From Gracilinanus agilis (taxonomy: Eukaryota), in the NCBI RefSeq assembly GCF_016433145.1, contig NC_058130.1, positions 126,327,122-126,391,121 on the forward strand: a stretch of DNA of 64,000 bases, written 5' to 3'. The first letter of the stretch is position 1. Each line of letters starts with the position of its first letter. The notes beneath the pieces were generated by a model. That model did no database searches. It was not told the origin of the DNA and saw only the letters and a program-made list of their open reading frames with translations. Below are positions 1 through 64,000 of this stretch, piece after piece. The position numbers and the translations under genes are program-made.

Positions 1-53
1 CGGATGAGACTTGAAGTGGAAAAATGATATACCTGAAATCCGTATAGGTGATG

Positions 54-306
54 GTTGTTGTTCAGTTGTTTCAATCATGTCAGACCCTTTGTGATACAAT
101 TTGGAGTTTTCTTGCTAAAGAGATTGAGTGGTTTGTCATTTTCTTCTCCAGATCATTTTACAGATGAGGATCTGAGACAAACAGGGTTAAGTGACGTACT
201 CAGGGTCACACAGCTAGTAAGTGTCGGTGGCTAGATTTGAACTGAGGAAGAGGAGTCTTCTTGTCTCTGAACTGGCACTCTCTCCATTGTGCCACCTAGC
301 TGCCCC
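54..306 (-). mobile_element. MAR1-type marsupial SINE
   Basis: gttgttcagttgtttc...ggttttcttg..aaagat..gagtggtttg..atttcc.tctcca..tcattttacagatgagga. Similar minus-strand copies lie at ~925, 12205, 13990, 16185, 18520, 27130, 35065, 55010 and 63445. Confidence 0.8.
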
Positions 307-1442
307 AGTCATATAAGTAGTAAGTGGCAAAAATTAGGATTTGAACCTAGGTCTTCTGGCTCCAAATGTAGAGTTCTTTTGCAATATGCCACATTTCCTC
401 CATGTACTGAAATTTTAAAAATGTATTTTGTGAACTTTTGCTTTGGCCACTGGATTTGAAAAGCACTTTCATCTATATTCTCTTTTGTGCAGACAGAAAC
501 AGATGCCCCTCTGGTTTTAATCTCCATCAAGTGAGACTCAGCTATCTTTTCTGGTGTCTGCAGCTAACTGGGTTCTAGATTAGCTACAGGACAAGGAAGC
601 TTTCTCTATGGTATTTTATAAACTACAAGTTCAGTTAAAACAAAGTCATAAAGCAGCCAGGAGAACTGAGTTCTTATTCAGCATAGTGATTTTTTTATTT
701 TTGGGGAATGAAGATAAGCACTACTGACTTAAAAGGAGGTGTCACTTGACACAAGAACAATGGCTGTAGTTCAACATGCCCACTTTAGTTCAGAAAATAG
801 ATATTAGCTGGAAGAAGAAGTGAAAGACTGCCTACATAGCATTCCATTGCTGTCCTCTGGGATGATGACTTTTATTACTATTTTCTAAATATTAGCAACT
901 ATTCTGAATACCATTACACCAAGTTTTTGTTGTCCTTCAGTCATGTCTGATTCTTTGTGGTCCCATTTGGGGTTTTCTTGACAAAGATCCTTCTACAACT
1001 CATTTTACAGATAAGAAAACTGAGGTAAACAGGGTTCAGTGACTTGCCAGATAAGACATATCCGAGGCTAGATTTGAACCCAGCTCTTCCTGACTCTTAA
1101 ACTGGACACTCTGTCCACTAAGCCACTAGCTGCCCATTACTCTCAGTAATGATATTATTACTTTCCACAAAGAAGACACTCATACTCTTTACACAGAAGA
1201 CTCATACAGTATTTGGGTAGCTAAATGTATGTATTCTTGTTCCATTTGTACAAGCTATTACAAGCTATGTATTATAGTAAAGAGATTCCTGACTTTGGAA
1301 GCATAGTAGAAAGATCCCTGGATTCAGACTCAGGAGATCTATGAGTCCTGGCTCCAATACTGTGTGACTGTAGCTGTGTGACTACTACTGAGTTACATTG
1401 TCTCTGAACCTTAATTTCCTCCATCTATAACCTTGCAATAAT

Positions 1443-1446
<4 letters not shown>

Positions 1447-1482
<36 letters not shown>
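1447..1482. repeat. (AC)18 microsatellite
   Basis: Direct read. Confidence 0.95.
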
Positions 1483-1488
<6 letters not shown>

Positions 1489-2179
1489 TATCTGTCTCAG
1501 AGTTGTTGTGAGATCAATACTTTGTAAACCTATATAAATCTCAGCTGTTATTATCCTTCTTACAGATTGTTAACCCTCCATATGTTCCTATTTCATGTGA
1601 TTTTCATCTTTCTCCTTTTATGAATATTTCATTTTCATTATCATTGAGTGATAATCCACTCAATTTGGATGGTTCCTTTAATATCCAGACTGAGGGCATT
1701 AATGTAGCATCCACTGCCTTGCTTTATTTCACTACACATCTAGGTCACTTCCTTTTATGGTTGTGCTATTTTTATTAACCATCAAGCTGATTTTTTTAAA
1801 TGCTGCCATGTTTTCTGGATAATTGAATATAGTGTTTGCAGAGATGAGCTAATTTGCCTTTTCTGATTTCAAAGTTAGGATGAACTGCAGCCTTCCCAGG
1901 GCCCACATTGCTCCAAAGTGGTAAGCAGGGTAATGGTAATAATAAAAAGCATTGACTTCCATGTATGAAGATGTTTACCAACAATGGTTAAGTCATCTTG
2001 TATAGTGGAGAGAGAGCCAGTCTTTGATTTAGGAGGGCCTCTGGCCTCTGACACATATGACTCAGTGCTCCCAGGCAACTCTCTAAGAATGTAAAGTTGC
2101 AGACCAGCGGCAGGTTAGTTGGGGATCTCTGTTAGGTAAAGAGGGTGTGTACACAGAGACTTACCCACAATGATAAATT

Positions 2180-2395
2180 TTATTCTTACATTTTTCCCCA
2201 AAACTCTTACTTTCCATCTTGGAATCAATACTGCATATTGTTTCCAAGACAGAAGAGCTGTAAGGGCTAGGCAGTGGGGATTTCGTGATTTACCCAGGGT
2301 CACATAGCTAGAAAGTGTCTGAGGCCAAATTTGAACCCAAGACCTCCTATCTTTAGGCTTGGCTCTCAATCCACTGAACCACCCAGCTTCCTCTT
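2180..2395 (-). mobile_element. Opossum CORE-SINE (SINE1/2_Mdo-type) with perfect 16-bp TSD
   Basis: cccacaatgataaatt at 2164-2179 and 2396-2411. Confidence 0.88.
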
Positions 2396-4120
2396 CCCAC
2401 AATGATAAATTCATATGCCTAGACTAGCAGTAACGATGGGCTGGCCAACTACCTTCTTGGACTGTACCCCTGGTTTAGTTTGGTCTTTTATCCTAGGATA
2501 AAGACCTTCTCTGAGCTAAAATAGCAAATAAAATAGCAAATAGCAAAATAGGGTTAAAGATTTATTATTATAATCCTCCCAAAAAGACTTATTTTCTTCA
2601 AGTCTTTTCAATAGCTCTGGTGAGGTAAGTCATAAAATCTTATTAAAAAATAAGGAAAACAAAGATTATAGATTTAAATGGACTTTTCCAATATAACACA
2701 GGTATTAAGCAGCAGAAGTGGGATTTGAACTTATCTATCTAAAGATCTATCTAAAATCTATCTAAAGTCTCAAGCTCTTTCCACCTGACCTCCACACACT
2801 CAGGACTTTTGTGAGGAGACGATGGGGTCAGTTCCTCTCTGAGGCTTGACTACACTACTAAGTGACTCTCCAAGAGATTGAGCCTACCTAAGTTCATGTT
2901 TTATTGAAGTAAAAGCTGACCCTTCTAGCATTCTCTCAACCAGAATTTGTTATTTCCATTTGACAATTGACATTTATAATTATGGGTGAGGCACTCTAAG
3001 AACATTTGAATCAGAGATTTTAATGAATTTCTGCTCTTTGAAAATTACTACTCTATCTTGAATATGTATAAAATGGTAGCTGTCAACTTGCATGCTTGAT
3101 ATGAACTTCTTGATCTAGCCACATTAACAATGACTATACTAGAAAGACATTGGGATGGATTATGACACAACTTGGTGGAGTCATTAGACTTGGCTTTGGG
3201 TACTGGTTCTGCCACTGGGTAGCTGTATGATCATAGGTTAATCATCTTACCTTTTTGAGCTTTAAATGTGCTCTTAAAATGGAAGTAATAACATTTATCC
3301 TATCTCACAGTGTTGTTAGAGGGACCAAAAGACAGTGTTAATAGGAGATAAGGACTACACTGATGATTTCAATGATATAAAGAATTTGTGGACAAGGGAA
3401 CTCCTAATGCAGGTCAGCACCTACTTGGCAATTTATAGTCAGTCTTGGAGAGTTTCTTAGAGCAGAGGTAGCTGACACATTAAAATGTTATTGGGAAATA
3501 GTTTTAAAATAAATAAAAATATAATAGAACATAGAATAATGTTAATGTGTGGTTTTCTAAACCAATATATGGCCTGCAGGCATCCTTATGGACCATTTGG
3601 TGTGATTTAGGGTGTTTTTCTCTAATCCTCACCCCGTCTTTATTTGAGTTTCATACCACTGGGCTAGAACTAAGAGACTAAGAGCTGTCCATGTCTGAGG
3701 TCTTGAGGTCTGAGGTCTTGAATAAAGGTCTTTCTGGCTTGGAGAAAGTTCTCTGTCCACTAGTTCCGATGCTTCTCATTGCATTAATAAGGGTTACAAA
3801 ATGATTTAAAGCACCATGTAAATGTATAATAGTGGTTATTATCACTTTAGGCACATAGGAGAATCTCCTTTTTTCTACTTCATTCCAAATATAAACAGTG
3901 CCAAAACAAAACAAGACTTATCATCCACTTGCTACTACTTTTTAATTGTGTGTCCCACAGAAATTGCATCTAAGTTAAACTTTTAATCCAAGAAGGCTTA
4001 ATATGTAACTAAGAATGTGACTTGATGCATTAACTTGTCTTTTCTGTGTGAGCCCAAATCAATTTAATCATAAAATATTCCATTTTTAAATCTAATTGAA
4101 ATCTTATACACAACTATGTA

Positions 4121-4357
4121 GGAGGCAGCCAAGTGACTCAGTGGACAGAACATTAGGCTGAAGCCAGAAGACCTGAGTAGAAATCTGGCCTCAAACACTT
4201 ACTAGCTCTGTGACCCTGGGCAAGTCACTTAACCTCCATTTGCCTTTATCCACTGAAGAAGGAAATGGCAAATGATTCCAGTATCTTTGCCAAGAAAATC
4301 CCAAATGGGGTTATGAAGAGTCAGACATGATTGAAAAAATGACCGAACAACAACAAA
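4121..4357 (+). mobile_element. MAR1-type SINE
   Basis: CORE plus the ggagaaggaaatggcaaa..ccagtatctttgccaagaaaa tail. Similar plus-strand copies lie at ~10840, 15160-15630, 19975 and 22425. Confidence 0.8.
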
Positions 4358-4506
4358 ACTGTGCAAGTGTACCATGCTCTTAGGACTATAAGCAAAACAA
4401 CTTTATTGTGCCAATGTACCCTATGACAACATACATTAAGACATCAAAAGCAGAATTTTGTTTTGTGGCAGAATTCTGGAGAAGGTCATTTGCTAGTAAA
4501 ACAGCT

Positions 4507-4748
4507 TTTTGTTCTTAAGTTGTTTCATGTCTGACTCTCTGTGACCTCATTTGGGGTTTTCTTGGCAAAGATACTAGAGCAATTTGTCATTTCCTTCTCC
4601 AGCTCATTTTACAGATGAGAAACGGAGGCAAACAGGTTTAAGAGACTTGCCCAGGGTCACACAGCTAGTAAGTGTCTGAGGCCAGATTAGAACTCAGGCA
4701 TTACTGAATCAATCCTTAGTGCTCTATTCATTGTGAAACCTAGCTTCT
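4507..4748 (-). mobile_element. MAR1-type SINE, inverted relative to 4121-4357
   Basis: Reverse-orientation MAR1 body about 150 bp from the previous copy. Confidence 0.8.
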
Positions 4749-4833
4749 CTAATGGTTATTTGTAAAATTGCAATTTGTATTTAATTTGCCAAATCAAATG
4801 TTGCAATGAGCAGCATTTCAAATCCAGGGTCTT

Positions 4834-5020
4834 ACAAACAAGTAATCACATCCAAACCTCCCCCGCAAAATGAAAATTGGTCACAAGCTCTTGAAGATTT
4901 CAAATCTGAGATCATGAGAAAGATGGTAGAGATGTGGCAAGAAAAGTGGGAAATAGCTCAAAAGGAAATTAACCGTTTAAAAGACAGAAACTCCCAATTG
5001 GAGAAAAATGACCCCAAATA
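4834..5020 (+). mobile_element. 187-bp L1 ORF1 internal fragment with perfect 14-bp TSD and no poly(A)
   Basis: aaatccagggtctt at 4820-4833 and 5021-5034. The insert encodes ..NWSQALEDFKSEIMRKM.EMWQEKWEIAQKEINRLKDRNSQLEK, sharing the W(S/T)QALE motif with the ORF1 at 49188. Confidence 0.85.
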
Positions 5021-5866
5021 AAATCCAGGGTCTTGGATGACTGCCAAGTTTGGTGGGAATTTTGGGGGGGAAGATAAGGTTAGGAGGGGACAAGAGCTGA
5101 ATGATTCATATCTCATATCTGCCTCGTATTTTAAAGTGGCTTCCTGACCAACAATTCTGCAAGGTAGAAATAACTGTCCCTATTTTGGAGATGAGGAAAC
5201 TGAGGCCTCCAGAAAGGTGAAATAATATTTCTCTAGTCACACAATTAGTAAGGGCTGGATCTTGAACTCAGATCTTCTGACTCCAAATCCATTGTTCTTT
5301 TTGTAACAATAGGCTTCCTCCTTGGTCCAACAGAATTTTATCTGGTAGAACCAGGGATGGCATCATGGCCTTAAACAAATATTCAAGTGAAAACAGCCCT
5401 CTAATTTCTGAATTTTTGTTTCCTTTTGTCATCTTGTGCTATGGCCCAGACGTACACAGGGTTCCCTATAGGCATTTGAAATAGTTGTATGATATACTCC
5501 TCCAGGTATAGTTAACTTCGCTTCAGCTTGATCCCTTTGTAATTGCTTTTTCTTCCTTGTTATAATCTGGCTTATTATAAGGCATAATTGGTATCCCTGC
5601 AATAATCCTGCAAATGTAAAGAAAGGAAATATTGGTACTAATTTTAGAATATCCAATATAGTGAGATATAATATCTCACTAGTGGTTGTTGGCCAAGGCA
5701 AGTGCTGGAGAGAATAGGGAACATCTTATTTTATCAGTGGAGCCATAGTCTCAACTACCATGGTTCTTTTTAAAATTTTTTGGCTTGCCAAGATATTATA
5801 AGTAAATAATAGCTGGTATGTTGAACCCCAAACTATTACTGATAAGCTGTTATAAGTAACTAAAGT

Positions 5867-6646
5867 TGTCAAAGTTAAACTATTGCAGGAGGTGGATGGA
5901 AAGCCAGAAGCAGTTTAATCCAACTCTAATTTATTATGGAGGAGTGGTATGGATAGGAAAACAGGAGGCAGGAAATAGGATAGTAATACGATAGGGAATT
6001 TATTAACCTTATTCTAATATATCTAACTAACCCCCCTCCCCAAATCTAAACTGCTGTGTTTTCAGCTTCTTCTTGAACACCAAGGTAGACCTCCTTAAAC
6101 TATTCTTAACTATCTTAAAATATTCTCTATCTAACTAAACCTATTCTAACTTAAAAAATCTTCTTTAACCTCCTTTAATTAACATAAATGATCAAACTAT
6201 CAGAATAACTGACAGAATCTCCTGGCAGTGAGAAACTGATGCAGGGCCTTCTTCCAAGTTAGAGAGAGAAGAAAGAGCCTCTCTCTGGCAGCTCCTTCTC
6301 CCTCCAGGAACTGGGGAGGGAAAAAAACTCTTCAGTGAATAACACTCTCTTTTTCAACTCTCAACTCTCAAAGTAATATATAATCTTCTATTAACTCTAA
6401 TGGCCATCAACTGTCAGAGCAAGAGAGCTCAAAACAGCTACCCCTGTTCCCTGAGACTGCCAGAGAAACACAGAACCCAGAATTCTCTCTTCACTGGGTT
6501 TTATGCTTTTCCCTTAAAGGGCTGTCGGCCAGCTCTCTCTGTTCCTCCCTCTTAAAGGGGACAGCATAAAAGCCCCAAACCCTTTATCTGACCTAAAATC
6601 CTTGCTTCTAATGAGACAGGGTAAACCAAATAAAATCCTTATCACA
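5867..6646 (-). mobile_element. Solo ERV LTR (~780 bp), sense to SLC1A1
   Basis: TGT...ACA termini; 5-bp flanks aaagt/acagt (4 of 5 match); minus-strand AATAAA at 5930-5935, about 60 nt from the LTR end. Confidence 0.7.
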
Positions 6647-6764
6647 ACAGTTTTCAAGTTTCCTCCTGAAAATCAAGGGGATTTTACTAATGATCCTGAA
6701 TATCCTTCACTTCTATAATTCAATGAGTTTCTGAGAACATAAGGAGAAGAATACTTATTGTCTA

Positions 6765-6990
6765 ACCCAAGATGCTTTACTTTTTCCATGTCATGGATTC
6801 CATTGGATGGTCTGATGAAACCTATGGATCCTTTCTAAGAAAAATGTCTTTAAATGTATAGAATAAAATATATAGGATTACACACTAATTATACTGAAAT
6901 AGACATTATTTTTTTCCATTCCCATTCATAGACTACCCCCAGCCCTCAAAATTATCTATTATCTTGCCATGAATCCTAGTTTAAAGATCC
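6765..6990. mobile_element. MER103C-like hAT-Charlie MITE (old)
   Basis: gtcatgga..cc.ttgg..gtctg.tgaa.cctatgga.cc.tt.t.agaa.aatg..tttaaatg.ata.aataaaat..atagga. Related copies lie at ~34905-34985 plus 35510-35630 (split), 42865-43050 and 56395-56505. Confidence 0.6.
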
Positions 6991-7167
6991 CCGGTGTAGG
7001 CTATAATATAGAGTTAGATAATCTATTGAGCTAATCCATCAATATATGTGTCTTGGCCAGGCTAGGTCCAGAATTGAATAGGAGTTAGAAAATAGGTTAT
7101 ATTTTGTTTGGCAACTTACAGTGTTTTCAATGATGACAAGCTATTTACTGATAAAAAAAAAAATTCC

Positions 7168-7338
7168 GGGGCAGCTGGGTAGCTCAGTGGATTGAGAGTC
7201 AGGCCTAGAGATGGGAGGTCCTAGGTTCAAATCCGGTCTCAGACACTTCCCAGCTGTGTGACCCTGGGCAAGTCACTTGACCCCCATTGCCCACCCTTAA
7301 CACTTTTCCACCTAGGAGCCAATACACAGAAGTTAAAA
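7168..7338 (+). mobile_element. SINE1_Mdo-type SINE
   Basis: ggggcagctgggtagctcagtggattgagag...ggttcaaatcc...gggcaagtcacttgacccccattg...aatacacagaagtt; tRNA-like A/B boxes plus CORE. Confidence 0.9.
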
Positions 7339-8442
7339 TCCCATCCTTTAACAGCAATATTCTTCTGGGAATGTAACAAATGATGAAATATCACAATTTC
7401 CAAAGAATCAAAACTAAAGGTAGTTCCAAGGATAATGGAAAGGCAGGGAGGGGTGAAAATAGATTGCCTTCTGGTTAGCAATGGTGACTTGTGCACAAGG
7501 AGTAGTATAAAATGTGTCATCAAGAAAACATGTAATTGAAAATGGGACTGGGTTCATACTGAATGAGAGGCAAAATGAATTGATAGCTTCAGCTCTGTAC
7601 TGATAACCATTCAATGTTATGGACCTAGAGGAAGACCTCCAGCATGGTGGTAGATTCATGGAGTCAAACATTTTGAAGCACAACGGACCTTAGAGACTGT
7701 CTAGCATCTAGTGGTACAGTGAATAGAATACTTGGTTTCGAATCAGGAAAACTCATCTTCCTGAGTTAAAATCTAACCTCAGACCCTTATTAGTTGTGTG
7801 ATCCTGGGCAAGTCACTTAACCTCTGTGTGCCTAGGTTTCCTCATCTGTCAAGTGGAGATAATAGCATCTTTCTCCCAGGGTTGTTACGAGGATCAAATG
7901 AGATAATAATAGTATAGCACTTAGCACAGTCCCTGACACATAGTAGGTGCTATATAAATGTTAGTTATCATAAATATGATTATTATTATGAGGAACTGAG
8001 GTTTAAAGAGAAGAGGTAATTTGCCCAAAGTCACAGAGATAGGAGGTAGAAGAATAGATCCTCTTTGCAGGATTTATAGGATAGATCAAAACTGCATAGA
8101 GATAAAAGATATGCTATAAGTTAATGATTTGAATCATTGGAGGAAGTATCACATCACTGAATTTATGGATCAGTTGAAGTATATGAAACTGTCAATCAAT
8201 TCATATTCCCTAGAATATATCTATATATTATAAGAGTTTTATATAATACAATATAATAAATCAATATTGCAATTCAATTTAAAAATTCTATTATGTGCTT
8301 ATTAAATGCAAGACACTAGGTTGGATACTAGGTATACAAAGACAATTACACAGAAGTATCTTTCCTCAAGGAGTTTATACAGAAGATTTGTGGGCTAGCT
8401 AGTGGATAGAGCTCTGTAACTGGAGTCAGTTAGGAGAGAGAA

Positions 8443-8443
<1 letters not shown>

Positions 8444-8479
<36 letters not shown>

Positions 8480-8645
8480 CAGACAGAGAGACAGACAGAC
8501 AGACAGACAGCCACACAGCCAGACAGAGACAGAGACAGAAGACAGACAGAGATAGAGATAGATACAAAAAAGAGACAAAGACCCAGAAAGAGAGATTGAA
8601 AGAGACAGAGAGAGGACAGAGACAGACGGAGACTGAGAGAGACTG
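8444..8645. repeat. Compound (TA)n(GA)n(GACA)n / GA-rich repeat
   Basis: Direct read. Confidence 0.9.
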
Positions 8646-11589
8646 GGAGAGAAGTGATAATCAGTAGGACAAGCTCCTAAAGGAGATGAGAGGGAGAGAG
8701 TGCAAGAGTATAATTTGAGAAGTTGGCCTTGTTAGGGAGAAGGATCTTTTCCTTCTTTGAAAGTGGAGCAAATTAGTTGCTTCCAGTTTCTTAGACATTT
8801 AGGTTCTTCTTTGTGTTTTGAGATGTTTATGACTGTTGACAGAATTTTTAAAAATTCAATTAAAAATGAACTGGAGAAAAGAAAAAAGATGGTTAAGATG
8901 TAGCTAGGATTTGAGTTGCTAATGAATGGAAATGAAAGAGCTCCTTATGGATGTCCTCAATCTTTCAAGAAAAACAAGATCAGACACTGTGAGGAGTATG
9001 ATAGGGAAGTAATTAGATCAAAAATGGTTTTTTTATGCAGTGGTGAAGGTCTAGATGAGATAAGATAACATGAATTTGTGGTTGACTGTCACCATAGTAT
9101 TATGACATCATCCAGCAGCATCTTGGCCATTGAGGGGTAGAAGCTTTAAATTATCATGGCTGGGGGTGACTTAGGGATGAAGAATAGCAGGACATTAACA
9201 CTGGAGGGAAAAGTGAGCAGATTGAAAGATCAAGAAGAATGTCTTTGTTGAGTTGGTAAATAGGGTCAAGCTTAGGAAAGGAAGGAAAGAAGGTCAGAAT
9301 ATTAATGGTGCATTTGTAACAGAGAGAGAGATTGGGATCTGAGGTAATGCTGAGAATGAAGACCAGGTTTTAGGAAAGTGCAATTACATAGATGGAAAGA
9401 CAAGAGACCATGATTAAAGAAGAGAATTTCAGATTTCAAGCCAATGGAAGTGGAACAGTTTTTGGGAAATGGTGAGGGCTAAGGCTCATTCATTCCTCTG
9501 TGTTTCTAGAGTAGAACAATGAGAGAAAGAGGTCATGGGAGTTGAGGAGATTGAAGAAATGGAAGGCCAAGGTGTTAAGAGGTAAGCAACTTAATTTCTG
9601 GTCATCAAGAATGAGGTCAAAGGGTGTGGATATTAAGAATGTATGACATACAAGAGTCTCTGAGACTATCTTTCTATCTTTGAGTGCTTTCCAAACCCTT
9701 CTCTATCCTTTAAATCCCAATTTCAAATTTCAATTTCAAATGCTACCTCTTCCATGATGACTTTCCTGTATATCCCTAACTGGGACACAACTATTTTGCT
9801 TACAACTCTAATGCATGCATTATGTGACACTGCTTTTTATGGCATGTACATATCATATACCTGGAGTAAGCTTTTTGGGAACAGGGACTGTGTTTTAATT
9901 TTTTTATCTTCTTCACCTAGTGTTGGTTCAATGTATCCAGAAGGTATAAACTACTTATTTGTGGAGTAAATAGTTTTTTTTTGTCTTACATTTTGGTTAT
10001 TTGACAATGTGATGAGATTGGGGATGAGGGGAGAAAAATATTCTCATGCTAGCAGCATGGCAAACTACCAAAGGAATGGCATTATGTTCAAATTTCCAAT
10101 TGCTTAGATAAGTATGGGCTTATTCGTTTTTAATTTCTCACCATCTGGAGGTGAAGATTTGACAACTCAAGGAAAGCCAGACTTGTTTATTAACAGCTCA
10201 GGGGAGATGGATCAATTTTTTAAGAAGCTGTGATTCTAGATTTATAGTCCTTAGTCTATCAAGGATAACATCAAAAGCCTCTCTAAATTACATTCCCCCA
10301 AAGAAGGAATGCAAATGGAAACACCATCAACATAGAGACAAGCATTTTTATAATACAGAAACAGAACTGCTGGCCTAGGACAAGATATTTATTGAGTACC
10401 TACTATGTGCAGGGTACTGTGAGTTTTACAAGGAAGTCTATAGTCTAGGCTCTGCCTTTAGGGATATATAAAGAGGGGTTACTGTTATCTAGCACTCATT
10501 AAGTCCCTATTATATTTCAGGCAAGAAACTTATAGCCTGACAGGAAAGGTACAACAGAAAAGCCCTGGTTTTCAAAATGGTCTGGTGAGAATCCCTATTC
10601 TATTATTTCATAGAAATAGGCTTGGAAGAGATTCCAAGATCATCTGGTCTAACTCCATTAGCAGATAAATAAGCTGAGGCCCATAATTTTTTTTTTTAAT
10701 CAACAAATGCTTATTTTACACTTACTATAGTAGGTTCTGGGGATACAATGACAAAAATGAAATAGTTCCTGTCCTCAAGCAACTTATATCCTGATTGATT
10801 ATAAGCACAGAAAGAATAAACAAAAAGTAGTTAGCTACAGGGGCAGCTAAGTTGGGTAGTGGATAAGAGCACTAGGTTTGGAATCAAGAAGGTTCATCTT
10901 CATGAATTCAAATCCAGCTTCAGAACTTACCAGTTGGGTGACTCTAGGCAAGTCACCTCACTCTGTTTACCTTAGTTTCCTGATCTGTAAAATGAACTAG
11001 AGAAGGAAATGGCAAACCATTCCAGTGTCTTTGCCAAAAAAACCCTAAAATGGGGTCTTAGAAAGAGTTGGACATGACCGAAAGATGCCTGAACAACAAA
11101 TGTGCTGGGTGCTGAAGATTCAAAGAAAAGCAAAACCAATCCCTTCTCCCAAAGAGTCCACATTCTAATGGGGAAAACAACATGAAAACAATTATATAAG
11201 TACAAGAAATAGACAGGCTAAATTAGAGATAATCTCAGAGAGAAGTTACTAGCATTGAGAGGTACTAGGAAGGGTAAATTGTTGGGGTCTGGCCACTCAA
11301 CCAGTTCCAAATCTACCTAATGGTACTGCCATCTAGCTCCCATTTCTCCATCCTGTTCATGAGAACAGCTTAAGAGATTTTTAGCAAATGTTTTATTTAA
11401 AACAATTAAATAAATCAATATTTGTTTAAAAAACAAACAAACCCTCATAGTGCTTAACACATAATAACATATAAATGGTTTTCCCCTTTCCCTCCCATAC
11501 CTTCTTACTGAAAATCAATAGATAGAGAATAGGAGGCTAGACTGCTCTGTGCACCAGATGATTACATCTAAGCCCTCCTCTCTGTTACA

Positions 11590-12140
11590 AGTGCCACCAC
11601 TCTAATATAGATGTTCATTACAACATGCCTGAATACATCTTACTAATGTGATTCTGCCTCTAATCCAAACTTTTTCCTGCTGCCAGAATAATCTTGATTG
11701 TGCATAGATGTGGTCACTTCTCGAGTCAAAAACTTTCAGTAGCTCCATATTTCTTTGTGAGTCAAGTTCAAAGCCTTTGTCTGGCATTCAAGGGCTGCCC
11801 AAGATCTGGGGATACTTATTCCCTTCTACACCCTCTAGGCACCAGTCAATGGGATTGCCTTATGTCCCCTAAATACATGCTGTGTTTTCTGGCTCCAGGT
11901 CTTTATTCCTGTGCTGTGTCTTATTCCTGGAATATCCCATCTCCCTCTTTATGTTCTGAAGTCATCCTCATCAACCCATCAAGTCCAACTTAGAGGCAAC
12001 TTTATGAAGTCATTCATTGATCCACTGAAACTTTCTCCTGTGGACATGACACTCTTTTGTAACTTAGTAGTGAACTCGTTAGTAATGTGAATTATAGTTA
12101 TATTTGTATACTAGGCTTTGAGATTCATGAGGGCAGGACA
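11590..12140 (+). mobile_element. L2 3' fragment
   Basis: ctaatgtgattc..cacttctcg..aaaactttcagtagctcc..caagttcaaagcctttgtctggcattcaagg; L2 tail. Confidence 0.65.
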
Positions 12141-13545
12141 ATAATAAACATTATAGTGCATTTATAGCTATATCCATATATATATATGTGTGTGTGTGTG
12201 TGTGGTTCTTTAGTTGTTTTAGTCATATCCACTTTTTTTTGGTGACTGTATTTAGGGTTTTCTTGGCAAAGATTCTGGAGTGGTTCTCCAACTCATTTTT
12301 ACAGATGAGATAACTGAGGCAAATAGGCTTAAGTGACTTGCCCAGGGTCACATGGCTATGAAAGGCTGGATTTGAATTTAGGTTCCCCTGACTCCAGGGC
12401 TGGTGCTCAATATATTGTGCCAGAGAGACAACATTTCAGGGCATGGGGGACAGTCAGTGAAAAGGAATAGATATGGGAGATTGGAGGGTTATACATAAGG
12501 AGAAAAAACTCATCCAAGAAAGAAGCTGGTAAGTTTTCCTTCTCCTAGCCTTGCCACTCAATGTTCCAGAGCACTGTGGCTTTAGCCATGTTAGGGTGAA
12601 TCACTGAGGAAGAGCCACCCTGGTAAAGCCTTGGAAGAGGGTATCTGTATCAAACAACATCATAAAGCTGTCTTCTTGATATTGTGAGATATATAAGCTC
12701 TGATTGGTAAGAATAATCACGTGTATTCAAATTCACACTGTTTGAAGTTATAATTTTTAAAATAATGGAAATGGAAATAGGCCATGTGAACTGGAATTAG
12801 GTGACTGCTTTATAGGATTCATTATTTGCACTAATTGGAAAATGGCTACAATATGGTAATAAGCATTTTATTCAACAGAATCTTTAGCTTCCTTCCAGAA
12901 TCAACATAGATCTCATCTTTTATGGAAAACCTTTTTGGATGCCCCAGAATTGTTGGGGTTCTTTTCCTCCCCAAGTTATAATGTATTTACTTATTTGTTT
13001 AAATGCTGTACTTCTCCAGTAGATTGTGACTTCCTTGAGGGACAGCTTTTTGCATTGCCTTTTAAATAACACTAACTAATAAAATAATTAGCATTTATAT
13101 AGCACCTTAAGGTTTACACAACACTTTACAAATATTATTTCATTTTATCCTTATTACAACTCTGGGAAGCAAATGCTATTATTATCTCCATTTTATGGAG
13201 GAGGAAACTGAGGCCGACAAAAGGTAAGTAACTCGCCCAGGGTCTGTGTTAGGATTTCCTGCCTTTAGATGCAGCACTATCTACTTCAACATGTACCTGC
13301 CACTTTGTCCATAGTAAATACTTAATATATACCAATTGAATTGAATCTTCATACCTCAAACTTTCCTTTCCTCCCAAAGAAGAGTACTGGTATACAACTG
13401 CAATTAAAACAAACAAACAAAAAAAAAACTGCTACCACATACTTATCTTTGTCATCTCCTCCCTACTGCCCTGAGTCTACTAAGAACCCCTTTCATCTTT
13501 CAAAGGCTACCTTGGAGATACGATATGAGCTATATTTCCTTTAAT

Positions 13546-13563
13546 CCATGTGACGTCACATGG
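13546..13563. promoter_or_regulatory. 18-bp perfect palindrome with central full CRE and two flanking E-boxes
   Basis: CCATGTGACGTCACATGG: TGACGTCA at 13551-13558, CATGTG at 13547-13552 and CACATG at 13557-13562. The sequence is certain; function is inferred. Confidence 0.5.
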
Positions 13564-16500
13564 GGTGACATCCCAGCTCTCAAGCAAGCTTTCAGTGTTT
13601 GTAGAAGGCTCTGGAATTCCCGGTTTGGGATGCCACACCCCTTTCCTAAGTTCAACACAGAGCTGTTCCTCACTAATAAGTAGTTTCACAAATCTCTCAA
13701 ACACCTTCTGAGCTCATTACACGTTTTAAATAAACTGGGAGTACCAAACTGGAAGAAAAACTTGGCAGGGGAGGAAGTTGCCTCCTTGGTTTCTCTTAAC
13801 CAATTCATGACTTTTGCTTGGTCAGTTCAGACTACAAATTTGTGGCACATTTCTTTCTCTTTACTAGGTATGACTAACTCACCAGTCTACTGACCCATTA
13901 GCAATCCATCCTTTATATGCAGTTTTTTTCCCCAGGAAGAATATTGGTCTTGGAATCTGGAAATCTAAAATTGAGTTCCATCTCTGATTGTTATTGATGT
14001 TTAGTTGTTTCAGTCATGTCCCATCTCTTTGTGACCTCCATAGTGGGTTTGCTTGGCAGAGATACTGTAATGGTTTGCTATTTCCCTTTTCAGCTCATTT
14101 TACAGATGAGGAAACTGAGGTAAACAGATTTGCTCAGGATCATACAACTAGTAAGTGTCTGAGGCTGGATTTGAACTCAGGAAGATGAATCGTCCTGACT
14201 TCAGGTCCAATGATCTATCTCCCGTGTGATACCTTGATGTCCTTGTGATCATGGGTAAATCATTTAATCTCTTCAAATCTCAATTGCCTGATCTGTATGA
14301 TGCGGATTCTGCCTTAACATGGCTATTGTAAAGAAAGGGCTTTGTAGAGCTTCAAGGTTTATATAAATGTGAATTCTTATTATCATTCACCATTCCTTAG
14401 ATCTTCGTTCTCTGTTCTTGGCTTCCTACCTCTCAGAATCTCATTTGATACATTCTGGGTACAGACTGGGGAGCATTGCCTACTGCAATTTAAATAGAAG
14501 CTATAAGTGATCATAATTTAAATTAATTAAAAAAAAAGAATCTTCCTGAACTTCCTTGAGAAAGCTGGAGACACACTGGAATATTTCAAGGCGAGGGTGG
14601 GCAAATCATTGCTTCATGCATTTCACAGATGTTGCTGCCAACATTTACACAGAAGAGCAAAAGCAGAAAAGGACTCCCCAGGTTTGGGGAGAATTGAGTG
14701 GGGCGGTGGGTGTTGTTGGCACAGATCTGTGGAGCAGGGAACATTCCATACCTCCAGGTAAGAACAGGAAATAGAATGCTTAGAGCACATGGGTAGGTGA
14801 GATGAGCACTTAAACGTTCTGTTTAGAATTCTTTTTACATTTCCTATTTTTTAAGGCTTCTGAAGGAAAATGCTAGCCAGCCCTTTTAGAGAAGTTCCAA
14901 AGGGTTTTGAAAAGAAGGTAAAATGGGTAAGTTGTAAAGGATGGGCCAAGGAGGTTGCTAAGGAAACCACAGTACTTAAATTATTTGGAACATGAGCTCT
15001 CACCTCAGAAAGGAAAAATATAAGTGGAAAAGGGCATTTTATTCCTGTGAGGTTACAGAGGGATAAGAAAAAGGGAATATTTGTTAGTGAGATCAGCTAC
15101 CCCCAACCCCCTAAATCTTATATCCTCCTGCTTCCTCCAACTAAATTTCCTTAAATTTGAAGCCAGGACAGCTAGGTAGTAGGAGTGGATCAGGCTCTGA
15201 GACTGGAGTCTGGAAGATCTGAGCTCAAATCTGGCTTTGGGCCCTTATTAACTATGTGATTCTGGGCAAATCATTTAACTTCGGTCTGCCTCAGTCTTGT
15301 CAATTCTAAAATGAGAATGTAAGCAACTAGATGGTGCAGTTGCTAGAACCCTGGACCTGGAATCAAGAAGACTCATCAAAATCTGGCCTTGGCTACTTAC
15401 TAGCTATGTTACCTTGGGCAAGTCACTTAATTCTGTTTGCCTCAGTTTCTTCATTTGTAAAACGAGTTGGATATTCAGAGCAGTTTAAGGCTTTCACTGC
15501 TACAAAGGCACCATCTTGTCTCTGTCCCCTCTGAAATGAGTTGGAGAAGGAAATGGGAAACTACTCTGGTGTCTTTGCCAAGAAAACCCTAAACGGGGTC
15601 ATAAAGAGTCAGGACATGATTGAACAATAACTGTCTCAGTTTTGTCAATTCTAAAATGAGAATAGTAATAGAATATTGTGAAAATCAAATGAAATTATAT
15701 TTGTAAGGCACTTAGCAGTGCTTTGGTCCATCGTAATAATTCAGCAAATTAGTAAGTTATTGTATCCTCTTTTCAGAAGTTAATAAACCAACTAGAGTTA
15801 ATGAAGACATAGTAGGATTTGGAGAGGACAAGAATTTCCCCAGTAATCAAAGTGTCTTCAGTACTTTTAGGCCCTCCCTGTGGCTGAGCCAATTTTTACT
15901 ACTCCTAACAACAGTAAATTTGTTGGGTCTGTAATTAATAATTATCATTAATAAAACAACAATAATAATATGTTTATGCAGCACTTTAAGGTCTTCAAAG
16001 CACTTTCTTTAGAGAAACTCTGGGAGGAGTCAGGATTATTATTTCTATTTCACCGGTGAATGACTAAATGAAAAAGCATTTACCAAATGCATATTTGCTA
16101 AATGTAGAAACGCTCTGAAAGCCTGAAACTGGACAAAGACTTTGGGGGCATCCTCTGTGTGTATTTAAATAAATGATATTTTTTGTTGTTCAGCCATTTT
16201 CAGGCATGTTTGACTCTTCATGACCCCTTCTGGAGTTTTTCTTAGCAAAGATACTGGAGTAATTCACCATTTCCTTCTCTAGTTCATTTTACAGATGAGG
16301 AAACTGAGGTGACATAGGGTTAAATGACTTGCCCAGGGTCACACAGCCAAGTAAGTGTCTGAAGTCAGATTTGAACTCACAAAGATGAGTCTTCCTTACT
16401 CCATTACTCTATCCACTACACTACCCTATCTGCCCTCATGTATTATTATTCCTGTGTGTATGTAAACAAATGGATAGAAACACAGGACACATATTTTATT

Positions 16501-17109
16501 ATGTTCATGTGTGTGCTTGCACATGGGCATGTGTTGGCACATGAAATTTATATGTACACACATGTACATGAGAACATATAGTTAACTTGGTTTTTTGGAA
16601 GATCTGTGTTTATATAGCATTATCATCAGTATCTGAGTCATCATCAATGTAGGTCTTCCAATTTTTTAAGCCCTTACCTTCCATCTTAGAATCAATACTT
16701 TGTATTATTTCCAAGGCAGAAGGGCAGTAAGGGTTAGGTAATGGGGGTTAAGTGACTTGCCCAGGGTCACACAGCTAGGAAGTGTCTGAGGCCAGATTTG
16801 AACATAGGACCTCCTATGTCTAAGCCTAGTTCTCAACCCACTGAGCCACCTATCTTCCAATCTTTTGATAAGCCCACTTGAGCAATTTCATCCTAGCCTC
16901 TTAAAAGTAAATTACAAAGTAAATGGAAGTCGAGGTTTGGAGAAATTGCAATTCTCAATCACAAGACTAAAATCTTTACCATTTCACTTCACAGATAGCA
17001 AAAGTTCCCTAGAGCCTAGGTGAATAGAAAGAAGAATGTATATCAAATTATAATGGATTAGGGCACATATGTTAATTCTTTCCAAAGTGATCTGCTTTAC
17101 TCATCTATT

Positions 17110-17505
17110 TTTCTTTTTTTTATTAAAATTTATTTGCTTGTCAATACAATTTAAAATAGTTGTTTTCTGACATTTTTTGATCTATGTTCTTTCCTTCCCT
17201 TCTACCTCTCCACCTCCCCAAGATGGAAGGCAATATGATATATATGCATTTATTTTTCATATGTGCACAGAATTAAAATAAAATGAAAGTTCCAAAAATG
17301 AGTTCATTCACTTAAATTTTTTTGTTTTTATATCATCTTCTTTTATGATTATAGCCTTCCACCTCCACTACTCATCAAATCAATCTTTATGATAATGAAT
17401 GAAGAAGAAAAAAAGATAATTTGGTAAGACCAATTGGTAAAATCAATATATCAACCAAGTCCCACATATTTACAAAATCCTATGCTCATACTCCCTCACC
17501 TCTGA
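17110..17505 (-). mobile_element. Old L1 3'UTR fragment
   Basis: T-rich tail and a ttccttcccttctacctctcc..ccaagatgg..aatatgata pattern. Confidence 0.5.
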
Positions 17506-19539
17506 ACACCCAGCTCAAATGACTCAGTGGATTAAACCACTTCCCCACCAGCTGCCTTGATCACCTAGAGATGACTGCCCTGATTGATGTTTCCTTGACT
17601 GGGATCAACATTTCTTAGCCATACTGCTCACTTCATTACCAGTTCAACTGACTCTCTGGCCTCCTCCTCTGTGGGGAGAGAGACAATTTGGATCATATAA
17701 CTTCAAAAAACAAGTGGAAATTTGTCATTATAAGTAATTGGTAAAAAAAATCTTTAATTAAAAAAATGAACTTTTCCTCCATGATGTTCCTCCTTTACTT
17801 TCCAATTGTCCTCAATGTTTTGTCTTCCCTTATTAGAATGTAAGATCCATGAGAATCAACTCTCTTATTTTCCTGTATTTATAAAACCCACTAGGCACTT
17901 AGCATAACTACTGGCATGTAATAAAGGCTTTATGTATGCTCTGTTTCTTTGTTTCTCTATCTATATATTTATCTGCAAAGGAGGGAAGAAGGTGCCTTTT
18001 GCTCAAGACCAGCTCAATTTTTGAGCTCTGAGTTAACCAACTTTGGTCATGTATACAAAAAGAATGTGTTTAGCTCTCTATGGATGCCAATTTGAGGGCA
18101 AAATGAAAGCAAACAACAATCTGATTATTTAATCAATCCCTCTTAAATAAAATTAGATGAGCTCACATTTACAGGATAAACAGACTAGTCAGAGATTTCT
18201 ACTTGGTTAAGAAATACCAACAAAGACAAAACCCAATGCTGTGGGCACTTTACAGAGCAGGAAAACAGGCATGTTTTGCTTAAGAAGTGTATAATGACTT
18301 TGGAACATGTGACATTGACCCAATTTCATGCCCTTTCCAGAGCTTCAGTTTAGACAAGTTAGACAAGTCCCCTGGGAAAATCAACAGGAAATTCTGCATC
18401 TGAAGGTAATAATGAAAGATGACAAAGACATGGAAATCAAAATGGAGCAGTATAATTGTTTAAACTGTGCAACACATTAAGTCTTTAGGTTGGTTTTTAA
18501 TGTTCAGTAAAACCATTCTTGTTGTTCAGTTGTTTCAGCTGGGTCTTACTCTCCATGAACCCATATGAGGTTTTCTTGATAAAGATGCTAGAGTGGTTTT
18601 CCACTTCCTTCTCTAGCTCATTTTACAGATGAGGAAACTGAGGCAAATAGGGTTAGGTGACTTGCCTAGGATCATACTGCTAGTGTCTATGGGTGGCTTT
18701 GAATTCAGGTCTTCTTGATTCCAGGTCCAGCACTCTTTCCATTGTGCCATCTCACTGACCCTAAGTACATTGAACTTCTTATTAATTGTTTTTCAATGCA
18801 CTTTTCTGGGACCTCTGAGAGCTAGCATAGCATAGCAGGAACCAAGACTAGAACCAAGCTCCTCCTAATTTTCTTCTGGTTTTGATTCTATCATACTAGG
18901 GTGCCAAAGAAAATCTGAGGTGAGGGAAGGACACTGAAGAGAATAAATCATTCATATACCTTCTGTGGAAATGAGGAACTTGACTGAGCTTGGGAAAGAG
19001 ATCAGAACTTAGGACATAGGTTGGGGCTAAAGATTGAGATCTGTGGTTCATTTGTACCTTAGAAATATTGGTTGAAGCAATAGGAATGGAAGAGGGAACA
19101 AAAATGGGTAAAGCACATAAAATCAAGGAACAAACCTTGGAGAAAATAATCTAATATACATTAAGTGCCTATGTATGTAAGGCCCCTTGTGTGGCACTTT
19201 AAGAAATACATTATTGCTATCCTCAAGGAACTTGTGTTCTAAAAGCAGAAATGAAGTGTCTACATAGATAATGAAAATACAAAATTGAATGTAACAAGTC
19301 CACCCAAAAGACAAATAAGAATATAGACCTCCAAGAATTCTAAGTAGGGAGAAAGATTTCTGGCTGGGAGAAGGAATGATTCAGCATAGTTTAATGAAAA
19401 ATGAACTGAATTTGAGAATCAGAACAAGTTGATTTGACTCCTAGCTCTAATGCTTGGGCAAATTGGTCTTTCTGGGACTTGTTTTTTTCATCTGTAAAAT
19501 GAGGAGATGAGACTAAATGGTCACTAAAATGACTCCCAA

Positions 19540-20550
19540 GTCCAAATATATGATCCTATGATTCAGGGAATGCTTCATAGAGGAGGTGACACCTAAGCCA
19601 GGAAGGGAATGGAGGGGTAGAATGAGTAAAAGCAAAGTGGCAAATTGAGGAAATAGTCACAAGGCAATTTAGATAGAGTGTAGGGTATGTGAGGGTGAGT
19701 AGTATATGCAACCTGGAAAGGGAACTTAAAGCTAGATTAGGCATGGCCTTGAACATCAAGTTAACAGATTTGGAGTTTATATAGTGGGCAGTGGGAAGCC
19801 ATGGAAGGTTTTGGAGGAAGGAGGTAACATGAACAAATCTATGCATTTTTCTGGCTGATGTGAAGAACAGTCTAGCGTTGGGACAAAGAATAACCAGTTA
19901 GGAAGCCATCAGAACGATCCACGTATAAGCAATTAAGTCAAATCAAATCAGGGCCTAAACTCAGATTGGAGTGGATAGACTGCTATCCCTGTATTCAAGA
20001 AGACTCATTTATCTTTGTGAGTTCAAATCTGGTCTCAGACACTTACTAGCTATGTGACCATGGGCAGTCAATTAACCCTATTTGCCTCAGTTCTCTTATC
20101 TATAAAATGAGCTGGAGAAGGAAATGGCAAACCACTCCAGTATCTCTGCTAAGAAAATCCCAAATGGGGTCACAAAGAATTGGATATGACCGAAAATGAG
20201 TGGTCAATAATGAAGTCAGATGGAGTTATTGGACATGAAAAGGAAAGAACAGATGGAGGGAGGAGTACTTTGAAGGCAGAAGCAATAGATTGGCAAATGT
20301 TGTTGTAGGAGAACTGAAGGAGGGACCAAAGAGAGCTCCAAGGTTTTGAACCTGAATGATTGGGATAAGAAGAATACTAATAAAAATATGTGAATTGAAA
20401 GGAGAGACCAGTTTGAAGGAGAAAAAAGACAAATCTGGTTTAAACCTGCTGAGGTTGCCACCGGTGGCATATATCCAGTAGGCAGTTGGAAAATGGGTCT
20501 GGAGCAGAGAAGAAAAGGTCAGGGATGGAAATATAGATCTGAGAGTCAAA
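19540..20550 (-). mobile_element. L2 fragment interrupted by a MAR1 SINE
   Basis: The ORF track shows LQNLPWLP.A..I..K and L.RFKPDL.FFS..IQVQNLG, which are L2-like. Confidence 0.65.
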
Positions 20551-20559
20551 AAGAATACA

Positions 20560-21200
20560 TTAGTATTGAAAAGAGATAGAAGGGGGGTAGAACTTGCTAT
20601 TTCTCATCACTGGGTGCTTGAAGAGAAGAATATCCCAACATGCAAGAAAAGGAAGGAGGAGTGGGCAACAGCTGAATCTCATTCTTATCTGAAATGTACA
20701 GAGGACAGAATACTCACACAAGCAAACACAAAGAAATACTTCAAATATAATGGGGATGGGGATGGGGGGAAGGAGAGGGAAAATTCTATGAGGAAGGAAT
20801 AGTCACAAGCAAAACAAACTTTCTAATCTTGAAGAGAGTATTAAAAAGGGAAAAAAGAAAAGAAATTAACTCTATGGGTAGGGGGGAGTGTTAATCAAAT
20901 GGGGAATGGCTGAACAAACTGTGATTTGGGAATGCAAAGGAATAGCATTGCATCATGAGAAATGACAAAATGATTTCAGAAAATCCCAGAATGTATGTAC
21001 GGACTGATACAGAAAGCAAACAGAACCTGAAGAACAATTTATATAAGGACAATATCATTGTAAAGAAAAACAGTTTTAAAAGATTTAAGAACTCTGGTCA
21101 GTGCTATGACCAATTGTGTTTCCAGAGGCTCTCTGAGGATATATTACCTACCTACTGACAGGTGCATCAAAAATATTATGCACTTGAAAACATTATCCCA
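20560..21200 (+). mobile_element. Old L1 3' fragment
   Basis: caaatggggaatggctgaacaaactgtg (L1 ORF2 end motif) followed by 3'UTR-like sequence. Confidence 0.6.
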
Positions 21201-21444
21201 AGAAAGCAACTATAGACTTTGCCAAATGAGTCTAGGACACACAAAAAGGATAAAGAATTCCTGCTGTAGAGAGAAAGCCCCTTTTCTCATCTGTTAATAA
21301 AGATCCTCTATAAAAATGAGAAAAAGGGTACTTGATCTGTATTTTTTTTTTGGACTTTCTCCCCAAAGTGAATTATCCCATAGATTAGAGGGTCTTAGAA
21401 CTTCTTTTTCCTATAAAGTGGTATTTCTGGTAATGACATTTTTT

Positions 21445-21589
21445 TTCAAGTTCTATTGATGCCTTTTTTTAAAAAGTGCATTTATTTATTTATTTATTTA
21501 GAATATTTTTCCGTGGTTATATGAATCATGTTCTTTTCCTCCCTTCCTCCCACCTCCCTCCCGTAGCCAACAAGCAATTCCACATGTGT
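21445..21589 (-). mobile_element. 5'-truncated L1 3' end with 17-bp TSD and a non-L1 segment after the (AAAT)n tail
   Basis: tggtaatgacatttttt at 21428-21444 and 21590-21606; TTTT/AAAA endonuclease site; L1 3'UTR terminus followed by gcactttttaaaaaaaggcatcaatagaacttg. Confidence 0.85.
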
Positions 21590-23393
21590 TGGTAATGACA
21601 TTTTTTAAAAAATTGATTTCAATCTTTACTGTGCTATTGGTAACCAGGTAACTCCACTCAGGCAATAGGACCAAAGTAGGAAAATGAATGAATTTAATTA
21701 CACAGTCCTGTCTTTTAAGCTCTCTCCCCTACAGATTTCCTTGCCAGCAGTATGATTCAACATGGCTGTGTTAATCGCTACCACTCCATGGTAGTGGCAA
21801 GGTTGACTCAATACTCTTAGGAAATGCACGGAGAACACTTAAGGCACTGTTTGAGCTAATTCCCAGAGTCAGTAAGCACCAGGTTGTCATCACTGAGGAA
21901 GACCAAGAGGAAGTCCTGCTTCCCTGGCTCTTTTAAAGGTTCAAGGCTTTAGGTAGAATATTGTTGGCTTCAAAGATTATAGCAATCTAGTAATACCCAG
22001 AACACTAACAATGTCTAGTTATTGGGAGTGTGTGAATAAGAATGTATTGCTATTATTGTATGTTCTTGAATTTTTAATTTGCAATTATGGTTTTTAAAAA
22101 GTTACCTTTGGGATCCACTCCTAGAAAGAGGGGGACCAAGCATGCATTGATGACCCCGAGATATGGCAGCTACGAACTCATGGCAAGTAGTAAGGAAAGC
22201 TGCCTTGGACTCATTTGTCCTAGGTAATATTTCTGTTAACTCAGCCTTACTAGTAAATGGAAAACAAGAGTAGGACTCCAAAGGGATGTGGAATCAGAGT
22301 CAAAATACCAGTTAACATTTTATATGAACGCATTTTAAAGTTTGTAAAGTGCTTTACACATATTATCTCATTTTATCCTCACTACAATCCCATGAAGATG
22401 TTGTTATTATTATCCCCAGAGCAGTTAGGTTGCATAGTAGATAGAATGCCTGGCTAGAAGTCAGACTCATCTTCCTGAGTTCAGGTCTGGCCTCAGACAC
22501 TACAAACTATGTGGCCTTGGACAAGTCACTTAAGCCTGTTTGCCTCAGTTCCTTCATATGTAAAATGAGCTGGAGAAGGAAATGGCAAACCATTCCAGAA
22601 TCTTTGCTGAGAAAAAAACAAATTGGGTTACAAGAGTCTGAAATGACCAAACAACAAAAAGTTTAACAGTCGAGGAAACTGAGGCTGAAAAATATTAAGT
22701 GACTCACCTTGGGCCACCTAAATATCAGATTATAGGATTTGATATCTTCCTTTTCCCAAATCTGGCATTCTAGTCACTGGACAATCTAGTTCCTTCACAC
22801 AGACTGTCAGAGGTGGGTGGTGTAGGGTACCCAGACTCAGAGAGGCCAGCTGTGCTAGGTCAGTGGAGCCTAAGGTACACACAGGATCTAGGTGGAAGCA
22901 ATGATTTCACTGTTAAAGACTAAGTTGCCTTGGAAGACCCAGCTATTAGGATTTGATTCAGGCTTCTTGAAAGAAGTCAGGGCAATGGATGAGAGGGAAT
23001 TTCCAAAAGAGCCTGAATACTGAGATATTAGATAAGAGCGAATCCTCAGGGAAGAATCCTTATCACATGAAATTAGGGGAAGGCATAAGTAGAATTTCAT
23101 CGAGTCATGTCTAGTGGGGTTCAGGGTTAAATATCTTGACATGTGGATGAAGGAACCATGAAGTCATAGGAGAGAAATGCCTGCCCAGGCTCAAAAGTCT
23201 TATTTATTATTCCAGGTTGAGAGCTAAAAAACTGCAGCCTAGAAAGCAGAAGCATCAATCCACTTTACTTCCATGGCCCTCAGTTTCTTTATCTATGAAA
23301 TGCTGGATTTGGTCTAAATGGCCTGAGTTTCCTTGAAGCTCTAGACCTATGAAGTCATGACTAGTCATTGCGAAGGTACAAATGAACAAACAT

Positions 23394-23590
23394 TTTTTTT
23401 AAACCCATACCTTCTGTTTTGGAGTCAATACTGGGTATTGGTTCCAAGGTAGAAGAGTGGTAAAGGCTAGGCAATGGGGGTCAAGTGACTTGCCCAGGGT
23501 CACACAGCTAGGACGTGTCTGAGATTTGAACCCAGGACCTCCCATCTCTAGACCTGGCTCTCAATCCACTGAGCTACCCAGCTGCTCCCC
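23394..23590 (-). mobile_element. Opossum CORE-SINE (SINE1/2_Mdo-type)
   Basis: Same body and tail as the 53942 copy in reverse. Related copies lie at ~16661-16858, 31225-31390, 35935-36098, 50661-50845 and 63788-63925. Confidence 0.85.
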
Positions 23591-25575
23591 AACTGAACAA
23601 AAATAAAAGAAAAGAGGCCTTGTGCTTAGGACAAAGTTGAAACCACAGGAATCTCACAAGATAAAACCTTTCTCCTTTCCAATTCTTTTTTGGTACCTTC
23701 TATATCATTGGGCAACAGATTGACATGAGAGAGGAATGAACCATTCTTCTTCCCCTTCTAGAAAAAAGCTACAAAGACTCTGTGTCCTGCCTTATGTAAA
23801 GATGAGGAAGAGAAAAAATAGTAGGAATATAAATAAATTATAACAAAATAATTAATACAAAAATGATAACAAACCTTTACTCTGTGCCTTTAGCACGCAG
23901 AATTAGAGAATTCAGGTCAGATGCTAAACTAAGTCTAATGAAAAATTAGAACTAAACAAACTAAAGTCTAGTGGAGGAATTAGACATTGACATGGAGAGG
24001 TTTAATACATGGCATTACATGAAAAGTACGAAGTGTCTCAGCGGAGGAGTGACACGATTAAATTTAGACATAAGAACAATTATTCCTATGGTCATGCGAA
24101 GGACAGATTAGAGGGGAGCAGAGTAGAGTGGGATGACCTGTTAAGAGACTATTATGATGATCTAGGTAAGGCAATAATAATGATGATAATAATAATAACA
24201 GGTCTTTTGCAAAGTTTGCAAAGCACTTTATAAACATCATCTCATTTTATCTTTATGATTGGGAAGTTGTTGTTATCATCATCCCCATCTTACAAATGAG
24301 GAAACTCAAGCAGACAGAGGTAAAATGACTTGCCCAGAGTCACAAGCTAGTAATTATCTAAGACCAGATTTTAACCCAGGTTTTCCTGACTCCAGGTCTG
24401 CTGCTCTACCTATCCAGTATTAAGGGATTGAGATGGTGGCCATGGGAAAAGAGATGGAATGGAAGAAATAACTGGATTTTGGGAGGCTGGGAAATCTGAT
24501 CAAGTTTATAGGAAGGAACCAGCAACAAGGGAGAGATTCTAGATGCATCCTTGTGTTTGCCATTTTGTTTCTGCATTTGATTTTTTTTAAGTATCTGACA
24601 GTGAAGTAGGTCACCAGAATGCAATTTCTTTAATAAAACCAAATGTAGCACTATTGATAACATCACAGCCTACACTAAAAAAGAGATATTGCCCTTCAAA
24701 AGTTGTACATTTTTCTAAATATGATGCTATGCCCAATATCTTCTCTACTGGGTATACCTTAATGTCCTTATGCCTTTCAGGGGAAGTACCTTACATCTGC
24801 ATGTATATGTGCCCTTGTGTATGTGTGCGTATATATGTATATATGTGTGTGTGTGTATGTGTGTGTGCATGTATGGATATATAGACACACAAGGACACAG
24901 GTCAATAAAGTATTAGTAGCAACAATTAAATGTATAATCATCATTGAAAATATATTAAGTATCTATTATGCACCAGCAATTTTACTAGGCACTTGGAGAT
25001 ACAGAGACAAAATAGAACAGACCTTAATTAACTTCAAGGATCTTATAATCTACTAAGGGGAGACAACATATACATAAATACGTATATTTAAAATAAATAT
25101 GAAATGAATACAAGGTAGTTTGCAGAGGAGTTAGCAGCGGGTATAGGAGCAGAGCAAGAAAGGCTTCATGCGGGGAATGAAGTTGAACCACTTCCCCCTA
25201 AGGATGCTCCCAATCCATATCTGCCCATTCTTTGTGACTCCACTCCATTGTCAAATAATTTGACCACAGGAGGGTCTGCTCAACATGTCCTAGAGGCTTT
25301 CCTCATGTTCTCTTATCATAAGGCTACAGGACTTCTCCAATTGCCCCTTGATTTTGCTACAGGAGAGGTCCATTTTTTTTTTCATATACATTTCTCTGAT
25401 TTCATGCCCATACGCTGCATAATGCAGTATGTGTTTTTGAATTTAATTACATAGTGGTAACTTCTAATTCCCTGCTATAATTTGGAAATCTGTTTTCTTG
25501 GTGAGGCAGAGGCAGCTAACATACTCGAAACACAGTGGCTGCCGTGGCTGAAAGCTACAATGTACTGGGGAAGGG

Positions 25576-25578
<3 letters not shown>

Positions 25579-25612
<34 letters not shown>
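25579..25612. repeat. (AG)17 microsatellite
   Basis: Direct read. Confidence 0.95.
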
Positions 25613-25616
<4 letters not shown>

Positions 25617-28600
25617 GGGAGTGTAGTTACAGGATTGAAAGATGGGGAAAAGGAAGGATTCACTTTCTTCTAGATTTCCAATTTTCTCTTCTGCCAGTTG
25701 GGAATTGCACCATTTTCCACTTCTTTCCCTCCTCCTTAACAGGTATTCTCTGATGATTAATGAGATAATTTGTAAGAAATTCTCTGAAGTGTTCAGATGA
25801 ACAGTTTATAAATAAAATGCAAAGGACTCTATAAGTGCTGATAAACACTATTCCTTTTTCATGACATGGCCATTCTGGAAATAATTCTTATAGGAAACAG
25901 GAGTATGGAAAGTCATTGACAGTGGAAGGACCTATTTCTGTAGGGCAAGGATCCCACAATTTAGAATAAGAATAATGATAACAGTAAACATTTATACAGT
26001 ACCTTGAGGTTTGTAATAGACATACAATATGTATATGTACATATACTTTATTGTTTATAATTTTTATTTTTCTAATAACAAATATTTTAACTAATATATA
26101 CCTACCATTATGATTCCCTTGAATTGAGCAATTAAAAAAAACTCTGAAAAACAACCACTCAGTATACACTCAAGCAGTATAGCAAAGCAAATATATCATC
26201 TACCATAGAGTTGTCAAGAGGATTAAATGAGATTTTTAAAGAGATACATGTATAATGATATATAAGTATAACTATTTAGATATAGTATTTAATACATGTT
26301 TATTTTATTCAATAATTTAGTATATATTTATATCAATATAGTATTATAGCTTCATATAATATATAAAACATTACATTATTATATGTTATGTTAGATATGA
26401 ATACATTATATATAATATAAATGTGTTTTAAAGCATATAACCTCTCATTTGATCCTCATGACAACCCTGTGAGTTATATGATATTATTATTTGTTTTGCT
26501 GTATTGTGTAGGTATTTATTGAAAGATTGTTTCTCAGGTTTCTTAAATTGCTCAATTTGAGGGGAACATAATGAGAAGGATATATTAATAAAATACTTGT
26601 TACTAGAAAAATAAAAATTATAAACAACAAAAAAAAGAACCAGTGTTTTAGAGGCTTTAAAGCATAAGTTTTAGGAGAGGTGGCCTATGCTATTGGACAG
26701 GTGCCTGACCTTGATATCAAATTCTTGGTTCAAGTTCTGCCTCTGACACCTTGGCTGAGAGACTCTGAGGAGGTCACCATAGCCTCTCAATGCCCCCAGA
26801 CAACTTTCGAAGACTTTGTAAGTCCAATTGTAAGGCAGAGTTTCTGAGTTGGTAAAGGGAAGTCCCCACTGGGAATTCCCTACCCAGATGAAATGACACA
26901 TTAAGTTACAAAAAAAGTTAGTGGGATGGGAAAGCCTAGTGGATAGAGTGCATGGAATCAGAAGATCCTCATAACATCATAGGCTAAGAGGTGGCAAGGA
27001 CCTTACAAGCAATCAAGTCAACCTTTCATTTTACAGATGAAGAAACTGAGGCTCAGAGGGGATAAATGACCTGTTTCAAATTCCACTCGACATTTAATTG
27101 TTCAATCCTGGGCAAGTCCCTTTACCTATATATGCCTCACTCAGCAACTCTGTTATTGAATTGTTTTCAATCTTGATTCTTTTTGACCCCGTTTGGGGTT
27201 TTCTTGGCAAAGATCCTGGAGTGGTTTGTCATTTCCCTTCTCCAGTTCATTTACAGATGAAGAAACTAAGGCAAACAGGGTTAACTGGCGTGCCCAAGAT
27301 CTCACATCTAGTAGGTAACTGAGGCCACATTTGAACTCAGCAAGCTCCTTAGGACTTATCTGCCATAGACTTGTGATCTATGCGAGTGAGAGGAGGTTGC
27401 CCGCCTTGATAAAAATCACAGATCCTTTATGAATTCGTCTTGCTATTATTTAGACATTTCTCATAAAAATTAACAAAGAGTTCTCTTGAACTGTATGCAC
27501 AGAACCAGATGGTGGCCTGAATTACTGATCCAACACAGTTGGGTTGTGAGTTCTCCCACATTGTTATGAGATTGATCTTTAATATTAAAAAGTAGGTAGG
27601 CCCATTTTAAACAATTTCAGTAGAAATCTACTCTGTAGGGACAGTGTGTTTTGAATGGGCCACCTGCTACCATTTGAACCAGCTAATTTCTTTTTAGGGA
27701 TCTCAAAGTCCTAGCTATTTGTGTGACAGTCACAGATCTGAGATAGATTTTTCACTCCCTCAGGCTAACAGCATTTCCCTGGCATGAGGCCAACAAGCTT
27801 TGACTCCTTAGGACAATTATTTTCAGTCCCAGCTTCTATTAAATGTAATCACATTTCTCAACAAGTAATTAATGTGGAAATGAGGCTTGCACACATAGCC
27901 ACATACATATGCAGAGATGTTTCTACAGTTAATCCTGAATCATGATTACCTATTCCTGACCAGTCTCCATAGTTTATTATCCAATGTGGAATCCAAAGTC
28001 CAGTTCCATTAGGTCCCAGAAACTAGGGCTTAACCAGAATTAACTCATCATTTTAGGATCTAAAGATCATGGATCTGAAAGTGAAGGAGACCTCAGAGTT
28101 TATCTCATCCAAATCTTTCATTTTACAGACGAGGAAACTGAAATCCAGGGAAAGGAGGTGGGTGTGCTCAAAGTCACACAGGCAGGGAATATCAGTGGCA
28201 GGATTTGAACTTAATTCCTCTGAGACTGAATCCCTTTTCCACCAAAGGATGTCGCTTAAAATATGCTTCTTAACTCAAGCACTACCACAAACATTCCAAA
28301 AGAGTCTGCTATGTGCAATGCAAAAAAGGAGATTCCAACTCAGACATCTTCATTTCTTGGATGCTCCAATTGTTGTGTCTCTGGTTTTACAGTATCAAAT
28401 AAAACTACTGTACTTAGACCAGATATCATCTATCAAGATGTGAGACATTTTGTGAAGATCAAGAAAGACTATTTTAGCTACTGGTATAGACATATACACA
28501 AGGTGCCCTCTAGAGATTCTGCTACTAACACAGCACAAAGTATCACATTCACTAAACATCTACTAATCTTCCACTGATACAATGAATATTCCAGTCACTT

Positions 28601-31600
28601 TTCAACTTGTTTTTGATTTCTACTTTGGGCTTGAGTTTGGTAGACAAAATCAGGGCCTCTACTGGCACTTTTTGAGCTAATGGCTCAAAATGAATAAAAA
28701 AAAATTAATCCAATTGCAGAGTAAGCTGGAATTCCAGGGGGGAGATGCTCACCTGAGATATGACCTTTGGGTAGAAGGGAAGGAAATGAGCCATCTGGTA
28801 CCTTCCTTTTTTAACTCATTATTTCTTACTAACCAGGTTCTAAAATCATATATTTCTAGCTACTTCTGGACTCCAAGTGCTGTCAAGCCCAGCTTTAGGA
28901 CAAAGTTGAAACCAAAGTAAAGAATATCTTAGTTATCTGTGGGGGACGGTATTGGACTTGAAATTAGGAAGATCTCTTTCTTTTCTTTCCTTTCTTTTTT
29001 TCTTTTCTCCCTTCCATAAACAAGAATGCTTCAGTTCTCCTAAGATGCATGACTAAATCAAGGGTACCTCCCTTTGAGAAACAGATTCTGTCTCATTTTT
29101 GTCTTTGTATTCCCTAGAATAAGTATTTCACACAAAGTAGGAAGCTAATAAATGTCTATAGTTTGATTTGTATCTCCAGGCCCTAGCAGAATACCTGGCT
29201 TAAGTTGCTGCTTAGTAGAGTTTTGTTGATTGCTTGGTACATATACTCCCTCCACTAGTACAGATCCTAACCTTTCTCAATACCGTGAGTTGTTACTTAA
29301 TGAGTTATCATGGCTGAGCTGCTAGGATGGCTTTCTGTGTCATGATGAGTCACTGGGAGATTTAGTGGAGGAAAACATGAATGGCCTGCAAGAACTGCAA
29401 CATCCCAACTCTGAAATTTCTGGCTAGAATTATAGGAAATTCCAGTAGTCTATAACCCTGTTTATATGGTCATTCTTTTCCCCTGGAGCATCATACTTAT
29501 GCTATGTTACACTAGAGAAGAAAAGTTTTGTAGACCAAATAAATACAAATGTCCACTTGACTATTTCAACAGCTAGCCAGAAATGTATTTGCACACAAAA
29601 GAGGCACTTTTGCTCTAAATACAAAAGAAGAAATGTGAAGAATCCTAAGCCCCTATAATTAGTATTTAGGGTGAGCTGAATTGTGTGAGTCTGTGTTTTC
29701 AGGCAAGAGAAGTGTCATCTACCAATATCCAGACCCGAGACTTGGAGATGACTTTGGCAGTGACATTTTCAGTCAGAATACTGTAAATATGTCTTTACTA
29801 CATTATTGCTTTATTATAGAATTAACTACATATATTCATTAATTTTAACATTTGATTATAGAAAATAAAAAGTTACTAATGGAAAAGGAGCATTCTCCAG
29901 TTCATTAATGATTACTATTTAATTGACTGGGATGGGGACTTGAGCTAATTATTAAGAAAAAAAGATAGCAAATTCCTTAATAATTAACAAATTATTACAA
30001 CACATCCCTGGATTTCTTTAGAGCTTGGGAAGATAAATGTAAAATTAAGGAATGCGTTACATGGCAGGATGAAGGATGATCTACAGACAAAAGTGGCAGG
30101 ATCTCAGTCCCTATTATCTTGCTACACATGGAGGTTACCTCTTCAACAACCTATGACATATGCGTTCATAAATGCTCTCTATATATGCATTTAACACTTT
30201 AACCCTTAAAGGCTTAGGAATCATTTCCTAAAGTCTTCAAGGGGATGCCTCACAGTTTTTCCAGTTGTCTTTTTTTAATAAAAACTCTGAGTTTTTAATA
30301 AAAAAAAATCTTACTCAAAGAAAAGTGGTTTATTTCCACCATAGCACCCACCATGTGCTAGATTATGTCAGGCTCTGTGGACACAAAGAGAAAAGATATA
30401 CAAGTCTCTGCCCTCAAGGAGCTTACAATACACGAAGAGATGGTGATGATGTCACAAAGGGAGTGCTGGGTCAGAAGAGGGCCCAGAAGAGGGTTACCTA
30501 CATTTAGAGAGCATGATAAGCATTTAGATTCTGCAAAGGAGATGGAGAAGAAACTAGGTAGGAGGAGAACCAGGAAAAAATAGATCTAGACAGGAAAGAA
30601 TATTTGGGAGAAAAGGGTAGACAAAGATCAAGGTACTTGGCAATAAATGAATCAATCAGCAGATTTTTGTTAAAGCACCAAATACAGCAACAATAATAAC
30701 AATGGCTAGCATTTCTATGGAACTTTAAAATTTGTAAAGTTTTCACGTTTATATATTTTATCTCTTTTGATACACAGACAAAATTTAAGTAGTTCCTGCC
30801 CTCAAGGAGGAAGACTACATACACCAGGAAACAATACATAAATATATATGAAATATATACAATAAATAGAAGACAATTGGGAAGAGAGGATAAAGATACT
30901 AACAGCTTGAAGATGAGGAAAGACTTCAAATATTCTATGGCATTTGAGCAGAGCTCTGAAAGAGTCTAAGAGAAAATGAAGAGAGGTTAGTCTGTGCAGA
31001 GGGTAAAGAGATGTGGTGTTGGTTATGAGGAACAACAAAAAAGGCTGGTTTGATTAGACCTTAGGGTGCTTTAAGAAGAGTAATATATAAAAAGGCTGGA
31101 AAGTGAGGTTGGAAAAATACTTATTGATTTGTTGATATATGAGAAGTTTAAATCTCCTCAAAGTTAAATGATAGAGTAGAATGGAAAAGATCCATGAGTA
31201 CTATAAATTATTCCTCTTCAAAAAACAAATACCCTTCCCTTCTGTCTTAGAATTGATAAGGCAAAAGAATGGTGCCAAGCAATTGGGGTTAAGTGACTTG
31301 CCCAATGTCATCCGGCTAGGAAGTGTCTGAGGCTAGATTTGAACCTAGATCCTTCTGACTCCAGACCGGGCACTCTATCCATGCTACTTAGGTTTCTCAA
31401 AACTATTCCTTTTAGTCAATTTGCAAAGGCCACTCATCTTTACCTGATAAAAGTAAGAAGTCTTTATACCATTGTGGACTTTATGTGGAAACACCTAGAA
31501 AAGACTTTCTATAGCAATTGATAATTAGATTCTCCCCTCCTAGAATGAGAATTGGATGGTCTGAATTTGACCAGGGGCTGCTTTGGAGAAACATTCAGTC

Positions 31601-34600
31601 CTTAGTACTATCATTTCTTTTGTTCATGCTCTAAAGAATTATTTTTTCCAGCTAGTAAAAAGTATCGATGACTGTATACTCCCTCTTTCAACTTAGGTTG
31701 TGGCTTTAAAAGGCAGATCATAAAAGAGATTTTTGCATGGAGCAGTAGACCAAAATCATCGATCTTCATTTCTGAGCTGTGCTCAATTTAATAACAAAAT
31801 ATTTTCAAATACTAGGTTTGCTGAAATAAGTAATGATACAAATAAGAACTTCAATGACTATAAATGAGAAGTGACATTTTGTCTGATTAACTTTAAAAAA
31901 ACCAAATTATTACTGTGTTTAGAAAAAAACAGGTGGGAGGCAGCCGATTCTCTGCAAAAGGAGGATATCAATACCTGCAATCTTCATAGTGTTGATGCAG
32001 CTAGATGGCACAGGGCTTTAATTTTAGAGTTAGGACGACTTGAGTTCAAATTTAGCTTCAGATGCCTTCTAGCTGTGTGACCTTGGGCAAGTAGCTTTAA
32101 CTTCTACCTGGCTTACCTTCCTCATTTGTAAAATGGGGATAATAATAGTATCTTCTTCCCAGAATTGTTATGAGTACAAAATGAGATAATATTTACAAAG
32201 TGCTTCACAAACCTTAAAGAGCTACGTAAACATTAGCTGATATTGTTGTTTTTAGAATTCATTCAATGACATTATAGATAAAATACTTTTAGCTTTAAAG
32301 TGCTATTGAAACATTAATTCTTATTGATCCCAAACTATTCAATTATGATGATAGCAGAAACACATTTGTGTAGCTATTTGAAGGAGATTATAGAAATATG
32401 TCCTTAAAATAGTGATGATAGTTCACATTTCCATAACACTTTTGAGATTTACAAAACATTTCCCTTAAAACAATTTTATGAGAGAGGGAGTGCAAGTATT
32501 AGCCCAATTTTGCAGATGAAGAGGCTGAAACTAAGAGAGATTAATACAGTCCATCAAAGGTTTATCAATAGGATACTGTAAAATTGTCTCCCAGTAGGCA
32601 AAATAAACAAGCTAAAAGAGATTACTTATGCACACCATCAGATAGGTAATTTAAAGTTAGATACCACAGGTTAGAAGAAAGGATGCTCACTGGAAAGTGT
32701 TCATTGATGTTTGTGTTCATCCATTCCTTAAATGAATTAAAAGGTTGTTGTAGTGGAAAGACTGTACTAAGTTGAAATCCTGTCTCTGACCCCGAGGCAA
32801 ATTGCTTCATTGCTCTAAACTTTCTTATCCTCATCTGTATAATGGGCATAATAATATTTGGTCAGTCTTCTTCACATGGTTCTTATGGTGCAAAGCAATT
32901 TGCAAAATTTAACATGTAATGTAAAGGTGAGTTCTTGTCAGGTAGTATTGAAGTTGGAGAATTAGCTATATTGGTGGGGAAGGGAAGGATGTATAGTTAT
33001 GCAGCTTTCTGGGAAAAGGGAATAGCTTTAAGAGATTAATCATAATAAGAGTTAACATTTATATATTCCCCTCTCTGTGCCAGACACTATGCTAAGAGCT
33101 TGACAAATCTCTCTCTTGATCCCTACAACCATTCTGGAAGGTAGGTGCTATTATTATCCCCATCTTCCAGATGAGTAAAGTGAAGCAAACAGAAGTAAAG
33201 TCATTTGCTTAAAGTCATACTGCTAGTAAGTGTCTGATGGTCAGATCTGAACTCAATTTTTCCTCCTTCTAGGTCCAGAACGCTATCCACTGTACCAGGA
33301 ATCTGGGCCAGGAGAGGCTAGAGAAAGAGATTATCTCTAGGGTCCCTTCAAGTTCTTGATCTGAGGATGAAGTAGTAGCTTTCCTCTAGAGAAGCCAAAA
33401 GCATCCATGTAATTTATGAGCCCTCCCCAAAACAGGGAAAAACCCCAACCGAGCTCACAAAACTCATCTCTCTTAAAACAACAAAGCCCCCACCCTATTA
33501 CCCACGCCTTGGATTCCTATAAGCACATTGCCCACACAGCACTGAAAGATTTATTCATAAAAGCAGGGTGAGAAGACACAAAATGATAAATAAAAATCCT
33601 TTCCAAACTAATTCATCAGATAGCTGAAACAGTGTTCTGAATAGCCAAGTTAACAAATTTATATCTAACCACTCTCCAAGAGGCTTTGAAGACTTAAAAC
33701 AAAAAGATTCATAGAGAAATAGTAAGAAATAAAGCCAGGGCAAACACGCTTGCCCATCTGACTATGCCCATCATTTTATTTTGACATTTAATATTCATAT
33801 GTATTTTGTCCTCATGAGAGACTATGAACTCTGAGGACAAAGGCCAGATCTTCTTGGAACTGTTTTCTCCACCCTATTTCTAGCAGAGTAGATGCTTAAT
33901 AAGCTCTTGTTGAATTAATGAAAGAATAATAATAATAGTGATAAATAACACAATTATAATTTAAGAAGAACTTTATATTCACTTTTCCTTTTACTTGTCA
34001 CAACAACCCTGTGAGTTAAGGAATGCAAGTATGACTACCCATTTTATGAATGAGATAGATCACTGAGACTCAGAGAAGTTACATGGTCCCAAAGCCAGTA
34101 AGAAGCTGAACTGGGGGTAGCAGCTTTGATGTGTGATGCAAAGAGCCCTATATTCGGAATCACCAGCCCTGATATTTATTGCTTGAGCAAATCTGTGCAA
34201 ATGCCTCAACTTTTGGCATCATCGGGTTTCAGGGTTAGAAGGGACCTTAGAGGTGATCTAGTCAAGGCTGAACCCAAACCAGAATTCCCATCAACATCCC
34301 TAGATCTATTGAAGCAGAGGTCATCCAACCGGTTTTGAGACCAACCAGGGCAGGGCAGGAGGAGGGAATAAGGATCTGGCTCCAAGGTGACAGCCCAAAC
34401 TGCAAAGGGTCAATTTGGCAATCTATAATTTAGAGATTCAAGAGCCTCCAATGGGGAAAAGCTACATATTTACCAACTTCCTCTGTCCCAAGTAGTGACT
34501 AGGATGTCATCCAGGAATCATCAATGATAGGATCTAGTGAGAGGATGAAAGATTCCCCATGAAATACATATAGCCAGGGCAGGGCACCTTCCCAAGATGC

Positions 34601-36869
34601 TTGTTAGGATCTATGTCCCAGGGAGCCCATCTTAGATGCAGGTTACCTAAAGGATCTCTTACATTTGACTTAGATCCTTGAGGGATCATAGCTATAGTGC
34701 TATATATCTAGGAGAATAGGTGGAAAACAACATTATGTAAGGCATTTTATGTAAAAAGAGAGAAAAAAGGGAGTACGGAAGGAGGGAAAATGTCTGTGGA
34801 AACCATGTCCTAAATGAATTTAGGGAAATTTGCTTCTTTCCCTCTTCTTTTTGGGATATACCAGGAGGAAATGTCAGTTTCCCCATATGTAAAAGGAAAG
34901 GGTTAGAATAGACGAGGGATCCTTTACTCCCTAGATCGGATGTCCATGAGCTTTAAAAAAATCTTGATAACTATGTTATAATATTATACATATAACAAAC
35001 CCATTATCAATGAACAAACATTTATGTAGAACCTACTGTGTACTAGTCACTGTATTAAGCACTTGGGATATGCTATTGTTCAGTCGTTTCAGTTTCATCT
35101 CACTCTTTGTCACTCTATTTGGGCTTATCTTGGTAAAAATAGTGGAGTGGTTTGCCATTTCCTTCCCTTGCTCATTTAATGATGAAAAAACTGAGGGAAA
35201 TAGTATTAAGTGACCTTCCTAGGGTCATTTTGCTAGTAAATGTCTGAAGCCACTCAGGACGATGAGTCTTCCTCACTCCTAGCCCAGCACTCTATCCACT
35301 CTACCATCTAGCTACTAGCAGGGATATAAAAAGAGGTAAAAGACAGTCCCTTCCCTCAAGGAGCTTATAGCCAATGGGGGAAGACAACAAACAATTATAC
35401 CAAGCGAGCTATCTATAGGATAAATAGGAAATAACTGAGAAGTAAGGCACTAGAATTAAGAGAGGTTGTGGAAGGCTTTCTATAGAAGGTGGGATTTCAG
35501 TGGAGACATATAAGTTTCCTATTTTATTCTATGTATTTTTACACATTTAGTAACATTCTAAGAAAGGGTCTATAGGCTTCACTAGAAAATCAAGGGTTTT
35601 TTTTGGCACAAAAATAGTTGAGAAACCCTGATCTAGATGATCTCAAGGGCTTCCAGTTCTAAATTGTGTATATGAAAATTCCCAACATCTTTAAGAAGAG
35701 AACTGACATTTCACCCTTAAGGTTCTTTCTTGTTTGGAATAAGAACAAAATAAGGTAATGTAGTGAAAAATATAATGGGTCTGGAGTCAGTAGACCCGAG
35801 TTCAAATTCTAATTCTCTTCTTAATGTCTATGTGACCCTGGGCAAGTAATTTTACCTCTCCAGACCTCAGTTTTCTGTAAAGTCTGATTTTTATTTTTTA
35901 TTTATTCATCTATTTGTTCGTTTTGTTTGCTTGTTTATTTTTCAAACCCTTGCAGAAGAGTGACAAGGGCTAGGCAATGGGGATTAAGTGACTTGCCCAG
36001 GGTCACACAGCTAGGAAATATCTGAGGCCAGATCTGAACCTAGGACCTCCTATCTCTAGGCCTGGCTCTCAATTCACTGAGCTACCCAGCTGCCCCCCAA
36101 AGTCTGATCTTTAAAAAGAGGAGGTTAGATAAAATGCCTTCTACTGTCCTATGAGCTAGAAATCATATATCTATAGTATTTTAGCTTGTAGATGAATGCT
36201 ATCTAGTCCAATATTCACATTTTACATGTAGAGAAACTGAGACTAATATTGGTGCTATAACTTGCCCTAAGAGGTCACATAGCTAGTGGGTAGCTGAGCT
36301 ACTATGAGAATCCAGTCTCCTTATTCCTAAATCAGAGCTCTTTCTATCATTCTTTGATCTGGCTGTTTATATGGTTTGCAAGAGGGTTAAAGCCCTCTTT
36401 TTATGGGTCTGTTAATGAACAATGAATGAGACCCGGAGAGGGATCAGCCTTCCCTGAAAAAAGCTAAATTCTACTTAAAATATCTTAGAAGGAAAGAGAA
36501 TTGTTTGTCAAGTTTCACGCTTTCTTTCTTCCCATCCAGTCTGCTGTAAAAAACATTTTTTTTAAACTAAAAGATCAGATTATCTGTCCTGCCCTCTTCC
36601 CCTTTTGACCATGGAACTAGCATAGAGGAATGGAAAGAGTCTTGGATTTGGAGCCAGTGGATTTGAATTTAAAGTCTCTTTTTGTTACTTACTACTTGCA
36701 TGGACTTGGGCAAATGAATCTCTCAACCTTTTGAGGTCTTAGCAACTTATTTGGAAAATGAGACTGTTGAGCTAGATGACTTCTAAGGCCACTTCCCACC
36801 TTTAATTTATGTATGTCTTTTCTAAATTCTGCCTGTTCTATTAGAACACAATGTTTTGCTTAATAAATT

Positions 36870-37620
36870 TACATGCTTCTGTTGGTGGAGTTGCAAATGG
36901 CTTCAACTCTTCTGAAGAACAATTTGGAATTATGCCCCAAACACTATAAAACTGTGAAACTCTTTGACCTAGCAGTACCACTATGAGATCTATAGCCCAA
37001 AGAGAATAAAGAAAAAGGAAAAAAGTCCTCTTTGTACATTATTTATAGCAGTTCTTTTTGTGGTGGCAAAGAATTAGAAATTGAGGAGATACCCATTAGT
37101 TGAGGAATGATTGAACAAGTTGTGGTATGGTATAACACTATGATGGACAATTATTATGCTATAAGGAATGAAAGGCAGGATGGTCTTAGAAAAACCTAGG
37201 AAAACCTATATAAACTGATGAAGAGCAAAGTGAGCAGAACCAGGAGATCCATTATACATAGTTATAGCAACATTACAAAGATGATCAACTGTGAAAGGCT
37301 TAGTTTCTCTGATCAGCAATGATCCAAGACAATGCCAAAGGCTCCATGATGAAAAATACTATCTACCTTCAGAGAAAGAACTGATGAACTCTGAATACAG
37401 ATCAAAGCACACTTTTTAAATTTTATTATTTGGACTTTTTTTTTTTTTTTGCAACATGGCTAATATCAAAAAGTTTTTTATGACTTGACATGTATAATTG
37501 ATTTCATATTGCTTGGTGGGAAGGAGGACGAGAATTTCAAATTTGGAACTCAAAATTTAAAAATAAACAAATGTTAAAATATGTTAAAATGTTAAAAATA
37601 AACAAAAAATTAAAATAAAT
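36870..37620 (+). mobile_element. Old L1 3' fragment (ORF2 C-terminus plus 3'UTR)
   Basis: VGG.ANG..TLE.NLE, PFDLA.PL, FIA.LFVVAKN..., WLNKLWY-like motifs; A-rich tail. Confidence 0.8.
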
Positions 37621-38224
37621 TTAGGTGCTTAATAAATGTTTGTATAATTGAATCAACTAGTTTCTTGGCAGGTCTAATGTAGGAATTTTGTACTGCAATA
37701 TAGTTACAATGTATGTAAAAGTTTAAGAATCTGAGATGGGGGACTAGGTGGAGATTGCTGTTAGAACTCCTGTGTTCTCAGGATTTAAATGTGATTTAGA
37801 TCCTGAGGCGATCTGAACTGTCACAACTCTTGCAGTAACATCAAATGCCACATCTATTTGGCAGTAGAGGAGGAACAACCAAATTTGAATATTGACTAAT
37901 ACTTAATTAGCTGGGGATCTAAAACAAATAACTTAAAACTTCCAAAGCCCCAACTTTCTCATCTGTAAAATGGAGCTCATAATACTATTGTGACAGCCTA
38001 GCATATCAGCTAGCATCTTGAATCTGGAGTCAGGAAAGGATTCAGATTCCACCTTAGATATTTATGAACCGTGTGACCTTGAAGTCACCTATTTTCCTAA
38101 GACTTGGTTTTGTCATCTGTAAAATGGGGCTAACCATATCACTTGACTCTATGAAAAGAAATAATAACCTTTGCACTATCAACCTTACTGATTGTTCCTG
38201 TGGAAAGCATTTGACTCTCTATAT

Positions 38225-38430
38225 CAGAGGTCGGCAACCTTTTTGGCTGAGAAAGCCATAAATGCCACATTTTTTAAAATGTAATTTCATGAGAGCCGTA
38301 CAGTGCTCACAATGCACACTCCTGTAACAGTGCCTGAAAAAAATTGACTTTATGACTCCTGCAGAAAGAGCCATATCTGGCCCTCAAAAGAGCCAGATAT
38401 GGCTTGAGAGCCATTCATTGCCGACCCCTG
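38225..38430. mobile_element. hAT-superfamily MITE, 206 bp
   Basis: TIRs cagaggtcggcaac / attgccgacccctg; perfect 8-bp TSD ctctatat; internal 13-bp inverted repeat 38369-38381/38392-38404; inserted into a MIR. Confidence 0.92.
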
Positions 38431-39779
38431 CTCTATATCAACATGAGCTATTATTACTGCCGCCTACTTCCCAGGGTTGTTCTAAGGATCTATTGAGAAC
38501 ATGTGTGCAAAGGCCATTAAAACTGTAAAGCTTTAGTTAAATTCAAGTTGCTGTTAGTAAAGATAAGGAGGTAGTGTCCTGCTTCAGATATTCTCATGTG
38601 AGGACCAGCACTGATGCTAAAATAGTTGTGGAAATTAACTGTATGAGACAAATGAAGTGAGCCCTCCTACATTTATCCCTGCCACCTTTTCAAGCCTACC
38701 TCCCATTACTAGGTCCAAAAGTGGACAGGGATCAGACAGGCCATTCAAATCATGGCCCTTACGGTAGTGGGGAGGCTGGTGGCTGTATTAATATACAGAA
38801 TACCAGGATTTGGTGGGAACATCACCACTCTAGAGCGGTTTGTCAGAGGAGAAAAAAGAGGAGAAATTAGGTTAAGAGGAAAAAAAATAAGCTCAAGTTC
38901 ATCTTTCATAGAATAGTGGCTAGAGTTCAAGTCTTGGAATCAAGAAGACCTGGTTTCCCATACCTCTGACAGTTAGACCACTGTCAAGTCGCTTACCCTC
39001 CTTGAGCCCTTGAGCTTCCTCACTGTAAAATGGGGATAATAATGCCTATCAAATTACCTCTCTATTACTGCAAGGCTCAAAAGAGATAATGCACATAAAG
39101 CTCTTTGCAAGCCTTTAAATATTTTGTAAACATTACTTATTATTGACTCTAAGTTCTATGAATTATAACCTTTGTATATAGCAACATACAATAGATACGA
39201 GTTATTATTAAGGTTCCAAAATTACAAGTTACATATACAGGTTGTGTGATCTTCATAGGTTAAAGTAGTACACAGAAGAAATCAGAGGTTCTTAATGTAT
39301 TAGCATACTGTTAAATCAAATTATTATTGATTTGGAGGAGGAGGGTTGAGATTTGTTTTTATTAACAGAAATTAAGCAGCTAAAGGAGATTAATTTGCAT
39401 TTCTGCTCAATTACTAGAGCCTCACCTAGCCAAGTTGCCCGATATACCTTATTTAAATTCAGCCCAGTGGAAAAATAAACACAGAGAAGAAATGTGGAGT
39501 GAAAGGAAGCTTGGCTTAGAAGGGGAGGAGTGTCCTCTGAGCAAATGACAATGAAGAATAATCCTCAGGTGGAGATAAGGAAGAGGTTTTTTCTGCTACC
39601 TCTTTTCTGCATAAGACCCCCCACAGGTCTCCTCCCTCCCTTTTTCTCTCTCTCACACAGAAATCCAACTGGCAGATTTTCAGACATGGTGAAAATGAAT
39701 GCACTTGCTGCCATTGCTGTGGCAGCCACCCCCTCTTTCCAATGTCAGCAACATACACACACACACACCACTCCACACC

Positions 39780-39783
<4 letters not shown>

Positions 39784-39830
<47 letters not shown>
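39784..39830. repeat. (CA)n microsatellite (~47 bp), with a CA-rich extension from ~39750
   Basis: Direct read. Confidence 0.95.
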
Positions 39831-39832
<2 letters not shown>

Positions 39833-39833
39833 C

Positions 39834-40021
39834 ATTAACCAGCTACACACTACACTATGCACTCCCCATAAACCAGTTACACACACTACACCCCCCATAA
39901 ACCAGTTTTACACACACACCATATATATACCTCAATAAACCAGTTACACACAAATACACCATATAGAATCCCACCCCCCCAAACAGTTATACGCAGGCAC
40001 ACACACACCCATAAACCAGTT
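39834..40021. repeat. Degenerate minisatellite with core ATAAACCAGTT and CA-rich spacers
   Basis: Exact core at 39868, 39897, 39935 and 40011; variants at 39834 (attaaccagct) and 39981 (aaacagtt); period about 29-44 bp. Confidence 0.85.
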
Positions 40022-40705
40022 CCCCATCAGGAGCCTGTGATATTCAGCACCTAAATAAGCCTCTTAGTCGAACAGTCCCATTCATTCACCTTCAAGCCCC
40101 TTCCAGGACATGGTGATTCAGAAATTTTCTTTTAAATGATGTAGAGAGATTATTTTAAAAGCATAATTATTTTTGCTGCCAGACGGAAGGACTAGACTGC
40201 ATTTCCTTTACCCTTTCCCTTCCTTTTCTCTCTGTACTACCCCCTTCTTCCCCTGCCGCTCCCCCCCCCCCCCAGCCTATTGCCAGTTCTTGGTAAAAAG
40301 AGAAAAACGGCAGCAAACATCAACTAGAGAGCCACAGAAAAAGCTCTTTCCTTCTGCATGAAAAGATAAACGTGGCTGGAGAAGCATCTCCCTGTCTGAA
40401 AAACGAGGGGGTTATCCTAGATGATCGCTGAAGGTTTCTTCTAGCTCTAACATCTAGGATCCTATTCATGGGCGAAAGATTCTCTCCCCTTCTCCCCCAA
40501 CCCCTTCCCCCAACAGGGGGCACATGCTCCAAGGCTGTCCGTGGGCAGGCACAGCTGTGCCACCCACAAGTACACAGTCTAACACACGCTACACATGCTT
40601 CACACAACCTCAAGCCCTGGGGTGCACCCTCTATGTGCATGTGTGCAATCACATTGGCAAGAAGCGAGCCCCTCACGTCTGACCCCCTAGCGGCTCCCTC
40701 CTCTA

Positions 40706-40769
40706 CCCAGTCTCCAATCCCATCCTCATCTCCATCCCTATCCCAGTCTCCATCTCCATCCAAATCCTC
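40706..40769. repeat. Degenerate hexamer repeat (CYCCAT-like) at the 5' end of intron 1
   Basis: cccagt ctccaa tcccat cctcat ctccat ccctat cccagt ctccat ctccat ccaaat. Confidence 0.8.
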
Positions 40770-40780
40770 GCCTCTCTCAC

Positions 40781-40871
40781 CTAGGACCACAGCAAGCACG
40801 GTGGACAGCAGAAGCCAGTTGTTCTTGAGAAATCGCTTGTAGTCCCATCCCCTCCTCTCTGGCTTCCCCAT
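40781..40871 (-). CDS. SLC1A1: SLC1A1 (EAAC1/EAAT3 excitatory amino acid transporter) coding exon 1, 91 nt, phase-1 end
   Basis: Translates to [31 protein letters not shown], matching the mammalian EAAT3 N-terminus (human [31 protein letters not shown]). It has a perfect Kozak context GCCACCATGG and a donor CTAG|GTGAGA at 40780. The 91-nt coding length equals human exon 1 as I recall it. Confidence 0.97.
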
Positions 40872-41420
40872 GGTGGCCGCTGAAGCTGCCGGCGCCAGCA
40901 GCCTCTGATCCTTTGCAAAGAAGCTCCTGATGTTGGCGGTGGTGGGGTCCCAAGGGGTCGGAAGCCTCCGGCCGCCTGGGACAGAGCAGGGGCGAAGAGC
41001 CGGAGCAGCGGAGGTTGAGCGCACTGGATGTGCTGGAGGCGCAAGGCCGTCTATTGCTCCGAATGCTGCCGCCTCTCTGGTGCTTGCCTCTCTGAGGCCG
41101 GAAGCCCGCAGCCGTGCGCGCTGCTCCTGCCAGCCTAGTGAGTGCCAGCTTTGGGGGTGGGAAAGAGGGCCGGGGGGAGGGGGGGGGAGGGAAGGGGTGT
41201 GGAAGCCGTGCGGGGTTGGGCGGGCTCGGCTCCTCCTGCTGCCGCTGTGCTAGGCTGCGTCCCGGCCAACCAGGGTTGGGAGAGGGAGGAGACGGCTTTT
41301 AGGGTGGTGAGTCCGCGGAGGGCTTGCGGGAGTGCTCCGCACCAGCCGCACTACCGTGCCCAGCCAAGCGGCGGCGGCAGAAGCTCGAACAGCTGTTCCT
41401 CAGGCTTTTCCCCAGCCTTC
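40830..41420 (-). promoter_or_regulatory. SLC1A1: CpG island / SLC1A1 promoter and 5' UTR
   Basis: The only GC-rich, CpG-dense stretch in a CpG-depleted window. It directly precedes the ATG, contains GGGAGGG and G-run motifs, and has no upstream ATG on the minus strand. The TSS cannot be determined from sequence. Confidence 0.9.
41153..41224 (+). promoter_or_regulatory. G-quadruplex-forming / MAZ-Sp-type G tract
   Basis: gggggtgggaaagagggccggggggagggggggggagggaagggg...: at least 7 runs of 3 or more G with short loops. Confidence 0.7.
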
Positions 41421-41891
41421 AGAGTTCTTTAGCCTCCTCTGTTTCTTTCGCTGTTGTAAAGAGGAAAGAACGCTTGAAATCAAGAGAAACTGTTCAAATC
41501 CAGGTTTTGCTACGTATTACCTATACAGCCTAGGGGCAAGCCCCTTCCTCTTCCTGGACCTCAGTTTCTTTAGATGTCAAATGAGGGCGGGATTTAGACT
41601 AAATTTTCTCTAAGCTCCTTTAAAGCTCCTATGATTCGGGGCTTTGTAACAACTCAACTCATTCACCTCCCCCCATCCTGACACACACAGCCAGTGTCCG
41701 AAAATATTTATCCTCTTTGGATCCCAACTTGAGTACTCCACTAGTCCTTAGTGATATTCAATCTTCTCTAATGTTCATCTACAGAACTCAATTGCACTTA
41801 ACTATCTAATTTTTGTGCCCAAGGCAAAAATAGAAAATTGCACTCCTTTTCCTAATGAGGTGGAATGCTGGGGATGGTAGATGCATACATG

Positions 41892-41894
<3 letters not shown>

Positions 41895-41952
<58 letters not shown>
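41895..41952. repeat. (AC)17(AT)12 compound microsatellite
   Basis: Direct read. Confidence 0.95.
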
Positions 41953-43078
41953 TTCTGTTTCTTTAATCTTTGCTTACCCAAAGCATAGTCTCACTGTTAT
42001 TATAGCTCTCTTCATTAATCATGATCATTTATAGAAGCACTTTAAGGTTTATACAGAGATTTTCTTAGGACAATTCTTTAAAGTAGTAGGAATGTCTCCA
42101 ATCTCCTTTATTGTTCTGATAAGGAACTAAAGTTTACATAGATAAAATGACTTGCCCAAGGTTATAAAGAAAGTGTCAAAATGCAATGCAAGTCACCGAA
42201 GTGCCTGCAAGGTCAGATCCTCCCAGAGACTAATTGGGCTCCTGCATTGTAAACTCTGATTAATGTCTGATCCAGTCAGTGCAAGGTGTCTTGCTTTCCC
42301 TAGAGAGGCTGTCTTAGTGGAGCTCCTGGAACTATGCCTTGAAACTAAATGCATTTAAATAGACATAAGATAATTTCACTAAGTTAAGTTAGGGGTCCTC
42401 ACCCTTTTATCATCTTCAAGTTCTTGGCTTCTGAATAGATTTACAGGCTTTGTTTCCTCTTTTATATCTATGTAAATTTCTCATTTTTAATTTAATGACA
42501 ACTAGTCTACACTTTCACCATTTTTCTATTTCCACTGACCCTGAAAGTCTCTTTCCCTGATTACCTTTCCTAAAACTTGGTCAATCCTTACAGTTTTCAC
42601 CAACTATTGAATTTACCTATCCATCAGTCACTGTTTCCATGAAAACTCCATTACTTGAAAAAAAAAAAAGTGTGCCCACATGGCTTGCTTTTTACCTGAG
42701 ATTTTTCACAACCTAAAATTCTGGCTTGCAACTTTGTCCCTCTTAAAATATAAGCACCTTTTTATCCCTAGAGCCTTATCAAGAACTTGCATCTTTGTAT
42801 GAAAATGAGTCTTATTCTTTAAGAAGACCAATTTTTTTTTCTAGGGAAAAGGTGGAGAAGGCACTGGATATTATAAAGGGGCTTAGGACCTTTTAAAAAT
42901 ATTTTGTTAATTGTATTATGTTTTAATATAATTATATGATAATCTTATGAAACTTATGCACTTAAAATCATTATTCTAAGAAGGGGTCATTAAGTTTCCA
43001 ACTGACCATTAGAGGAGGCCAGGAATCAAAAAAATTTAAGAACCTCTTGGAGAGAAGAATATGGAATGCCACTAATAG

Positions 43079-43532
43079 TGTCATAGGGGAGCAAATTGGT
43101 GAACCCCTGGGTTCGGGAAGGAAACCATTCTCAAGAATGAGAGGACTCCAAACTTAGCTTAAAAGTTAAAAAAGAAAGATTTATTAGTAAGATAGGATTA
43201 ATGGCCAGCAAGACAGCATGAGTGGAGTAGCCATGGGAGGCTCCCCCCAGGTCCCCCAGTTCTCCCCCTTTTGTATCCTTTCCTGTAGTGTATAAGTGAC
43301 TCCCTGCACTCAGTTGGTGCAGGGTCCCTCCTAGACCCTCAGGGCCTAGATTGTCCAGGTGTGTCCTGGAGGTGTATCTCTTTGCCTATCTCAACTCAAA
43401 GGAATTCCAAGGACAATGGTCCTTGCCTTGGGGGTCTCAAGGGCAGGAAGGGGGAAGGGAATTCCCCTGCTCACAGCCTGCCAGAGTCAAGGGGTATAGG
43501 GTCCCTGCCATCTCTGCACAATGCCCATGTCA
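43079..43532 (-). mobile_element. Solo ERV LTR (454 bp)
   Basis: TG...CA termini; perfect 4-bp TSD atag (43075-43078, 43533-43536); minus-strand AATAAA at 43179-43184; TATA-like gatacaaaaggggg. Confidence 0.8.
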
Positions 43533-44504
43533 ATAGTAGGGGAAAAGGTGAAGAAAATAGAGTGTGACTTCCTATACTTAATGCAGTGATAGGGTTCAAA
43601 ACAAAATCCTCTGTGAGATCTGAAGGGGAAAGTTGTGACTGCTCTAGAGAGCATACCAAGTCCTCTTAGACAGAGATGTTGAAATTTATCTGGAGGCTTA
43701 CCCTTGATGCTGACTTGCTGTGTGATTTTTAGGCACTTTACGTCTTACTTTAGGCACTAGACACTAAAGGAGAAGATGTCAATGGAAAAGGGTGATGTCA
43801 ATGTGAAGAATAGTGATTGCTTTCTCTAACCAGTAGATATCACCTATCCTAGGGTACCCAAATTCCATAGCATTGATTGACTATCCTTCAGGATCTTATC
43901 ATATTTTTGTTGCTGTCTTTAATCCTTTATGTGTCTCTGAGCAAAAGTTTTCTAAATTCTAGTTTTTCACCGTACAAAATATTCTCTTGATGCCAGATTC
44001 AGAGCCTCATCCATCTGCCACTCCACAGACAAAACTCATTTTGACTTTGTAATATGAAGGTTAAAAAGAAAGGTGACGAATTCAATGGCTTCCTGGAGCT
44101 GCATAATATTAGTTCAGATGCAAGAGACATTTGGAAATGGAAAACAGTGAGAAGTTAGCTCCTGAGTATCCTGAACAATTGCTTCTTGGTTATGTTCACT
44201 AGCAAGAAAGCACATGCAGTTGATAAGCTTTGTCCTTAAAGGAAAGGGTAGTCATTGGTCTGGTATTGAGCTACAGCAGGCAGATTGGCTCCCTCAGCAC
44301 AGTTTAGCTGCTAAGTATTTTGTGATTCTTAGCAGGAAGGCTTTTATGGATATGTAGAAGTTTTTGGTTAATTAAAACAATTTTTTTAAATGCAACCTCT
44401 ATTTCCACCTTCAGGTAAACTATAATCCATATTTTAATTTGAGAAGCATAGTGGCATAATAAATAGACTTCTCAAAATACCACAGGGCAATACAATTTTG
44501 AGTA

Positions 44505-44645
44505 TGAGTAAGGAAGGAGCAAAGGAAGAAATGGAAGAAGGAAGAAAGGAAAATAAAAAAAAACTAAGAAGGAAGGAAGAAAGAAGGAAAGGAAAGAAGA
44601 GAAGAGAAGGAAAGCAGGAAAGATGGAAGGAAGGAAGAAAAGATA
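44505..44645. repeat. GA-rich low-complexity purine tract
   Basis: GGAA/GAAA-type degenerate repeats. Confidence 0.85.
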
Positions 44646-45494
44646 AATCTTTTCTTGATGAAATCAGTTTCTCTTTTTAATAGATTTTGCAATGAGGCTC
44701 ATGTTGCTAAGAGAAACCAATAGCTTAAAAAGAAATACATTCATGCAAAATGTGATGCCAATAGTGGAAAAATGTTACATTGGCTAACAGAATCCTAGCA
44801 TATATAGAGCTGAAAGGGACATTAGAGATAAATCATCTCTTCCCTTGTTTTATAGATAAAGATGTAAGATTGATGTAGATCTTGGCCCCTCCCCTCATTT
44901 GTCTGTTGTGCCTCACTCTTACACATACCAGTTCCTAGAAGAGATAGAGAGGACAGAAGTATTGCTTCCTGGTAGAAATTTTCCTGTATACCTGTTTTTG
45001 TGACTCATTACTAATCCTTCCTTTTCCCATTATCATTTCCTAACTCTTTCCCCTCTTCCCCATATGCCATGAAATCTCTTCTCTGAGTTCATATAAACTG
45101 CTATTTTTCCTGATGTGCTCCAAAGAGCTTTGATTCCCCTTCTCCTGAGGCAGGTTGCTGTCCTTAGAGATCTGACACTCAGAGGTATTGGTTTCTCTAA
45201 GCACCAAATCCCTGCAGATTAATCATATTGTAAGATTCTCCATCTCTAATGATAGAAACTCTTTTCTCTTTCCTCATGAGAGCATTCTTCAGTGGGACCT
45301 CCTGCCACCCCTGAATCAAGATTTCTCCTTTTCTTTCACCTTTTTTTCACCTACTTTAATCACACTCTCTTCCACCTCATTTGTTCTTCTGTATTTTTGC
45401 TTCTTCCTGAGACTACAGAAGTTATTTTGCCTCCATTGTTTACCATTGACTTCATTAGGACATTCACACGTCACCCTCTATTTTTTCCCTCTTC

Positions 45495-45630
45495 AATGAA
45501 AAATGTGGAAATAAGTATCAGATGATAACATTTGTACAATGCAGGGATTGCTTGTTGGCTCTGGAAGTGGGGGAGGGAAGAGAGGTGGGAAAGAAAATGA
45601 ATCATGTAAACATGGAAAAATATTTAAAAA
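45495..45630 (+). mobile_element. Short L1 3' end with possible TSD
   Basis: Same terminus as the 21445 copy; flanks attttttcc(c)tcttc on both sides. Confidence 0.7.
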
Positions 45631-46483
45631 TTTTTTCCTCTTCTCTGAATTTTTATGTCCCATCTGAAGTTTAGTCTCACCAAAAAAAAAAATTGACTTG
45701 TAGATGCAATATTATCTTTCTCTATACCATCACTTCTATTTAAATTCTGTCTTATCTTTTGTATCCTTATGTATTGTTAAAAAAAGAAGTCTTAGTGGTC
45801 CATCTATAGTTATTTTTTTGTTACTGCTATTGTTTTTAATCTCATAAATGACTTTGTTTTTCTAATTTTATTTTATTGGGGTAATTTATTTTTCCTTTGT
45901 TGGTAGCTGTATTTATTTATCTTTCTTTAATTTCTGTGTCTAAAGGTTTTACAAAGCAAATAATTTGCTCCTGTGGTAGGAATGCTTTAAATACCATCTT
46001 TTATTGAATGTCCATCTTTTTTTTTAAATTGATAATTAGACAGGTTTACAGAGTATATCACTTTGGAATGAATCTGTAGTTTCTTTTTCCTTCAGAAGAT
46101 ACTATTCCATTCCTTCCTGTGTTTTCTGATGGACGCAGAATAATTTTATATTCCTTTATATTTGAAGACCTTTCTCTTAGTCATTTGAAAATTTTATTCT
46201 TTTTCATTGGAATTGTACAATTTAATCACTATGGGTATTGGAGTTTGCAGTATAGCAACTTGTTTGTTTGTTTTGATGGAGTAGAGGGTGCTGGGTGAGT
46301 GTATTAGAGATTAGGGATTGTCCTTCTCTGTTGTTAGTTCAATGGATTGTTATCTCATTAGGGTACTTGATTTCTTAGACCATGGAGATAGCTGTAAATT
46401 ACTGTACATAATTACTTACATAACTGTAAGATACTGTACATAATTCTCATTTTGGGAGGTTTTAAAAAGTGTGAGGACAAGAG

Positions 46484-47290
46484 GAAATGAATTTTCCTCC
46501 ATATTGTTGATCATGTGACCTGGGAAACTGAAAGAAATGTAAATCAATAACCACAATGAGAAGAACAAAAAAATAGAAATAACTTTCATCTACAAATACT
46601 TGATCTCTTTGCCAGGTGAAGATATAAGACAGCAAAGGCAGTGTAAGTTGAGAATATAAACTCATCTATAAAATCTTACTGAGTGTAGTGGAAGATAATG
46701 AAAAGCATCACATAAATCAGTGAGAAGCAGTGGAGAGGAAAACAAGATTTCAGGAAGCCTAGTTAGAGAACCAATTAAGCAAAGTCATCCTAAGGGCATT
46801 TAAAGATGAAAATGGAAGAAAGACAATAAATAGGTAAAAAATTAAAAAAGGTTTCTTTTTCAGTGATAGCAATGGTACCACATTTGAACTTTATATGGAA
46901 GTTTACATGTATCTTATAAGAGAGTGGAAATAGTAGTAATGAATACAATAATGGAGAAAGTATAGACTTTATTAATTAACTTTATTAATTAAAATTTATT
47001 AACAATAAGAATAATGATAGCCTTTATTGATTATCTCAAAATCTTTAATTCTCTTTTAGAGTGATAGCTTATTAATGTACTCTCTCTATAAAACATACTA
47101 TATTGCATATATGTAGATATACACACTGTACATATATAATATAGAAGCAAGAATATTGAAATCACTAGAATATTTGTTATCTACATGGAAAACTATTCTC
47201 TTTTAAAACATACTGCCAACTCATAGTCAAGAACAATTAAATAAGATGTGGCATTTTTGAGTCATACAATTTTAGCCCATTACAGTCCTG
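46484..47290 (+). mobile_element. Dong-R4-clade LINE fossil (Mam_R4-like), pre-RT and RT segments
   Basis: Degenerate translations: QILDLFAR*RYK (pre-RT), KWK..VKIKKGFF(QG)DS near 46820-46870, and ILKSLEYLLSTWKT..IRCGIFESYNFSPL at 47140-47283, resembling the R4 RT motif IRRGIFQGDSLSPL. Confidence 0.65.
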
Positions 47291-47293
47291 TCC

Positions 47294-47528
47294 TTCATTA
47301 TCTTCCACTATACTCAGTAGGATTTTTATAGATTAGTTTATTTTCTAAACCTATGCTGTCCTTTGCTGCCTTATATCTCTACCTAGCAAACAGATCAAGT
47401 ATTTGTATATAAAAGTTGTTTCTATAATTATTTTTTGTTCTCCTCATTGCAGTCATTGATTTACTTTGGTTATATTTCCTTAGGATTGCCAGGTCACATG
47501 ATCAACAATATCGAATACAATTCATTTC
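47294..47528 (-). mobile_element. Inverted copy of the R4 pre-RT segment at 46484-46702
   Basis: The reverse complement aligns to 46484-46702 at roughly 85-87% identity by manual count, with two small indels. Confidence 0.85.
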
Positions 47529-47738
47529 TATCCAAAGGATCAAATCCATGATCATTTAAAAACATTTTTATTTTTAGAAAAATTTTCCATGGTTCCATGA
47601 TTCATGTTCTTACTCCCCCCTCCACCCCCTTCCCTGCAGCCGATGTGTATTTCCACTGGTTTTAATATGTGTCATTGATCAAGACCTATTTCCATCACTG
47701 ATAATTGCAATGGGGTGGTCATTTAGAGTCAACATCCC

Positions 47739-47836
47739 AAATCATTTGGTGCATACATATTGAGCACTGAAGAAAAACCCATGTGTTCAAACAGTTGTTT
47801 TTCTTCAGTGCTCAATATGTATGCACCAAATGATTT
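47739..47836. repeat. Perfect 40-bp inverted repeat with 18-nt loop
   Basis: 47739-47778 aaatcatttggtgcatacatattgagcactgaagaaaaac is the exact reverse complement of 47797-47836. Confidence 0.98.
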
Positions 47837-48000
47837 AGCATCTAAATTTCTAAAGGAGAAATTGGCAGAGCTAAAGAAGGAAATAGATAGTAAAAAATAC
47901 TAGTAGGAGGCCTGAATCTTCCCCCATCAGATCTAGATAAATCAAGCCAAAAAATGAATAAGAAAGAGGTAAGAGAGGTGAATGAAATCCTAGAAAAATT
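47805..48000 (+). mobile_element. Inverted L1 ORF2 endonuclease segment inside the minus-strand L1
   Basis: Translates to SVLNMYAPNDLASKFLKEKLAELKKEIDSK/ILVGGLNLPPSDLDKSSQKMNKKEVREVNEILEK, containing the APE-type EN motifs YAPN and GDxN-like. Confidence 0.92.
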
Positions 48001-50070
48001 TACTCTATTTAGTTTCTTTCCCCATTTCTCTTAATATTATCTTCTTTCCCCCTTCTAGCTTTATATATATTTATACATAAATATGTATATGTCTTGACAT
48101 TTCATCCTATACATTTTGTCACTGTTCCCTCTCAGTGTACTTCTTCTAGCTACCCTGATGATAATAGCAATTTTTAAGAGTTACCAATATCATCTTTTCT
48201 TATAGGGATACAAATTGAACTTATCAGGTCCCTTAAAGAAAAGGTTATGGTTTTTTGTTCCTCCCCCCTTTTAATTACCTTTTGGTGATTCTCTTGAGTT
48301 CTGTGTTAGGGCAGCAAATTCTCTAAGCCTGTTTTTTTTCTTTATGAATGCTTGGAAGTCTTCAATTTTATTAAATGACCATACTTTCCCCTGTAAGAAT
48401 ATAGTCAGTTTTGCTGGATAGTTGATTCTTGGTTGTGGGCCTACTTCCCTTGCTTTCTGGAATATCATATTCCATGCCTTATAGTCCTTCAGTGTAGATG
48501 CAACCAGATCCTGTGTTATCCTAACTGTGGTTCCATGGTATCTGAAGGACTTCTTAGTGGCTTATAATATTTTTTCCTTGGTCTGGTAGTTCTTGAATTT
48601 AGCTATAACATTCCTGGGTGTTGTCAGTTGGGGATTAAATGTAGGAGGTGATCTGTGGATTCTTTCAATCTCCACTTTTCCCTCTTGTTCTAGAATGTTG
48701 GGGCAGTTTTCTTGGATAATTTCCTGTATGATGCTGTCCAGGCTTTTCCTTTTGTCATGATCTTCTGGTAGTCCAATAATTCTCAAATTGTCTCTCCTTG
48801 ATCAATTTTCAAGGTCTGTGATTGTGTCAATGAAGAGTTTCATATTTTCCTCAATTTTTTCATTCTTTTGATTTTGTTTTATATATTCTTGCTGTCTTAT
48901 GAAGTCATTTGCTTCTAGTTGTTGGATTCTGATTTTTAAAGACTGAATTTCTTCCCTGGATTTTTGGTCATCCTTCTCCTTCTGGTATGATTTTCTTTGT
49001 AGTTCATCTTTCACTTTCTTTGCCTCCTTTTCAAGCTTGTCAATTTTGGCTTTCAAGACACTATTTTCTAGTTTAAGTTCATGTATTTGTATTTTCTTTT
49101 CACAATTGTCTTCAGCCTCTGTTGACTGTTCTTTAAGTTCTTGAGTTAATTGAATTTTGAGTTCTTCCAAAGCCTGTGTCCATTTCACTGTGGTTTCTTG
49201 TTTTTAATTGGTGTTCCTTAATCTTCCTCTGATCAATTTGCTCTTTGTTCAATTTCTGGATAGAAGTTGTCAATTGTAGTTTCTTTTTTCTTTTTCTGTT
49301 GTTTACTCAATTTTTTCCCTTCTTTCCCCCCTGTAATTGGCTATAATTTTGCTCCTCTGATCATTTTTTTTAATCTGTGGGTTTGGGCTTTTCAGTACTG
49401 GAAGGGCTTCTTCTTTCCTCTGTTGACTAATTAGACTAGTGGGATCTGATGCCAGATCTTCAGCAGCTGGTAGTGAAAGCTAAAGATGTGATTTTATCTA
49501 CTTTCACTGCAGTCTATGGGGAAGGGGTGTTGGAGCTTCCCTGCCCTCTGAAGACTTCTTATGTTCTGTACTGATAAGATTAAGCCTTGGTGGGGTTGAT
49601 CTGCAGAGCTTGAAGTGCCCTGAGGCCAAAACCTCAAGAAAAAAGGGGGGTCAGTGCAAGATGGAGTGTTTGTTTGCCCTCTCTGCGTTTCTCCCCAAAC
49701 ACCTCCCTGTTGTCTGTGATCAGAGCCTTGAGTCTGGCACAGCATTCCCTCCAAACTAGCACTCATGCCCACCCCAAGATTCCAGGATCCGCTGGAGGCT
49801 CAGCACATTATGTTGGGGAGGGGACCTGGGACCTTCCTCCTTTTTCTCTCCTCCCACCAGACAGTTCAAAGAATTCAGGCTGTTTTTCTTTTTTTTCTGT
49901 ATATCTTTTAGGTTGGGTTCAACAGGACAATCCCCTAGCTCTGTTCTATCGTTAGATTTGGTTTTCTGTCCCTTCAAAGCCCTTTGTCCTTGATTGGTGT
50001 TAAAGTTTATAAAGGTCTGGAGCCTTGCTGCTTCTAAGTCACTATCTTCCCAGAATCTCCATGATAATTT

Positions 50071-51320
50071 TTGATAAAGAATGAAACATAACTTCTAAGT
50101 TAAAGAGGGAGTTGAACCAAAATATCTCATTATTCACTTAACATCCTTGGGTTATATATATCAAGCTTTAGGGCTATACTGAAAAACACAGTAAGTAACA
50201 TCTTTCTCTTCTGTATCTTCCAATCTTATCTTTACCCAATGATATAAAATATAATTTGGCCTCAATAAGGTCTTGTCCTTAGTGTATAGTAAAGAAAGAT
50301 AGAGATAGAAGGCTTCAAGTTTGAAACCAGAAGTCCAATTAAATCAGCAGACAAAGGCAATATTTACAAATGCCTTGGTATTTCCCCAGTAAGATAGGTC
50401 AGGCACATACCCACCAGGAAGAAAGAAATGGCTAAATACATTAAGAGTTTTATTGACATCCTTATATTAAAATTTAATGGGAAAACATTTGAAATAATTA
50501 ATATCTGTGTAGTATCCCTCTTAATAGATACTTTCAGAACTATAGAATGGACCATAACTGATTTGAAAAATATTTAAGCAGAAATCTGAACAATCACCAG
50601 AGGAGGAAGATGGATAAGCATGTCAAAACACAGAATAAACACATCGACAGTCTAAAGAAGGGAGCAGCTAGATGGTTCAGTGGATTAAGAATCAGGTCTG
50701 CAGATGGGATGTCCTAGGTTCAGATTTTAACTCTGATACTTCCTGGCGATGTGACCCTGTACAAGTCACTTAACCCCCGTTGCCTAGCCCTTATTGCTCT
50801 TCTATCTTGGAATCCATACAAAGTGTTGATTCTAATATGGAAAGTTAGAGTTTTAGAAACAATTTATAGAAATTCTTCTCAAGCAAAGAAAACATTGTTT
50901 CACTGGGCAATAGTAAAGACTGATAGAGACTATCTGCCAATAGATCTGTTAAATGTAATCCAAAGTGGTTTACCTTTGGACGTATCCCCTAAAATAATTA
51001 AAAACTAAGAGAGAAATCAAATGGCCTCTCATGAATTCTATATGAATTCAGCCAGCCATATGTACACCAATAAGCATGGAACAAGTGGCTGAGTCACAAA
51101 ATTTCTTTATGGAAACAGGGGTTTAAGGTGGAATTTAAGATCAGGCTATTGCCATTAGAAATTACAGGAGGATTCTCTATAAATAATCTGGACTTAAATT
51201 TTCAAGGCAGATGAAAAAAGGAAATGAGATAAATTTTTCCATATCTCAGGGCATGTTTCAAAATTTTAGGAACTGTTAAATATCTAACAAGATTTGATCT
51301 GGTGCCCAGAATTATAATAA
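50071..51320 (+). mobile_element. Dong-R4-clade LINE fossil: RT C-terminus, thumb and CCHC region (split by a SINE at ~50661-50845)
   Basis: NDIKY.FGLNK; EGFKFETRSPIKSADKGNIYKCLGI (50320-50382); ILILKFNGK; EWTITDLKNI; GGR; SQPYVHQ*AWNKWLS (51050-51094); FFMETG..DQAIAIRNYRRIL (51103-51177); HISG.C.KILGTVKYLTRFDLVPRII. This matches the R4 pattern NKWL..G.LF.ETEGF..AIQDQVI.TRNY..HI.SGC..YL.RHD.VA.II. Confidence 0.8.
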
Positions 51321-51536
51321 AAATAGCTAACATTTATTTAGTGCTTACTATATGCAGATGCTTTACAATGATTATCTCATTTGAGAAATTGCAACAACCC
51401 TGAGAGGTAGATTCTATTATGATTCCCATTTTACAGGAAAGGAACCTGAGCTAAACAGAATGACTTGCCCAGGATCATATAAATAATATGACGCCAGGTC
51501 TACTGCTCTATCCATTGTGCCATGTAGTGACCATCA

Positions 51537-52075
51537 TAAAGCTTCAAATTTGAAACAAGAGGTCAAATTAAATCAGCAGATGAAGATAATATTTATAAAT
51601 AGCTTGGTGTTCTCCAGGGAAGACATGTCAAGCACAAACATATGAAGGACAAAGCTGTGGCTATATACATTAAGAGAATGACTGGCATCCTTATATCAAA
51701 GTTCAATGGAAAAAATATTTCCCTTTCCCCTAACTCTCATGGGCTAACAGGTAACAAACTTTCATATTACCAATACAAATATAAAAATATCTGTGAAAGC
51801 TCAACCAATAAAGTATATTTGAAATAGAATATTATCATGTTATTGCTGCAAGTTATTGATATAGCAGTAACAAAAAAACTCAGCGACATTTTAAGTTGTT
51901 ATTTCTATGTCATCAAAAATTTCCAAGCTACACAGAATGAAAAGTTTTTAAAATAAAGAGGTGTAGTAGAAGAAATCAAAATAATGTTGGAACACAACTA
52001 CACATGATACTCATCATCCTGTCTGTTCTGTTACTGGAATTGTATCAAATAGACTTTCAGTGAACCTACAGAAAA
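51537..52075 (+). mobile_element. Second Dong-R4 fossil segment: thumb fused to RLE endonuclease region
   Basis: DNIYK*LGVLQGRHVKHKHMKDKAVAIYIKRMTGILISKFNGKN, then HGL..KLSYYQYK..ES..KVY, VIDIAV (51852-51869), NEKFLK, EEIK.M and PVCSVTGIVSNRLSVNLQK (52018-52074). Confidence 0.8.
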
Positions 52076-52209
52076 GGAGAGAATATTTTCAGTTGAGTGA
52101 AAAGATAGGAGTTTTACTGATTATTTTTCATTCCTTTTCATTACTTCATTGATGAGCCTAATATTTTATTCTATTATATAATAATATAATATAATATATA
52201 TATGAAATA

Positions 52210-52465
52210 TTAACTAGTTATCTACCTTTGCAATCATCTGAAAAATATGAAATGTTAAGGAAAAATAGTTGGATAGCAACTATTTGAACTGCATTGAATG
52301 AGGAGAAGAATGAAGCAATCAGAATAACAATGGTGCTGAAAAAAATGGCCAACAAACAAGACTGAAAACAAAAGGACTATGCCGTGAATGACATCATCTA
52401 CAAGAATCTGTTCAATCAAAGATATTGATGAAGAAACGTCAAACAAATGATTTAGTCAAGTGGAG
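52210..52465 (+). mobile_element. Third Dong-R4 fragment (pre-CCHC region, out of order)
   Basis: QD*KQK..; SIKDIDEETSNK*FSQV resembles W.QK.LHG..IDKE.SNKWL and parallels 51000-51100. Confidence 0.55.
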
Positions 52466-52477
52466 GATAGATTGGAG

Positions 52478-52827
52478 AGGTGATGGCAAACCTATGACAC
52501 GTGTGTCAGCACTGACATACGTAGCCATTTTCGATGACACACTGCCTCATGTGGCTGCATACAGAGAAGTATGAGGCCACATGCTGAGGATGAAACATTT
52601 GCTGTTGTGTAGTGTAGACACTCTGTGCACTATAGATGACAATTCTTCCTATATTAATTTACCTATTTTGGTTCATTAAATACAGTTACATGTTACATTT
52701 ATACATTTTTGTTATTTAAATTATAAATATTGTGAATTTTTTTTTTCTCAAAGTGACACACCACCTGCCTTATGCTTGTTTTTTTGGTGAATTTTGACAC
52801 ACCAAGCTCAAAGGTTTCCCATCACTG
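52478..52827. mobile_element. hAT non-autonomous element, 350 bp (hAT1/nhAT1-like)
   Basis: Ends (ag)gtgatggcaaacctatgacacgtgtgtca and ggtttcccatcactg; 8-bp TSD gattggag/gactggag; GACAC subterminal repeats. Confidence 0.88.
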
Positions 52828-52929
52828 GACTGGAGTGTGGATAAACTTGACACAAGGAGACTAAATAGATTATAATAATATATTAAAATCATAATTATAA
52901 TAATTCTCAGGTGAGAATTCATGGGGTCT

Positions 52930-53930
52930 TGAACTAAGTGGCAGATGAGTGAATTGAAAGGAGGAGATAGGTAAGAAATGTTGTGGAGTTAGAAACAACA
53001 AGATTTGATAACTGACTATTTACATGAGGTGAGCAAAAGTGAGAAGTCAAAGATCACACCAAAGTTGTAAAACTGAGTGACTAGAAGGATGGATATACTC
53101 AACAATGATAGGAACATTCATAAGAGGAGTTGATTTTGTGGCAAAGAGAATGAGTTCTGTTTGGAACATTTTAAATTTGAGATGCTCAGGAGATAATCAA
53201 GTGGAAATATCCAACAAAGCAGTTGGCGATACAAGATTGGAACTTGTGGGAAAGATTAGGGTTGAATATATAGATCTGGAAGTCATTTGCATAGAGACAT
53301 GTGGTAATTAAATCCATAGAAGCTGATGAGGTCACCATGTCAGAGAGTATAGATAATAGGCCCGAGGACAGAGCCTTACAGGACTCCCATAATTATGGTA
53401 ATGATGTAGATGATGAATAAGCAAAAGATACTGAGAATAAGCAATGGGATAAGAGAACTAGAAGAGAGAGGTGCCATAAAAACCTAGAGTGAAGATAGTA
53501 TCTAAGAGGAAAGGATAGTCAACAGTGTCAGATGATACAGAGAGATCAGGAAGTATAAGGATTGAGAAAATGCCATTAAATTTGGCATTAGTTACTTTGA
53601 AGAGAATATTTTCAGTTGAGTGTAAAGATAGGAGTTAGAAAAGGTTTAGAAGATAATGAGGGAAGACAAATGAAGGTACTGAGTATAGGTCCCTGCCCCC
53701 AAGAATTTAGTTGAGGAAGGGAAGAGAATTAAAGAATGATAGCTGGTAAGGATAGTAATATCTACTGAAATTTTCTTAAGGATGGAGGAGACTAGTGTAT
53801 GTTTGTAAGCAGCAAAGAAAGAACCAGTAGATGAAAGAGAAGAAAGGGGGAATAATAGTGGGGAGTAATTTGCTAGATAATACAGGTGAAAATGCCAGTC
53901 TCCAAATAATTAAAACTGAAGACCACTCAA
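52930..53930 (-). mobile_element. L2 LINE fragment
   Basis: Typical antisense L2 ORF2 sequence (gaatgagttctgtttggaacatt..gagatg..ggaaatatccaa). Confidence 0.75.
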
Positions 53931-53941
53931 GAAGCAATGGA

Positions 53942-54137
53942 GAGGGGCAGCTGGGTAGCTCAGTGGATTGAGAGCCAGACCTAGAGACGGGAGGTCCTAG
54001 GTTCAAATCTGGCCTCAGACACTTCACAGCTGTGTGAACCTGGGCAAGTCACTTAACCCCCATTGCCTAGACCTAACCATTCTTCTGCCTTGGAGCCAAT
54101 ACACAGTATTGACTCCAAGATGTAAGGGTTAAAAAAA
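53942..54137 (+). mobile_element. Opossum CORE-SINE with 10-bp TSD, inserted in L2
   Basis: aagcaatgga at 53932-53941 and 54138-54147; A tail. Confidence 0.88.
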
Positions 54138-55974
54138 AAGCAATGGATGTGCATGACTGTATAACATAAGTTATAATATATTACTAACAAAGAATCACAT
54201 AGGATTAGTGATATAAAGTAAGACATTAAGAAATGGAAAAATGGAAATGAAGGTCATATGATGAGAATGAGGGATAACTGATGGGCATTTCAAATGCTCC
54301 ACTATATAAACAATACTAAGAAATCCAGAGGAAACTTCCCTAGTACATTGCATGGATTTCTAGCAGAATCCTTATAGAGGGCATGGTGGCTCTTTCTCTC
54401 AACCTTATTCTGGACTATTGCTACTGACATTTGGTTCTTTTTGTTGAATGTCTTTCTCTTATTTTTTATTAAGCAGATGATATGCCATTTCATTTTCTAT
54501 ATCTAATTGCATGATTTTTCCACTGTTCTTGGCAGCATTTAAATTACCTAGGATCAAGCACTTTCTCCAACAATTTCCTCCAAACTTTATTAAATTATTG
54601 GTTGCTATAGTAATTCATATAATGCATACACTTATCTAGTAATATACACACATATGCATATACATCTTTTACATTGTAAAACATACATGCATATTATTTA
54701 CATATGTACACATGTAACACACATATAAAGCAAATATAAGGAATACATTTCATATATACCCCTCTTACACACTCATATGTAGCCTCCCCAAACTTATTTT
54801 ATCCTTGGTCATATATGTTAGTGGTCAGATGTACTAGAAAAGATGAAAATTGCCTAATGAATATATTCTATTTATAGAAGGTAGCTAGAAATTGAGTATT
54901 TTTCCCAATCATTGACATAATTTAGTTGTATTATGTAAAAGTATCTAAGAAACACATCTCTAAACCTTGTCAGAATTGACCTCTCTTTTTTTTCAACATC
55001 CTTTGATTGTTTGTTGTTCAGTAGTGTCTGACTTCATGATTCCATTGTTTTTTGTTTTGTTTTGTTTGGTTTTGTTTTGACAAAGATACTGGAGTGGTTT
55101 GCCATTTCCTTCTTTACCTTTTTTTTTTTTTAACAGATGAAGAACTGAGGCAAACAGGGTTAAGTGACTTGTCCATGGTCACATAGCTACTGTGTCTAAA
55201 GTTAGACATAACTCAGGAAAACTCATCTTCTTGACTCCAGGGATGCCACTCTATCCAGTGTGTCACCTAGCTGCCTGGACATCCTTTGAAGTCATAGGTG
55301 AATAATTTTACTCAATTTTATTCATTCAATTTTTATTATTTTGTGCAGAGTTTTCTTTGTGTAGAGTTCATAAGTATTAACCAAAAATATAGTTCCTATG
55401 TCTCTTTTTCATTATTCTGTTAATTGAAAGGGTTGTTCTAGATCATATGTTAGGGTGCTTTTATCTCTAATAGTCTTATGTTCTTCCAATGATTGTATTG
55501 TTCAATCCTTTTCCATACATTCCCTTTACACACCCCTATGAGGTACTTAGGAACAGAGTACTTTAGGATTATGGGTGTTTGACATATAAACGACCCACAT
55601 TTATAAATCTTATTCTGATGGCCAAACCCATGCCAGTGCCATGAGGGGCATTGTCAAAAAGCATGAGGGAATCTGTGGCTTCTGAAGGAGGTAAGGGAAA
55701 TACTTTGAAAAGCAAAAGCACTTTGAAGAGCTAAACTTTAGTATAGGCTTGAAGTCAGAGCCAACCTGTGTAAGACTTGTCATCCCCTAACGCAGTGCAT
55801 AATGGGAAATTATAGGTGCTTAATAAATATTTATTGACTGACTTCTGTCCAAAAATACATTCTCTAATACTGTGAAATTCTTCATTTAGCTTTATAATTT
55901 ACATTGCTTGAAATTCTACCAATTAGAAATTGATTCAACAAACCTTCTTTTTTGTGGAATGACCCAAGACTTAA

Positions 55975-56085
55975 ATCACCATTTAAAATGTGTTTCTATG
56001 GGAAATGTGTTCCAAATTCCAAACAACCAACTTAGAAATGACTAAATTGGAAATTCCACACACAATGAATTCCTATTTTGCAAAT
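55975..56085. mobile_element. TcMar-Tigger fragment
   Basis: atgtgtttctatgggaaatgtgttcc..attccaaacaacc.acttagaaa recalled pattern. Confidence 0.45.
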
Positions 56086-56835
56086 CTCTGGTAGAACTGA
56101 AAAGCTAAATGCAAGCTCAAATCACCGCCCCCCCCCAATATAACTTGCAGAGAATGTGTCTATTTTTACGTAAAAATGTATTAATTTCCAAATCTCTAGT
56201 ATCAACTCCAATGTTAGAAACTCAAATTGAGTCTTCTATGTGGTCTACGAATGATTCTCTTGCAAGATGACACAATTTATACTTTTGATTCTTGCATGTT
56301 TGAATAATTTACTCATGACTTCTGTTTGTAATGCTTTATTAAATGTAGCAACATTCTTATAACTCCAAGTAGTAGCAAATGGGTTGTGTGACCTAGAGGT
56401 TTTTTTGGCTTTGTTTTGTACATTAATAACATTATTCTGAGGAGTCTTTAGGGTTCAGTATATTGCCAAAGGAGTCCAGAATATAAAAATGGTTAAGAAC
56501 TTTTGATCAGATATCTTTAGAGTCTTTCTCAGGGTTGAAATACTAAGATGCCTGCAACTTAACTATAAGTACCATCGATGGGTCTATTGAATTAAAATTA
56601 AAATCTATCTTTTAATATTAAAAACTTTTCTTCTAAGAATCCCAACTAAAGTTGGTAGATTGGGAAATTAGAGACTGAAATCATTGATAGAGTGGCATTA
56701 TTGGCTAGTAGAAAGTTTACCAGACTGGGTGTCTGGAGACTTAGAATCTTGTCCTGGTTTTATCAGTAACTAACTATTGGGTATTGGTTAAGTCACTTCC
56801 TTTGTCTCAGTTTTCCTATCTTTGAATACAAACAT

Positions 56836-58402
56836 GGAAGATGGCAGAGGAGGATGTAAAGTTTTCTCACCCTCCTGAAACCTCTCAGAAACTACCAAAA
56901 ATAACTCCATAAAATCAACACAAAAAGAGTAAAGACAGAAGTCAGGAGTCAAGCTGAACAGCTAAGGACAGCTAAGAAGGTTGTCTAACTTTCTTGGCCT
57001 CAGGCAAGCCAGTCATTGGCTCCAGAAGCAGAAAAGAACAAACAGAGAGAATCCACAAAATAGTCCAGGAGGGCCCCTTGTTTGTTAATGGGCCCCTTGG
57101 AATCTGAATCTTCTGGCAGAAGATCCAGGGAGCACCTGTACCTCAACTCTGGAGAACTCAGCTGGCCTGTACCTAGAGACTGAAGGAGTGGACACCTCAG
57201 AGTCTGGAAGTCTCATTGCTAACAAAGGAGGGACTTTGGAAACCTGAGAAAACATGAACTGGACACTTGCTCTGTTGAGGGCTGTGGATAGGAGAGAAGA
57301 GACTTTGCTGAGGGCTTGGGCCCCATCAGCTGTGGTAACTCCCAGGATAGTAGAGTCCCTGGTTGTTGCCACTGGGGGAGGTAGACTGGCTGCTTACTGT
57401 TGTAGTGGTAGAACTACTCAGGGTCTCTGGTTGGATTGTCTGAGGTCAATCACAGACTGAGTCTTGAATGGGGTACTTGAATGAATACATATGATTCTGG
57501 ACTCTAAAAATTACAGTAACCAAAAAGGACCCTGGAAAACACACACGTGCACACATACACACACACGAAATTTGGGATACCACCCATCAGTACAATAGGA
57601 ACCTAATCCAAAAAAGACAGTAATTAAGACTATTGGCCTGGGTGCTAAAATTTAAATACATAAATTAATAAATATGAGCAAGCAAAGAAGAAAGGACCCA
57701 ACTATTATTAGCTATTAAGGGGCCAGAGAAGACCGTGGCTCAAAATCAGACGATAATGAAATAAGAATACCTACTTCAAAAACAGTGAAGAAACACAATA
57801 AGTAGCTGCACAAAAAGAGCTTTTGGTAGAATTTTAAAAAGACCTCAAAAACCAAATGAGAGAGAAGGAGGAAAAAATTAGAAGAAAAAAATAAGAGCAA
57901 TATAAGAAAATCAAGAAAATTATGAAAGAAAGATCATCCAAATGAAAAAAGGGATCCAGAAACTTATTGAAAAAAATGATGTATTAAAAATGAGAATATG
58001 TCAAGGAGAAGCTAATAATTTCCCAAGATGAGAAATAATAAAGAAAAATCAAAAGAATGAAATAATAGAATAGAATAGGAAACATTTCATCAGAAAAACA
58101 TCTTACCTGGAAAATAGATAAAAGAAAGATAATCTAACAATTGTTGGACTCTCAGAAAGTTATGATTAATAAAAGAGTTTAGTTGCCATACTCTAATAAA
58201 TCATCAAGGAAAGCTGCCCAGAAGTTGTAGAAACAGAGGGTAAAATAGAAATGGAAAGAATCCATCAATCATCATCTGAAGGAGATGCAAAGATGAAAAT
58301 GCATGCATTATTGCTAAGTTCCATAGCCCCTAGGTTAAGGATAAAACTATAAGCAATAAGAAAAAAACAATTTAAATACTACAAAGCTGTGTAATTAGAA
58401 TC
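56836..58402 (+). mobile_element. L1 5'UTR plus most of ORF1, decayed, broken at its 3' side
   Basis: Starts ggaagatggcagag; ORF1 remnants (LENR..DNLTIVGL, IIKESCPEVVETEGKIEMERIHQS, FKY..IRI). Confidence 0.8.
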
Positions 58403-59220
58403 TGTTACCCTAATGCTAGAGTTTACAAGTCCCCCACCAGAGTACTTCCCATTAACAATTAGCTAATAGACTTAAATAGCTTTTTTATTTTATTTTATTT
58501 TATTTTATTTTTATTTTAAACCCTTAACTTTTGTGTATTGACTTATAGGTGGAAGAGTGGTAAGGGTAGGCAATGGGGGTCAAGTGACTTGCCCAGGGTC
58601 ACACAGCTGGGAAGTGTCTGAGGCCGGATTTGAACCTAGGACCTCCCGTCTCTAGGCCTGACTCTCAATCCCCTGAGCTACCCAGCTGCCCCCCTTAAAT
58701 AGCTTTTTGAAAAGGCATTTACTAGTATGGTATAGGAAGAACCTGTTGATACAAACAAATCCCTCTCTTCCTCTGAAAGCCTGGGATATGTTTTCCCACA
58801 AAATACAGACAGATCCATGAGAAGAATGAGTTTCAAGTACAATGATTCCAAAGTATATGAATAGGAATAACAGTTCCTGGTACTTTATGGTCTGAAAATC
58901 CTTTCTGGTATAAGGGATCCTGTTCCTTGAAGCTATCTCCCTCCTTGGGTAACTGTCTTTCAGCATCCATTTGTCTTCTTGCTCCTAGCTAGATGCATTG
59001 TCTTCTACTATTTCATTTTCTATGATCATTGCAACTGGATTAACTGTCTGCTACTGGTCTAGTCTCTCTGATAGCATAGTCGATTGTGAGGGAAGAAGGA
59101 AAAAGAGAAAAAATAGAAAGGAAAAGAGGGAAAAAAAGTCCCTTTCTCCTTCCCAACAAGGTTTCTTCCCAGGGTCTTCCTCTAACTCTGGAATCTAAAC
59201 TCAGAGTTCTCAATTGCCAC
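58403..59220 (-). mobile_element. Possible LTR interrupting the L1 (contains a young SINE)
   Basis: Abrupt switch from L1 ORF1 to tgttacc...; LTR-like composition; the far end and TSD were not established. Confidence 0.35.
58486..58693 (-). mobile_element. Young SINE1_Mdo-type SINE with (AAAAT)n tail and perfect 15-bp TSD
   Basis: cttaaatagcttttt at 58471-58485 and 58694-58708; body near consensus, CpGs retained. Confidence 0.93.
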
Positions 59221-60384
59221 ATTAACTGTTGTTTTCATATGTAGCTAAAAGGTGTGAATGATTCTTTCATTCAATCACAAGATTTTTCTGGTTGTTCATT
59301 TGCTTTTATCCAATGGTGAGATCTTTGCATTCCTCTCCAACAGATTAAGTACTTATTTACTTATTGTTGTAAGGTGTAGAGAGTTTGCTCAACACCTGAT
59401 TTATGGTATATAATTATAGTTCTTACTTGATAAAGGAATTAGGGCCACACCAGTCTTGTTTATACATTAAAACTAGTCATGTTCATGGATTTATTCTGTG
59501 ATGTGAAATCATGGCATTCTGTGATTACATTAATTGTGATTGGTTGAGGTGTTAGGTATTGGTTTTGAGATGGGCAATGGAGTCCAACTCTCTGAGAGAA
59601 GGGAAACAGATTGAATATCACTAGCTGTAAATTGAGAAAAGCTATAAATGAAGTAAATAAAAACTGAGACCTAAGAGTGAACATGTGGAAATTCATTCAT
59701 AAGGAGCTTACTTTTTTCTTGTTCTGTCAAGTGTTTATTATTATTGTTATTAAATTACATTGTTTGAGAATTTGGAAAAAAAAGAGGTTCTATCCTTACC
59801 CCATTCCATTTGAATCACTAATTAATAAAATTTAAGGAATTGTGAACACAAATTCAATTTAAATTTATTAAGCACCTGCCATATGGAGAATGTTGAGCTA
59901 AGCATTGGGGATATTGAAAAATGAAACGTTGTTATGTTCATAGTGTTAATGTTTCATTAGGGTATAAGCTATATAAACAAAAACACAAGTTGGAAAAGAG
60001 TGAGAGTATTAATGGTTGAAGAGATTAGGGATGACAGCAGAAAACCTCAAGATTATCCTTAATTACATTCCTTAACTACTTTTTATTCCTTCAAATCTTT
60101 GTCATAATATCATAGATTTAGAATTGGAAGAATTCCTAAAGGCTATTTTACATGCATGAAACTTCGATAAATGTGAATCCTCTAATCAACTCATTGAGAT
60201 TAGGAGGTAAGGTGGAATGGGGGAATCTTTCCTCTGAAGGGCACCTCCAGTGGAAGCATTCTATACCCTTCCTTGGGGCACATATGAAATTGAATGGTTT
60301 TCAGTAACTAGGATTGTCTCCAAGATAATGGATGCCTAAGGTTTTTGTAAGACTTTCCCCCTTAGAATTCTTCTCTGTAGTGGA

Positions 60385-60385
<1 letters not shown>

Positions 60386-60440
<55 letters not shown>
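60386..60440. repeat. (TG)n microsatellite (~55 bp)
   Basis: Direct read. Confidence 0.95.
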
Positions 60441-60441
<1 letters not shown>

Positions 60442-61139
60442 GAGGAGGAAATTTATCTAATCTATTTTCTCATCCTAATCCTAGGAGCAGAAAATGGTAA
60501 CTGACTAAAAAACATGATGGATGATGATTATATGTGTTTGTTCAGGAGTGGAGTTCATAGACCTTGTGTTTCTGGCTACCTCCACATTTTCTGCTTCCTT
60601 TTTCTAATCCCAGTTCAAAGATTAACAATTCTAAGAATGCATTTCTTCCATTCTGAGTTTGAGAATCAGAACTGACTTCCTAGAATATTCCTTCAATAAC
60701 ATGTTTGGAGAAAAAAAGAGAAACCTCAAACCTCAACAGAGGCAAGGATTGAAGCCATGCTATGACCTTGGGAAAGAAGAAGCAGGTGATCTGGAGCTTG
60801 CTAGCTCTGTTATTGACTTGAGTTCCTCAAACAGCACAGGCTTGAAATGATGGTGAAGTATTTATTTAGCATCCCTTACCTCTTCCTAGTTCAGTACATA
60901 AATTCTGAATTGTGTTGATGGTATCATAGAATTTGATTTGGAAAGGCCATCAGGAAGCACCTAATCTAATATATACCTGAAGAGGAATCCTTTCTGAAAC
61001 ATTGACTCCTTAGGCAGCTAGAATTTATTGTGTCTACTTTGTGCCTCTCACTGTGATGAGAACTGGGAGTACAAAAAAAAAAAAGCAAAAAAAAAATCCT
61101 GCTGTCAAGGGGATAGATCAATCAGCAAATGATGATTAA

Positions 61140-61620
61140 TCTCTGCCTGAAGGTGTTCATCCTTCATAGGGTGATGCCTTGACACATAAGTGAATTGGTA
61201 AATGAGGCAGAGTTGTACAAAGGCACCAGACTTACTCTCTCTTCCAGTCATCAAAGTCCAGTGGGAGACAAAAGTTGGGATAACTTTTGATGGCTCAGGA
61301 TGCAGTAGATGACCTTGGCCTCTTCAACATCTAACCCAATTCTAAGCTTTCCGAGCATCTCTTTTATCTGCTTTCATGGGCTTTGGAACAAATTGTTCTC
61401 ATTCACTCCTTCCACCAGGGTAAGTCTTCATGTGTCTGGGGGAGTCAGGCCTATAATTCATAGACAGATTTGAGTCCTCTTGATTACCCTCTTCTTGGTT
61501 TAGCCTGTCCACCATGACAGTTTTACCAGGATGTAGCCACTGTGCATACTACAACTTCTTAAACCACAAGTGGGAAATGAGTGGATTGTGGATGGCAAAG
61601 GTAACTCATCTGCCTGAAGA
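61140..61620. mobile_element. RTE-related marsupial repeat (WALLSI/RTE-SINE-like)
   Basis: tcatcaaagtccagtgg..gacaaaagt..caggatgcagt.gatgaccttggc..ttggaacaaattgttctcat recalled pattern. Confidence 0.5.
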
Positions 61621-62859
61621 CATCTTTATTTTATTCTAAAAATTAAGACAATATGGTACAAAAAAATGAGCATCCATTATGTCAGAGATACATTACAAAG
61701 AATATTGAAAACTGATTATTAAGCAACATTGTGGCAAGAAAGAAAAGTCCTGATTCCCTAGAAACTAGTGAACTGTTGATGAATATAAACTTGAACAAAC
61801 TGGCTCAGAAAATTTCACAAATTATTGGGGATTTTTGTTCATACCAGTTAACCACCAGAATGTAAACTCATTTAAAACTTCAAGCATGAAATCAATATTC
61901 TAATCTTGCCATTAATATAATTTATAGCAGGTGGTAGTTGTGGGGGCTGAGTGGGGAGAGTATAGATTTGAAGTATACAATATTCTCTATGTAGATGTCA
62001 TTTGATTCTTATAACATTCTGTGAGGTTGATGTTATTACCAAAGGCCTGCTGAGGTGGCTCATTCTGCCTTTGGACAGCTCTAGTTTTCAGGAAAGTTGG
62101 CTTTAAACTGAGTTGAAATTTGTCTTCCTATAATTTTTTGCTCATCGCTATCATCTCTTTCTTCTGAGGCCATTCAGAAAATCCTTTCTCCCTTGTATAC
62201 ATGGCAGCTTTTCAAATACTTGATTATTGTTATAATATCCTATTTTCTTTTCTAGACCAAGTATCTCCACTTCCTTCAATATAGCATGGTCACCCTGACT
62301 CAGGGGTGTGCTGGTGCCAGCTTGGATCAGCTCCCAAAGGCAGATCGTTAAATTTTCAGTGTAAGCCTTTACATCTTGGAAATTGGCAAATGCTACAAAT
62401 CAAGGCTTCACTTATTGTTTTAGTAATTGTCTGGATTTAGGAAAGTGATGGAGAAAATATTAATAATATATATTAAACATGATATTGTGTTGGGGATACT
62501 CTTTTTTCCTAGATTGCTTGTTGTTAAACATTTATTAGCACTCTGTTGCCCAGTATTCTTGGCATTCTGATCATAGAATCTCAGAGTTGGAATCGATCAG
62601 TATTTATTAAGCCCCTACTATGTTCTAGGCACTATGCTAGATGTTGGAGTGTGAAGATAAAACAGTTGTGGCTTTCATGGAACTTATATTCTATCAGGGG
62701 AGACATTGTACCTATTTAAGATTATATAGATTAAAGGCAAACAAGATTTTGAACCTTATCCTAGAATAGGAAAATGTTGGAGTTTGGTGAATACAGCGTC
62801 CCATGGCCATATCTGTGCTGAAGGAAAATCTTTCTGGAAGGTATGTGAAGGATGGACTG

Positions 62860-63290
62860 GAGTGGGTAAAGGCTTGAGATGGGGAGACTAATGAGGAGAG
62901 GTCATTGCAATCATCCAGGGGAGAGATGATGAGAGCTTGAGCTAAAGTGATGACTGTATAAGTAGAAAGAAGGGATTAAATGCAAGAATGATCTGGAAAT
63001 AGAAACAAGATTTGACAGTTGATTGGATAAATAGGGTGAGAGTGACTGAGGAATTTGGGATAAATACCCAGGTTACAAATCTGAGAGGCTGGGAGAATGG
63101 TGGTGTCCTCAACAGAAATAGGGAAATTCCAAAGAGGGAAGTATTTAGAGGGAAAGATAAGGAGTTCTGTTTTTGACATGTTGAGTTTGAGATATCTTTG
63201 GGACATCCAGTTTGAAGGGCCCAGTTGGCAGCTGATGATGTGGGATTGGTGCTCAGGAGAGAGACCCACAGATAAAGATCTGTGTGTTGT
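62860..63290 (-). mobile_element. L2 LINE fragment
   Basis: The ORF track gives WMSQRYLKLNMSKTELLIFP..NLG, the L2 RT thumb motif. Confidence 0.85.
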
Positions 63291-64000
63291 CTCCATATTG
63301 GTTTTGGCTCTGCCTCAGAGCCATCTACTTCAACCTATACCTGAGTGAGAAATAGAGTAATAATGTCCTGCACAAAGGCTCATCCAGACTCAGTGATCTT
63401 CAGTGATAGGGAACTCACCATTACCGAATCTACCTACTGGATTGTCATTCAATTGTTTTTCAGTCCTTTCTGACTCTTCATGATCCCATTTGGGATTTTC
63501 TTGGCAAAAAGCCTGGACAGGTTTTCCATTTCATTCTCCAACTCATTTTATAAATGAAGAAAGTGAGACAAACAGAGTTAAGTGACTTGCCCAAGGTAGC
63601 ACAGCTAATAAGTGTTTAAGGCCAGATTTTTACGAGTCTTTCTGATTCCACACCCAGCACTCTATCCACTGTACCACTTAGCTGCATTTACATCATCTAT
63701 AAAATGACATATTAAATAGCCTTTAAGCAGGAATGTACTGGGAAATATTAAAGAATCAGCTCTCTGGAAAAGTACTCATCACACACTTTTTAAAAAACCT
63801 TTACCTTCCATCTTCTAATTGATACTAAATATTGGTTCCAAAGCAGGAGATTGGTAAGAGCTAGGCATTTGGGGTTAAGCAATTTACCCAGGGGGACACA
63901 GCTAGGATATCTCTGAGACAAAACAACTTTTTAAGTTTAATTTATATTATTAATATTTTTCATCACTTTCCTAAATTTAGACAATCAACAAAACAATTAA

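What the first reader, a model, noticed from the sequence alone, without database searches (positions are those of the whole stretch)
46484..52465. Near-complete domain series of a rare Dong-R4-clade (RLE endonuclease) LINE fossil upstream of SLC1A1
Seen: once the L1, SINE and MIR insertions are removed, the apparently unique AT-rich DNA translates (with stops and frameshifts) into a series of motifs: pre-RT; RT (IRCGIFESYNFSPL, NP..FL, NDIK..FGLNK); thumb (YKCLGI, LKFNGK, EWT.TDL, GGR); NKWL..ETG..DQAIAIRNY; zinc knuckle remnant (HISG.C..KYLTR.D.V.RII); and RLE (YYQYK, IDIAV, EK..K, PV.SVTGIV). Known: this order and these motifs define R4/Dong non-LTR elements, which use a restriction-like endonuclease, are often target-specific, and are represented in mammals mainly by the sparse ancient Mam_R4 family. 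Inference: this could be an unusually extensive copy, able to extend the consensus or represent an unannotated marsupial subfamily. Its survival 5.5-11.5 kb upstream of a TSS makes it a candidate for exaptation.
Basis: partly seen in the sequence, partly recalled or inferred. Interest (0 to 1): 0.7.

Follow-up and report, generated by a model that had tools for sequence, protein, structure and literature searches.

The report
Insect-like Dong LINE fossil, ordinary copy
This is a broken, half-length and otherwise ordinary copy of an old jumping gene that is scattered through this mammal's genome, but its family is far closer to a beetle element than to lizard relatives, so it likely reached early mammals by horizontal transfer from insects.

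Summary
Identity confirmed: 47011-52334 (+) is a dead, 5'-truncated R4/Dong-type LINE, split by an L1, a SINE, a MIR and two local duplications, 6-11.5 kb upstream of the SLC1A1 start codon. The other claims fail. 46484-46959 is an RTE-type LINE, not 'pre-RT'. The copy holds about 46% of the ~3.8 kb element; 20 of 84 clipped sister loci cover more, and 7 of 18 extended ones reach the 5' end. It is 73% identical to the family majority (median 75.5%), so there is no sign of constraint or of a subfamily. The family is probably Mam_R4 (no reference sequence to test). The interesting result is at family level. The family protein is 58% identical to a weevil element and 37% to anole R4-type protein; trees nest it among insect elements (100/99), and grouping with anole is rejected (AU p=1.4e-9). 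It likely targeted (TAA)n like silkworm Dong: 15 of 37 3' ends have TAA-like runs (background 2%), 8 of 37 sit in MIR tails (background 3/600). Ancient insect-to-mammal transfer is the best reading (~0.6).

The parts
40781..40871 (-). SLC1A1 (EAAT3) first coding exon; context only
   Evidence: phmmer to EAAT3 chains, E 2.2e-9
46484..46959 (+). RTE-type LINE fragment (linker between APE endonuclease and RT); not part of the R4 element
   Evidence: (328 first-look candidates), (second-family profile hit 46535-46959, E 2.6e-67; no R4 similarity); RTE label rests on APE-type and RT motifs in that family's majority sequence, recognised from recall
47011..47293 (+). R4/Dong element, 5' truncation point and RT middle subdomains (DY..FDS and GIFQGDSLSPL remnants)
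   Evidence: (profile 749-1000, E 4e-30)
47294..47528 (-). inverted local duplicate of 46484-46702 (RTE piece) inserted into the R4 RT
   Evidence: 81% over 235 nt; 34 shared derived sites of 47/51; at most 0.32 with 10 dispersed copies; sister copies L058/L059 run straight across
47529..47557 (+). short R4 RT piece (NP..F motif) ending in the left L1 target duplication
   Evidence: sequence
47558..50070 (-). L1 insertion (ORF1 region) with 12-bp target duplication
   Evidence: (PF02994 E 1.1e-14, PF17490)
50071..50659 (+). R4 element: end of RT and thumb
   Evidence: (profile 992-1516, E 3e-94)
50660..50857 (+). multi-copy SINE-like insertion
   Evidence: many copies in the window
50858..51316 (+). 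R4 element: linker, NKWL..ETG..QDQ region and decayed zinc knuckle
   Evidence: (profile 1636-2094, E 3e-79)
51317..51535 (-). MIR-like SINE inserted into the element
   Evidence: MIR label from recall of the core sequence
51538..51720 (+). direct local duplicate of the thumb segment 50309-50485
   Evidence: 76% over 177 nt; 24 shared derived sites of 55/42; at most 0.34 with 47 dispersed copies
51728..52334 (+). R4 element: restriction-like endonuclease remnant, 3' UTR and decayed TAA-like end; holds a 36-bp copy (52078-52113) of 53601-53636
   Evidence: profile 2106-2648, E 6.5e-57; TAA score 16 of 24
52343..52464 (+). second fragment of the same family directly behind the 3' end, probably an independent insertion
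   Evidence: profile 1765-1879, E 2.3e-7; 7 shared derived sites of 28/32, within background

Best explanation
The stretch is a dead, 5'-truncated copy of a dispersed R4/Dong-type LINE family, later cut by other insertions; it likely does nothing today, and the family likely copied itself by target-primed reverse transcription into TAA repeats and likely came from an insect lineage. Shown: one ORF with RT, CCHC knuckle and C-terminal restriction-like nuclease in the family; ~3.8 kb full length; TAA-like runs at both ends; insertions into MIR tails; 27% decay of this copy; placement among insect elements. Inferred: nuclease cleavage of (TAA)n and TPRT (established for RLE-type elements, not assayed), activity overlapping MIR activity in the Mesozoic, identity with Mam_R4, and horizontal origin. 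Confidence: ordinary neutral R4/Dong fossil 0.9; same family as Mam_R4/X4_LINE 0.85; TAA targeting 0.85; insect-linked horizontal origin 0.6.
For: Family: searches of the own genome with three R4 pieces gave 22, 41 and 40 matches on all large contigs, colinear with the window; the majority of ~60 copies reads as a nearly open ORF with FQGDSLSPL, YMDDIK, CRLC..H..C and nuclease motifs. Clade: an alignment of RT pieces hit only three PDB sequences, all R2 proteins, none L1; an in-frame sister piece found 732 proteins, led by ~1,100-1,200-aa single-ORF elements; 6 of 6 scanned have RVT_1 and no APE domain. Ordinary copy: 1770 profile positions covered, 20 of 84 loci cover more; 1212/1656 = 73.2% to the majority against a median of 75.5% for 79 copies. 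Target: TAA score >=16/24 in 15 of 37 3' ends against 2.1% background; antisense MIR tail directly behind 8 of 37 against 3 of 600; TAA-like runs before 4 of 6 intact 5' ends, by eye; copy L048 matches 11 of the first 12 bases of silkworm Dong's 5' end as given in a primer of PMC3774820; Dong targets TAA (PMC3812793). Origin: 58% to weevil P0001, 47% moth, 45% psyllid, 37% anole; weevil-moth is 50%; clade with P0001 and P0165 100/99 and 95 under a mixture model; AU p=1.4e-9 against majority+anole; 16 of 16 single copies found by DNA alone score best with P0001 or P0165 and lower with anole.
Against: No named Dong, R4, Rex6 or Mam_R4 reference sequence was obtained; the relatives are named only by host, and the closest co-relative P0165 has no host name. 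The only named vertebrate relative is anole; fish Rex6 and fossil elements of other vertebrates are not represented by name. Identities of dispersed copies are in-sample and the copies were chosen by similarity, which raises their median. Only 5 of 73 truncated 5' junctions had a perfect (TAA)3, the window's own 5' junction is only weakly TAA-like, and a 3' TAA run could partly be an element-encoded tail. The majority 5' terminus matches Dong at only 11 of 18 ungapped bases (about 0.1% per position by chance). No ribozyme family was found at 5' ends. Constraint cannot be excluded from one genome.
Confidence: 0.85

Rival explanations
1. The copy has been exapted as a regulatory element of SLC1A1.
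For: It lies 6-11.5 kb upstream of the start codon; human Dong-R4 relics are often constrained (25,967 of 120,346 bases, PMC3428314 Table 1).
Against: It is slightly more diverged than the median copy, evenly over its four parts (72-76%), and has taken five later insertions or duplications and a 36-bp templated insert. With thousands of copies per marsupial genome some will lie near promoters by chance.
Confidence: 0.07
2. The family was inherited vertically: an old, slowly evolving Dong-like lineage persisted from early bilaterians into mammals and was lost or not sampled in other vertebrates.
For: RLE-type elements keep several old parallel lineages in animals (stated for R2 in PMC3774820); vertebrate sampling here is one named lizard lineage; one Dong-R4 fossil in human predates amniotes (PMC9004415 Table 5).
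Against: The family is closer to the weevil element (58%) than the weevil element is to moth (50%), fly (51%), louse (51%) or psyllid (48%) elements, and it is nested several well-supported nodes inside the insect group. [quoted passage not shown]
Confidence: 0.3
3. The copy represents an undescribed marsupial subfamily or extends the known consensus.
For: Not compared with Dfam or Repbase, so not formally excluded; the majority built here spans ~3.8 kb, which may be longer than the library consensus.
Against: All 25 best genome matches of the weevil protein fall in the same profile; identities are unimodal (0.67-0.81); the window copy adds no sequence that other copies lack and has no match to the 5' 1.3 kb.
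Confidence: 0.1

Closest known systems
Mam_R4 (RepeatMasker class LINE/Dong-R4); Repbase human R4-clade family X4_LINE
   Same: The one RLE-type LINE relic known in human before 2022 besides Hero (PMC9004415; PMC5753468 lists X4_LINE under R4); Dong-R4 is abundant in a marsupial (12,719 copies, 4.9 Mb, PMC9631953); age overlapping MIR fits a therian-wide family (inference).
   Different: No sequence comparison was possible. Nothing in the window copy is known to differ.
Dong of Bombyx mori and related insect elements
   Same: TAA target (PMC3812793; here), similar 5' terminal bases, single ORF with RT, zinc knuckle and C-terminal nuclease; nearest proteins are insect.
   Different: Dead and 25% decayed; nearest relative is a weevil element (58%) rather than lepidopteran ones (47%); the 5' self-cleaving ribozyme known for Dong was not demonstrated here.
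Anolis carolinensis R4-type elements (Rex6/anole group)
   Same: Same domain order; 37-38% identity over ~810 aa.
   Different: A separate, well-supported branch; monophyly with the mammalian family rejected. Their R4 label is inferred (PMC5753468 reports R4 in anole; the records are named only as RT-domain proteins).
R2 retrotransposons (solved structures 9nl3, 9dou, 9nl2)
   Same: Only PDB matches of the RT alignment; same nuclease type and TPRT mechanism (established knowledge).
   Different: Distant (E 1e-5 to 3e-4); R2 targets 28S rDNA, while these copies are dispersed.

Membership tests
R4/Dong clade | non-LTR RT closest to R4/Dong-type proteins rather than L1, L2, CR1 or RTE | tested here: met
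   no named Dong/R4 reference was among the hits, so the label rests on domain order, TAA target and 5' end
R4/Dong clade | single ORF, no APE endonuclease, C-terminal CCHC knuckle plus restriction-like nuclease | tested here: met
   family majority aligns to P0165/P0001 from residue ~8 to the end; in the window copy the knuckle cysteines and second nuclease Asp are decayed
Dong subgroup | insertion into (TAA)n | tested here: met
   15 of 37 against 2.1%; 8 of 37 in MIR tails against 3 of 600; 4 of 6 intact 5' ends; weak at truncated 5' junctions (5 of 73)
Dong subgroup | HDV-like ribozyme at the 5' end | tested here: inconclusive
   no Rfam hit in 7 loci; copies are too decayed; the window copy lacks this end
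Mam_R4 / X4_LINE | DNA identity to the library consensus | not testable with these tools
   no Dfam or Repbase sequence is available in the tools
Mam_R4 / X4_LINE | presence in both marsupials and placentals | not testable with these tools
   only the own genome can be searched; age overlap with MIR-like SINEs is indirect
Rex6/anole R4 group | monophyly with the anole element | tested here: not met
   AU p=1.38e-9
RTE clade (46484-46959 and 47294-47528) | APE endonuclease followed in one ORF by RT | tested here: inconclusive
   majority of 14 loci shows IDY..SDH and RT-start motifs flanking this piece (motif meaning recalled); single frames of 5 loci gave no Pfam hit
exapted regulatory TE | cross-species constraint or regulatory chromatin | not testable with these tools
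   within-genome proxy negative

The most novel reading that the evidence does not exclude
The only Dong/R4-type LINE of therian mammals did not descend from the vertebrate Rex6/anole lineage but entered a Mesozoic mammal by horizontal transfer from an insect (beetle-like) lineage, kept its TAA-repeat targeting, and used MIR tails as landing sites: one of the oldest traceable insect-to-mammal retrotransposon transfers, with near-full-length fossils still readable in marsupials.
Probability: 0.55. Interest if true: 0.6.

Novelty: new member of a known kind. Interest (0 to 1): 0.35.

Why it matters
The single copy matters little. The family-level result would matter to transposon biologists: it gives a mammalian sequence-specific LINE a target (TAA repeats, including MIR tails), a full ~3.8 kb anatomy, and an origin among insect elements, which would be an old cross-phylum transfer of a retrotransposon type thought to move mostly vertically. 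It is directly testable with Dfam and public vertebrate and beetle genomes. Nine literature searches listed no paper stating this origin, but Repbase/Dfam notes and the opossum repeat paper (PMC1899126, not held) were not seen, and the class name 'Dong-R4' suggests the likeness to Dong is already recognised.

Tried and rejected
Pfam on single frames of the window's R4 pieces: nothing; on sister pieces and on 5 of 14 RTE-type loci: nothing. Word-based protein search with the window's thumb frame: 83 candidates, none scored. Profile of 44 full-length relatives against six frames: only the two thumb segments were significant, so frameshift-aware alignment was used. Rfam at 5' ends: no ribozyme. 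Sequencing runs for 51536-52340: no RNA holder listed; no reads were laid. Earlier findings: none. Rejected: 46484-47010 as R4 'pre-RT'; an R4 5' part further upstream in the window (best 5' profile hit E 0.03, elsewhere); the thumb duplicate as an independent insertion; contamination by insect DNA (copies lie on chromosome-scale contigs, are ~25% decayed and are nested with mammalian SINEs and L1); long-branch attraction or consensus artefact (end branch 0.36, frame set with the anole protein, mixture model, single copies). PMC11691648 and PMC4408406 held nothing relevant; the supplement of PMC9004415 does not mention Dong or Mam_R4. Trees used 33 and 22 selected rows out of about 400 proteins fetched.
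Full report
Setting. The first coding exon of SLC1A1 starts at 40871 on the minus strand, so the finding lies 5.6-11.6 kb upstream of the start codon; the transcription start itself was not mapped.

Observation. Single frames give no Pfam match, apart from L1 ORF1 in the 47558-50070 insert. Searches of the own genome with three candidate pieces returned 22, 41 and 40 matches, colinear with the window. A profile from these dispersed copies, window excluded, finds in the window 47019-47302, 50058-50594, 50862-51316 and 51728-52334 in order, plus 51538-51720 and 52343-52464 out of order. Joined in a script, the ordered pieces align to residues 562-1138 of a 1139-aa weevil element at 164/541 identity, score 352 against 39-50 for 8 shuffles and 109 for the anole protein.

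Corrections to the anatomy. 46484-46959 belongs to another abundant family (328 first-look candidates) whose majority shows endonuclease and RT-start motifs of RTE type around this piece (motif meaning recalled; Pfam silent on 5 of 14 loci); it scores like shuffled DNA against R4 proteins. 47294-47528 is its inverted copy, sharing 34 of 47/51 derived sites with it against at most 0.32 with 10 dispersed copies, and 51538-51720 is a direct copy of the thumb, sharing 24 of 55/42 derived sites against at most 0.34 with 47 copies: both are local duplications made after insertion. 52343-52464 shares no excess (7 of 28/32) and is probably a second insertion behind the 3' end (all). The L1 has a 12-bp target duplication.

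What it is. The majority of the dispersed copies reads as a nearly open single ORF with RT, CCHC knuckle and C-terminal restriction-like nuclease. An alignment of RT pieces hits only three PDB sequences, all R2 proteins. An in-frame 129-aa piece of sister copy L059 finds 732 proteins among 1.84 billion, led by a Sitophilus oryzae protein; 6 of 6 scanned carry RVT_1 and no APE domain. This is an R4/Dong-type element. No named Dong, R4 or Mam_R4 sequence was obtained.

Is this copy special? No. It covers 1770 positions of the 3' profile; 20 of 84 loci, though clipped to 3-4.5 kb, cover more. Extending 18 long copies upstream showed a further ~1.2 kb, with 7 of 18 reaching the 5' end, giving an element of about 3.8 kb, of which the window holds about 46%. 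Its identity to the majority is 1212/1656 = 73.2%, below the median of 75.5% for 79 copies (in-sample, so slightly inflated). All 25 best genome matches of the weevil protein belong to the same profile. In print, Dong-R4 has 12,719 copies in antechinus (PMC9631953, Table 2 passage) and 550 in human, where a high share is constrained (PMC3428314, Table 1 passage); Mam_R4 is named as the RLE-type human relic (PMC9004415, passages and section 9) and X4_LINE as the human R4 family (PMC5753468, passages). By parsimony this family is Mam_R4; this is inference.

How it worked. Shown: 15 of 37 intact 3' ends are followed by a TAA-like run (score at least 16 of 24; background 2.1% of 3000), and 8 of 37 by the antisense tail of a MIR-like SINE (background 3 of 600). 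Four of six intact 5' ends follow a TAA-like run, by eye, and copy L048 matches 11 of the first 12 bases of silkworm Dong's 5' end as printed in a primer (PMC3774820, passages and section 16); the majority matches 11 of 18 without gaps. Dong targets TAA repeats (PMC3812793, passage). Against: only 5 of 73 truncated 5' junctions hold a perfect (TAA)3, and no ribozyme family was found. Inferred: the nuclease nicked (TAA)n and primed reverse transcription; in this copy synthesis stopped in the RT. Copies lie in MIR tails and this copy holds a MIR, and both show similar decay, so their activity overlapped.

Origin. The family protein is 58% identical to the weevil element and to unnamed P0165, 51% to a fruit-fly, 47% to a moth, 45% to a psyllid and 37% to the anole element, whereas weevil and moth share 50%. 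All named rows among the 120 best relatives of the weevil protein are insects. A 33-row tree places the family with P0001 and P0165 (100/99) inside the insect group; a 22-row mixture-model tree agrees (95); union with anole is rejected (AU p=1.4e-9); 16 of 16 single copies found by DNA alone score best with P0001 or P0165. [quoted passage not shown] Horizontal transfer between an insect lineage and early mammals is the best reading; limits are one named vertebrate lineage, an unnamed nearest co-relative, old parallel lineages, one pre-amniote Dong-R4 fossil in human, and an untested direction. Nine searches (listings only, except the papers named) showed no statement of this origin; library notes and the opossum repeat paper were not seen and may hold it.

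Verdict. Real, correctly assigned, but an ordinary half-length copy with no sign of function (interest about 0.15 alone). The insect nesting and TAA/MIR-tail targeting of the family raise the overall interest to 0.35.

Noticed in passing
window 46484-53636: Three single-copy local duplications cluster here (inverted 235 nt, direct 177 nt, direct 36 nt at 97%), about 0.6, 1.1 and 1.5 kb from their sources and of different ages; only one other such single-copy pair was seen in the window (62414-62478 / 63935-63997). They look like templated insertions from repair.
   Followed up: partly
window 52478-52827: DNA-transposon-like element with ~16-bp terminal inverted repeats and an 8-bp target duplication (52470-52477 / 52828-52835), hAT-like; it ends the second R4 fragment.
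   Followed up: no
window 47734-47841: 45-bp near-perfect inverted repeat (96%) at the junction inside the L1 insertion, as from a twin-primed inversion.
   Followed up: no
L002, L014, L036, L069, L073, L080 (5' junctions): Several copies begin directly behind what looks like the 3' end and TAA tail of another copy of the same family, suggesting insertion into earlier copies' tails.
   Followed up: no
L109 (G000:C1:114695390-114698790), L111, L119, L110, L116, L113, L108: Near-full-length copies with the 5' end and the N-terminal ORF; far better material than the window copy for describing the family.
   Followed up: partly
window 57984-58264: Another L1 ORF1-like piece, 69% identical to 48656-48939 and in the opposite orientation.
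   Followed up: no
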